From: Octopus sinensis
Taxonomy: Eukaryota
Direction: 5' to 3'
NCBI RefSeq assembly: GCF_006345805.1
Contig: NC_043016.1
Coordinates: 10,850,001 to 10,914,000, forward strand
DNA: 64,000 nucleotides
Shown: positions 1 through 64,000 of the stretch, one piece after another
Layout of the letters: each line of letters begins with the position of its first letter
Numbering within the stretch: the stretch's first letter is position 1
Position numbers and translations under genes: made by a program
The notes under the pieces: generated by a model
What the model was told of the DNA's origin: nothing
Seen by the model: the letters and a program-made list of their open reading frames with translations, nothing else
Databases searched by the model: none

Positions 1-94
1 AATGCTTTCATTACCAAATGCCATTGAACTTTACACATGCGACTCTGATAGCCTGCCATTTTACTGCGAACATATATGTCAGATGTATATAAAT

Positions 95-595
95 GTCTCC
101 ATGTATATATGTATGTGTATTTGTACATGTGTGTGTGTGTGTGTGTGTGCGTACATATATATATGTGAGTGTGTTTGCATGTGAGCATATTTGTGTATGT
201 ATGTGTGTACGTGTGTGTATGTGCATGAGTATATGTGTGTATGTATGTGAGTGTGAGTATATATGAGTATTTCTGTGTATTGAATGTTTCTCTGTGTGTA
301 TGTGTGAGTGTTTGGGCATGTGTGTGTGTGTGTTCGAGCATGTGTGTGTGTGTGTTTGTGTGTGCATGTGTGTGTGTTTGTGCGTGTGTGTGCGTGCATA
401 TATATGTGTGTTTGCATGTGAGCATATTTATGTGTGTTTGCATGTGAGCATATCTATGTGTGTGTGTGTATGTGCATGAGTATATGTGTGCATGTATGTG
501 AGTGTGAGTATACATGAGTATTTCTGTGTATTGAATGTTTCTCTGTGTGTATGTGTGAGTGTCTGTGCATGTGTATGTGAGTATTTGAGCATGTG

Positions 596-643
<48 letters not shown>

Positions 644-747
644 AGCATGTGTGTTTGTGTGTGCATGTGTGTGTGTTTGTGCATGTGTGTGTGTGTGTGT
701 TTGTGTGTGTTTGTGTTTGTTTGTGATTGTGTGTATGTTTGTGTGTT

Positions 748-786
<39 letters not shown>

Positions 787-820
787 GTTTGTGTGTGTGT
801 GTGTGTGTCTGTGTGTGTTT
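95..820. repeat. (TG)n/(TGTA)n compound microsatellite with internal ~251-bp duplication
   Basis: Block gcatgagtatatgtgtg...ttgaatgtttctctgtgtg recurs at 223 and 474. Confidence 0.9.
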
Positions 821-1906
821 TAGAGAGCCGTGTTGTGAATAAGTCTTGTACCAAAAACATGAAGCTGAGAACAATGAAAGAATGAATGATAATGTTACTG
901 GTCAGGCTAGAGGCAAGAAGACAAAAGACAAATGAATAAACACCATGGTCATTCAAAGCCAGCTATAGAATAAAATCATCTATAGGAAGAAAAAAATCCA
1001 ACTAAGGCAGCAATATAAATATATAAATCATTCAATCAATAAATAGATATAAATGAAATTTTTTTTTTTTTTTTTTTTTTTTAGAAATCTATACAATTAC
1101 AAGCAGTTATGGAATAACAAGAATTACAAGGAGAAATGGCAATGCAGTAAAAACAAAAAAAAAAAAAAATTCCATTTAAAAAAAAACTTTAGCAAATGAA
1201 AACAGAAAACAGATATCTACTCAAATCTTTCATCATCATCATCATCATCATCACCATTGCTCTCATCATCACTATTGCCATCATCATCATCATCATCATC
1301 ACTATCGCCCTCATCATCATTATCACCATTTGTCTGCTTTGGAATGGTTTTGGTTTCTACAGATGGATGCCTTTCCTAACACCAACCACTTTACAGAGAA
1401 TACTGGGTGCTTTTTTTTACATGGCACCAGCATCAGCACATTTTAGCAGTATTTCTTCTGTCCTTACATTCTGAGTTCAAATTCCACCAAGGTCGACTTT
1501 GCCTTTAATCCTCTCAGGGTCCATAAAATAAGTACCAGTGAAACACTGGGGATCAATAAAATTTATTATCCCCCCCCTCCCACCAATATTTCAAGCCTTG
1601 GGCCTATAGTACAAAGGATTCAATATATATACAATGCATAAATACGAGCTACTGTTAGTTTCATGCTGTGGAAACACAATATACCAGCAGATTTATATAT
1701 CATGCCTTGTACTTTAAAGGAATCCTTCAGGCCCAAATACACAACATGGCTGGTCTCATTTGAAAAAGCAACAAAGGACGCTGGCCAATAAGGGAACATG
1801 AAAAAGGATGAGTGGAACATGAATATCAAAGTATATGTTTTGTCTCTGACTAGGTAACAAAGTATCTCCTTCTGTCCTCTTTCTTGTACCCTTCTGCTCA
1901 CTCTCT

Positions 1907-1942
<36 letters not shown>

Positions 1943-2109
1943 CCTCACTTTCTCTATTTTCTTTCTCTCTCTCACTCTCACACTCTCTTTCTCGATTTTT
2001 CATTCTCTCACTCTCTCTTTCTCGATTTTTCTTTCTCTCTCTCTCTTTCTTCTCTTTTTCTCAATCTTTCACTCTCCCCCCTCTTTCTCTCTCTCTCTCT
2101 CACACGCAC

Positions 2110-2655
2110 ACTGAGTAACCATGTACCTCCTCTATACCAAGACACCTATTTCTGCCTCTCTATTTCTCTGTTATACTCTAATCTTTCATCATATGACACA
2201 AGATCACCTCCTCCGATGCACGCTTCATTACAACAAGACACCTGTATGTGCCTCTCTATCACACTCTAACCTTTCGTCCTCTGACATTAGTTCCCTCTCC
2301 TCAAATGCCCCTGCCCCTCTCACAATTCCTTGCCTTGTGGGTTACTTGGTGACACTGCCAGTGCTGGTGCCATGTAAGAAACACCCAGTCCACACTGTAA
2401 AATGGTTGGCATTTGTAAGGGCATCCAGCCGTAAAAATCATACCAAAACTAACCTCACCTGTGCTTGTGCCATGTAAAAAACACTCAGTCTACTCTGCTG
2501 GGTGATTGGTATTAGGAAGGGCATCCAGCCATAAAATCTCTGCCAAAACAGACACAGTAGCCTAGGGTAGGTTTTCTACCTGGCCAGCTCCTGTCAACCA
2601 TTCTACCCATGCATGCATGGAAGATGGACGTTAAACAATGATGATGATGATGATA
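2110..2655 (+). mobile_element. Non-autonomous retroposon with RTE-type 3' tail; second copy at 11850-12440 (-)
   Basis: Body gtaaccatgtacctcctcta...caagacacctatttc followed by the shared tail ggttggcatt..gaagggcatccagc...gacgttaaac(gat)n; reverse-complement copy near 12 kb. Confidence 0.65.
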
Positions 2656-2695
2656 TATATGTATGTATATATACAAACATACATACTCAAACAAC

Positions 2696-2745
<50 letters not shown>

Positions 2746-3371
2746 TATGTATATATACATTTACACATATATATGCACACAGATATAAGCACATACATAT
2801 ATAAACACATATATATATATTTGTAAACATACATATAATTATCATCATCATTAAATATCCAGTTTTCCATGCTAGCATGGGTCAATTTGCCGAGGCAGAT
2901 TTTCCACAACCAGATGCTCTACCTGTGATCAACTCTCACCTATTTTCCAAGCAAGGTAATATTTTCCCGATGGCCTGACATGCTTTCCACAGAAGACTGG
3001 ATATGAACAACACCATCTGTATGATGGTGATGTTGCTTACAACCATCACATGATATCTAGACAAGGGGACACACAAACACACACGCACAAACACATACAT
3101 ACATACACACACACAAACACATATGCACAGACAAACACATACATACATACACACACATATATATATACACATTCATTCATACATACATACACACATACAT
3201 GCTCACCTACCTACCTACAGATATACATACACACATAATTACTGGCCTGCCAAACTAACTAGTACCTACTTACCTACCTATCCACCTACATACCTACTTA
3301 TTTACATACATACATACATGCATACATACATTCATACACACATACATACCTACATACATACATATACACAC

Positions 3372-3440
<69 letters not shown>

Positions 3441-3567
3441 TCCATACATACATACAAAAATACCCTGTTGTTGATGTTGAAATTCCAATGATCTAGGTTA
3501 GAAACAGGTTCTTCCTCTATTGGCAAGAAATCATGAAATAAACCAAATAATGACATACATACATACA

Positions 3568-3818
3568 TATTGTTGTGGCCCAAACTTTGGAACATATTTT
3601 TGTATACATGATGTCCTAGCTTCTATTTATTAAAAACAAGCAATTTGGTCTGGAACCATATTTTTGATTTTGCTTATTTTGTCTTCTAGATAGGGAACCA
3701 TTGGAACACTTCTTAGGTAAGTATATTCCTACATTGTATATATTTGAATCGAATTATACTTGGGTATAACAATTTCAATTTTAAAAAAAAATCTTCAAAA
3801 CTTTTGGCCACAACTGTA
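3568..3818. mobile_element. Tc1-like MITE
   Basis: TIRs tgttgtggcccaaactttg / caaaacttttggccacaactg followed by TA. Confidence 0.7.
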
Positions 3819-3950
3819 CATACAAACACATATACCTACCTACATACAAACACACACACACACATACTGTAGCATTTAAACATTTGAAATGAAATGAATA
3901 GTAATTATCATTATTATTATTATTATATGTATAATACTCATGTTGCTTAC

Positions 3951-4137
3951 TTCTTTGTCACTGGAAGTGGCCTTTCATCATATTCAGAACGAGGAGGGGG
4001 AGGAGGAGGAGGTCTTTCATCATAATCTGAATGAGGAGACAGTGGTGGTGGTGGAGGTCTTTGAGATGAAACCATACCCTGTTCTGCGGTATCAATATTC
4101 AGAGGAGACAGAATCGGTTCGGTTTCTTTAAACAGTT
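3951..4137 (-). CDS. CEP104: CEP104 coding exon (proline-rich linker with YDERP motifs), 187 nt, phase 1-2
   Basis: atattcAG|AA CTG TTT...AAG AA|GTaagc; LFKETEPILSPLNIDTAEQGMVSSQRPPPPPLSPHSDYDERPPPPPPPRSEYDERPLPVTK; YDERPLP matches human LPYDERPLPAIRK. Confidence 0.9.
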
Positions 4138-4211
4138 CTGAATATTAAAACAGAAAGACGAAGAATTAATTATCACCTTTTTGCTTTCTTTGTTATCGTT
4201 TAAAGAAACAT

Positions 4212-4583
4212 TTAACCATTCTCACACCAGCTCCCACCTCAGACCATCCCAAGTTCTATGAGACAAATTCCTTGTTTTAAAGAGATCAAATTAAAACCTT
4301 CTTCCATCGAAAATTTCCTGTTAGATGATGCTCTGAACACCTGCTTAGTAATAATAAAGTTATTTCACTAAATTCTTCATTATTTTCAAGATCAATTGTA
4401 ACAAAGGCAACTGATAAATGGTAACAAAAAGTTTAAATTATTTAAATCAAAATCTTCCATCAAAATTCTGTGTTAATTTATGTTCCAAACACCTATTTAA
4501 TGATGACAAAGTTATTTTATAAAATTCTCTACTCTTTTCCCAATTCATTAAAACAAAGTGAATTTCAACAGAAATATGGTTAA
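4212..4583. mobile_element. piggyBac-like MITE
   Basis: TTAA-ccat ... atgg-TTAA termini; internal duplicated block aaaatcttccatc..aaagttattt. Confidence 0.5.
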
Positions 4584-4629
4584 AAAGGACTAACCATTTT
4601 GACCCCAACCTACCAGAAACTGACTACCA

Positions 4630-5205
4630 TGAATATTAGGGAACATATTCTTGAGACAGAGTAGGAGGTAGATACTAATGACATCAGTGACCTGGGCCAA
4701 GTTGTTAGATCCTATGGCAATATCAAAATTATTAGGGGTGCCACATCTCATCCACGCTTTACCCTCAAAGTCAATAAGACTTTATCAATTTTATCTCTAG
4801 AAAAATTCCTAGCAAAAGTTAAAGTTTTACAAAGAAGTATAGGGGAAAGGCTAAAATAATTTGCATTAATATTGAATTGTAGAAAGGAGTACTTACATTT
4901 ATTATCTAAAGAGGTAAACCACTGTATGACCTCACCTGTATTTGACCATAAATTAAAGGGTATCATAGGAATCAGTTAAGGTATAATTCTATCTAGTATA
5001 GTTTTACGTAAATGACTGATGTGTACTCTAATAGAGTATATGAGTCAAACTGATGGGTTATCAAAAAATTTCTGTTTGTGGTCCTTTAAGTATATTCTCG
5101 GTTCACAAGGCTTAACTGGTTCAGTCTGGTCCAACAGTTTTAGTTTATCTATAATTTTACATCTCAGAGTTAATTTTATTGAGGTTGGATTTATAGTGGC
5201 ATAAA
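4630..5205 (-). pseudogene. Degenerate Penelope-like element reverse transcriptase fragment
   Basis: Translation IYLKDHKQKFFDNPSV*LI...NLWSNTGEVIQWFTSLDNKCKYSFLQFNINANYFSLSPILLCKTLTFAR...NNFDIAIGS follows the PLE RT pattern LKDHK.NF..NP.CRLI / NQW.NT..VI.WF / F.QFDI..FYPSI / FDV.MGS. Confidence 0.75.
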
Positions 5206-5247
5206 CTGGTGAAAAGGAAGGAAAAGTAATGCATTATACACACATAT

Positions 5248-5282
<35 letters not shown>

Positions 5283-5290
5283 AACAAACA

Positions 5291-5860
5291 TAACTGGCAT
5301 TTTGTTAGTTATGACAACAATGGTTCCAGTTGATCTGACTAACGGAACAACCTGCTCATGAAATTAAGAGGAAGGTGGCTGAGTATTCCACAGGCATGTG
5401 TACTCTTAATGTAGTCCTCGGGGAGATTCAGCTGGACACAGAATGTGACAAGGCTGGCCCTGTTTGAATTACGGTACAATTCATTTTTGCCAACTGAATG
5501 GACTGCAACAACATGAAACAATATACATATATATATATCTCAACTTAATGAATTCCTACACACATACAGACACACACACATAACTGGCACTTTGTTGGTT
5601 ATGATGACGAGGGTTTCAGTTGATCTGATCACCAGAACAGCCTGCTAATGTAGTTAATGTGCAAGTGGCCGAGCACTCCACAGACACATGTACCCTTAAC
5701 ATAGTTCTCAGGGAGATTCAGCGTGACACAGAGTGTGACAAGGCTGACCTTTTGAAATACAAGTACTATTCATTTTTGCCCGTTGAGTGGACTGGAGCAA
5801 CATGAAATAAGGTGTCTTGTTTAAAGACACAACGTATTGCCTAGAATTGAACTCACGACC
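5291..5860 (-). mobile_element. tRNA-derived SINE with tandemly doubled 3' body (290-bp period)
   Basis: taactggca...gttccagttgatctg...gagtggactggagcaac occurs at 5291 and 5581; forward copy of the family at 58302-58650. Confidence 0.75.
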
Positions 5861-6623
5861 AGTGGCAGCTTGTAGATAAAATTAACGGGGGTGCTGCTTC
5901 AGAAAATTTTTAGCCGTTGTTTTAATATTGTGTAAAAGGAAAGAAACATATAAAAAGAATATTTATACATAAACTTGATCGGTTCACGTTTTAGCCAGTG
6001 CCAGGTAGTGTGTTTAATTTGTTCACTGAACACTGCTACGAATTCCCCTTTGTTTTTCAAAAATCCCCCCTAAATCACAAAAAAAAGGCAAGGGACTGTG
6101 CCCTTTTTTTCAAATCCTGGCAGCAACACTGAAGCTGGAATCAGGATAATAATCTAATTCTACACTTTATCCCATTCAAGAATATAAACATGTTTTTAAG
6201 CACAACACATACAGTCAAAAAGAAACACTACCTTTCACCTGGCACTGTTGTCCATGCAGTGCTCTCTCTCCCTAGTGTGAAGCTTCCTATCTTAGACATG
6301 TGAGCATGTGCACCACATCATTGGAACTGCGAAGTGCACAGTTCTGTACAAGGATTTTTATATTTTTTTCATAAACTAGGGGATGGCTACTGACATTAAG
6401 CTTAAGGATTTATAATGTACAAATATAAAGAAAGACTTAAAGAAAAAAAGGATTCATTATATTGACTGTTATCGATAATATTGAGTGGAAATAAAGGGTG
6501 CTGCAGTTCCACAGTTCCTATACATGAACCACCACAGCTCACGACCTTGCGAATGTAAAACAAACACACTAACTACTAAGCTACATACCTGCCACACACA
6601 TACATGCACACATTTATACATAC

Positions 6624-6651
6624 CTGATGCTATAAGTTCTTTAGATTGGGT
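6624..6651 (-). CDS. CEP104: CEP104 28-nt microexon, phase 0-1
   Basis: T-rich tract aactttcAG|ACC CAA TCT AAA GAA CTT ATA GCA TCA G|GTatgt; supplies the phase change needed between exons 7881-8036 and 3951-4137. Confidence 0.75.
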
Positions 6652-6774
6652 CTGAAAGTTAAAAAAAAAAGAATACAGGTAAATTAGAGTAAAAAAACTG
6701 TTACATGAAATTTTAAAGCAGTTTTTCTTTGATTTTTTTAATGAAGTCGTTTTTTAGCCTCACTTCAAAGTTCG

Positions 6775-7066
6775 ACGAATACTTCCACAACCAAAGTTTC
6801 ACAACCACTTCCACAGTCAATGTTCCACAACCATTTCCACAACTGCTTCCACAACCAAAGTTCCACAAATACTTCCACAACCAAAGTTCCACAATCACTT
6901 CCACAGTCAATGTTCCACAACCATTTCCACAACTGCTTCCACAACCACTTCCACAACCAAAGTTCCACAAATACTTCCACAACCAAAGTTCCAAAAATAC
7001 TTCCACAATCAAAGTTCCACAAATACTTCCACAACCAAAGTTCCGCAACCACTTCCACAACCAAAA
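6775..7066. repeat. Minisatellite of ~9-bp (cttccacaa-like) units with 90-bp higher-order repeat
   Basis: acttccacaaccaaagtt..cacagtcaatgttccacaaccatttccacaactgc at 6781 and 6871. Confidence 0.9.
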
Positions 7067-7319
7067 ATGAAGGGTGGAGGCCTCCTATGCACAACCTCTG
7101 TCTCAGTACATAATAATAAAAATCACTTCAACCATACATGACCATCACATCTGAAGCGACAAAATAAATAAACATGCAGCAGCTTACAGTGTTCTGGGTG
7201 ATGAGACCATGTGAGGAATTGTGCAAAGAACCAGAAACTATTGGAGATGTGTTCAAACAGAAGACTGGAAAATACCATCGTGATGGTAATGGTGGTGGTG
7301 GTGGTGGCAGTGGTGGTGT

Positions 7320-7860
7320 TAATGAGGAGAGGAGGATGAAGAGGAAGAAAAGAGGAGGAAGAGGAGTGGGAAAAGAGGGGCGAGGCAAGGAGGAAGAGGA
7401 AGAGAAGAGGAGGGGGAGAGGAGAGGAGGGAGGGGAGGGAATGGGGAGGCAGAGAAGAGAAGGAAGAAGAGAAAAGGAAGGAAGTGAAGGGGGGTTGGAG
7501 GAAGAGGAGGAGGAAGAGGAAGAGAAGAGAAGGGGGTTGAGAAGGAGGAAGTGAAGGAAAGGGGAGGAGGAGAAAGAAGGGAAGGGGAGGAGGAAGTGAA
7601 GTAAGAGGAGGAAGGGGAAGAAGTGAAGGAAGAGGGGAGGAGAGAAGGAGGAGGAAGATGAGGGGAGAAAGATGGTAAGGAAGAGGGGGAGGAAGAAGAA
7701 AAGTGGAAGAGAAGGAAGAGGAGGCAGAAGATGAAGAGGAGGCAGAGATTGCAGTGGTAGTGGGGTCGATGATGATAAGTATGTTAATGATGGCAATGAT
7801 GATGATGACAACAAAGGCAATGACAGCAATGATGATGATGATGGTGATGATGATGAAATA
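7320..7860 (+). repeat. Polypurine (GGA/GAA) tract plus (GAT)n
   Basis: Direct reading. Confidence 0.9.
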
Positions 7861-7880
7861 TTCCATTTTTATCACCAAAC

Positions 7881-8036
7881 CTGTGGAAGTTCCAGAAGTG
7901 TTTTGATCTTGACTTCTTCATAAAGCTGTAACCTCAATTCAAAGATCTGTATTTTCTTCATCTGCGCTTTATCATAATCTTCATTTTCCACAGCTTGACG
8001 CTTCTCTACCTCAAGTTTGCCAAGTTTCTCTCCACT
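7881..8036 (-). CDS. CEP104: CEP104 coding exon (coiled coil), 156 nt, phase 0-0
   Basis: tttgcAG|AGT GGA...CCA CAG|GTttgg; SGEKLGKLEVEKRQAVENEDYDKAQMKKIQIFELRLQLYEEVKIKTLLELPQ versus VGERLGRYEVEKRCAVEKEDYDLAKEKK. Confidence 0.95.
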
Positions 8037-8186
8037 CTGCAAATGAAGAGAGATATTCTCACTATGACACCTAAGAAATTATAAATCCTCTCGAATCGTT
8101 TTGGCCTATATACATATATACCTCAAAATTCTATATATGTATGTATGCATCTATGTATGTATATATATATATATGTGTGTGTATAT

Positions 8187-10026
8187 GAGACTGAGCCGTG
8201 AAAATTGAAAAGGAAGAACGCTTCAGATAAGAATACAGAATCGCGGCAAACGCCAGTCGCAATCCAAAAACCTTCTTTGCCCATGTCCAACGGAATTCCC
8301 GCTTGAACAACCAAATTGCAACATTGGTAGACTCAACAAGTGTATCAATTGAGGACCCTTATCAGCAGAGTCAGTTATTTGCCAAGGCTTTTCCAACAAT
8401 TTTCAAACATGATGGTTGTTAACCCCCTCCATTTGATAGATCAGTACCACCAATGCCTAGATTGGTCATCACTCGGGACGAAGTTGAACACGTTATTCAA
8501 GGCCTTGATGTCAACAAGGGTCACAGCCCTGACAGCATACACCCATAGGTTATCAAAGCATTGGCTCCAGTCATCTGCGAGCATTTAACACTTCTATTCA
8601 ATATGTCATTGGCAATGGGTGTTATACCTGTGGACTGGAGAACAGCGATAATCTGCCCAATTTTCAAGAAAGGGAGCCGCGAAGACCAGCTTAACTACCG
8701 ACCAGTTTCCCTTACTTCAATAATCAGCAAGATGTTCGAAACCATCCTTAAGAAAAGTATGGTGCTCCACCTCCAAAACACAGCCTCTATCTCTGATTCC
8801 CAACACAGCTTCGTGCCGAAGAGGTCATGCTTGAGCAACTTACTGGTAATGGAAGAATTGGTGACGCGTATCCTGGATGATGGTGATGCTGTTGACATCG
8901 TTTTATTGGACTTTGCCAAAGCTTTTGACTCGGTTAACCACCGCCTATTACTTGTTAAGCTTCAAGCATATAGTTTCCATCCAGATATTGTACGATGGGT
9001 TGGTGCCTTCCTCTCAGATCGCTCCTTCCAAGTCCAAGTTAATGGTTTGCTGTCCGACGTCTCCAGTGCGAGCAGTGGCGTGCCTCAAGGTTCAGTGCTT
9101 GGGCCCTTAATGTTTTTAGTCTTCATAAATGACTTGCCCGACGACCTCACGCAACACACCCTTCTATTTGCCGATGATGTCAAACTGGTCGCTCCTCGTG
9201 GTGATATAGATGATCTTCATCAATGCCTCCACCAAGTTTGGAGATGGTCTAACGAATGGGACCTGTGTCTGAATGTGTCAAAGTGCTGTCATCTGCCTGT
9301 TGGCTCCTCTCCTGTAACTCAACTTGATTTCAAACCGGGTCGTCTGCTGCTGGAGAGGACCGACCAGGTAAAGGACCTGGGTATCTTGGTGGATTCTTCC
9401 ATTTTGCCTTCGGCCCAGTGCGTCCATGCTGCCAACAAAACACGCAGAGTTCTGTTTTTGATTCGACGGTCATTTGGAATGCTCACAGCAGCCATATTCC
9501 TACCGCTCTATGTCACGCTGGTGAGTACAGGATTCAAGCCTCTTCTTTTTATCTTCTCAAAGACATACATCATCTCGAAAGAGTCCAGAAGCTGGCTACC
9601 CGCATGGTTCTTGGTCTCAAGCATTTGTCTTATGAAGAAAGGCTGAAGACGCTTGACCTTTATTCTCTAGAAAAACGACGACGCCGTGATGATCTCATTC
9701 TCGCTCACAACATCATAAGCAGAAAGTGTAACCTCTTGAAAGAGCTGTTCTTCACACCTGCTCCAGAGCGTCGGCTGCGGGGTCACTCCGAAAAGCTCTA
9801 TGTGCGACGATTTCATCTCAATCAAAGGCGAGGGGCTTTCTCCATCCAGGTTGCGGATCCGTGGAACAAGCTGCCAGACGAGATAGTTACGATCGCTCGG
9901 TTCAAAGCCTCTCTTGACCAGAAATGGCCTGAACTCTTTGCATGAACACCCTCCCTGTACATAACTCCATGTCCCCCTACATGGTCTTGCTTTTTGCTTT
10001 TTGAGCCAAAAAATTAACTTAACTTA
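8187..10026 (+). mobile_element. 5'-truncated CR1-type LINE (RT domain with frameshifts), antisense to CEP104
   Basis: ORFs 8561-9646 and 9418-9945: QHSFVPKRSCLSNLL, LDFAKAFDSVNH, GVPQGSVLGPLMFLVFINDL, LFADD, LERVQKLATRMV, WNKLP; short 3' UTR ending (taact)n. Confidence 0.95.
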
Positions 10027-10357
10027 TATGCACACACTCAGGCACACACACAGATATACATAGACACACACACTTATACATAAACAAAAATACACATACA
10101 CATACATGAACACCTCTCTCCCCCATCCAGCCACATAACCCTCCACACACACATGCATACACAAACCCCACACACATACACATACATACAACTATCACTC
10201 ATCGTTTTGAAAACTTACATCAATTTTTGTTTAATTTTATTTTATTTTTAGAGTTTTTTTTCTTTTTTACTCTCTCTCTCTCTCTCTCTGTCAGTTTAAC
10301 ATTCATTAAAAATATATCAATTAAAAAAAAAAAACTAAAATATTAAAATAATACAAC

Positions 10358-10413
10358 CTTCTGTAATTTTTCAATTCCAATTTTGATACGCTTTGCAAAT
10401 TCATATCTTTCTT
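10358..10413 (-). CDS. CEP104: CEP104 coding exon (coiled coil), 56 nt, phase 1-0
   Basis: ttttcAG|AA GAA AGA...CAG AAG|GTtgta; (Q)ERYEFAKRIKIGIEKLQK versus ERYDYAKKLKQAIADLQK. Confidence 0.93.
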
Positions 10414-10725
10414 CTGAAAATGGAAACAAAATATTTTAGATTTATTTCAGTTCTTCCTTGTATTTATTTCATCTTTTACTCTTTTACTTGCTTCAGTCAT
10501 TAAACTACGGCCATGCTGGGGTACCGCCTTTAAGAATTTTTAGTCAAATAAATTGACACCAGGACATTTTTTTTTTTTTGAAGATGGTACTTATTCGAAC
10601 TTTTGCTGAACTGCTAAATTACAAGGATGTAAACAAACCAACACCAGTTGTCAGGCAGTGGTAGAGAACAAACACAGACATAGAGACACACACACACACA
10701 TATACAATGGGCTTCTTTTAGTTTC

Positions 10726-11121
10726 TTATTTCTTTATTGCCTAAACATAGAGAGGACAGACAAAGGGATTAAGTCGATTAGATCGACCCCGGTGTGTAAC
10801 TGGTACTTAATTTATCTACCCCAAAAGTATGAAAGGCAAAGTCGAACTCAGCGGAATTTGAACTCAGAATGTAACGGCAGACGAAATACCTATTTCTTTA
10901 TTACCCACAAGGGGCTAAACACAGAGGGGACAAACAAGGACAGACATAGGTATTAAGTCGATTACATCGACCCCAGTGCGTAACTGGTACTTAATTTATC
11001 GACCCCGAAAGGATGAAAGGCAAAGTCGACCTCGGCGGAATTTGAACTCACAACGTAACGACAGACGAAATACGGCTACGCATTTCACCCGGCGTGCTAA
11101 TGTTTCTGCCAGCTCGCCGTC
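10726..11121 (-). mobile_element. tRNA-derived SINE family B (core ctttcatcctttcggggtcgataaattaagtaccag), tandem dimer nested in a family-A SINE
   Basis: Two successive bodies joined at gacgaaatacctatttcttt; B-box gagttcaaattcc; family-A halves at 10480-10725 and 11125-11285. Confidence 0.85.
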
Positions 11122-11284
11122 TTAGTTATTTTAGTTTCTGTCTACCAAATCCATTCACAAGACTTTGGTCTGCCCAAGGCTATAGTAGAAGTCACTTGAC
11201 CAAGGTACCACACAGAGGGCCTGAACCCAGAACCATGTGAATAGGAAGCAAACTTCTTACCACACAGCCATGCTTATACCTATT

Positions 11285-11515
11285 TATTTACTTATTTTAT
11301 TTATTTATTTTACTTATTTTATTTTTTACTTATTTATTTATTTATTTACTTATTTATTTATTTACTTATTTTATTTATTTTATTTATTTACTTATTTATT
11401 TATTTTATTTACTTATTTTATTCATTTACTTATTTTATTAATTTACTTATTTATTTACTTATTTATTTACTTATTTATTTATTTACTTATTTATTTATTT
11501 ATTTATTTATTTATG
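11285..11515. repeat. (TTTA)n microsatellite
   Basis: Direct reading. Confidence 0.95.
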
Positions 11516-12714
11516 TCATGACTACTTTGCATAATGGCTGAATATTCCATGGTGTTTCTGTATGTTTGTGTGTATCATCAACAACATTTTGATATCTACA
11601 TTTCCATGCAAATATGGTTCGGATGGAATTTGTTGAGGTGGAGTTTCTGTGACCAGATGCCATTGCTGTCACCAGTTCTGTCTTGAAACAATAATATTTT
11701 ATCTTGAAGACGCATGTTTCCATGGAAGATTAGAAAATGAACAACACTGCTTATGTGACAGTGACTCTTGCTTAAAACTAACATATGAAGTCAAGGCAAG
11801 AAAACAGTAAAAAGGCATGTACAAATACCCAACACACACATATACATATCATAATCATTATCATTTAGTGTCCATCTTCCATGCTGGCATGGGTTGGATG
11901 GTTTGACAGGAGCAAGCCAGGTAGAAGACTAACACCAGTCTACTGTATCTGTTTTGGCATGGTTTTTACGGCTGGATACCCTTCCAAATGCCAACCACTT
12001 CACAATGTGGACTGGATGCTTTTTTACATGGCACCAGCACTGACAGGGTCACCAACTAACTTGCAAGACAAGGAATTTTGAGAGGGGATGGGGCATGGGA
12101 TGATGTGATCTTGTGTCAGATGATGAAAGATTAGAGTGTGACAGAGGGGCAGAATGGCAGAAATAGGTGTCTTGCAATAGAGGAGGTACATGGTTACCCA
12201 ACCAAGAGAAAGAGAGAGAGGGAGAGAGAGAGTGGGAGAAGGAAGGAGAGGAAAGAGAGAGTGAGAGAGAGAGAGTGTAAGAGAAAGGTAACAAGAAAGC
12301 AAACAGAAACAGGTGTGCTGCTGTAAAGGAGAGACTGTTACCTAGCCAGAGAGAAGAGCAAGGAGAAATAAAGAGTAATCAAGAATTAGGGCGGAAATAG
12401 GTGTGCAGCAGTAGAGGGGATACACGGTTACCCAGTGTGTGTGTGTGTATGTGCGCGCGCGTGTATGTATGTATATGTATATTATATATTCTTTTATTCT
12501 TTTACTTGTTTCAGTCATTTGATTGTGGCCATGCTGGAGCATTGCCTTAAGGATATTAGTCGAAGAAATGGACCCCAGGACTTATTCTTTGTAAACCTAG
12601 TACATAATCTATTGGTCTCATTTGCCAAACCTCAAAGTTACGGGGACATAAACACACCAGCACTAGTCGTCAAGCGGTGGCAGAGGGGAAAATCACACTC
12701 ACACATAAATAATA

Positions 12715-12755
<41 letters not shown>

Positions 12756-13454
12756 GATATACGATGGGCTTCTTTTAGTTTCTGCCTAACAAATACACTT
12801 ACAGGGGTTTGGTTGGCCTGAGACTATAGTAGAAGACACTTGCTCAAGCAAGGTGCCATGCAGTAGGACTGAACCCAGAACCATGAGGTTGGGAAGCAAG
12901 CTTCTTACCTTACAGCCACACCTTCACCTATATATGTTTTCTTAAAGCTGAAATAAACCTTCCCAAACAGTTACTCAGAGTTTCATTTTACTGTCAGACA
13001 GTTGTGATCTTACTATGAAGATTTTTGTCAGCTTTAATACAAAAGCATATTACTCTACCTTCAGTATCCAAGTACTATTTTTCCCACCTTGTTTTGCATT
13101 TATGTACTTACTCATGTGTGTATATGTGTGTGTGTGTATCACATATATTATATGATTGACCAGACTATCAGATGTTATTATATATTACTTGTCACAATGC
13201 GCTTTGCATCATTTTCTCTTTCAAATGATGCCACACCACTGGCAAGGCAAGCAGGCCAATATTTCCTTATTATCGGAAGGCTAGTTCATCATAATGCAAC
13301 CCATTTACAGATGAGTGAATACGAGCTGTGTGAAATGAAGAGTTTTGCTCAAGAATACATCACACAGTTGGTATGGAAATTGAAACAATGATCTTATGAT
13401 TATGAGTGAACGTGTCTAACCACTAGGCTACATGTGTTCACACACCACACACAC

Positions 13455-13990
13455 ATGCATACGAGACCTTTGGAGATATGCTGCACTTGAGAAGACCCAG
13501 CAAGCCAAGTCAGACTGTAACCATGGCCTATTCCAGTGTTGCATAACCAGCCCATTTAAGTTTACCCTTCAATCATTGGGCAATATGCTATGTTCAAGAA
13601 GACCTGTTCAGTCAAGTGAAATCATTGTTGTGGCTGGTGCCAGTACCACCTGACTGGCACCCATACCGGTGGCATGTGAAAAGCATCATTCAAGCTTGGT
13701 CAATGCCAGTGCCCCCTGACTGGTTTCCATGCTGGTGGCACATAAAAAGCACCATTCGAGTGTGGTCAATGCCAGTGCTGCCTGATTGGCTCCCATGCCA
13801 GTGGCATGTAAAAAGCACCCACTACACTCTCAGAGTGGTTGGTGTTAGGAAGGGCATCCAGATGTAGAAACATTACCATATCAGATTGGAGCCTGATGCA
13901 GCCTCCCAGCTTACCAGTCCTCAGTCAAACCATCCAACCCATGCCAGCATGGAAAGCGGACATTAAACGATGGTGATGACAACGATGATG
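13455..13990 (+). mobile_element. RTE LINE 3' end (ORF C-terminus plus 3' UTR with tandem hairpin units)
   Basis: RDLWRYAALEKTQQAK, then repeated gccagt..actggc / gtggcacgtaaaaagcacc units, then (gat)n tail. Confidence 0.8.
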
Positions 13991-14984
13991 ATATATATAT
14001 ATGTATATATTTACATATACATATACTCATACACTAACCGCTCATCACTTGGCACAAAGTCACCTTCCTCAATACTAGTCCCCACTCATTTAAGGGTGTC
14101 TTGTATGGCAACTTACTTCGTGATGTTACTGCTGTTGGAGCTACAGAAAAAGCACCCAGTACTTTCTGTAAACGGTTGGTGTTAGGAAGGCCATCCAGCC
14201 CAAAAACCATGCCACAGTTTTCTGACTGTCCATCCCAAGCCAGTATGAAAATGAACATTAAATGATGATTCGGAACTTTCCATCTGCCGAACCCATTCAC
14301 AAGGCTTTTGGTCTGCCTGGGGCTATAGCAGAAGACGCCTACCCAAGGTACCACTCAGTGGGATGACTGAAACCAAAACAATGTGGTTTGGAAGCAAGCT
14401 TCATACTACTCCACCATGCCTGTGTCTATTCAATATTCATGATAAATATTATATTTCTGTCATCTTCTCTTGAGGGTATTATTCAAAGACCTGCCAATAT
14501 TTTCCTTGCTTTCTCAGTCTAATCGAGCTAATTCATTCAGCTTTTATTCGAGAGTATTCTAACTTATTACAGAATCCTCAAAAATATTGATATTTATTAT
14601 TACCATATTTTGGCACTTGCTTCTATTTTATGCATTAATCTAATCCATCATTAATATTCCTTCTTAACCTTTCCATGCATCTCTGTCTGTTACATTCCAT
14701 CAAGTTCACCGATTCACAAGTATTTTGCAAATCTGTGTTTGATCTAATATTAGGTCTTTTATCTTTTATGTTATTTTTTTTTTACTTGTTTTGGTCATTG
14801 GACTGTGGCCATGCTGGGGCACCACTTTGACCGCAATACTTAATGGTTTTTTTTTTCAAGTCTCTCTCTTTTGTTGAACTGTTAAGTTACAGGGACATAA
14901 GCAAACCAACACTAGTTGTCAATTGTGGGGGGGACAAACACAAAGACACACACACGTGTGTGTCTGTATGTGTGTGTGTGTGTG

Positions 14985-15640
14985 TAATGTAAGTGTACAT
15001 GCTCAACAGAGTGATAGTGTTTTGAGAGAGAAGTTAGGCATAAGAGGAATTGGTTGCTGTGTGCAAGAGAGGAGACTGCACTGGTTTGGTCATGTGATGC
15101 GGATGGATGCTGATAGTTCCATAAAGAAGTACCAATCTCTCAAAATAGATGGAACACATGGAAGTTGGAGATCCAGGAAGATGTGGGATGAAGTACTGAA
15201 GAACAACCTCAGAACACTGTCAACCTTTTAGGTGAGATGACAAAGGACCAAAGTGTCTGGTGACTTGTACTTAAGGAGACCTGAACTCCACAGAAAAAGT
15301 GTTAAGACCAGTCCTTCAGAACTGGTCTTAACACACTGCCACACAAAAGCACCTATGTGGTGCCACGTAAAAGTGCCTGAGTGGTGACACATGAAGGCGC
15401 CCATGTGGTGCTATGTAAAAGCACCCAAGCATCACCATGCAGAAATGCCCATGCAGTGCCACACAAAATCACCCAGTAGACTCTGTAAAGTGGTTGGCAT
15501 TAGGAAGGGCATCCAACTGTAGAAACCATGCTAGATCAGGTTGGAGTCTGGTGCAGATTCCCAGCTTACCAGTTTTCAGTCAAACCATCCAATCCATAGC
15601 AACATGGACAACGAACACTGAATGACGATAATGATGATAT
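14985..15640 (+). mobile_element. RTE LINE 3' fragment
   Basis: LREKLGIRGIGCCVQERRLHWFGHVMRMD...RSRKMWDEVLK followed by the RTE tail. Confidence 0.85.
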
Positions 15641-15658
15641 TTGTCTGTGGCCGGGTGT

Positions 15659-15695
<37 letters not shown>

Positions 15696-15847
15696 TTATG
15701 TAAGATATAAGTTAGAGGTTATGCAACCATCTAAGGGATAGATGTATCCATAAGCAATCCTGGTGTATTACCTCAGTATGTATGGTCCTCGTTATAAGGT
15801 ATACGGTTGTAGGTAATTTAAGGAATAAACTGTGGTTTAATATATAT

Positions 15848-15991
15848 AGAGACGATAAGAAATGGAGCAATAATTAACAGCGAGAAGTGGATCAATGATG
15901 TTTTAAAGTCATTGCTTAATTAAACAATGACTTTAAAACACCATTGATCCACTTCTCATTGTTAATTATTGCTCCTTTTCTTAGCCTCTCT
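15848..15991. repeat. Near-perfect ~130-bp palindrome centred on TTAATTAA
   Basis: taagaaatggagcaataattaacagcgagaagtggatcaatgatgttttaaagtcattg pairs with 15924-15983. Confidence 0.9.
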
Positions 15992-16254
15992 CTCTCTCTA
16001 TGTATGTATGTATGTACATATGTATATCGTGAATTGTAATGTTAATAAAATGCTGGGTTGGGTTTTTTTATATATATATTTTTCTGCATTTGAATTATCT
16101 GGCATTCTAGTTATTTTTCATTCTATTACTATTAGTTCATTGTCATCTGGGCTATGAAAGGTCTTTGTATATTTTTATTGGTTGTACATGGAGCCAGGGT
16201 CGATTGTTCCATAATATTATTTGTATCCATGTTCAGTCAAGATTCAAATGTTGA

Positions 16255-16420
16255 TTAACCCTTTGGCATTTAAACCAGGTATATGCTGCCCAAATATTCT
16301 CCCTGTTTTGTGTTCAAATTGGCCAGATCAGGCCTTTCACAACTACCATGCAATGTCATTCTGAAAGTAAATAATCACATCATTGAAATCTCAAAGCTAC
16401 AAGATAATGAATGATTAATA
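16255..16420 (+). mobile_element. piggyBac-like MITE fragment; related pieces at 55990-56225 (+) and 62150-62345 (-)
   Basis: Starts TTAACCCTTT; shared aatgtcattct..aaatctcaaagcta..agataatg. Confidence 0.55.
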
Positions 16421-16946
16421 TATACACACACACATATATATATTTCTTTTTCTTTTAATAGTTTCAGTTCAAGAGCTGTGGCCATGCTGGGGCACTGCCA
16501 TTAGTTTCACTTCATACATATATATATATATATATAATGGATCGAATATAGACTTTGGCTGAAAGAGCACAGATCCTGTCCAGATCTAAGATCCCTAACT
16601 CTCTATTGAACTCCAGGTCAGAAATTTTCAGCAGTTGCAAGCATATGTATAAATATATTTTGAAGAATTGGAAAATTCCACCTATTCCTGACTGACTTGA
16701 TATCTTTCCAGCCTTAGCATTTAAGGTCCAAGGAGGATAGCCCTTAGACCTTTTTACCTTTTATTTTTTACATTCTAGTTTCTCTTTTTCATTTTCTGTT
16801 TTTTTTTGTTTTCCATTGTTTACTGTCTGCGTTTTCTATATGCTGCCTTCTGAGTTGTTTCACATTTCTTCTCTTATTCAATTTTTTCAGTTTGTTATGA
16901 TATGTAGTTTGCGCCTGAAGAATATGTTTGAGTATTTCTCAACAGG

Positions 16947-17240
16947 TGGAGGTGCAATGGCCTAGTGGTTAGGGCAGCGGACTCGCGGTCGTAGGATCGC
17001 GGTTTCGATTCCCAGACCGGGCGTTATGAGTGTTTATTGAGCGAAAACACCTAAAAAGCTCCACGAGGCTCCGGCAGGGGGTGGTGATCCCTGCTGTACT
17101 CTTTCACCGCAACTTTCTCTCACTCTTTCTTCTGTTGGCCTGCTCGCTTAGCCAGCGGGGTGGCATCATTCGAAGGCTAAAACAATGCGAACGCATTGTG
17201 ACCAGCGATGTGTAACTACATCTGATGGACTGGTCGGTCA
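16947..17240 (+). mobile_element. tRNA-derived SINE (family E)
   Basis: A-box tggcctagtggttag, B-box-like ggtttcgattccc; same head at 58302. Confidence 0.8.
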
Positions 17241-17369
17241 TTTGATGGTGATGGTGATGGTGATTTCTCAACGTATGAAACTATTAGTAGTGCTTTAATA
17301 CATGTATTGTGACCTTTAAATGAATAATATTTATCTCTCACCAGATGGAGTATATATGTATATATATAT

Positions 17370-17601
17370 ATTTCTTTACTACCCACAAGGGGCTAAACAC
17401 AGAGGAGACAAACAAGGACAGACAAACGGATTAAGTCGATTACATCGACCCCACTGCATAACTGGTACTTAATTTATCGACCCCCGGAAGAATGAAAGGC
17501 AAAGTCGACCTTGGCAGAATTTGAACTCAGAACGTAACGGCAGACGGAATACGGCAACGCATTTTGCCCGGCGTGCTAACGTTTCTGTCAGCTCGCCGCC
17601 T
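17370..17601 (-). mobile_element. SINE family B, full length
   Basis: Complete head ggcggcgagctg to tail aaagaaata. Confidence 0.85.
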
Positions 17602-17696
17602 TCATATATATATTGATAGTAACATGTAATTTGAGGGAGACTTTGCTGCTATTTCTATAATTCTAGCAGGTAGGACTGACAAAATAGAGGCTATCA

Positions 17697-17732
<36 letters not shown>

Positions 17733-17974
17733 TTGACTTATGTTGACTAGGTTGGTTTTAATTGATATTAACAGTGATAGTGGTGTTAGAAGTATTGGGT
17801 GTTGTTGTTGGTGAAACTATTAGGAAATAGTGGTGTTGGTGGTGGTGGTGGCTGTGGAGGGACAGCAGAAATTAGATCATTGATCATTTACTAAATTCAA
17901 TATGGAAATGGGAATTATTGATATTGATGTTCAAAGTAGAAAGTGTCTGCTGACACATTGGGTAGTGTCATTTC

Positions 17975-17996
17975 AATATGATGATCATCATCATCC

Positions 17997-18046
<50 letters not shown>

Positions 18047-18640
18047 GATGATGATGCTGATATTGGTGATGATGATGATGATGGTGGTGGTGATAATGAC
18101 AATGATGATTGTGGGAGTCAGGGCTATGATTGTGATGATAGTGATAATTGTGGGTGGTGGTCATCATTGTTGTCATCATCATCATCACGGTGGTTGTGGT
18201 GTTGTCTAGTGGTAATGATGATGACAACAAAGATGAAAACTAAGATGATGATGACAACGAAGACGATAACAAAGGTGATGATGATGACGACGATGAAGAA
18301 AAGGTTGAAGACAATGAAGATCATGGACATTAGGATAGTGATGGTAATGACGACGGTGACAATGATGATAGTGATGACAACAATATTGATGATGATGGTT
18401 GTAGTGGTGGTGGTGGTGGTGATGATTGTGATTATGATGAATACAGCAATGCAATGATGGTGACAATGCTACTGATGACAATAACAAAAGTAATGATGAT
18501 GATGATGATGAGGAGGAGGAGGAGGAGGAGGAGGAGGAGGAGGAGGGGGAGAAGGAGGAGTGAAAAGGACAAGGAGGAGGAGGACGATGAGGAGGAGGAG
18601 AAAGGAGGAGAACGATGACGATGACAACGATGACAATGTT
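17975..18640. repeat. Compound (AAT)n/(GAT)n/(GGA)n microsatellite
   Basis: Direct reading. Confidence 0.9.
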
Positions 18641-19204
18641 GACAGCACTTATTGGTAATGAGAATAAAGTGTGATGAGAATATATTAGTTAGACACATGA
18701 AGATTTTAATTAGACGTAAAACACATAACGAGAAACTTAGGAAAATCAAATAACCAAATGTTTTTAATGAAATTCCTTCAATGTTTTCCGTTGATTATAG
18801 GTTGGCTCCTGTACAATGACTGGTATTGATTTTATCGAGACTTGGAGGAGGAGGAGGAGGAGGAGGAGGAGGAGGAGGAAGAGGAGGAGGATGAAACTCT
18901 AGGTCAACCTGGGGTGAAGGGAGACAACTGAGAAAGCCATAAAAATTACAAGGTAAATTTGTTTGATGCACCGAATTTTTAGATGTCCAATAGCAACACT
19001 TGTTTGCACACACACAAACATACATCTGCAAAAGCACAGAGATAAACACATACATGAATGCACAACCATGCAAACATAAATACACACACACAACTATGAG
19101 GTTCTGTGATTCATGTTGCATTTCAACTTGGACAAGTGTATTCTGCTAAAGCTTTAGGATGATTGGTAGATTATTTTGCGTGAAGAGCGTCTGTGTGTGT
19201 GTGC

Positions 19205-19260
19205 CCATAGACAGATAGACAGACAGGTAGATGGACAGAATGACAGACACATAGAGAGAA

Positions 19261-19291
<31 letters not shown>

Positions 19292-19416
19292 TAGACAAAT
19301 AGAAAAAGATAGAAAGACAGATGACAGACAGATAGATAGACAGATAGAAAGATAGACAGACAGGCAGATAGATGATAGATAGATAGATAGGTAGATAGAT
19401 AGATAGGTAGATAGAA

Positions 19417-19459
<43 letters not shown>

Positions 19460-19643
19460 TAGACAGGTAGATAGGTAGATAGATAGATAGATAAGTAGAC
19501 AGATAGATAGATAGATAGGTAGATAGGTAGATAGGTAGATAGAGACACACAGACAGATAGATAGACAGACAGGTTGATAGATAGACAGACAGACAGATAG
19601 AGAAAGAAAGATAGACTGAGAGACAGACAGATAGATAGATAGT

Positions 19644-19699
<56 letters not shown>

Positions 19700-19740
19700 G
19701 AGACAGATAAATAGATGTAGATATTTATACACACACACAC
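19205..19740. repeat. (GATA)n/(GACA)n microsatellite
   Basis: Direct reading. Confidence 0.95.
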
Positions 19741-20737
19741 ACCATATTCTCTTAGGCCCAAATCATCAGATCTTTTCAAATTATAGATATCATAAGTGTA
19801 GGTCATTGTAATCTAATTTTTTTCTTTATATGCAATGTGTATCCTATTATCTCCTATCAAGTTATATGTCAAATAGTGTCTCAAAGGACCTGCTTATGTC
19901 CCTATTCATTAATTAAAAGCAATAACGTAAGGAAACTATAAACTTTTAATTATGTAATATATTTTCAATCACAATAATGAAATTTTTTCATCCTGAAATC
20001 TAGGGTAAAAACCTCCCTTCATTCATGGATAACCATAGGATTGCACCTAGAAAGTTCTTCCCTGAGTAAGGTTGTTTATGGAAGACCAGCAGTCACCCAT
20101 GCACACCAACCTCCTCCCCTCTCCACACCACCAATGTTATCCAAGGGAAAGGTAAAGGGGCCGATACAGCTTGGCACCAGTGATGTTGCAACTCATTTCT
20201 ACAGATGAGTGAACTGGAGCAATGTGGAATAAAGTGTCTTGCTCAAGGACACAACACACAGCCCAGTTCAGGAACTGAACTCACTACCACATAATTGTGA
20301 ACCTGATGAGGGAGTGGCTGTGTGGTAAGTAGCTTGCTTACCAACCACATGGTTCCGGGTTCAGTCACCTTGGGTAAGTGTCTTCTACTATAGCCTCGGG
20401 CCGACCAAAGCCTTGTGAGTGGATTTGTGGATTTGCTAGACGGAAACTGAAAGAAGCCTGTCATATATATGTGTGTATATACATGTGTGTGTATATGTTT
20501 GTGTGTCTGTGTTTGTCCCCCCCCCCCAATGTTGCTTGACAATTATTGGTAGTGTGTTTACGTCCCCGTGACCTAGCGGTTCGGCAAAAGAGACCGATAG
20601 AATATGTACTAAGCTTACAAAGAATAAATCCTGGGGTAGATTTGCTCGACTAAAGGCGGTCACAGTCAAATGACCAAAATAAGTAAAACAAGAGTGAAAG
20701 AGCACCTTCACCTGAAATCTAGGGATGTGTAAAATGT

Positions 20738-21177
20738 CTTTGAAGTACAATACCTATTTCTTTATTGCCTACAAGGGGCTAAACACAGAGGGGACAAACA
20801 AGGACAGACATGGGTATTAAGTCGATTACATCGACCCCAGTGCGTAACTGGTACTTAATTTATCGACCCCCGAAAGGATGAAAGGCAAAGTCGACCTCGG
20901 CGGAATTTGAACTCACAACGTAACGACGGACGAAATACTGCTAAGCATTTCACCCGGCGCGATAACGTTTCTGCTCCAGTTCACTCATTTGTAGAAATGA
21001 GTTATGATATCACTGGTGCCAAGCTGTGTCGGCCCCTTTGCCTTTCCCTTGGATAACAATAGAGGCGGCGAGCTGGCAGAAACGTTATCGCGCCGGGCGA
21101 AATACTTAGCAGTATTTCGTCCGTCGTTACGTTGTGAGTTCAAATTCCGCCGAGGTCGACTTTGAAGTACAATACCT
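20738..21177. mobile_element. Family-B SINE with inverted head duplication and a captured SINE fragment, flanked by an 18-bp direct repeat
   Basis: ctttgaagtacaatacct at 20738 and 21160; arms 20886-20974 and 21076-21164. Confidence 0.8.
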
Positions 21178-21504
21178 GCCTGCTGCTAACTCAAGAGTGC
21201 TCAGCTTGAATTGAGGTTTGGCCTGAGTATGTTTGTTAGTTTGTGTCAAAGTTGTGGTACTGCAAGGTGAGGATTCTTTGCTTGATTTCAATGTTATTAG
21301 TTTTTCCTTCTCAGAATTTACATCGTTAATACGTAACTGAGACATTCTGGTGGAACCTTGGGCTCAAATGGGACAGATTTGTTAATCAGATGAGATACTA
21401 GGACAGAGATCCTTGAAACCGTCACTGTCCCTGCCAAACTAAGATATATGGTATGCTTGTAGACATATAGATGTGTGTGTGTGTGTGTGTGTGATGATGA
21501 TGAT

Positions 21505-22800
21505 GATGATCATCATCATCATCATTTAGCATCCATTTTTCATGCTGGCATAAGTTAGGCGGTTTTACTGAAACTGGTAAGCTGGAGAGCTATACCAGGC
21601 TCCAGACTATTTTGGCTTGGTTTCCACAGATGGATGCCCTTCCTAATGCCAACCACTCCATAGAGTATACTGGGTGTCTTTTATAAGTCATGGGCCCAAG
21701 AGCCTGTAATGTGTCACCAGCACGAGTGTCTTTTATTTTCGTCACACCAGTGCAAGTGCCTTTTACATGTCACTGGCAAGGGTGCACCACATGTGTCACT
21801 GGCACAGGTGCCTTTCACGTGTCACCAGCACTGGCAACAACTATAATTTCACTAAACTTGACATGGCTTCTCAAGTGCAGCAAATTGTCAAAAGTCCCGG
21901 TCACTTGTCATTGCTTCCATTAGATTCAACATCCAAAGATCCTTTCTCACCCCACATCTTCTTGGGTCTATCCCTTCCACAGGTTCCCTCCACAATTAGA
22001 GCTTAATACTTCTTTACACAGCTCTCCTCATCCACACACATCCCATGACCATACCAGTGCAGTCTTCTCTCTTGCACACAACATCTGATGCCTCTTATAC
22101 ACAATTTTTCTCTTAAGATGCTTACATTCTGTCATATGTCCATTCTTTTATTCTTTTATGTTTCAGTCATTTCACTGCAGCCATGCTGGAGCACCACTTT
22201 TAGTCAAGCAAATCGACCCCAGAAATTATTCTTTGTAAGCCTAGTACTTATTCTACTGGTCATTTTTGCCGAATCACTAAGTTACGGGGATGTAAACACA
22301 CTAGCATCAGTTAAGCGATGTTGAGGTACAAACACAGACTCACACACACACACACATATATACATACGATGGGCTTCTTACAGTTTCCGTCTACCAAATC
22401 CACTTATAAGGCTTTCGTCAGCCTAAGGCTATAGTAGAAGACACTTGGCCAACCATGTGGTTGGTAAGCAAGCTACTTACTACACAGCCACTCCTGTGCA
22501 AATCCAGCAGAACCTTTCAAGCCTTTGCATGTCCTCTGCAGTCACAGCCCATGTTTCACTACCATGTAGCATGGCTGTTTGCACACAGGCATCATATAGT
22601 CTGCCTTTCACTCTGAAGGAGAGGCCCTTTTTTACTAACAAAAGTAGAAGCTTTCTGAACTTTGCCTAGCCTCTTCTTATTCTAGCAGCTATCCTTTCAG
22701 ATCATCCTCCTCCACTGCTGATTTGGTCACCTAGGTAATGGAAGCTACCTATAACTTCTAAATATTCCCCCGGGCATTTGACAACGTCTGTTCTCTGTAG
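21505..22800 (-). mobile_element. RTE LINE 3' fragment interrupted by a family-A SINE (22145-22500)
   Basis: Minus-strand translation SFHYLGDQISSGGG...RVKGRLYDACVQTAMLHGSETWAVTAEDMQRLER and QERRLHWYGH; tail at 21505-21660. Confidence 0.85.
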
Positions 22801-23634
22801 TTTCCTAGTGTTTATTGTACCTACACATCAGCCAAACACTGTATAAAAATATGTAATGTACATGTGTGTGTGTGTGTACACGTATGTGTGTGTGTGTGGT
22901 AATAATGATGATGAAGACAATATATGTTATCCAGAGTGCTCTTGGCATCAAAGGTTATTTGCTATCTTGCATTTGCTAGACTTTGGGACTCTAGTAGTCT
23001 GCAATAGATACAGCTCATTTTCAGCAAAACATGGATGCTTGCCAAATAACAAAGAATGGTCCTCCATGTGAAATTAGCATTTCTATGGAAACCTACCTAA
23101 AGTGATCAATGAGATCAGTGTACAATGTCTCCGTGTATCAGATCAATGTAGGTGATACCAGGGAGAAGACGAATCAAAGCTTGTGTTCTGAGATCCACGG
23201 CACGGTACTTGGAAGCATGGAAAATGTTATCTCACATTTACTGACACAGGATCAAAATGCCTGATAAAATGGTTTTGTCTCCAAGGACTGGGTGGGAAAG
23301 TGAAAGTAAGTAAAATAGACTGGATTACCATAAAATGATGCCTTAACAAAAGGTACAATGTGCTGCCCAGTATGAGAATTGAACCCGTTACCTTACAGAC
23401 ATGAGTTAAACAGTCTAATCATGAGTCTTGGCACCTTTGCAAATGGTTAAAAAGTTAAAGAGATTATAACTAATGATATGGAGAAAATGTGTGTAAAGAG
23501 ATTTTCCCAGGGAAATGTGTGTGTGTGTATCAATGGGGTTTTCTAAGTCAAATATCATATTGGAAGATGTAAATGGATTTTGAAGACATGATTGAATGGA
23601 ATGTAAAAGCAAAAGAAAAAGAGACAAGAGAAAA

Positions 23635-24870
<1,236 letters not shown>

Positions 24871-25710
24871 CAAGAAAGATTTAAAAATTGAAAGAGTATG
24901 AAGTTAAAGAGAGAGGGTGATAAAAAGGGTAGGAGAGAAAGAGGAGGAGATGGGAAGATGAGAAAAAGAAGTGTGAATAATGGAAGGCATTATATAGAAT
25001 GTTGATAGAAAGTACGTAAACATGGATGGAAGCTCAATAGAGATTTATATAATTAAGTTGGAAGTGTTGCTCAATTTTATCTGCTTCAAGGAACAGACAT
25101 TGTCAAGTAAACTGTCCAGAAAAGCATGTGATACGATGATGGGGACGGTGGCGATGATGGCGACGGCGATGATGGCGAGGGAGATGGGCGATATGACGTG
25201 CTGTGTGTGTGTGTGTGTGTGTACGTGGGTGATGTGTGTACGTGGGTGATGTGTGTACGTGTATGTGTGTGTGTGTGTGTGATGTGTGTGTACGCGCGTG
25301 TGTGTTACATAGAAGGTGTGTGTTTGTGTGTGTGTGCGTGCGTGATGTGTGTGTACGCGCGTGTGTGTGTGTGTGTGTTACATAGGTGTGTGTGCGTGCG
25401 TGATGTGTGTGTACGCGCGTGTGTTACATAGGTGTGGGTGTATGTGTGTGCGTGATGTGTATATACGCGCGCGTGTGTGTTACATAGAAGTAGACAGCGG
25501 GAACTAGAGAAAGAGAGAGAGAGGGAGTAGTCGTTGTAGAGAGTAAGACGGCTAGATATACTATAAGTAAAGGTGTTGTGGTTGGAAGAGGTTGATAGAG
25601 AGAGAGAGAGAGACAGAGGGGAGATGAGAGAGAAAGGAGAGAGATAAAAAGTCTGACAGACTGAGAAATAGATGAAGCGTAGAGATAGTGAGAGAGAAAG
25701 AGTCAGAGAC

Positions 25711-25741
<31 letters not shown>

Positions 25742-26529
25742 AGGCGACAACCATTGAATGTGAGAATGTGTGTGTTTAAGCATGTCTTTGCGTGTTGTAT
25801 GCAAGTGTGTGTCTGTATATATATATATATATATAATATATATATATATGTGTGTGTGTGTGTTGTGTGCGTGTGTCTGTGTAGAGGACAGAGATAAACT
25901 GAGAGTAAGAGGGAGAGAGACATGGAGAGAGAGAGGGAGCTATAAAGATAAGGGGAGTAGAGAGAGAATGAGGAGACAGACAGAAAGATAGACCAGCGAG
26001 GGGAGATAGTGGAAAAGAGAGGGAGGCATACAGACCCACACACACACACATATGTAAATGTATGTGTTCATGTGTGTGCATGTGAGTGTGTGGTATATTG
26101 TGTGTAACTATGTGTGTTGTGTGTGTGTGTGTGTGGAGTGGAGAAAGGAAGTAATGAAGTAAAATGATGGCGCTTCTAAGCCATGGAAATATTGTTCTGA
26201 GAGAGATGTTAAGACATGGGAAGACCATATAAAGAAAGACACTGTTTGCTCTCAATCAGTCAGGCAGAACTTTCAACTGAATCGAAATCAAAGGAACATC
26301 CCAAGAACTTAAAGTTTTACGACCATAAACACACACACACACACACATACATACATATATATACATATATATATATATAACATATATATATATATATACA
26401 TATATATATATGCATATATATATACATATATATATACATTATATATACATACATACTACATACATATATATATACATATATATATACATATATATATACA
26501 TATATATATAACATATATATATACATACA

Positions 26530-26616
<87 letters not shown>

Positions 26617-26914
26617 TGTGTGTGTGTGTGTGTGTGTATATATGTGTGTGTGTGTGATTCACATTATTAAGCAGAAAAATAACTGTTCAGTGTTTGTTTA
26701 TTATTTTGAGTGTTTTTTTAATATTTTTTGTTTTTTAATATTCTTATTTAAGGGAGTTCAATGACGATGATAATATTTGGTCAGGAAACAGCATTTTTCT
26801 AGATTCATAAAGAAATTTTATGTAAAAAATAAAACTATTGAAGTAAAAGAAAAATTGTTGTTCAAATGAAAAGAAGTCTTTTGTTTGTTTTTATATTTAT
26901 GCAAATATTATCAT

Positions 26915-27330
26915 CATAATAATGATAATCATCATCACCACCACCACCATCGCTTCCATCATCATCATCACCATCACTGCCACCACCACCATCGCTTCCA
27001 TCATCATCATCACCATCACTGCCACCACCACCATCGCTTCCATCATCATCGTCATCATCACCATCATCACTGCCGCCACCACCATCGCCACCATCATCAT
27101 CACCATCATCATCATCACCACCACCACAACCATCACCACCATCACTTACATCATCATCATCGTCATCATCACCATCATCATCATCACACCACCACCACCA
27201 CCATCACTTCCATCATCATCGTCATCACCATCATCATCATCACTGCCACCACCACCATCGCTTCCATCACCATCATCACTACCACCACCACCATCACCTC
27301 TATCCTCATCAGCATCATCATCATCAGTTT
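26915..27330. repeat. (CAT/CAC)n with 42-bp higher-order unit
   Basis: ccaccaccatcgcttccatcatcatcatcaccatcactgcca repeated. Confidence 0.9.
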
Positions 27331-27909
27331 TCAATGCTAAACCAACCAAGGATTATTTTACAAATCAATATGAATTGTTGAAGCACATTTTTTTTTTTCT
27401 TTTTCTGCTTGACGATTTTTCTTAACATGAATCATTGAACCATGGCTAGTTTATTGAGGATTCCGTTCATTAATTTCAGAGACTTGGTTTCTAAGCATTA
27501 AATAAATGACAACGCTAAAATCCCTTTTTCATTGATGTCGAAACATTAAACAGTCTATCTTAATTTCAGGCAACATTTCCACATGATCCAATACCTGTTA
27601 AGGTGAAATGATACAATGTAATATTCTGTCGTTGTGTTTTGTACATCCAACCTAACTCTTGAATGCTTTTAGTTAAGTCTCATCTTTCGCAGAAATTCAT
27701 CTTAGGATAATGAATCTCGTCTTAGGATAATTCTTCCTCCCTTACCTCTTTCAAGTAAATTGGAGCTCCCCTTCCTCTTTTAAGCAATAAAAGACAATAA
27801 TTAGTAAAAACATTAATTAGAAGCAACATTAATACCAACAGGTACAACCACATGGTTCTGGGTTCAGTCCCACTGCGTCTTCTACTATAGCCTTGGGCCG
27901 ACCGAGCCT

Positions 27910-28230
27910 TGTGAGTGGATTTGGTAGATGGAAACTGAAAGAAGCCTGTTGTATCATCATCATCATCATCATCATTTAGCGTCCGCTTTCCATGCTAGCA
28001 TGGGTTGGACGGTTCAACTGGGGTCTGTGAAGCCGGAAGGCCGCATCAGGCCCAGTCTGATCTGGCAGGGTTTCTAGATCAGACTGGCCTGATGCGGCCT
28101 TCTGGCTTCACAGACCTCAATGAACCGTCCAACCCATGCTAGCATAGAAAGCGGACGCTAAATGATGATGATGATGATGATGATGATACAACAGGCTTCT
28201 TTCAGTTTCCATCTACCAAATCCACTCACA
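27910..28230. repeat. 321-bp chimeric palindrome (family-A SINE segment plus RTE tail, inverted)
   Basis: 27910-28063 is the reverse complement of 28076-28230 with a few mismatches. Confidence 0.9.
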
Positions 28231-28519
28231 TATATGTATAAGTGTGTCTGTGTTTGTGTCCCACACACACACTCACAACATCGCTTGACAACTGATGTTG
28301 GTGTATTTACATCCCCGTAACTTAGCAGTTCGGCAAAGAGATTGGTGGAATAAGTACTAGGCTTACAAAGAATAAGTTCTGGGATCAATTTGTTCGACTA
28401 AAAGCGGTGCTCCAGCATGACCACAGTCAACTGACTGAAACAAATAAAATAAAAAAGAAAGGTAATATTTATCTCCCTTCTTGAAAGTGCACTTTATGTT
28501 AAAAAGCAGGATACTGTCA

Positions 28520-29900
28520 TAGTTATCATGGGAGAACCTTTTATGTGGACCTCTGATGCATATAAGCATTTGTGTTTATATTGCTAACAGGAGACAATCG
28601 TCTGCTATCACTACCAGAACTGTCAGATGATGATTTCAGCCTCCTTTGGCCTTGTCAATGATAGATGTCTGTGCTTAGAGATAGCAGTGATTCCTTCATC
28701 AACAATATATATAGAATCTCAGTGTCCATTCAGGCACTGGTATCACAATAGCCAATGAACTTATTAAAAAATACGATGCAGCACGGATTTTTGTCAGTGA
28801 ACAGGTCGCGGTCTTAAAGCGCCGAAAATATTTTGACAAATTAAACTTAAATGTTGAAGTGAATTGAACGGCTTTTTGTGTGTTTCTTAAATGGCTTATA
28901 AGTACCTTCCACGCTGCAATTGTTTTCGTTTCAGCACACGATCTCAGATCAAATCACTTGCTATGCAAGTACATCTCCGTAAAAAAATAATTAATAATGA
29001 CAAGTTGTATTAATATCAAAAGAGAATATTTATACCCACTTATAAATGGATGTTGTGCTGGACTACAGAATTCTGCAATATTTATCATGAAAGAACTTTT
29101 TGTATGAGCCTCTGGTGCATATAAGCACTCTTGCTTATATTAGTAACGGGAGGTAATCATCTGCTATCATTGCCGGAACTACCAGATCATGTGATTTCAA
29201 CCTTTCTTGGCCTTGTCAGTGGTAGGTACCCATGGCTAAAGACAGCAGTGAGTCCCATGAGAGAAATATATATAGAATGACAGAACCTCAACAAGCACTG
29301 CCAGTGGGCTTATATCAAGAAATAATTATTAGGGATTTATCCCCACCACATAAAAGTGGACCTTGGGTTAGAATACAGAGTATTGTGATAGTTGCCATGA
29401 GAGAACTTCTCATAAGGTTTTGTGGTGCATATAGACTCTCTTGTTCATATTGGTAACGGGAGGTAAGTCATCCATTATTGTTGCCAGCACTACCAGATTA
29501 CATGATTTCAGCCTTTCTTGGCCTTGTCAATGATAGATGCCCAACTGCTGGAAAAAGCAGCAACAGTTCTGCTAACGATATACATAGAATCTCAGTATCT
29601 ATTCAGGCACTGGTGTTACAAACAGCCTGTGGGATTATTAAAAAATAATTAATAGTGACAGAAGCAGTATTAATATCATTGCCAGAACTACTAGATCATG
29701 CGATTTCAGCCTTCCTTGGCCTTGTCAATGGTAAATGCCCACAGCTAGAGAGAGTAATGATTCCTTCATCAGTGATATATAATCTCAGTGTTTATTCAAG
29801 CACTGGTGTTTTAAATAGCCAACGACCTAATTAAAAAACAATTGATAGCATCAGAAGCAATACTAATACCAAAAGGTGGTTATTGTACCACAAGATCTCA
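28520..29900. repeat. Ancient diverged tandem array of ~200-350-bp units
   Basis: Anchor tgatttcagcct..cttggccttgtcaatg at 28631, 29192, 29503, 29701. Confidence 0.8.
28780..28985 (-). mobile_element. Unclassified interspersed repeat; inverse copy at 33390-33600
   Basis: ggatttttgtcagtgaacaggtc...gcaagtacatctccgtaa is the reverse complement of 33399-33595. Confidence 0.7.
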
Positions 29901-29986
29901 TGAGAGGTTCTCTCAAGGTAAATAATGCAGTATTCTGTGTTCCTACACAACATACACAATATAAAAGAAATAACCTATGAAAGACA

Positions 29987-30328
29987 TCTTTATATATAAA
30001 AGTGAGGTTGTGTGCTGTCTGTCTCCTACGATTTAGATTCCTAACTACTCCCACATTTTGCGGTGCAGTTTAGCCAAAACCGGGTATCTTATAGTCGTGA
30101 TTCATATCGAGCCCTTCTGGGTATTAGCGTGCGTCTACGATGAGTCTACAATTTTTAAAAAAATTACCATCATTTTTTTTCCCATTTTTAATGCATTTTT
30201 GGCATATATAAGGGAAGTAACTCTTTGTGGTTAGCCATATTGAGATGGCTATTATACTTTACATCTCTAAAAATGCTTATATAGTTATTTCCCTTACAAC
30301 CCCGAGCAACGCCGGGCGATACTGCTAG
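29987..30328 (+). mobile_element. Non-autonomous Helitron
   Basis: A|TC start, 3' hairpin cccgagcaacgccggg, CTAG|T end; internal deletion relative to the two other copies. Confidence 0.85.
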
Positions 30329-31853
30329 TTCAACATAAATATTTTATTGTTAAAATACATAACATATATGCTGTGGATTTGAACTTAAGAACTCTAAGTT
30401 GCTGATTCAATACTTTATTCTCTCAGCCATTGTATTTCTACCTAAGTTAGGGTAAAATGCAATGTTTTGTTTGTTTTTGTTGAGTCCTAAGCTTTGATTA
30501 GAAACTATTAGTTGAATAATCTTTTAGTAAATTTTCTTGTAAATATTTTATGCATCTGTAAAGTGTCTTGTAAAATAGATAAAACATACTAGAGGTTTCA
30601 ATGTTTCAAATAATAGACAAGGCATTCCTTTTTTGATTATTTGCATCTACTGGTTAAACGGTCTTCCAGCAGTAATTCCTGTAAGCGTTGCCTGATTATG
30701 AAAGTTGCTCTGCAAATCACACAAAGTATAATGGAAGATTCCATTGATCTAATGGCTTTCCATCTCACCATCTTAATTTAAGCCTAAATATCATGAATTT
30801 GCATTACACAGCATTATACATATGAGCTGAATGTAAACTAATTTCCATAACTCAACCCCCCCCCCCGCCAATCAGTTGCATTACCATTGTCGATATTTGA
30901 ACCCCAACTGCAAAGACATTCAGTGAAGTATCACAAGTGAGCCACCACAGTTTCATGTGGTTGATCTATAAATCAACCAATCAGCACGAAATCATGACAT
31001 GGACTCTTGGATGATCCAAACTTCACTCCATCTTCATCATCATCAACATCATTTAACGTCCGCTTTCCATGCTAGCATGGGGTGGATGATTTGACTGAGG
31101 GCTGGTGAACCAGATGGCTGCACCAGGCTCCAATCTGATCTGGCAGAGTTTCTACAGCTGAGTGCCCTTCCTAACACCAACCACTCCGAGAGTATAGTGG
31201 ATGCTTTTATGTGCCACCGGTACAAAGGCCAGTCAGGTGGTACTGGAACGGCCATGCTCAAATGGTGTTTTTTACGTGTCACCTGCACAGGAGCCAGTCC
31301 AGCGGCACTGACAACAACCTCACTGAAACATTTTTTCACATGCCAGAATTTGTAAATTTATCAATTTAAAAAAAAAAAAAAAAGGTGGGAAAACGTCAAA
31401 ATAATCGAACAGCGTTCAGTCGACCCAGTTTTAACTCCCGAAAGTAGCCACGGCTGAAGTTAAAATTAATTTATCGACACAAAGAAATACAATTTCGTCC
31501 TGTTGTTATGACGACAGAAACATCAGCAAAGATACTTGCAACAGCAGCAACAACAGTAACAACAACGACAACAAGAGTAAGGACAATGTGTACAGCAGCA
31601 GTAGCAGCAATAGCGGCAGCAGCACAAACTGCAGAAACGACAATAGTAGCAACATCAGCAACAACAACAACAACAACAAGATAACAAAACTGTATGGAAG
31701 ACAACCATGACAACAGCAACAATAACATGAGCTGCTGATCTCGATGCTGGAGTCGGTGGAGATTAAGCGTGCATTCTGCACCGAAATAAGAGTGTTTCTC
31801 TCAGTGTATCTACCACAGAACACCCATGTTTAAGTGGGGACAGATATTACCTC

Positions 31854-32618
31854 GGATCTTTTCCTTTTGATAGCCAGTTTTCAACACAATTTCTAGTTAA
31901 CTAAACACTTTTAAACTTCGTATACTGGTGGAATGTGTCAAAGTAAAACATTTTTTTCTCTTGGCTTTCTTGAGAAAATTGTAATTTGCAGGTTTAGCGT
32001 GGTTTGATTTTTCGAATTTTAACCAATCCTATGCCCTCTATTGAGCTGGAATCATTTGCTGCGTCTAAAACTGAGACAACATCCTGTCACTAATCCTAAC
32101 CCTCACCCTAACCCTAAATTTTAGCCTTTCGTTTTTTTTTTCTTAATTGTTAAATTAATTTAAGGATAACAATTAAGAAAAAAAAAAAACGAAAGGCTAA
32201 AACGAAAGCAATAGAAAATAATTTTAATTTAACAATTAAGAAAAAAAAAACGAAAGCAAAAACTCAAAACAAAAACAAAACGAATAATTTTAGACACGCG
32301 TAACAATTAAATTAATTTAACAATTAAGAAAAAAAAAAAACAAATGCTAAAATTTAGGGTTAGTGTTAGGGTTAGTGACAGTATGTTGTCTCAGTTTTGG
32401 ACGCAGCAGATGATTTTGGCTTTGTAGAGGGCATGGGTTGGTTGAAGTTCGAAAAGTTGAACTACGTTGGGCTTGCAAATTGCAACTTTCTCGGGGGGGG
32501 GGGGGGGGCAGGAGAGAGAAATGTTTTGTTTTGACGCATTCTTCCAGTGTGCGAAGTTTAAAAGTGTTTAGTTGGCTGGAAATTGTGTTGAGGGCTGCCG
32601 TTCAAAAGGAAAAGATCC
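31854..32618. mobile_element. Merlin-type foldback MITE (GG...CC termini, perfect 8-bp TSD ATTACCTC) with (TTAGGG)-like motifs in the arms
   Basis: attacctc at 31846-31853 and 32619-32626; ~270-bp inverted arms. Confidence 0.85.
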
Positions 32619-32679
32619 ATTACCTCTTCATATTGATACTGCCTCTGTCACTTACATATATATTCTAAAAACATTCGGG

Positions 32680-32970
32680 CGAGGTCGTTGCCAGTGCCAC
32701 TGAACTGGCTCCTGTGCAGGTGGCACATAAAAAGCACCATTTGTATGTAGTGGCCGTTGCCAGTACCGCCTGACTGGCCCTCGTGCTGGTAGCACGTAAA
32801 AGCACCCACTACACTCTCGGAGTGGTTGGCATTAGGAAGGGCATCAAGCTGTAGAAACTCTGCCAGATCAAGATTGGAGCCTGGTGCAGCCATCTGGTTT
32901 GCCAGTCCTCAGTCAAATCGTCCAACCCATGCTAGCATGGAAAGCGGACGTTAACTGGTGATGATGATGA
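32680..32970 (+). mobile_element. RTE-type 3' tail copy
   Basis: Two hairpin units plus gtggttggcattaggaagggcatc...cggacgttaa (gat)n. Confidence 0.8.
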
Positions 32971-34801
32971 AGATCTACTATGATGGTTTCCCTGTAGTTG
33001 TCAAATTGTAGTTACTGAAAGAAACATCAATTGATTTGAGTTCATTGGTCTTGGGTGAAGTCCTGGTGTTGATCTAATTGATTGAACCACCACTCTATTC
33101 TTGACAATTTGGCCTTTTTTTTTCTATAGTTTGATCTATGGCTGTGTTGTAAGAACTTTGCTCCTCAACCTCATAGTTTTGGGTTCAGTTCTACTACATG
33201 GTACTGTGGGTGAGTGTCTTTTGCTATAACCCTAGGCTAACCAAAGCTTTCAGATGAATCTGGTGGACAGAAACTGAAACGCTTGAAATGAAAGAGTGGT
33301 TTTGAATCTGGTGACCACCTACCTGAAATGGTAGATAGATTGTTTACATTGTTGTTGCTTTGTTTTATATAAGCTATTCCAAGTGGGAACATGTCCAATT
33401 ACGGAGATGTACTTGCATAGCGAGTAACTTGATCTGAGATTGTGTGCTGGAACGAAAACAATTGCAGCGTGGAAGGTGTTTATAAGCCATTTAAGAAACA
33501 CACAAAACCCGTTAGATTCACTTCAACATTTAAGTTTAATTTGTCAAAATGTTTTCGTCACTTTCAGACCGTGACCTGTTCACTGACAAAAATCCGAGAT
33601 GCATCTCATGTCCAATGTTTTACTATTTGGGGTTATTTATGAATAACAATGATGTAATATAGGGTATAAAGGAAACCAGAATCTGAGAACTAGGGTTCTG
33701 CTAAATTTGTATTTCAATTTTGAAAGAGTTTCAAGAGAATCAGGTATTTTCAGGTCAACAATGTTTTTTTTTGGGGTTTTTTTTTTCTTGTTTTGTTTTA
33801 GGATATGGTCAGTTTTTTATAGTTCTGATACTTTTGGATTTCCTGGAATTTGGCCAAGGATGAAAGGCCAAGTCAACCTCAATGGAATTTGAACTCAGAA
33901 TGTAAAGATGACAAAATATTGCTAAGCAATTCACCTGGCATTCTAACAAATAATAATGATGATGAGGATGATGGTGATAGTGGCGATGGTGGCGGCGGTG
34001 TTGATGATGATGATGATGATGATAAGTGGCTCTCGTGGCTTCTGATCTTAACTGACTGGAAGTGTTATCATGTACATTGTTTTGTCTTGGTATAAAAGAT
34101 GGGCTACAGCAAATATTCTGCTCAATACCACAGATTTGCTTGTCAGTTGTTTGACCTTAACCAGTTGACCATGTCCCTTAGTGGCTGACGATATGTGCAT
34201 CTCTGATCATGAGCAGAAGTAATGGGAGAGCATCATAGCCATGTGTTGAGAGGGATTCTTTGGGGTTTGAATAATTCACCTCTGGAAACATGGGTGCTTT
34301 GTCCAACATTCTTAAACAACCCTTGTTCAGGGACCTTTTAAGCAGAATGGGTTACTCGATGAGAAAAAAATTCAAAGTGGGTCCCACCTGCAAGGTCATG
34401 TGCTGTTTATCTTGATATGAGATCACCATGTCACACACATATGGTTGTGATGCATGTGCCTGGTGTATCCTTATCAGACGGGTAGTCATGATGGGTATAC
34501 TGGGCTTCGTATATTTTATCCCAGTGTCACTTTGATGGCATGCTCTGTTCTCTCACTCATTAATAATAATGATAATTATCATCATCATCATCATCATCTT
34601 CATTATTATTATCATTATGAAAGCAGTGAGCTGACAAAATCATCAAACTACCAAAAGGTTCGGTGGTATTTCTTCTGTTTACATTCTGAATTCAAATGCT
34701 GCTGAGGTCAACTTTGCATTTTACCCTTTTGGAGTCAATAAAATAAGTACCAGTTACACACTGGGGTCTAGGTTTTGGGTCTTTTGCCTATAACAGAAAA
34801 G

Positions 34802-34838
<37 letters not shown>

Positions 34839-34844
34839 TTATTA

Positions 34845-35325
34845 GCGCCGCCTCGACTGGCTTCCGTGCCGGTGGTACGTAAAAAGCACCATCCGAATCG
34901 TGGCCGATGCCAGTGCCAGTGCCGCCTCGACTGGCTTCCGTGCCGGTGGCACGTAAAAAGCACCATCCGAATCATGGCTGATGCCAGTGCTGCCTTGACT
35001 GGCTTCTGTGCCGGTGGCACATAAAAAGCACCATCCGAATCGTGGCCAATGCCAGTGCCGCCTCGACTGGCTTCCGTGCCGGTGGCACGTAAAATGCACC
35101 AATCCGACCGTGGCCGTTGCCAGCCTCGCCTGGCACCTGTGCAGGTGACACGTAAAAAGCACCCACTACACTCACGGAGTGGTTGGCATTAGGAAGGGCA
35201 TCCAGCTGTAGAAACATTGCCAGATAAGACTGGAGCCTGGTGCAGCCTTCTGGCTTCCCAGATCCCCGGTCGAACTGTCCAACCCATGCTAGCGTGGTGA
35301 GCGGACGTTAAACGATGATGATGAT
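34845..35325 (+). mobile_element. RTE-type 3' tail with four tandem ~68-bp hairpin units
   Basis: gccgcctcgactggcttccgtgccggtggcacgtaaaaagcaccatccgaatcgtggcc at about 34847, 34921, 34989, 35057. Confidence 0.85.
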
Positions 35326-36156
35326 CATCATCATCATCAACTTTCACTTCACTTTTCAGTAAGGCAACGCTGGTGATGATCACACTCGAATGGTGCTTTT
35401 TACGTGCCACCAGCACACAAAATCCATTTGGTGCCCAACTCAAAACCAGATATCCATGGGCATTCGCACATAACACCTAGGGCACTCATGGAAGGTAGAC
35501 TGTTAAAACCAAACCACCTCAGGCACTCGAAACTGAAATATATGGTGCTAGACACACAGGGAGTCAAGAAACTGTCAGCGTTGATAGACTTAAGAAAGCT
35601 TCTGTCAAATCAATACCCCTACCACAAACACTGGTGATCAATCTCCCTCGCAACACCATAATTCTGGATTGTATAACCAGAAGTAAAGCAGTTATATCTT
35701 CTTGTCCAGGTTAATTGATGTGTAGTGAAAAGTTAAGCTCATTATATAAACGTTACATTTTTCTATAATAGTAGCAATATATTAAATGTTTGACAGAGAC
35801 GGCAAACACATTTCTCATGGAATTACTGCTGTCAACCTTTAGCACAGAAAGCCAGAACGTAATGCCTTCCATTATGGAAAATATCGCTTTAATTATTCAA
35901 AGTGAAAGTTACGTTAATAAATAATCAATAAGGATGATATATAAATACAGTCATTATTTCTGTTTCTAAATGAATGTAATTATTATAACGAACCATCTCT
36001 CCATATGTTTCTATTGAATGACTGAATAAAAGTATTTGATAATAAAATGTATTTAAACTAATGTATAATGAAAGGGTTTCCGTTCTGTTTTGTGTCTTTT
36101 AAATCCTTCTGCACTGGTTGACTTGCCATTGGCTGACTTGACAATAGATGCACTTC

Positions 36157-36396
36157 AAGGGGTTTTAGTCAACCAAATTGAAGGGGTTTTAGTTGACCAA
36201 ATTGAAGGGGTTTAAGTTGACCAAATTGAAGGGGTTTTAGTTGACCAAATTGAAGGGGTTTAAGTTGACCAAATTGAAGGGGTTTTAGTTGACCAAATTG
36301 AAGGGGTTTAAGTTGACCAAATTGAAGGGGTTTAAGTTGATCAAACTGAAAGGTTTTTAGTCAAGCGAACTGAAGAGTTTTTAGTTAACTAATTTG
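36157..36396. repeat. 24-bp minisatellite, 10 copies
   Basis: aaggggttttagttgaccaaattg in exact 24-bp register. Confidence 0.95.
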
Positions 36397-36959
36397 AAGG
36401 GCAGTGGTAGTGGTAGTAGTAGTGGTGGTGGTGGTAGTAGTAGTAGTAGTAGTATAGCATGATTTTAAATTTTGGCACAAGGCCTGCAATGTCGTGGAAG
36501 GAGTTTAAGTCTATTACATTGACTCTCCCCCAGTATTCAACTGATACTGGTGAAAGTAAAGAATATGGTGGTTAGGGTTAGGGTTTTTGTTACTTCGAAA
36601 ATTGGTGTTGTACATATTCTTTACTTCTCCACCCTGGTACTTATTTTATCCACCCTGAAAGGATAAAAGGCAAAGTGAACCCCAACAGCATTTGGAAAAG
36701 TATTTTGATATTTCAGAAGCAGATATGGCTTCTCAGTTCACCAACTTTCTTTTTCCTGGCAGAGGTAAAGAATTCACACACCACTCATTTTGGCGTAACA
36801 AAAACCCTAAACCTAATCCTAAACACCGGGTATGCATATTCTTTACCTTTGCCCTTTTTTCTAATTTTATCATTCATTATAAAAATCCTGCATGTGAGAC
36901 CTTGGTTCATTCGGTAGCTGCCAAGTACGAAATATCAAGGCCCTAAGTAACTGGGTGAA

Positions 36960-37355
36960 GGTAAAAGCATGTGCACACCACCCATCAGACGAAAGTGAAA
37001 CATCTGAAGTTTTTAGCTTTTTGAAAGCGGAGAGGTGATGGGTGGGCAAGGTGAAGGAAGGAGCCTAAAGTGTTTCTTTAAGAAAAATTAAAATTTTTTT
37101 TTTTAAATCCCAGATTCGTAATCTCTGTATTTTTATACGCAGATTAAAAAAAAAAAAACTTCGAAAATGTTAAAAATTAAGAAATTGGGGTTTGGAGGTT
37201 GAGGTGGGTAAATTAAAATTTTGAAAACGTGGTTTTTAGGTAATATTGAATTCTCCTATATCAAAAAATAGAAATCCGAAAATATTTTGGAAAAAAAAAA
37301 TTTTTTTTTTTTAAAACACCGAAAATGGGTGGTGTGCACGCGCTATACTTTTGCC
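36960..37355. mobile_element. GG...CC TIR element (no clear TSD)
   Basis: ggtaaaagcatgtgcacaccacccat / atgggtggtgtgcacgcgctatacttttgcc. Confidence 0.55.
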
Positions 37356-37956
37356 AATAAATGTTGCTGATTTTGTGGATTTTCTCCATTTCCACCAGAA
37401 CTTTCCAAACTTCTTTTGCAATAAAATTCTTAAAATCCACACAAACAGACATCATCCCACATGAGCTCACTATTCTCTTCTCCCACCACGTACTTTCAGG
37501 ACAGCCATCACCCTTAATAAGAATTTCTTTTTCCCCATATCAGTTTGTTCGTCTTTACGTTCTGAGTTCAAATTCAGCAGAAGTGGACCTTGCCTTTCGT
37601 CCTTTTGGGGGTCAATAAAATAAGAACCAGTCAAACTCTAGGGGGTCGATGTAATCGACTTGACACCTCCCCTAAATTTCTGACCTTGTACCTATAGGAG
37701 AAAGGATTCTTTTATTTTCCATATTCTGGAACATAGGTAATTCCGATTTTTTTAGGAAAAAAATAAATCTATTTATTTTAAACATCAACCCCCTCTTCTC
37801 ACCCACCTACTAAAAAAATAGCGACCACCACTGAAAGTATTTTCCCCCGTTGGTTTCAGTTATTTTTAAATGTTTGTAATACACACTTAAAATGAAACAA
37901 AACAAAATTTCACCACCTCCACCACCATCGTACCTATCTGGATTGAAATGTCGCTG

Positions 37957-38357
37957 TATATGTATATATATATATGAAGTTGTGTGTCTGTCTCCTACGA
38001 TTTAGATTCCTAACTACTCCCACATTTTGCGGTGCAGTTTAACCAAATTCGGGTATCTTATAGTCGTGATTCATATCGAGCCCTTCTGGGTATTAGCGCG
38101 CGTCTACGATGAGTCTACGATTTTAAAAATAATTTAACATCATTTTTTCCCATTTTTAATGCATTTTTTTTGCTATTATATAAGGGAAGTAACTCTCTAA
38201 AAATGTATTATTAAATCTCAGAACGTAAAAAGCTACAGTAACACCCCACCCCTTTGTGGTTAGCCATATTGAGATGGCTATTATACTTACATCTCTAAAA
38301 ATGCTTATATATAGTATTTCCCTTACAAACCCGAGCAACGCCGGGCGATACTGCTAG
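37957..38357 (+). mobile_element. Non-autonomous Helitron (same family as 29987 and 63150)
   Basis: Shared body and 3' hairpin plus CTAG|T; 5' end blurred by (TA)n. Confidence 0.85.
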
Positions 38358-38442
38358 TATATATATATAATATCTTTTTTATCCAATATCCAAAAATTAA
38401 AAATGGCAAAAAAAAGAACAAAAAAAAATGAAAAACAAAAAA

Positions 38443-39804
38443 GGTCATCTTCATTTTGACTTGCAGGAATGTCATTGTTGTTCGTTAGTTTCCGTAAATT
38501 CTTTTATTTACTTTTGTTTTAAAGTGAAAGAGAGGACCAAGTGAAAGATGTATGCGTGTATATGAAATGGACATGTGTGTGTGAGAGAAAGAGAGAGAGT
38601 AAGTGAAATAGTATACTGTCATTTATACGTACATACATGATTACATATGCATACATATTTTTATTACATTATTTACATTTGATGGATATTTGTCCTCATC
38701 TTGTTTGTTGTTAACACAACGTTTCGGCTGATATCAGCTTTCATCAGGTGTCTTGGAGAAATTTCAAACCTGGGTTCTCATTCCTAAGGTATTTTTCGAT
38801 GTTGTTGTCATTATTAGTATTATTCAGATCACTGTCTGGAATCGATGATGGCTGGAGGGTATATCAGCCGAAACGTTGTGTAAACTAACAAACAAGACGA
38901 AGACAAATATCCGTCAAATGTAAATGGTGTACATAATGCCCCATCTCTTAAATATAGAACTATACATCTTTTTGTATGTATGTATGTATGTATGCGTGTG
39001 TAAGTGAGAAAGAGAAAGAGTGAAAGTGTGTGTTGTCATGTATGTGATTTTTTTTTGCATGTATGGCTAAGTGGCACTCTCTCTCTCTCTCTTTCTCATG
39101 CACACAAACATAAAGAAAAGATGTATGCATATGTATTTATGTGTGTACGTATACATCACAACACACCCCTTCTTTCACTCTCTCTCACACGTCCATTTCA
39201 TATGTGAATTTTTTTGCATGTATGGCTAAGTGGCACTCTCTCTCTCTCTCTCTCTCTTTCTCACACACACGTACACAAACATACAAAAAAGATGTATTTA
39301 TGTGTGTACGTATACATCACAACACACCCCTTCTTTCACTCTCTCTCACACGTCCATTTCATATGTGAATTTTTTTGCATGTATGGCTAAGTGGCACTCT
39401 CTCTCTCTCTCTCTCTTTCTCACACACACGTACACAAACATACAAAAAAGATGTATTTATATGTGTACGTATACATCACAACACACCCCTTCTTTCACTC
39501 TCTCTCACACGTCCATTTCATATGTGAATTTTTTTGCATGTATGGCTAAGTGGCACTCTCTCTCTCTCTCTCTCTTTCTCACACACACGTACACAAACAT
39601 ACAAAAAAGATGTATTTATATGTGTACGTATACATCACAACACACCCCTTCTTTCACTCTCTCTCACACGTCCATTTCATATACATGTACATACATCTTC
39701 CACTTTAAAACAAAAGTTAATAAATCAAATTTTCTTACGGAAATTAATGAAAAACACCAGCTGATCCGAATGACAGTTCTGCAAGTCAAAAATGAAGGAT
39801 GACC
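38443..39804. mobile_element. Foldback element with GG...CC termini and four internal ~160-bp tandem units
   Basis: 38443-38615 inverted against 39627-39804; units start at 39060, 39219, 39380, 39539. Confidence 0.75.
38671..38926. mobile_element. Penelope-like terminal sequence in inverted arrangement, with a hammerhead-like motif
   Basis: Arms 38671-38734 and 38862-38926; minus strand ACAC-CTGATGA-aagctgatatcagcc-GAAAC-GTT-GTGT. Confidence 0.65.
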
Positions 39805-40089
39805 AAAAGAAAAACAAAAGAAGGAAAAAAAGACGTCAATCCAACACCAAGTGCTTCAACTGGTCATACACCACAAGGTTCAACAGAACTTAACTGAAGG
39901 AAACCAACACGTTTGCAGCATTACCAAAGGCGATGGTAAAGCTAAGACATTGGAAAAGCCAAGCATCTTCAACAGGCATCACTTGACACCTTGGTGAGGC
40001 GAGCTGCCAGCGATAACAAGGACTTTGCCATTAACTGCCAGTCCCTCTAAATGTCTCAAGTGCCAGAGGCTGGAAAAGATGGTTTACTG

Positions 40090-40519
40090 GGCAATCTTTC
40101 GTCTCTAGTAGACCTTTCCGTCGATTTCCGTAAAAATTTTTTTTTTTTTACATATGGGCTTGCGGGAACTTTTGAAGTAATGAGAGCGAAAGAGACTAAG
40201 AGAGAGCGATTGTATGACGAGGGAAGTTCTTTTGAAGTTACCGTGCATGGGAAGCTTTGATGTACATGTGTGTGTGTGTGTGTGTTTGATGGGGTGTGGG
40301 AGACAGACAGTATGTTGTGTAAGTGAAGTGCTTCTGTTAGTGTGTGTGAAGAGACAGAGAGAGTAATGTGTGAAAGAAAGAGATAACTGAAATTTTTTAC
40401 TCGGTGTATGTGTATATGTATGTATATCACTTCAAAAGTTCCTGCAAGCCCATATGTAAAAAAAAAAAAAAATTTTTACGGAAATCGACGGAAAGGTCTA
40501 CTAGAGACAAAAGATCGCC
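40090..40519. mobile_element. Merlin-type MITE, perfect 8-bp TSD GTTTACTG
   Basis: ~90-bp TIRs with 3 substitutions; gtttactg at 40082-40089 and 40520-40527. Confidence 0.9.
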
Positions 40520-40920
40520 GTTTACTGATATTTTTGTGTTTTTCTTTTGTTTTCATAACTTTTCTTTTAGATTTTTGCCAAACTGCAAAACTTCTTTCTG
40601 TGACATAAAAAATTCAATCGAGAAAAAACGACTGTTATTAACACTTACCTTATTTCTGGTAAGAATTACGTTAAGGGTACATGTCTCTATGGAGTGTTCA
40701 GACGTTGCTCATTGATTTCACGAGCAGGCTGCTCCGTTGATCGAATCATCATCGTAACTGACGGAGTGCCAGTTATGTAAAATTTAAGGGTCAACTTTAA
40801 TATAGAGAAGTCCCGACGTGACCCCTACATCGATATTAAGGGGAGGTAATCTAGTTTTACCAAAGCTACTCTAAATTTACATAAGCAGTCCTTGTGTAAC
40901 TCAAAATGAATATATTTGAG

Positions 40921-41142
40921 AGGCGGCGAGCTGGCAGAAAAGTTAGTGCGCCGGGCGAAATGCTTAGCGGTATTTCGTCTGTCGTTACGTTCTGAGTTCA
41001 AATTCCGCCGAGGTCGAGTTTGCCTTTCATCCTTTCGGGGTCGATAAATTAAGTACCAGTTTCGCACTGGATCGATATAATCGACTTAATCCCTTTGTCT
41101 GTCCTTGTTTGCCTCCTCTATGTTTAGGGTAGTAAAGAAATA
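40921..41142 (+). mobile_element. SINE family B, full length
   Basis: Head ggcggcgagctggcag, B-box, core, tail aaagaaata. Confidence 0.85.
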
Positions 41143-41189
41143 TATATTTGAAGTGAGAGGTCTTGTTAACGATCCGCAGAAGTTGATAC

Positions 41190-41435
41190 ATTTTTTTGAA
41201 AAGTCACAGAGTATTACGCGCAAGAGATTTTAGAAGTACAGTATGTGGACGAATAATGACACTAATTGCTGATACAAGCTCAAAAGATGGGCTAAAATAT
41301 TGTCATACAAGTCATAAAGGACAGAAGGAGTCAGTAAGGAGTGGAAGTTTTTTTTTTTTTTTTCGCGCCCGACATCACAAAATGCGTCTGAATAAACATT
41401 GCTGGACAGCAAATAGAGACTCGGACATTGCTTAG
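41190..41435 (+). pseudogene. Merlin/IS1595-like transposase N-terminal remnant
   Basis: FLKSHRVL...VCGRIMTL...KDGLKYC..SHK..KESVRSGSFF resembles the Merlin zinc-ribbon pattern C..C...M.L....DG..W.C....H....S.R.GSFF. Confidence 0.6.
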
Positions 41436-41898
41436 AAAATGTTTATAGTACGCACTAGGGATTTTGACCTTAAAATTTTTTTTTGGGGGGGGGGATACTT
41501 CAACCACTAAACCAACGCGCCTTCACTAAATTTTACAACTGTTTTTCAACTCCCACACAAGACAAAAATAAACAGGGTCTTTTTCAGAAATAAACTATAA
41601 AGTGGTGCTGCTGTGGACAAATTATAGTTATATGATAGAGTAAGGGAGGAAAAGAGATATTTTGGGTCTCATTACACTTTTCTTCAATTAAAAAATATTC
41701 TTTTCTACAATTTAAATGTTTGAAATTATCGTTTTATAGATACTTCTTTTAAAATTCTTTTTTCATTGTTCATGCATCAACTTGTGGTGTTTGATTCTTT
41801 CTTATTATTTTTTTTATTATAAGGGGTTAAAATTGTTTTTCTCTAGTTTTTTTAAATGTTAATTCCAAACTTTTAGGGGTTTTTTTTTGCAATGGCAG

Positions 41899-42350
41899 AC
41901 GATGTCTGTGAGGGATTAAGATGTCACTGTGGAAGACCCCTCGACTCCACAGGCTTTCATGGTTTGTCTTGATGCCTAAATGCTGGTCGTTTTGCCTGTC
42001 ACACCTAATCATTAAGCTGTTCCTGGCTCGGGTTGATATCCCCTCAGTTCTCAAGCGGGTGGGATAGACCAGAAGTGATAGGAAGAGATCAGATGGTCTT
42101 ATTCCCTGGGTAAGAGATAGGTGCTTCATTTAGGACTCCTTTGCTTCCTCCCATATCTTGGATGCTGCGGTAAATGGGAGAATCACTGCTTTCATAGCCT
42201 AACGGAACGAAATCCTCAAATATCACGACTTGTGAGTGAAATATCTCTTCCGGCCTGTGGCGTTTGAGACGTTTGGAGAGGCTAGGTCATTAACAGCGAA
42301 GTTCTTGTCATCATTGGCATCTTGCCTTACCAAAGTTCCCGTGACGGTGC
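41899..42350 (+). pseudogene. Degenerate C-terminus of an RLE-type (CRE-like) non-LTR retrotransposon
   Basis: RCHCGRPLDSTGFHGLS*C (CCHC knuckle), DRKRSDGLIPW, KYHDL*VKYLFRPVAFETFG. Confidence 0.8.
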
Positions 42351-42642
42351 TTGGCTATTCTAACGCAGTAATACTGTGAGCATGTTGGCTTGATGACCGA
42401 GAAAAAAGTCATGGTAATAAAGTTACAATTTTGGCTAGGAAAAAAATGTCACAATTAACTTATGGTGGCTGGTAATAAAGTCACAATTAATTTATGGGAT
42501 CCAGACAAAACCTCCCTAAACAAAACCCTGTGACGCTTTCCCTGTGACTTTTCTTTTTTTTTTACCTGAATACGTTGAACTTTGAGGTGTGCGGCCATTT
42601 AAGGCATTTGATACTGAATTGATGTTTTTTTTTTCTCCTTTC

Positions 42643-42870
42643 GGTACTACTTAAGAATGGTCCCGGTGCGCGCACTCGAGTATCCGTGCTAGCTAGTCGT
42701 GACTAATCGATCCTTACTTTATATTTTTGTTTTATTTACTTTGCTTAAAAAATTTTTTACTTTGTGTTTTTGTGTTTTATTTACTTTGCTAGGTAGTAGT
42801 TGTAGGATCGACTAGTCACGACTAGCAAGCGCGGATGCGCGCACCGGGACCATTCTTCTTAAATAGTACC
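42643..42870. mobile_element. Merlin-type MITE (GGTAC...GTACC; TSD CTCCTTTC/TTCCTTTC, 7 of 8)
   Basis: ~70-bp TIRs with an AT-rich spacer. Confidence 0.8.
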
Positions 42871-43773
42871 TTCCTTTCTTCCTATTTTTCTTTTATTCAT
42901 CGTTCGCTCATATTTGTGTTTTCTTTTCCTTCACTCGTGTGTTATGTTTTGGATATGGATTTTAAGGCGAATTATTTATATAACTACGTACAGGTACCTT
43001 TAATGTATGAAAATAATTCCAAATGTTTCAGAATATAATAAAATGACTAAAACTAATGAAAAACAGGAAATAAATTCAGAGGAGATTTCTGGGGGGGTTT
43101 TGTCTTTGTTTTGGTAGTAATGGTGGTGGTAGGGATGACGTTTAAAATACATGAATTTAAATTTTCCTTTCCTCTAAAATTTGTTTCAGAATATAGAATA
43201 GAATACCAATAAAAGGGAAAAGAAATTAATGATAATGGCTGTCATGGTGCAAGAGGGTACAGGGGAGAAGAGACGGAACATAGAAAAAAATTACCACATG
43301 GTTCTGGGTTCAGTTCCACTGCATGGCACTTTGGGTAAGTGTCTTCTACCATAGCCTCAGGCCAACCAAAGCCTTGTGAGTGGATCTGGTAGATAGAAAC
43401 TGAAAGAAGTCCATCGTATGTGTGTGTGTGTGTTTGTCGCACCACCATCGCTTGACAACCGATGCTTGTGTGTTTATGTCCCTGTAACTTAGTGGTTCAG
43501 CAAAATACAAAAGACACAGTACTAGGCTTACAAAGAATAAGTCCTGGGGGTTGATTTGTTTAACTAAAGGCAGTACTCCAGCATGGCCATAGTCAAATGA
43601 CTGAAACAAATAAAAGAATATACACACACATACACGACAGATTTCTTTGGGCTATGGGCTGCATGGTACTGTAATAAAAGACACTTCCCCAAGGTGCCAC
43701 AAAGTGGGATTGAACTGAAAAACACATGATTAGGAAGCAAACTTTTTAATTATGCAGCCAAATTTATATAATA

Positions 43774-44783
43774 CTAGCATTATGACCCGTCGTTGCCAGG
43801 TCATAGTGCTAGTGCATGTATATATGTGTACATATTACATGTACATCTAAATATATACATCTACACATAAAATACAAAGTTATATCTTGATATCGCTAGT
43901 AATAACAATACTCAAAATATATAACACACTGGAATTGTAAGCCCGTCTCTTGTAATTTCGATCAATTGCATCTTGTCCTCCCTCTTGTATAGAAGTGTGG
44001 CTACAATCCAGCCTACCTCAACTTCTGGGGGGGGGGGCATTTAAAATTTTTATCCGGCACGTCCTACGTCCCAGATATAAAGGTAAAAATAAAATATTTC
44101 CACTTTGCAAGTTCGAGTCGAGTACTCCCTTGCACGCTCCGTTGATTCGAACCTTGCTTATATTGTGGCGAATTTACCACCTCTGGTTAGATATCTTTCA
44201 TAGTCGCACCAAGACACTTTTTGATGGTGCTTTCCTCCAGGTTGTTCAAATCTTCTGTTTTCTCTACATTGTATACTTTATAGACAATAGTCTTTTCTTC
44301 AATTTAATTTTTTATTATCCATCTGGACTATTCCATTTCTGCACGCTAATTTTATTTTTAATTTATTCCCATTCATGTGAAACCACTTATTCAAGTTCAA
44401 GTCATTGATGCAATTTTATACCAATTGCTGTTTTTACTTTTGTTATGTTACGATTACATTATACTTTAGTTTGGTTTTAATTATTACTTACTACATATAA
44501 TTAAATTGTTATTATTATTTTTATTGTTAAAGTGAAAGTATCTGACATAAAATAGAGAAATGTTTTTGTTTCACTTTTAACACGTAATACTGAAATAGTG
44601 GAGAAGATATGATATTGCTATGGGCTCTAGGCAAGAAGTTGAACATTTTTTTTGCCCATGAAACTACATGGACCCTAAGTAAGGCATGTGTAAAATTTGA
44701 ATGAAATTGGTTGTGTAGTTCTCAAGTTTTAGGGAAACACACAGACAGACAGACACACATTCTCAGTTTTATATATATAGAGA
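43774..44783 (-). mobile_element. Non-autonomous Helitron, second family
   Basis: Minus strand A|TCtctatatat start; 3' hairpin tatgacctggcaacgacgggtcata; CTAG|T end. Confidence 0.8.
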
Positions 44784-44813
44784 TGTAGAAAATTTAAATA
44801 ATAGATTACTCAC

Positions 44814-44923
44814 GAAGAACAGCTTCTTGCTTCTTTTTTTCGAGTTTACGAATGAGCTGAGCAACTCCTGGGTCTTGGTACATATCAAATGCCAAGTCAT
44901 CCAATGGCGAAATATAATCTGGC
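44814..44923 (-). CDS. CEP104: CEP104 coding exon, 110 nt, phase 2-1
   Basis: ttgctAG|G CCA GAT...CTT C|GTgagt; PDYISPLDDLAFDMYQDPGVAQLIRKLEKKKQEAVL, nearly identical to human DYISPLDDLAFDMYQDPEVAQIIRKL. Confidence 0.97.
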
Positions 44924-45021
44924 CTAGCAAAAACAAACAACAACAACAACAAACCGTATAGTATCACTGAGCAACTATAGACACACACCAACACACACAT
45001 ACATGTTTACATACAAGGAGC

Positions 45022-45054
<33 letters not shown>

Positions 45055-45063
45055 ATATATATA

Positions 45064-45264
45064 TGAGGAGTGCTGAAAAGTTCCTTGCTTTTGAGGATAA
45101 GCTAATTATGATTTTATTGAGCACATTCCCTTTCTCCAATTCACACATTTATTGCAACACTCCTTCAGAGTTTCTAAGCCCTATAAAAAAAACTCGGAAG
45201 GTTGGGCCTCCAACCAGGCCTTTCATGATACCCTTAAGGCCAGGAACTTTACAGCATTCCCTCA
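45064..45264. mobile_element. Mariner-type MITE with TA TSD
   Basis: TA-tgaggagtgctgaaaagttcct ... aggaactttacagcattccctca-TA. Confidence 0.8.
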
Positions 45265-45374
45265 TATGTATATATATATAAGGCATATATTACGTAATCA
45301 ATACAGCAGTTTGGTGAAACACGTGTATGTTCCATAAAGAATTGAATACCATAGTTTTCTGTTAAGTTATTGTT

Positions 45375-45730
45375 TCTGTTATTTGGCTTATAATCCCTGG
45401 CAGGAGAGGCAGCAGGATTCAGCTCCATCTCCTTGTCATACTTCCAGAAACAGATCAGAAATGGTTACCAGAGAATTTCTAAGACTCTACCAGCCCCAAT
45501 TTCTGGCCTCTTAAATCCCCTGATTATAATCCCAAGGATTATTATATGTGGGGTTCACTTGAGAAAGACACCAACTGGCTCTGCTTGCTACACCAAGGCT
45601 GAACTGGTGGTCAAGACTGAGGAGGCCCCTAATGATCTTCCTGGGTTTACAGTGAGGAACACATGGGCCAGGTTCCAGAATCACCCTTGAGGGGCTGAGG
45701 TAGAGGCTTAGGGTGGTTACTTTGACTAAA
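45375..45730 (+). pseudogene. Degenerate Tc1/mariner (maT-like) transposase C-terminus
   Basis: Frameshifted QQDSAP..CHTS, FWP..SPD.NP.DYY.WG..EKDTN...C.TKAELV. Confidence 0.75.
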
Positions 45731-46772
45731 CTCTTATCTCTCTCAGCTATACCCTAACTTGATATTTTTGATTTTTTTTTAAATGCTTTTATTTTAGGAT
45801 GGGATGTTGTTTTTTTTTTTTCCTTTCAGGCAAATTGTCAAATTTAGCCTGAACATCCTGTACACATGCATGCTCACACACACACACACACGCACGCACA
45901 CACACACACATACACACACATACACACACACACGTTATCATTTCACTTAATCATTGTTGTACTGATAACCCGTTGTTAGGACTCAATATACACACAAAAG
46001 TTATTAATTGATTTCATGTTGGCTGGATTGATTATTGATATGTGTTTATATGTGTTTATTGTCAAAACTGTGTCAGCATTTGACAAACACTAGATGTCTT
46101 CAAACTGCTTATTTACTAACCAGAATTAATATACCCTTAACAACAGTCGTACCTGTTGAGACACAACTACAGTTTTATTGTGTTTTGCTTTTGTTTACTT
46201 CCTACCTGAATTAAGGTTGTTTAACTTGAAACAGTAATTTACATGTTACTCCAGAGTGTACAAAATTGTTGAAATTTATGGACTTTGAATTGTGAAGAGT
46301 GGTGTATGACAGCATCCGACAGTCTGGTCGATACTGGGATGCTGTGATGAACTTTACTGAGGATAAATGAATTAAGGTGAATTGAGATATCGTTTAGTAA
46401 ATTAATATTTGGCGTGTAAACATAGAATGATGAAAATCCATACGTTAAATAAAGATTATCGGGGAAATGTATGGTGTTGGTACGGGATGTGGGAATATGA
46501 GGCATGGTGAGCAAGTATCAGGGAGGACAAGACTGAGGTTGATAACATCCGGCTGCAGCACTGGATTAACCATTAAGCAAAATAAGCATGTACTCAGGGA
46601 ATCAAGGGATAGTTGGTGGTGGTGGTGGTGGTGGGAGGCAACCACAGAAATGGTAAATGGTTTACAACACAAAAGAAATCACTTTAAACTTGCTGAAAAA
46701 ATATTTGAAGTGGTTTATAGGATCATAAGATATAATTTCAAAGGGTTCATAGTGTCATGGCAAGTATCAAGT

Positions 46773-47165
46773 AGGCGCAGGAGTGGCTGTGTGGTAAGTA
46801 GCTTGCTTACCAACTACACATGGTTCCGGGTTCAGTCCCACTGCGTGGCACCTTGGGCAAGTGGCTCTTACTATAGCCTCGGGTCGACCAAAGCCTTGTG
46901 AGTGGATTTGGTAGATGGAAACTGAAAGAAGCCCGGCGTATATATGTATATATATATATATATGCGTGTCTGTGTTTGTCCCCCTAGCATTGCTTGACAA
47001 CCGATGCTGGTGTGTTTATGTCCCCATTACTTAGCAGTTCGGCAAAAGAGACCGATAGAATAAGTACTGGGCTTACAAAAGAATAAGTCCCGGGGTCGAG
47101 TTGCTCGATTAAAGGCAGTGCTCCAACATGGCCGCAGTCAAATGACTGAAACAAGTAAAAGAGTA
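46773..47165 (+). mobile_element. Young full-length tRNA-derived SINE family A
   Basis: ggcgcaggagtggctgtgtggtaag...ggttcagtccc...gactgaaacaagtaaaagag; near-identical to the three copies below. Confidence 0.9.
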
Positions 47166-47693
47166 TCTGATCAAAGAGTTTGCAATTAATTAAAAAAAAG
47201 TAGGAGAAAACTTTTCAAATATAAATAAAGTGGAAGTTTACAAAAATAAACATTATTTTCCATCTTATTGTTAGTTTTATTTCATTTCGAAAATTAAACA
47301 TTTATGATTTATTATTGTCTATATTTTGAATTACGTTTACTTATAGGGATACCAAAATCTTTTCAGTGCGTAGGACTTCCAGGGGTCTTAATCCAGCCCT
47401 GACCAGCTACAAAAACCCATCTGTCTTTGGGATTCTGTCAAGCCTTCTCCACTCAAACTCATCTTCTAAAACAGATTCTTCTGTCGATCTCCTTCGACGC
47501 CCTACTTCTTTCCTTCACTCACCCCACATCACTGAACTGAAATTTTCTATGTCCAACTCATCCCCTGTCTTTAATCATCTGTCAACCCTCCTCCACCCGC
47601 TCTAACATACTTTTATTCATATAATTTGCCACAAGCGCATTACATAGATGTAGCTGCGGCCCGGACATTACATTAATGAGATGAAATAATAAC

Positions 47694-48378
47694 CTATTTC
47701 TTTACTACCCACAAGGGGCTAAACACAGAGGGGACAAACAAGGACAGACACACGGATTTAGCTGATTACATCGACCCCCAGTGCCTAACTGGTACTTATT
47801 TAATCGACTCCGAAAGGATGAAAGGCAAGTCGACCTCGGCAGAATTTGAACTCAGAACATAGCGGCAGACGAAATACCTATTTCTTTACTACCCACAAGG
47901 GGCTAAACACAGAGGGGACAAACAAGGACAGTCACACGGATTAAGTCGATTACATCGACCCCAGTGTGAAACTGGTACTTATTTAATCGACCCCGAAAGG
48001 ATGAAAAGCAAAGTCGACCTCGGCGGAATTTGAACTCAGAACGTAGCGGCAGACGAAGCACCGCTAAGCATTTCACCCGGCGTGCTAACGATTCTGCCAG
48101 CTCGCCGCCAATGATAACCGAAATTATGATATTAATGAGAGGAGCAAAAGATGCCCACAGATCTGCTTCTCTAACATACTTAGGGCAAAGTGCTTAGCGG
48201 TATTTCGTCTGTCGTTACGTTCTGAGTTCAAATTCCGCCGAGGTCAACTTTGCCTTTCATCCTTTCGGGGTCGATAAATAAAGTACCAGTTTTGCACTGG
48301 GGTCGATATAAGCGACTCAGTCCCTTCGTCTGTCCTTGTTTGTCCCCTCTATGTTTAGTCCCCTGTGGGCAATAAAAA
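47694..48378. mobile_element. Family-B SINE dimer (-, 47694-48109) plus an inverted family-B copy (+, 48183-48378)
   Basis: Same gacgaaatacctatttcttt junction as at 10.9 kb. Confidence 0.85.
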
Positions 48379-48769
48379 AATATATACTTACCAAGCCACC
48401 CCATCCACATTTTATTCTTCTATTTTTATTCTCTTTTTCATATTCAGCTTAAACCTTGACCTCAAATCTCTCTCTCTCCTCCCAGCCATGTGGTTGGAAA
48501 ACAGGCTTCTTACCACACTGCCACTCCTTCGCCTATGCAGACATTTATCACCAACAACACTGTAAACGTTTTTGTCTGTCGCCACCGCCACCGTTATAAT
48601 ATCATCTACTTATTTATTAATCGATATATTTGTGTGAACACTTAAACGGGTATGTGAACTGTATACCATGGAGAAATTATAGGTTGATGTGAAAAGAGTG
48701 AAAAAGAGAGAGAAATAACACTCTGATTAACGAATCAGACAACAGCAACAACAAGGGGTGAAGTAGGGG

Positions 48770-49590
48770 GGGGAACAGTAGCAGCAGGAAGGAGGAGTAA
48801 GTGGAGCAGCAGGAAGGAGAAGAAGTAGGAGGAAGAGGAGGAGAAGAAGAAGAAAAAGTAGGAGGAAGTGGAGCAGCAGGAAGGAGAAGAATTAGAAGGA
48901 GGAGGAGGAGAAGAAGAAGAAAAAGTAGGAGGAGGAGGTGGAGAAGTAGGAGGAAGAGGAGAAGAAGAAGAAAAAGTAGGAGGTGGAGCAGCAGGAAGGA
49001 GAAGAATTAGAAGGAGGAGGAGGAGAAGAAGAAGAAAAAGTAGGAGGAGGAGGTGGAGCAGCAGGAAGGAGAAGAAGTAGGAGGAAAAGAAGAAAAAGTA
49101 GGAGGAGGTGGAGAAGCAGGAAGGAGAAGAAGGAGGAGGAAGAGAAGGAGAAGAAGAAAAAGTAGGCGGAGGTGGAGCAGCAGGAAGGAGGAGAAGAAGA
49201 AGAAAAAGCAGGAGGAGTAGGTGGAGCAGCAGGAAGTAGAAGAAGTAGGAGGAAGAGAAGGAGAAGAAGAAGAAAAAGTAGGAGGAGGTGGAGAAGCAGG
49301 AAGAAGAATTAGAAGGAGGAGGAGGAGGTGGAGCAGCAGGAAGGAGAAGAATTAGGAGGAGGAGGAGAAGAAGAAAAAGTAGGAGGAGGTGGAGCAGCAG
49401 GAAGGAGAAGAAGTAGGAGGAAGAGAAGGAGAAGAAGAAGAAAAAGTAGGAGGAGGCGGAGCAGCAGGAAGGAGAAGAATTAGAAGGAGGAGGAGGAGAA
49501 GAAGAAGAAAAGTAGGAGGTGAAGCAGCAGGAAGAAGGAGGAGAAGAAGAATTAGGAGGAGGAGGAGGAGGGGAGAAGAAAAAGAAGAAC
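48770..49590 (+). repeat. ~820-bp polypurine tract of modular GGA/GAA/GCA units
   Basis: gtggagcagcaggaaggagaagaa and gaagaagaaaaagtaggagg recur many times. Confidence 0.95.
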
Positions 49591-49637
49591 AACAACGACA
49601 ATAGCAACAACGAAAACACAAGTAAAACAACAAATAC

Positions 49638-49699
49638 CTATTAAATCCAGCCAAAGGAGATTCTTTGTCTTGGTTTGGGATTTCTTCCGGATCCATCAC
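49638..49699 (-). CDS. CEP104: CEP104 coding exon (variable linker), 62 nt, phase 0-2
   Basis: atctttAG|GTG ATG...AAT AG|GTattt; VMDPEEIPNQDKESPLAGFN(R); bridges the phases of the flanking exons exactly. Confidence 0.82.
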
Positions 49700-49914
49700 C
49701 TAAAGATAGAGAATGATTATAATTACAATCTTTGAAATCAAAATTCTCTGATTTCCTTGTTCCAAACTATAAGCTTTAAGTTCCATTAAGATCTTTATTT
49801 GTCCTGACACTGGAAATTCTAAGTTCTATAGAATCTTCATAGGGGAGAATTCCAAATTCTGTCATATATTCATATATGTTAGAATTACATTGGATGTTCT
49901 GAACCAGCATTTCT

Positions 49915-50330
49915 AGGCACAGGAGTGGCTGTGTGGTAAGTAGCTTGCTTACCAACCACATGGTTCCGGGTTCAGTCCCACTGCGTGGCACCTTGGGCAA
50001 GTGTCTTCTACTATAGCCTCGGGCCGACCAAAGCGCTGTGAGTGGATTTGGTAGACGGAAACTGAAAAGAAGCCCGTCGTATATATGCATATATATATAT
50101 ATATATGCGTGCGTGTATGTTTGTGTGTCTGTGTTTGTCCCCCTAGCATTACTTGACAACCGATGCTGGTGTGTTTACGTCCCCGTCACTTAGCGGTTCG
50201 GCAAAAGAGACCGATAGAATAAGTACTGGGCTTACAAAGAATAAGTCCCGGGGTCGAGTTGCTCGATTAAAGGTGGTGCTCCAGCATGGCCGCAGTCAGA
50301 TGACTGAAACAAGTAAAAGAGTAAAGAGAG
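49915..50330 (+). mobile_element. Young full-length SINE family A
   Basis: Same sequence as 46773. Confidence 0.9.
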
Positions 50331-50728
50331 CCATTTTGTTTTGTTTTTTTTTTGTCACATGTCCTAAATAACTAAACATATGACACAGGTGTGGCTGTAT
50401 GATAAGAAACTTGCTTCTCAATTACATGGTCCCGGGTTCAGTCCCAGTGTGTGGTACCTTGCACAAGTGTCTGCTGCAATAGCCTCAGGTCAACCGAAGC
50501 CTTGTGATAGGATTTGTAGACAGAAACTGAAATGAAGCCTGTTGTGTGTGTGTGTGTGTGTGTGTATGTGGTTGGCATTAGGAAGGGCATCCAGCTGTAG
50601 AAACCTTGCCAGAATGGATTGGAGCCTGGTGCAGCCTCCTGGCTTGCTAGTCCTCAGTCAAACCATCCAACCCATGCCTGCATGGAAAGCGGATGTTAAA
50701 TGATGATATGTATATATATTACATATCA

Positions 50729-50763
<35 letters not shown>

Positions 50764-53267
50764 ACTGTGTAGAAAAAGCTTGCTTCCGATCACATGGTTC
50801 TGGGTTCAGTCCCGCTGCGTGGCACCTTGGGCAAGCGTCTTCTACTATAGCTTCAGGCCAACTAAAGCCTTGTGAGTGGATTTGGTAGGCAAAAACTGAA
50901 AGAAGTCCATCTTGCACCCTAGTGTCACGGAAATGGCACCCGTGCCAATGGAACATAAAAGTACCCATTACACTCTTCGGGTATGCCAAATTAGACTGGA
51001 GTCTAAACCAACCAACCCATGCCAGCATGCGCGAAGGATATTAGATGAGGAGGAAGAGGAGGATCATATATATGTGTGTGTGTCCATCACCACTTGACAA
51101 CCAGTGTTGGTGTGTTTACGTCCCCATAGCTTAATGGTTCAGCAAAAGAGACTGATGGAATAAATAGCAGACTTGAAAAAAAAAAAGTCCTGAGGTTGAT
51201 TTGTTTGCCAGAAACACGTCACAGCGCTGCTACAGCATGGCCACAGTCTAATGACTGAAACAAGTAAAAGAATAAAAGTGGAAAGCTAAAAGCAAGCAAG
51301 TAACTTGTGATGAACAGAGCATATATTTAATATAGGCCTACACTCACCTGACTGCAATAACTGGTCCCAGGGCATGAAACTTTACTAAAATATCTTCATA
51401 ACATGAAGAATCATATAAAAAATTGATTGCCCAGGTGTGGCTGTGTGCTAAGAAGCTTGATTCCCAACCACAATGCTCCAGGTTCTGTCCCACTGCATGG
51501 CAGCTTGGGCAAGTGTTTTCTACTATAGCCTCAGTCAAACCAAAGCCTTATAAGTGGATTTGGTAAACAGAAAAATGCCTGTTGTATATATGTGTGTGTG
51601 TGGGGGGGTTACATTTGTGTAGGTGTGTGGGTGTGTTTGTCCCCCACCACTGCTTGACAACTGGTGTTTACATCCCTGTAACTTAGCAGTTCAGCAAAAG
51701 AGACTGATAGAATAAGTACTGGGTTTAACAAAAAAAAAATTAAGTCCTGGGGTTAATTCATTCAACTATAAATACTTCAAGGTGGTGCTCCAGCATGGCC
51801 ACAGTCAAATGACTGAAACAAGTAAAAGAGAAAAAAGATTACATCCGTTTTGATAAATGATTTTGACATATTTCCACAAGTGTTTCGTACTTGATTTTCC
51901 TCTTCAGTGTTGGGTTTCATGTGCGGGAGTTTTAAAAACTTCGTTTTTGGATCTTAAAAATGTTTGTTCTTTTAAATGTGTTTGCTGAGACTGATGTAAA
52001 AGTTAGATAAATTGAATGAAGTTGAGGGTTATTTTCTCCTTTTATTTCTTAAAAAACAAAAAAAGACGAAACTGGAAATGATGTAATTTGAGGTTTTCCT
52101 GTATATACCTCTATCTTTGCTTATCTTTGATGCTTTCATCACTGAACTTAGATAACACAGCACATACAATTGTGAACCGTGTCATGTTTCTCATAAATTG
52201 ATGAGATAACATGGGGTGGCAATGATACTTTGTAGTTACTTATTTTCTTATTTACTGATTATGTTATTAAATTTTACACTAAACATCATTCCAACCATGA
52301 AACAATAACATAATATGTGATCAATATGTTGATCAGAATATTGATATATTAGATCAATATTTCGTCAGTCCTCTTTACACTTAAAATATTGAAATATTTT
52401 GTGTCTTGAGATGTCATATCTCAGCATTGATCTTATTATGCTCATCAACCATTTTTAGTTGTAACACTATCAATTTTTATGACTCATGTTCTTTATGTAA
52501 AGATGTTTATGACGTAGGCATACGACAATCGTTCTGAAAAATTCACAAAATCCAGGCACTTTCCTAAACACAAAAAGGAAAATTTCTGGAAGCTCTCCTC
52601 ATGAATGGAAATTTATTTTGACAATGTTGTCATGCCTACTTCTGGATTACAGAACGACATATATACATATTGCTTATGCACTTTACCCATGGCCTACACC
52701 AATCCATGGGAAATAACTCCTCTTTCTTCCTTGAAAATGTTATAATTTTTTTACTACGTTTTATGCCATTTCTTTTAAATAAAACCTCGCCACTCAACAT
52801 AGAAGAGATTATGCACTTTCAGCCATTATGTCTGAAGTGTTCTCAATACCGCTTAAGTGCGACAGTCAGCATGAAACTGCCATTAACATTCTAACTAGTT
52901 ATATATCATTACCAGTAATATGCTGTTGGACAATATATAAAAATATAACCTCTCTATTACTGATATTGAGCGTATCTGTTTTCTTAAATTTTTAAGAAGT
53001 TGTACTTGTTGGATAGATTTGTATAAGAAAATATGGATAATATAAAACTCTCCCGCAGTAAATTTGATTATAACAATCTGCAAATTTATTTGTTTCAAAA
53101 ACCATAGGGAGAGGACATTTGTAAAATGACCTTTAGTGTGAGGGGACACTGAACCACAAAAGCATGAGGAAAACTGAGCTAGAATATTCTTGTGAAGAAC
53201 AGCAACAGTGAATGATATCGGTTTTGACAGATGTAAAATATAAGAGTCAAAGTAGCTTTATTCTTAC

Positions 53268-53324
53268 TGGAGTAGATTCTTCTTGTAGCCTGTCACCAAT
53301 AATGTTGATAGCAACCACACTGAT
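53268..53324 (-). CDS. CEP104: CEP104 coding exon, 57 nt, phase 0-0
   Basis: ctatgtAG|ATC AGT...ACT CCA|GTaaga; ISVVAINIIGDRLQEESTP matches VALVAINIIGD. Confidence 0.93.
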
Positions 53325-54446
53325 CTACATAGAAAAAAAAAACAAGAGAAAAAAATTACAGAAATTATATTGTGTTCCCAATGGCATCAAAGCTAAGTAA
53401 TTAAGAATAGACTAATGAGCTAACATAATGTTGTGAAACCATAAAATCATTTCGACATATTTTCACATGTATTTTATTTGATTTTGCAATTCAGTATTGA
53501 TTTTTAAGTGTTTTTTTTTTTAAATTTATATATTTTTAAATATATTTGCCGGAACAGGTGTAAAGTTGGATAAATTGATTGAAGGTGAGGTTTATTTTTT
53601 TCCCCATTTATTTCTTAAAAGACAAAGCAGAAAATGATATTAGACAGGTAGTGAGAGCAAAAACATAATAATTGAGTGTTAATGATACTTCTTTTCAAAA
53701 AAGAGCAAGGGAGAGAATTTTTTGATTCATAATTAAAAATTCATTATTAGCAACAAAAACGGCAATCTGTATCTCTTACTCAATGTAGATACACTGTAAG
53801 AAAGCCACAATACTTAAGTATAGATATTTAAGAATCTATAGTAGATTCTTAAGAAAGAATCTACTATAGACATATAGTGCTAAAAAATACAGAAGTACCA
53901 GCAGCAGGTAAAAAGTGTGACAGTAATAGCAGCAATGGTGGAACTGCTAGATCATGTGATTCTTGTGAAGCAAGTCATAAAAGGCGGCAATATGATGTAA
54001 TGATCGTCTGCCCAAACAAGCACAATTGTTGGTATCCCATTGGTTAGAATTACTGCCCATATATAAATTCTAAACTTTCGTCAAAGAAATCTTTCACAAA
54101 ATACAGTTCTTAGAATTCAGATATGAGCAGTTATAAAAACCCTGATTTTGGGGAAATTACTCAGTGATCATAGGATGTTACTAAACTCCACAACACTCAC
54201 TCCTTGAGATATTGGCTATTTTTTAAGCCATGTCTATGACTTATGGTCAGTAAATAATGTAAACCTGCATATTTGTATATCTTCAACAGCAAGTATCCAC
54301 TATCATTGCATGCTTGTGCCTTTTAACACTATATGAGATGCTTTCTCAAGACAAATATTGCAGTAGTATTGTGCTTTCTTAAAGTATATCCACATTGAGT
54401 AGGATATATAGATTGCTTTATAATTAAAAATTAAATGAAGATATAT

Positions 54447-54849
54447 TACTCTTTTACTTGTTTCAGTCATTTGACTGCGGCCAGCTGGAGCACCGCCTTT
54501 AATCGAGCAAATCGACCCCAGGACTTATTCTTTTGTAAGCCCAGTACTTATTCTATCGGTCTCTTTTGCCGAACCGCTAAGTGACAGGGACATAAACACA
54601 CCAGCATCGGTTGTCAAGCAATGCTAGGGGGACAAACACAGACACACAAATACACACATGCATATATATACATATATACATATATACGACGCGCTTCTTT
54701 CAGTTTCCGTCAACCAAATCCACTCACAAGGCTTTAGTCGGCCCGAGGCTATAGTAGAAGACACTTGCCCAAGATGCCACGCAGTGGGACTGAACCCGGA
54801 ACCATGTGGTTGGTAAGCAAGCTACTTACCACACAGCCACTCCTGCGCC
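54447..54849 (-). mobile_element. Young full-length SINE family A (inverted)
   Basis: Reverse complement of the 46773 copy. Confidence 0.9.
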
Positions 54850-55750
54850 AAAATATATTGTAGAAGTGAGTTTGATAGGTGCAGTAATTAATCATTCTTT
54901 AGTTATTTAGTTTGTTTTGGCCATTACAGCTAAGACCATACTGGAGCATCATCCTCAAGTGTGAATATTCTTTGTCCCTTTTTATTTGTCTCTCCCTCTT
55001 TATACATCCAGTTAGTGACAGTGTGATGGCGTAAGAAATCATAACTGTTATCATCTGTATTGTAATTTAATCATATACCTAACAGCTGTAAGGTTAAAGA
55101 ACTGAATTACAAACGACACAGTCACGAGTTCAAATCTTGCTATTACTAAAATGACTTGTGTTAACCGGAGCTGCTTTGTCTTTTACTTCTGCAACTCAGA
55201 CATTCCTGACCCCCTTCCTCTCTCAACCATCTGGCAACCTTGTTTTGTCATGACCATCCAGGTCCCACACTAATCACTGTATCCAGTGCTTCATCCTTAC
55301 AAACAGGATTAAGGCCTCCAAAGTCATGGACACTGACCCAGTGAGTAAAAGAAAAGAAAAATCACTGTGTTGTGCCACAATACACAAAACTGTTAACTTG
55401 TTTCAGAAAAATACCCCCCCCCCCACATGTATTATGTGTCTCATTCTTCATGGTTGATGATGCATGATTAATACAAAACAATGTGGCTCTCGTGCCGGTG
55501 GCACGTAAAAAGCACCCGCTACACTCTCGGAGTGGTTGGCATTAGGAAGGGCATCCAGCTGTAGAAACTCTGCCAGATCATACTGGAGCCTGGTGCAGCC
55601 ACCTGGCTCGCCAGTCCTCAGTCAAACCCTCCAACCCATGCCAGCATGGAAAGCGGATGTTAAACGACGACGATGATGATGATGAATGTAAATAAATAAA
55701 TATTACATTTCAGAAAATAATCTGAATGCTAAAGGATTGAACATTTAGCA

Positions 55751-55988
55751 CAGTATTTCTCAACCATTTTTTCCCTCTGGACTTCTTTGATTCCCGTTTA
55801 CACAGATGGCCATTCCTAACCTTTTGATATTCCAAAAAATCCTACTATATTTTTATAATAAAGTATTATTACAAATTTTATATAAAAACAATTGTTAAAA
55901 TATTTTGTGCATTGTAGAAATATAACTGATTTATAGCAGATAAATTTTAACAACAAAATCTTACATGGACCCTGGTTCAGAACCATTG
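55751..55988. mobile_element. hAT (Buster/Charlie-like) MITE
   Basis: cagtatttctcaacc ... ggttcagaaccattg; TSD atttagca/ctttagca (NNNTANNN). Confidence 0.75.
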
Positions 55989-56229
55989 CTTTAGCATCCA
56001 AACTAGCCATATCCAACCCAAATATTCTATCTGTTTTATGTTCAATCTGGCCATATCCAGTTTTTCATTTCTTTTATGTTAAAACCACCCAGATCCAGCC
56101 TCCCACACCAACCTTTAATGTCATTCTAAAATAAAGAAATTTACATCATTAAAATCTCAAAGCTATGAGATAATGCAGGATTAATTTCATACAATGTAAG
56201 TAAATATGCATTACTTTTGACAGAATAAC

Positions 56230-56665
56230 CTTTTCTACTCTAGGTACAAGGCCTGAAGTTTTGGGGGAGGGGGCCAGTCAATTACATCGACCCCACTATG
56301 CAACTGGTACTTAATTTTTCGACCCTGAAAGGATGAAAGGCAAAATCAACCTTGGCAGAATTTGAACTCAGAGCATAATGACAGATGAATTACTGCTAAG
56401 CATTTCGCCTGGCATGCTAATATTTCTGCCAGCTTGCTGCCTTTAATATTCTTTTCTACTCTAGGCACAAGGCTTGAAGTTTTGGGGGAGGGGGCCCAGT
56501 CAATTAAATCAACTCCAGTATGCAACTGGTACTTAATTTATCAACCCCAAAAGGATGAAAGGCAAAGTCGACCTCAGTGGAATTTGAACTCAAAACATAA
56601 AGACAGATGAAATACCACTAAGCATTTTGCCCAGCATGCTAACATTTCTGCCAACTTGCCGCCTT
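56230..56665 (-). mobile_element. Two tandem family-B SINE variants
   Basis: cttttctactctagg.acaaggc.tgaagttttgggggaggggg at 56230 and 56452. Confidence 0.8.
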
Positions 56666-57842
56666 ACTTTTGACGGAATAATCCAAACGCAAAAGGATTA
56701 AGTTATTCCAGTGGTGCATTGGCAGAGTCTTTGGAATATGAAAATGAATGCTTTGTTGTATTTGTTCTGAGATTCTGCTAAGTCCAAACCTCACCAACAC
56801 CAATTCTACCTTTCATCCTTTCAAGGCTGATAAATAAATAGCAGTCAAGTACTAGAACCAGTTTTTTTATCTCTTTCTCTCTTCCTACATGAAATAGACT
56901 GTAGTCAGACATTGAAAAGAATGGAATCCATCAAACTTGAAAATCTGTCCAAGACATGCCATATATATCAGAATGTTGTCTCTATAACTCCATCAGGTGT
57001 TGCAAATCCAATGTAACACTAACAGAAGCGTCAGAGCCAAATTTTCAGTCGAAGGTGAAATAACTTTGTTCTTTCCTTCTTCAAGTTTTAGTGTGGGGAA
57101 CGTTGAGTGTAGGGAAAGATTGGCAAGCTGGCAGAAACATTAGCACACCGGGCGATATTCTTTGTGGTATTTCGTCTGCCGCTGAGTTCTGAGTTCAAAT
57201 TCTGCTGAGGTCGACTTTGCCTTTCATCCTTTTGGAGTTGATAAATTAAGTACTAGTTATGCACTGGGGGTTGATGTAATCGACTTAATCCGTTTGTCTG
57301 TCCTTGTTTGTCTCCTCTATGTTTAGCCCCTTGAGGGCAATAAAGAAATAAGATTGGCCAGAGATGTAATAGAAAATATTTGTCCAGGGTGCCATGCAGT
57401 GAAACTGAACCTGATACCACATGGTTGGGAAGTAACCTTCTTAACCACACAACCATACATGTACCAATAAATATATGTGAATGTGTGTATATGTGCAGGT
57501 AAAGTGAACAAGGTAAAGTCACTTTCTCGTGTCATGCCGACTCATAAGGGCCAGTTTCCCAGTTTCCATAGCAAATAATAAATTCTCCCAATGGATGGGA
57601 CCCCAGTCCATCACAGGATTACTCATTTTTTTGCCACCTGAGTGGAGTGGAGCAAAGTGAAATGAAGTGTCTTGCTCAAGGACACAATGTGTCACCAGGT
57701 CCAGGAATCGAAACCACAATCTTATGATCACAAGTCCAACACCCTAACCAATAAACCACATGTACCTCCACATATGTGTGAAAATGTGTGTGTATTTGTG
57801 TGTGTGTCTGTGTGTGCAAGTATGTGTGTGTAATCAAATTAC

Positions 57843-57981
57843 CTGATTGTATAGATTGTATTTGTTAATATAGTTCTTGTGCAAGTTTAGCTTCAGGAAC
57901 ATCCCCGTGGCATCAACATGAACTGATTTGAGCTCCCGAACACGAAAGTCTGTCTTCTCATTGTTTGCCAAAGATATGTAA
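57843..57981 (-). CDS. CEP104: CEP104 coding exon (jelly-roll domain), 139 nt, phase 2-0
   Basis: tttccAG|T TAC ATA...AAT CAG|GTaatt; YISLANNEKTDFRVRELKSVHVDATGMFLKLNLHKNYINKYNLYNQ versus human YVSLCDNEKTGCKARELKSVYVDAVGQFLKLIFHQNHVNKYNIYNQ (recalled). Confidence 0.97.
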
Positions 57982-58873
57982 CTGGAAATAGAAAAATCAT
58001 GATTATTAAATCATTGCTTTAAAAGTAAAATGAACATAAAATATTTTTAGCAGTGAAAATCCACGTAGATAAAGGCTATAAATGATAATTTGTAAATATT
58101 TGATAGAAAAATCAAAGGCTGTCTGTGAGACTTGAACCCACACCTCTAGACATGACAGATGTTTTAGGGAAAATGCATTACAGTATTTAACTATGGCCCT
58201 TTACATCCTTAGATCAAATGTGACCTTTGTCTTTCTGGGTTTCTTAAAATGAAGTACTCATCAATTACAAGGTGAGTAAATTTTATTATTATTATTATCA
58301 TGGAGGCGCAATGGCCCAGTGATTAGGGCAGCGGACCCCCTCTCATAGAATCGTGGTTTCGATTTCCAGACCAGGCATTGGTCCACGAGGCTCCAGCAGG
58401 GGGTGGTGGTGAACCCTGCTGTACTCTTTCACCACAACTTTCTCTCACTCTTTCTTCCTGTTTCTGTTGTACATGTATTTCAAAGGCCCAGCCTTGTCAT
58501 ACTCTATGTCACATTGAATCTACCCGAGAACTGTTAAGGGTAGACATGTCTGTGCAGTGCTTAGCCACTTACACATTAATTTCATGAGCTGGCTGTGCCA
58601 TTGATTGGATCAACCGGAACCCTCGTCATCGTAACCAACGGATTGCCACTACTATTATTATTATCACTCTGTTTTTCAGAAGGCAGCAAGCTGGCAGAAT
58701 CATTAGCATGCTGGACAAAATACTTAGCAGTATTCCACCTGTCACTACATTCTGAGTTCAAATTCTGCTGAGGTCAATTTCGCCTTTTGGGGTCGACGTA
58801 ATAAGTACCAGTTGAGCACTGGGTTTGATATAATTGACTGTACCCCTCCCACCAAATTTCAGGCCTTGTACCT

Positions 58874-59325
58874 TTTAGATGTATGTATTCGTTATGTATT
58901 GCAAGAAACAGGTTTCTTTCTTTAACATTTTCCATAGTTCAAACCTACACATGTTAATGTGTGAAAAACAAAATAGGAATTTTGAAAGAAGTTTCTGTAA
59001 AGCTAGTTTTGAAACATCGAATGGCTATGAGGATCCACCAGAATAAAATAGTAATAAAAAGGGGTCCATAGATAAAAAATGGTTGACAACCCCTGCTTTA
59101 GATGTATGTATTGGTAAGTATAGCAAGAAACAGCTGGGTTTCTTTCTGTAACATTTTACTTTGTTCAACCGACACAAGTTAATATGTGAAAAACAAAATA
59201 GGAATTTTGAAAGAAGTTTCTATAAAACTAGTTTTTAAACAACAAATAGCTATGGGGGTCCACCAGAATAAAATAGTAGTCAGAGGGGTCCAGAGATAAA
59301 AAAAAAAAGTGGTTGAGAAACCCTG
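58874..59325 (+). mobile_element. Tandem pair of hAT MITE right halves
   Basis: ~225-bp units starting tttagatgtatgtatt and ending ggttga.aa.ccctg. Confidence 0.7.
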
Positions 59326-60231
59326 ATCTAGACTGTAGACTGGAGAACAACAATGGCCACCATAGAGGTAGAAAAGGCAAGGAAAGGAGACAATGTGTTT
59401 ATGGATCCGAGGTTGGAGAAGAGTCTGTTTGATCAGAACTAACCAAGATCTTAACAACAATAAATATTGGTGTCTCTGGCCATGAGACTGAGCTCTTCTT
59501 AATAACACAGGCCATCTAATAATAATAGGTATCCTTGGGTAATACCACTCAACATTGTAGGCAGGGGTAGCATAGTAAAACTGACCAATGTTTCATTGAT
59601 TTGCAGGGTTGAGCTCACATCTTTCCAAAAATTGCTGTCACATTTTCTTAAAATCACACTTTTCTTAAAATCCCACCCTAACATAATATAAGGGTGGATA
59701 ATGTAGTCCAAGATATACTATATTTTATTTCATAATGGGCGACCATGACTGGAAGGCTTTTGATCATAGGGTTATACCTTCAGTACTAACCTGAGCCTAA
59801 ATATTATTTTAACAGGCTTGGTTAGAATTGGTTGATAAAGCTGGTTTGTGTTCCAATGTATGTGTGCATGTAGACAAAGGAAGAAATGAGAAAACCAGGA
59901 GGATAAAATGTGATGATTTATTCGACCCGTTAAAGAAAGGGTATTCTTATCTCATTTATGTCTTGTCCTAGCATAGAAAACATATATCAAAACGCACACA
60001 GATGACCTAGGAATGAAAACCATGGTCTTGTGTTCATGTGTGTAACATTCTGGCCTCTTAGTTACACATCTTTACACCTTTACACACACACAAACATGCA
60101 TATGGCAAAGTTGATAGAATACCTCTTGAAGGAACGGTCAGAATATATACGCAATGGTTTAACATGCAGATGGTACATAATGATGATGGATGCGATATAG
60201 AATAGAAAAACAAAAAAAAGTGACATTATAT

Positions 60232-60630
60232 AGGCGCAGGAGTGGCTGTGTGGTAAGTAGCTTGTTTACCAACCACATGGTTCTGGGTTCAGTCCCACTG
60301 CGTGGCACCTTGGGCAAGTGTCTTCTGCTATAACCCCAGGCCGACCAATGCCTTGTGGGTGGATTTGGTAGACGGAAACTGAAAGAAGCCCGTCGTATAT
60401 ATGTATATATATGTGCGTGTATGTTTGTGTGCCTGTGTTTGTCCCCCTAGCATTGCTTGACAACCGATGCTGGTGTGTTTATGTCCCCGTCACTTAGCGG
60501 TTCGGCAAAAGAGACCGATAGAATAAGTACTGGGCTTACAAAAGAATAAGTCCCGGGGTCGAGTTGCTCGATTAAAGGCGGTGCTCCAGCATGGCCACAG
60601 TCATAATGACTGAAACAAGAGAAAAAGAAA
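60232..60630 (+). mobile_element. Young full-length SINE family A
   Basis: Same sequence as 46773. Confidence 0.9.
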
Positions 60631-60944
60631 AAAAAAAAGAGAAAAAGAAAAAAAGAAAAGTGACATAACTTCTGCTGGAGGATAGGAACAAATGTACACA
60701 CGTCAAATGATACCAAAGGCTGCCTGTGAAATAAATCTCTCAGCTGTTGATTCAAACTCGACCACACAACCCACCTCGCTATAGAAATAGCAGGAAGGGA
60801 CTCCAGTGAAGAGGCATAAATTTCCCATGCTTGGCTGGTCTGTCATGTGATGAGATGAGAGCCAGAAGGGCGAGATCGGTATATAACTCATCATGTGACC
60901 AGGTCATGTGATGACTTCCAGAAAACACAATGTACGAGCTAACA

Positions 60945-61310
60945 TCATCATCATCATCATCATCATCATCGTTTAACGTCCGTTTTCCGCGCTAGCATGG
61001 GTTGGACGGTTCGACCGGGGTCTGGGAAGCCAGGAGGCTGCACCAGGCTCCAGTCTGATCTGGCAGTGTTTCTACAGCTGGATGCCCTTCCCAACGCCAA
61101 CCACTCCGTGAGTGTAGTGGGTGCTTTTTACGTGCCACCTGCACAGGTGCCAGGGGGGGGGGAGTCTGGCATCAGCCACGATCGGTTGGTGCTTTTAACG
61201 TGCCACCGGCACGGAAGCCAGCCAAGGCGGCGCTGACATTGGCCACGTTCTGATGGTGCTTTTTATGTGCCACCGGCACAGAAGCCAGTTGAGGCGGCGC
61301 TGGCATCGGA
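60945..61310 (-). mobile_element. RTE-type 3' tail with two hairpin units
   Basis: Reverse complement of the 34845-35325 family. Confidence 0.8.
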
Positions 61311-61533
61311 TCCTTATTTAAGCTTAAACAAGCAAACTGTGAACATATACTTGCTACAGTATCAACATCAGCAACTAAGTTGGTTTGTCTTTGACACATT
61401 GCCATTATGTTTCCCTTAAATATTGAAACCTATTCAACCCCATCTCTAATGAAATTTAGCAAAAACATGTGCTGTGTATTTGTTGGAGTATTATTTATTT
61501 TTATTTTTCTCATATATACAGTTAGTTACTTAC

Positions 61534-61615
61534 CCAAGGCATACATATCGGACGTTTTTTAAGTCGAGAGGCTCATTTTCAGGAATATCTCCAACAAATA
61601 TTTCAATCTTGGAGG
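61534..61615 (-). CDS. CEP104: CEP104 coding exon (jelly-roll domain), 82 nt, phase 1-2
   Basis: catttcAG|CC TCC AAG...CTT GG|GTaagt; encodes SKIEIFVGDIPENEPLDLKNVRYVCL(G), resembling human CEP104 SSKIEFYISESLPE...RRLG (recalled sequence). Confidence 0.9.
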
Positions 61616-62746
61616 CTGAAATGTATAAAAAGAAATTTGCATTAATATTTCAACCAACATAAGGCAGCGAGCTGGCAGATATGTTAGCACGCTGGGTGAA
61701 ATGCTTAGCGGTATTTCGTCTGTCTTTATGTTCTGAGTTCAAATTCTGCCAAGGTCGACTTGGCCTTTCATTCTTTCAGGGTCAATAAATTAAGTACCAG
61801 TAGATCTAATCTCAACTGGCCTCACTCCCCCAAAATTTTGGGCCTAGTGCCTAGAGTAGAAAAGAATATTTCAACCGACGTCATCTTCATTTAGCATCCG
61901 CTTTCCATGCTAGCATGGGTTGGACATCCCAACAGAGAACAAATATCTAATCTCTCCACAGCATTTCTTGTTTCCTTCTTGAGTGAGGAAAGTTCTAATG
62001 AGTTAACCGGAGGAAAGAAAATTTCTCTTTCTTTTGTTAATGACACAAAATGATGTTTCCAATAGTATAATAGTATAAACTATTGGTCATGAGGTGAACA
62101 TAACTTTAACATCACAAGTATTTTCTACACAATCCTACTTAAGTTGAATATTTACTTCGAATAAATTATTCACATTGTTTGGGATTAACTATGCATTATC
62201 TTGTAGCTAAGAGATTTCAATGATGTGGACGTTTAGTTTTAGAATGACATTGTAGGGTAATTGTAAGAGATTGGATCTGCTTAGTTTTAATAAAACAGAT
62301 AAAATATTTGGGCCGGATGTGGCAGGATTAAATGAGTAAAGGGTCAATTTAATTGGAAACAGTGTGAAGTGATGGTTGTTATTTCTTGGCCTATTCATCA
62401 TAAAGCAAATACAGACTACAGAGGAAAAGGCAAGCCACTGGATTTGATTAAAAAGAGATGATGAGCAATGGCTAGAAGGACATTGAGTGAAACCAAGTAA
62501 CCAGTTGATCTAGCAAGCAGGACACCATCTCAGTAAGGAGGGCCAGTGCACAATAATGCTGTCAAGAGGAAGGCTCCAAAATGGCATGCATTTTCTCCTG
62601 ATGACCCCATAAGCCTGCTAGCATCCAGTATACAGAACTTTCAAATGCAAGTTGTTTGCAATATGTATCATCATCATCATCATCATTTAAGTCCGTTGTC
62701 CTTGCTGGCATGGGTTGGATGGTTTGACCAGAGGCTGATAAGCTGA

Positions 62747-62846
62747 NNNNNNNNNNNNNNNNNNNNNNNNNNNNNNNNNNNNNNNNNNNNNNNNNNNNNN
62801 NNNNNNNNNNNNNNNNNNNNNNNNNNNNNNNNNNNNNNNNNNNNNN
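62747..62846. other. Assembly gap (100 N)
   Basis: Direct reading. Confidence 1.
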
Positions 62847-63149
62847 AAGAAGAAGAAGAAGAAAAAAACTCCATGCAATAGGGAAACGGATGGGAAAGGA
62901 AGTGGGATGCGGATACGGAACATGGCGTGTTTGATAGGAAAGTGTGAAAAGGGACATTTTTATAAGAAGCCAATATATGTAGGAATGCAGGTGATGAAGA
63001 ACTTGAAGAACTGGATGAAACTGGATGGAACTGAGATGGATGGATGGATAGGAAGAAGGAAACAAAAGGATGTGAGAGACTTGGTGCATTGTCCAATGGC
63101 ACTGGAATGATACCATATACAAGATGAAAAATCTGAATATATATATATA

Positions 63150-63538
63150 CATATATATAAAAGTAAGGTTGTGTGCTGTCTGTCTCCTACGATTTAGATT
63201 CCTAACTACTCCCACATTTTGCGGTGCAGTTTAGCCAAAACCGGGTATCTTATAGTCGTGATTCATATCGAGCCCTTCTGGGTATTAGCGTGCGTCTACG
63301 ATGAGTCTACGATTAAAAAAAAAATTTACCATCAATTTTTCCCATTTTAATGCATTTTTGCATATAAAGGGAAGTAATCTCTAAAAAATTTATTATTAAA
63401 TCTCAGAACATAAAAAGCTACAGTAACCCCCTCCCTTTGTGGGTAGCCATATTGAGATGGCTATTATACTTTACATCTCTAAAAATGCTTATATAGTTAT
63501 TTCCTTACAAACCGAGCAACGCCGGGCGATACTGCTAG
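63150..63538 (+). mobile_element. Non-autonomous Helitron (third copy)
   Basis: Shared body, hairpin and CTAG|T. Confidence 0.85.
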
Positions 63539-63557
63539 TAATATATATATAAATAAT

Positions 63558-63966
63558 GTGGGAGAGCTTGCTAGGGGTACTAGGTCTGTGGGTAGACCGT
63601 TCTTACGTTACAAGGATGTTTGCAAAAGGGACATGAAGGCCTGCAACATAAGTATTAGCAGTTGGGAAGCAATTGCCAGCAACCGTGGAGATTGGCGACG
63701 TACCGTAAAAGAGGGAATACAAAGGAGTGACAGAGAGAGAGAGGAGAAATGGAAAGACAAGAAGAGACGTCAACAAGAAACTATGACATTACAACCAGCC
63801 AGGCAAAGTCTTCGCTACATTTACGGTACCTGCCAGAAGGAGTGTTTGTCCAGGATAGGACTACACAGCCACAGCAGGAGATGTATTAGGACATAAAATG
63901 TAAAAGTCGGACTAGACTACTTTATGTGCAACTCCATTGTCTCCCGAGACAGAAAGAATGCCAACC
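63558..63966 (+). mobile_element. RTE-BovB-like LINE 3' end
   Basis: GELARGTRSVGRPFLRYKDVCKRDMK...CQKECLSRIGLHSHSRRC; 3' hairpin ttgtctcccgagacag. Confidence 0.9.
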
Positions 63967-64000
63967 AAAGTAGGGTACCAGAATACCACTTGCTAGAAAT

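What the first reader, a model, noticed from the sequence alone, without database searches (positions are those of the whole stretch)
31846..32626. Foldback transposon carrying an ADAR-type A-to-G hyper-editing signature in genomic DNA
Seen: over ~215 aligned bp the arms differ at about 40 G:T-type positions on the + strand (about 31 left-T/right-G and 9 left-G/right-T), versus 1 A:C and about 6 transversions. Neutral transitions would give G:T and A:C about equally. Read as A-to-G on the + strand, the contexts fit ADAR preference. A after G is mostly spared (gAAAA to gAGGG, gAcAc to gAcGc, tAgAc to tGgAc), UAG/UAA sites are hit, and AAGAAAG becomes a 16-G run. The outer 17 bp of the TIR and the 8-bp TSD are intact. 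The other inverted repeats here (15848, 27910, 40090, 42643) show no such bias. Known: coleoids have very high ADAR activity, and long hairpins are hyper-edited. Inference: an edited hairpin RNA was written back into DNA (cDNA-mediated conversion, or an edited retrocopy later moved by transposase), or ADAR acted on DNA in a hairpin or R-loop; the + strand is the CEP104 template strand. Consequence: the sense pre-mRNA hairpin is weakened by ~40 A:C mismatches. This would be an RNA-editing-to-genome feedback acting on DNA transposons.
Basis: partly seen in the sequence, partly recalled or inferred. Interest (0 to 1): 0.88.

Follow-up and report, generated by a model that had tools for sequence, protein, structure and literature searches.

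The report
One-strand hypermutated foldback transposon, direction unresolved

Summary
A 765-bp foldback element (31854-32618) has a perfect 8-bp target-site duplication and perfect 17-bp termini. Its arms align over 281 bp with 40 G:T-type mismatches on the + strand (31+9), 1 A:C and 12 others (binomial p=4e-11). In 190 other inverted self-matches in the window the two classes are balanced (1751:1927). So are they in the inverted SINE-like pair bracketing the element (13:13) and in 37 retroelement copies.

New here: all 40 transitions lie in one 189-bp tract of the stem. The inner 75 bp and the A-rich centre are untouched.

The ADAR reading is not established. Read as C-to-T, the same sites give an equally strong context signal (CC; p=1e-4 versus 1e-3). 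Cross-simulations show each signal is largely a by-product of the other. The A-to-G reading also needs a 2.6-fold rate difference between arms (p=8e-5) and zero edits at 67 paired central A's, while one per-C rate fits both arms.

No other family copy could be found in any collection, so polarity is unresolved: about 0.35 C-to-T, 0.30 A-to-G, the rest wobble misincorporation, artefact or other. The host gene and template strand are confirmed; the coleoid origin is not.

The parts
31846..31853 (.). left target-site duplication ATTACCTC
   Evidence: identical 8/8 to 32619-32626
31854..32141 (+). left arm of the foldback element
   Evidence: aligns over 281 bp with the reverse complement of 32330-32618
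31854..31870 (+). perfect 17-bp terminal inverted repeat (left)
   Evidence: 17/17 complementary to 32602-32618; P about 0.009 at the tract's mismatch density
31878..32066 (+). hypermutated tract, left arm
   Evidence: holds all 31 left-T/right-G and 9 left-G/right-T pairs
32067..32141 (+). inner left arm, no transitions; telomere-like CCCTAA-type hexamers at 32090-32118
   Evidence: 0 transitions, about 6 transversion-type differences and one 6-bp unit indel; P(0 edits) about 1e-8 under either reading
32142..32329 (.). A/T-rich centre holding the first two of three partial right-side copies (32167-32202, 32224-32256; the third, 32307-32355, runs into the right arm) complementary to the 45-nt unit 32119-32163
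   Evidence: nested perfect inverted repeats of 33, 32, 23 and 21 nt; 67 paired A's and 6 paired C's on the + strand, none changed
32330..32398 (+). inner right arm, no transitions; TTAGGG-type hexamers at 32353-32376
32399..32594 (+). hypermutated tract, right arm
   Evidence: partner positions of all 40 G:T pairs
32493..32508 (+). G16 homopolymer inside the right tract
   Evidence: partner is GCTTTCTT (31964-31971), an 8-nt length difference
32330..32618 (+). right arm of the foldback element
32602..32618 (+). perfect 17-bp terminal inverted repeat (right)
32619..32626 (.). right target-site duplication ATTACCTC

Best explanation
The element is a short, non-coding, cut-and-paste-type foldback (MITE-like) transposon in a CEP104 intron. 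It, or its progenitor copy, suffered a single burst of strand-coordinated, deamination-type hypermutation. All about 40 changes are of one chemical polarity on the + strand and lie in a 189-bp tract of the stem.

By a narrow margin I take the changes to be C-to-T on the + strand. In that reading an AID/APOBEC-like cytidine deaminase, or an equivalent process, acted while that strand was single-stranded. It converted about 43% of the C's in the tract (31/63 in the left arm, 9/30 in the right), preferentially the second C of CC. The termini stayed intact either because only copies with intact ends can still transpose, meaning the burst came before the last insertion, or because the burst was tract-limited.

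Shown: the element's anatomy, the polarity, the confinement to one tract, and the absence of any comparable bias elsewhere at the locus. Inferred: that it was one burst, its timing, the enzyme and, critically, the base direction. The A-to-G (ADAR-type) reading is almost as likely.
For: - Polarity: 40 G:T versus 1 A:C.
- Excess over the transversion clock: about 12 G:T expected, P(40 or more) about 1e-10.
- Balanced nulls.
- One per-C rate fits both arms (31/63 versus 9/30, Fisher p=0.12; LRT p=0.17 after context). The A-to-G reading needs 9/57 versus 31/74 (Fisher p=0.002; LRT p=8e-5).
- CC context: 19/25 versus 21/68, p=1.3e-4.
- The untouched A-rich, C-poor centre is unsurprising for C-to-T (P=0.06-0.17) and very surprising for A-to-G (P=6e-12 to 3e-17).
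- Ordinary decay in this window's repeats is dominated by C-to-T and G-to-A.
- In a large survey, C>T and G>A clusters were the commonest single-type clusters in DNA transposons: 268 + 181, against 142 of all other types, among 17.9 million copies (PMC4866542).
- Molluscs encode AID/APOBEC-like deaminases (22 in oyster; PMC5889660), and invertebrate members are DNA mutators in E. coli assays (PMC5956068).
Against: - Direction was not polarised, because no other family copy could be obtained.
- A single-strand-specific deaminase should be hindered by a stem that folds on itself, yet the changes are in the stem.
- 22 C's in the inner left arm, many in CC context, are untouched (P about 6e-8).
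- AID/APOBEC-like genes are not documented for cephalopods in the text I read, and the host species is unidentified.
- If the burst happened in place, transcription would expose the minus strand, not the + strand.
- The A-to-G reading reproduces the full published ADAR neighbour order and does slightly better in the cross-simulation (0.06-0.08 versus 0.035-0.043).
Confidence: 0.35

Rival explanations
1. ADAR-type A-to-G. A + strand RNA hairpin of the element was hyper-edited (A to I) and the edited sequence reached germline DNA. The route would be reverse transcription followed by conversion or re-mobilisation by transposase, or direct ADAR deamination of dA in the template (+) strand of an RNA:DNA hybrid.
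For: - A long perfect stem is the natural ADAR substrate, and changes of one type on both arms of the same duplex segment are what ADAR produces.
- Fraction edited by 5' neighbour: T 53%, A 30%, C 11%, G 7% (p=0.001). By 3' neighbour: G>C>A>T (not significant).
- The pattern holds separately for the 9 left-arm sites, all of which have a 5' T or A.
- The density (31% of A's in the tract) is typical of hyper-editing.
- ADARs deaminate dA in DNA/RNA hybrids in vitro with the same neighbour preferences (PMC5389660), and the + strand is the CEP104 template strand.
Against: - The arms differ 2.6-fold in per-A rate even after context adjustment (p=8e-5).
- 67 perfectly paired A's in the centre and 47 A's in the inner arms are unedited, including four UAG triplets (P about 1e-11 to 1e-17 and 2e-8).
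- The context signal is largely reproduced by a C-to-T process.
- The route needs an antisense (+ strand) transcript and an RNA-to-DNA step that still leaves exact TIRs and a TSD.
- The adjacent inverted SINE-like pair, itself a dsRNA former, shows 13:13.
- No retroelement copy in the window carries an A-to-G cluster.
Confidence: 0.3
2. One-arm tract made by wobble-prone synthesis. A stretch of about 190 nt of one arm's + strand was re-synthesised, by gap or break repair or fold-back priming, using its complement or the other arm as template. A very inaccurate polymerase left G.T wobble misincorporations unrepaired, so that one arm carries both A-to-G and C-to-T changes.
For: - It explains with one contiguous tract why everything lies between 31878-32066 / 32399-32594 and why only G:T pairs occur.
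- The two G:T classes have homogeneous rates: G opposite T 31/74, T opposite G 9/30, p=0.28. A:C-type occurs in 1/49 and 0/32.
- The centre shows signs of repeated fold-back or rearrangement events (nested perfect repeats).
Against: To my knowledge, error rates of 30-40% per eligible site exceed any replicative or repair polymerase. Pol iota inserting G opposite T is the exception, but it is distributive and not known to insert T opposite G at 30%. No precedent is known to me.
Confidence: 0.1
3. Assembly, base-calling or polishing artefact at a hairpin with a homopolymer.
For: Hairpins and a G16 run are hard to sequence. The 8-nt length difference sits in the homopolymer. The window comes from a scaffolded assembly (100-N gap at 62747-62846). 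Systematic single-type mismatch clusters have been reported as sequencing errors (PMC2873906).
Against: - The changes are of one type only, not any-base-to-G.
- Other palindromes and inverted pairs in the same window are clean.
- CEP104 exons and a 361-aa reverse-transcriptase ORF are unbroken.
- The errors would have to spare the termini, the inner arms and the centre.
Confidence: 0.08
4. Ordinary divergence filtered by selection or biased repair (G:U-tolerant selection on a functional hairpin RNA, or removal of A:C by hairpin mismatch repair), or arms taken from two ordinary subfamilies.
For: G:U wobbles keep the + strand RNA hairpin very stable (-418 kcal/mol, against -308 for the other strand).
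Against: Filtering can only remove mismatches. From the window's own ratio of transitions to transversions, 12 transversions predict about 12 G:T, and 40 are seen (P about 1e-10). Twelve pair-breaking transversions are tolerated. The 0 transitions in the inner arm versus 40 next to it do not fit uniform decay. Ordinary subfamily divergence is not strand-polar.
Confidence: 0.05

Closest known systems
ADAR hyper-editing of inverted-repeat hairpin RNAs (clusters of A-to-G; e.g. PMC4365171, listed but not read; the motif and the reports of fixation in retroelement copies are from my own knowledge)
   Same: Dense single-type transitions in a long stem. 5' G depleted and 3' G enriched when read as A-to-G. 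Both arms affected.
   Different: Here the changes are in genomic DNA of an element with TIRs and a TSD, which has no RNA intermediate. The direction is unproven, the arms are unequally affected, and the centre and inner stem are spared.
AID/APOBEC strand-coordinated C-to-T (G-to-A) DNA editing of retroelements, and kataegis (PMC4866542)
   Same: Dense, strand-coordinated transitions of one type. A CC dinucleotide preference when read as C-to-T. One uniform per-C rate.
   Different: In that survey DNA transposons and invertebrates were the negative controls. The substrate here is a self-pairing stem rather than exposed single-stranded DNA. No deaminase gene is known for this unidentified host.
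ADAR deamination of deoxyadenosine in DNA/RNA hybrids (PMC5389660)
   Same: It would give A-to-G directly on the template DNA strand, which is the + strand here, with ADAR neighbour preferences.
   Different: It has been shown in vitro only. A hybrid would be contiguous, and the A-rich centre between the two tracts is untouched.
Fungal repeat-induced point mutation (RIP) (own knowledge)
   Same: C-to-T confined to duplicated DNA, dense, affecting both repeat copies, and often strand-coordinated within one event.
   Different: RIP is known only in fungi. Its CpA preference is absent here (by 3' neighbour: A 11/28, C 10/25, G 6/16, T 13/24).
MITE / foldback DNA transposons with 8-bp TSD, e.g. 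hAT-like (own knowledge)
   Same: Perfect terminal inverted repeats, an 8-bp TSD, a small size and no coding capacity.
   Different: The termini (GGATC...) do not match the hAT consensus as I remember it. The superfamily and the copy number are untested.

Membership tests
Cut-and-paste MITE / foldback transposon | Terminal inverted repeats | tested here: met
   17/17 perfect termini; arms pair over 281 bp
Cut-and-paste MITE / foldback transposon | Target-site duplication flanking the termini | tested here: met
   ATTACCTC 8/8 on both sides
Cut-and-paste MITE / foldback transposon | Multi-copy family with shared termini | not testable with these tools
   no second copy in the window; no animal genome collection is searchable by DNA
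Cut-and-paste MITE / foldback transposon | No transposase gene (non-autonomous) | tested here: met
   765 bp; longest stop-free stretch 84 codons; no related protein found in the two protein collections searched (about 5.8 billion sequences, and 1.84 billion representatives)
ADAR hyper-editing footprint | Ancestral base is A at the changed sites (A-to-G direction) | not testable with these tools
   needs the family consensus or a sister copy; all searches came back empty
ADAR hyper-editing footprint | Clustered changes of one type on one strand within a dsRNA-forming stem | tested here: met
   40 G:T versus 1 A:C, all within the stem; equally compatible with C-to-T
ADAR hyper-editing footprint | 5' G depletion and 3' G enrichment relative to unedited A's | tested here: inconclusive
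   present (p=0.001) but reproduced in part by a simulated C-to-T process (p=0.035)
ADAR hyper-editing footprint | Editing spread over the whole duplex and both strands | tested here: not met
   arms edited at 16% versus 42% (p=8e-5); inner 75 bp and centre (67 paired A's) unedited
AID/APOBEC-type strand-coordinated DNA editing | Ancestral base is C at the changed sites (C-to-T direction) | not testable with these tools
   the same limitation as for the ADAR direction test
AID/APOBEC-type strand-coordinated DNA editing | Dinucleotide target motif | tested here: inconclusive
   5' C 19/25 versus 21/68 (p=1.3e-4), but largely reproduced by a simulated ADAR-like process (p=0.06)
AID/APOBEC-type strand-coordinated DNA editing | Single-stranded DNA substrate (reverse-transcription intermediate, replication or transcription bubble) | not testable with these tools
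   the element has TIRs and a TSD, not retroelement features; the changes lie in a self-pairing stem
AID/APOBEC-type strand-coordinated DNA editing | Host encodes such a deaminase | not testable with these tools
   host not identified; molluscan members are known (PMC5889660)
Fungal RIP | CpA target preference | tested here: not met
   no 3' neighbour effect in the C-to-T reading (p=0.64)

The most novel reading that the evidence does not exclude
The changes are A-to-G made by ADAR, either on a hairpin RNA of a cut-and-paste transposon that was then copied back into germline DNA, or directly on the DNA strand of an RNA:DNA hybrid. That would be a heritable RNA-editing-enzyme footprint in a DNA transposon of an invertebrate, and this element then transposed or persisted with intact ends.
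Probability: 0.3. Interest if true: 0.85.

Novelty: new variant of a known kind. Interest (0 to 1): 0.55.

Why it matters
Dense, strand-coordinated, single-type hypermutation has been described for retroelements, mainly in vertebrates. In the largest survey I read, DNA transposons and invertebrates served as negative controls (PMC4866542). A clean 40:1 case in an element with TIRs and a TSD, in an invertebrate-like genome, therefore means one of two things. Either a nucleic-acid deaminase (ADAR or an AID/APOBEC-like enzyme) left a heritable mark on a DNA transposon, or an unknown, very error-prone synthesis acts on hairpins. If it is A-to-G, it would be direct evidence that RNA-editing activity can feed back into the germline genome. 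If it is C-to-T, it would point to DNA-deaminase activity against transposons outside vertebrates. It is one locus only, and a single alignment of family copies would settle the direction.

Tried and rejected
1. Other copies of the family in the window: none.
2. Spurious ORFs from the element used as handles in the protein collections: no hits. Two exact ORF look-ups also found nothing. The exhaustive representative search returned only an unrelated tandem-repeat protein.
3. Exact scans of the metagenome, prokaryote-genome and viral DNA collections with blocks conserved in both arms: 0 matches.
4. CEP104 exons used to reach the species or an orthologous intron: only short fragments of one conserved exon from other animals, at most 89% identical. 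The nearest exon is 12 kb from the element, beyond the 10-kb flank limit, so I dropped this route.
5. Neighbour context as a way to polarise the changes: rejected after the cross-simulation.
6. Transcription-coupled or locus-wide strand bias: rejected. Retroelement copies give 343 versus 366 changes projected on the + strand, and the flanking inverted pair gives 13:13.
7. Selection for a wobble-tolerant hairpin, or biased mismatch repair: rejected by the transversion clock.
8. Break-and-resection exposure of single strands, from a centre break or from the excised ends: rejected by reasoning, because it exposes opposite strands in the two arms and would give mixed G:T and A:C.
9. Nested insertion of the inner segment: rejected, because the inverted repeat runs seamlessly across the tract boundary and no direct repeat flanks it.
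10. RIP-like CpA preference: absent.
Full report
**What is there.** The finding's coordinates hold a 765-bp foldback element (31854-32618). It is flanked by a perfect 8-bp direct repeat, ATTACCTC (31846-31853 and 32619-32626), and ends in perfectly complementary 17-bp termini, GGATCTTTTCCTTTTGA. The left arm (31854-32141) and the right arm (32330-32618) pair over 281 positions. The A/T-rich centre holds three partial right-side copies of the complement of a 45-nt unit (32119-32163). These form nested perfect inverted repeats of 33, 32, 23 and 21 nt. The inner arms contain telomere-like hexamers. The element has no coding capacity. Its longest stop-free stretch is 84 codons, and no related protein exists in the collections searched. 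It lies in an intron of CEP104, which is on the minus strand: a CEP104_N exon at 57837-58010 scores Pfam E=6e-18, and further exon-like ORFs lie at 44809-45006 and 7875-8078. The closest CEP104 exon fragments in the protein collection are only 85-89% identical and come from other animals.

Of the 281 aligned pairs, 228 are Watson-Crick, 40 are G:T on the + strand (31 left-T/right-G and 9 left-G/right-T), 1 is A:C and 12 are transversion-type. The 40:1 split has a binomial p of 3.8e-11. The run is, however, 8 nt longer than its partner and needs one transversion in either reading.

**Controls.**
- In 190 other inverted-orientation self-matches of at least 80 bp in the window, the classes are balanced: 1751 G:T, 1927 A:C and 1873 other. 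None approaches the element's skew.
- Two SINE-like copies in inverted orientation bracket the element (31030-31321 and 32681-32974, 87% complementary) and show 13 G:T to 13 A:C.
- Thirty-seven copies of three retroelement families, compared with their consensus sequences, show ordinary decay dominated by C-to-T and G-to-A. Projected on the + strand the changes are symmetric (343 versus 366), and no copy is hypermutated.

There is therefore no locus-wide or transcription-coupled strand bias, and the skew is peculiar to this element. Using transversions as a clock with the window's own ratio of transitions to transversions, 12 transversions predict about 12 G:T and 12 A:C. Forty G:T is an excess (P about 1e-10) and one A:C is a deficit (P about 1e-4). 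Purifying selection on a wobble-tolerant hairpin, or biased correction of A:C, cannot create an excess, so a genuine hypermutation or an artefact is required.

**New anatomy.** All 40 transitions lie in one tract of the stem, 31878-32066 paired with 32399-32594. The outer 24 bp have none. Neither do the inner 75 bp, which carry only about 6 transversion-type differences and one hexamer-unit indel, nor the centre. At the tract's rates, the chance of no edit in the inner arms is about 2e-8 in the A-to-G reading and 6e-8 in the C-to-T reading. Both readings therefore need an extra assumption. Either the burst hit only a tract, or the part near the centre was rebuilt afterwards, which the rearranged centre makes plausible. 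The intact 17-bp termini and TSD are unlikely at the tract's mismatch density (P about 1e-3). That fits either a burst before the last transposition, with only copies that kept their ends still able to move, or a tract-limited event.

**Direction: the crux.**
- Read as A-to-G, the edited fraction by 5' neighbour is T 18/34, A 19/63, C 2/19, G 1/15 (p=0.001). By 3' neighbour the order is G>C>A>T (not significant). This is the ADAR order.
- Read as C-to-T, the edited fraction is 19/25 after C against 21/68 after other bases (p=1.3e-4), a CC preference.
- I simulated each process on its own reconstructed ancestor and scored the outcome under the rival reading. A true ADAR-like process yields most of the CC signal (expected difference 0.35±0.07, observed 0.45, p=0.06). 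A true CC-type process yields much of the ADAR-like signal (0.18±0.06, observed 0.29, p=0.035). Context therefore cannot polarise the changes.
- Other internal evidence leans mildly to C-to-T. One per-C rate fits both arms (31/63 and 9/30, p=0.12-0.17), whereas the A-to-G reading needs 9/57 versus 31/74 (p=0.002, and 8e-5 after adjusting for context). The 67 perfectly paired A's of the centre are all unchanged (P=6e-12 to 3e-17), while the centre has only 6 paired C's (P=0.06-0.17).
- In favour of A-to-G: a perfect stem is the natural substrate of ADAR and a poor one for single-strand-specific cytidine deaminases, and ADAR explains why one change type appears on both arms of the same duplex segment.

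I rate the two readings nearly equal: C-to-T about 0.35 and A-to-G about 0.30.

**A third reading.** All changes could lie in one arm as a single tract of about 190 nt, synthesised with G.T wobble misincorporations. It fits the geometry and the homogeneous rates of the two G:T classes (31/74 and 9/30, p=0.28; A:C-type 1/49 and 0/32). It demands error rates that, to my knowledge, no polymerase reaches (about 0.10). An assembly or base-calling artefact at a hairpin with a homopolymer cannot be excluded without reads. It is disfavoured because the changes are of one type only, other palindromes in the window are clean, and exons and a long reverse-transcriptase ORF are intact (about 0.08).

**Attempts to polarise with outside data all failed.** There is no second copy in the window. 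ORFs translated from the element found no relatives, and two exact ORF look-ups found nothing. Conserved blocks gave no exact matches in the metagenome, prokaryote-genome or viral DNA collections. No orthologous intron was reachable.

**Comparison with what is known.** Editing-type hypermutation footprints are established for retroelements. In the survey of 123 genomes, DNA transposons and invertebrates served as negative controls. Single-type clusters occurred in only about 3e-5 of DNA-transposon copies and were mostly G>A or C>T (PMC4866542). [quoted passage not shown] This offers a direct DNA route whose polarity would fit the CEP104 template strand, but a hybrid should be contiguous, and the A-rich centre is untouched. 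Molluscs encode AID/APOBEC-like deaminases, and invertebrate members are DNA mutators in E. coli assays (PMC5889660, PMC5956068). Cephalopods are not mentioned in the text I read. The CpA preference typical of fungal RIP is absent.

**Verdict.** The element is a MITE-like foldback carrying a one-off, strand-coordinated, tract-limited hypermutation. The ADAR interpretation is possible but not demonstrated, and on present evidence it is no better than cytosine deamination. The wider claim of an editing-to-genome feedback acting on DNA transposons has no support beyond this single copy. An alignment of family copies from the source genome would settle the direction at once.

Noticed in passing
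window 31030-31321 and 32681-32974: Two SINE-like copies in inverted orientation (87% complementary, about 1.4 kb apart) bracket the foldback element. Their mismatches are balanced (13 G:T, 13 A:C, 4 other). I used them as a local control.
   Followed up: yes
window 32090-32118 and 32353-32376: Telomere-like hexamer repeats (CCCTAA / TTAGGG variants) sit inside the inner arms of the element. The arms differ by one whole hexamer unit.
   Followed up: partly
window 32119-32355: The centre of the element has one left-side copy and three partial right-side copies of a 45-nt A/T-rich unit. They form nested perfect inverted repeats of 33, 32, 23 and 21 nt, which suggests repeated fold-back or centre-break rearrangements.
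   Followed up: partly
window 57837-58010, 44809-45006, 7875-8078 (minus strand): CEP104 exons. The first matches CEP104_N (Pfam E=6e-18). The others read ...DYISPLDDLAFDMYQDPGVAQLIRKLEKKKQEAVLRE and ...GEKLGKLEVEKRQAVENEDYDKAQ.... Three exons span more than 50 kb, so the gene is very large.
   Followed up: partly
window 8561-9945 (+): A LINE reverse-transcriptase ORF of 361 aa (RVT_1, E=1e-30) continues in a second frame to 9945, so this is a decayed non-LTR retrotransposon.
   Followed up: partly
window, e.g. 54446-54855, 60947-61307, 57122-57350 and 34 further copies: Three SINE-like families (14, 10 and 13 copies) show ordinary GC-to-AT-biased decay with no strand asymmetry and no hypermutated copy.
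   Followed up: yes
window 27910-28230, 15848-15991, 47872-48389, 20886-21164, 40090-40519, 42643-42870: Other palindromes or foldback-like inverted repeats (up to 320 bp at 92%, and 89 nt at 98%). None shows a G:T versus A:C bias. I did not check them for TSDs or family membership.
   Followed up: partly
window 31515-31730: A degenerate (CAA/CAG)n trinucleotide tract lies just upstream of the element.
   Followed up: no
window 62747-62846: A run of 100 N, which is a scaffold gap, so the window comes from a scaffolded assembly.
   Followed up: no
window 24001-26000 and 48001-50000: Blocks with strong G-over-C and A-over-T skew (GC skew 0.65 and 0.34), corresponding to long CT/GA-rich microsatellite-like tracts seen as low-complexity ORFs.
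   Followed up: no
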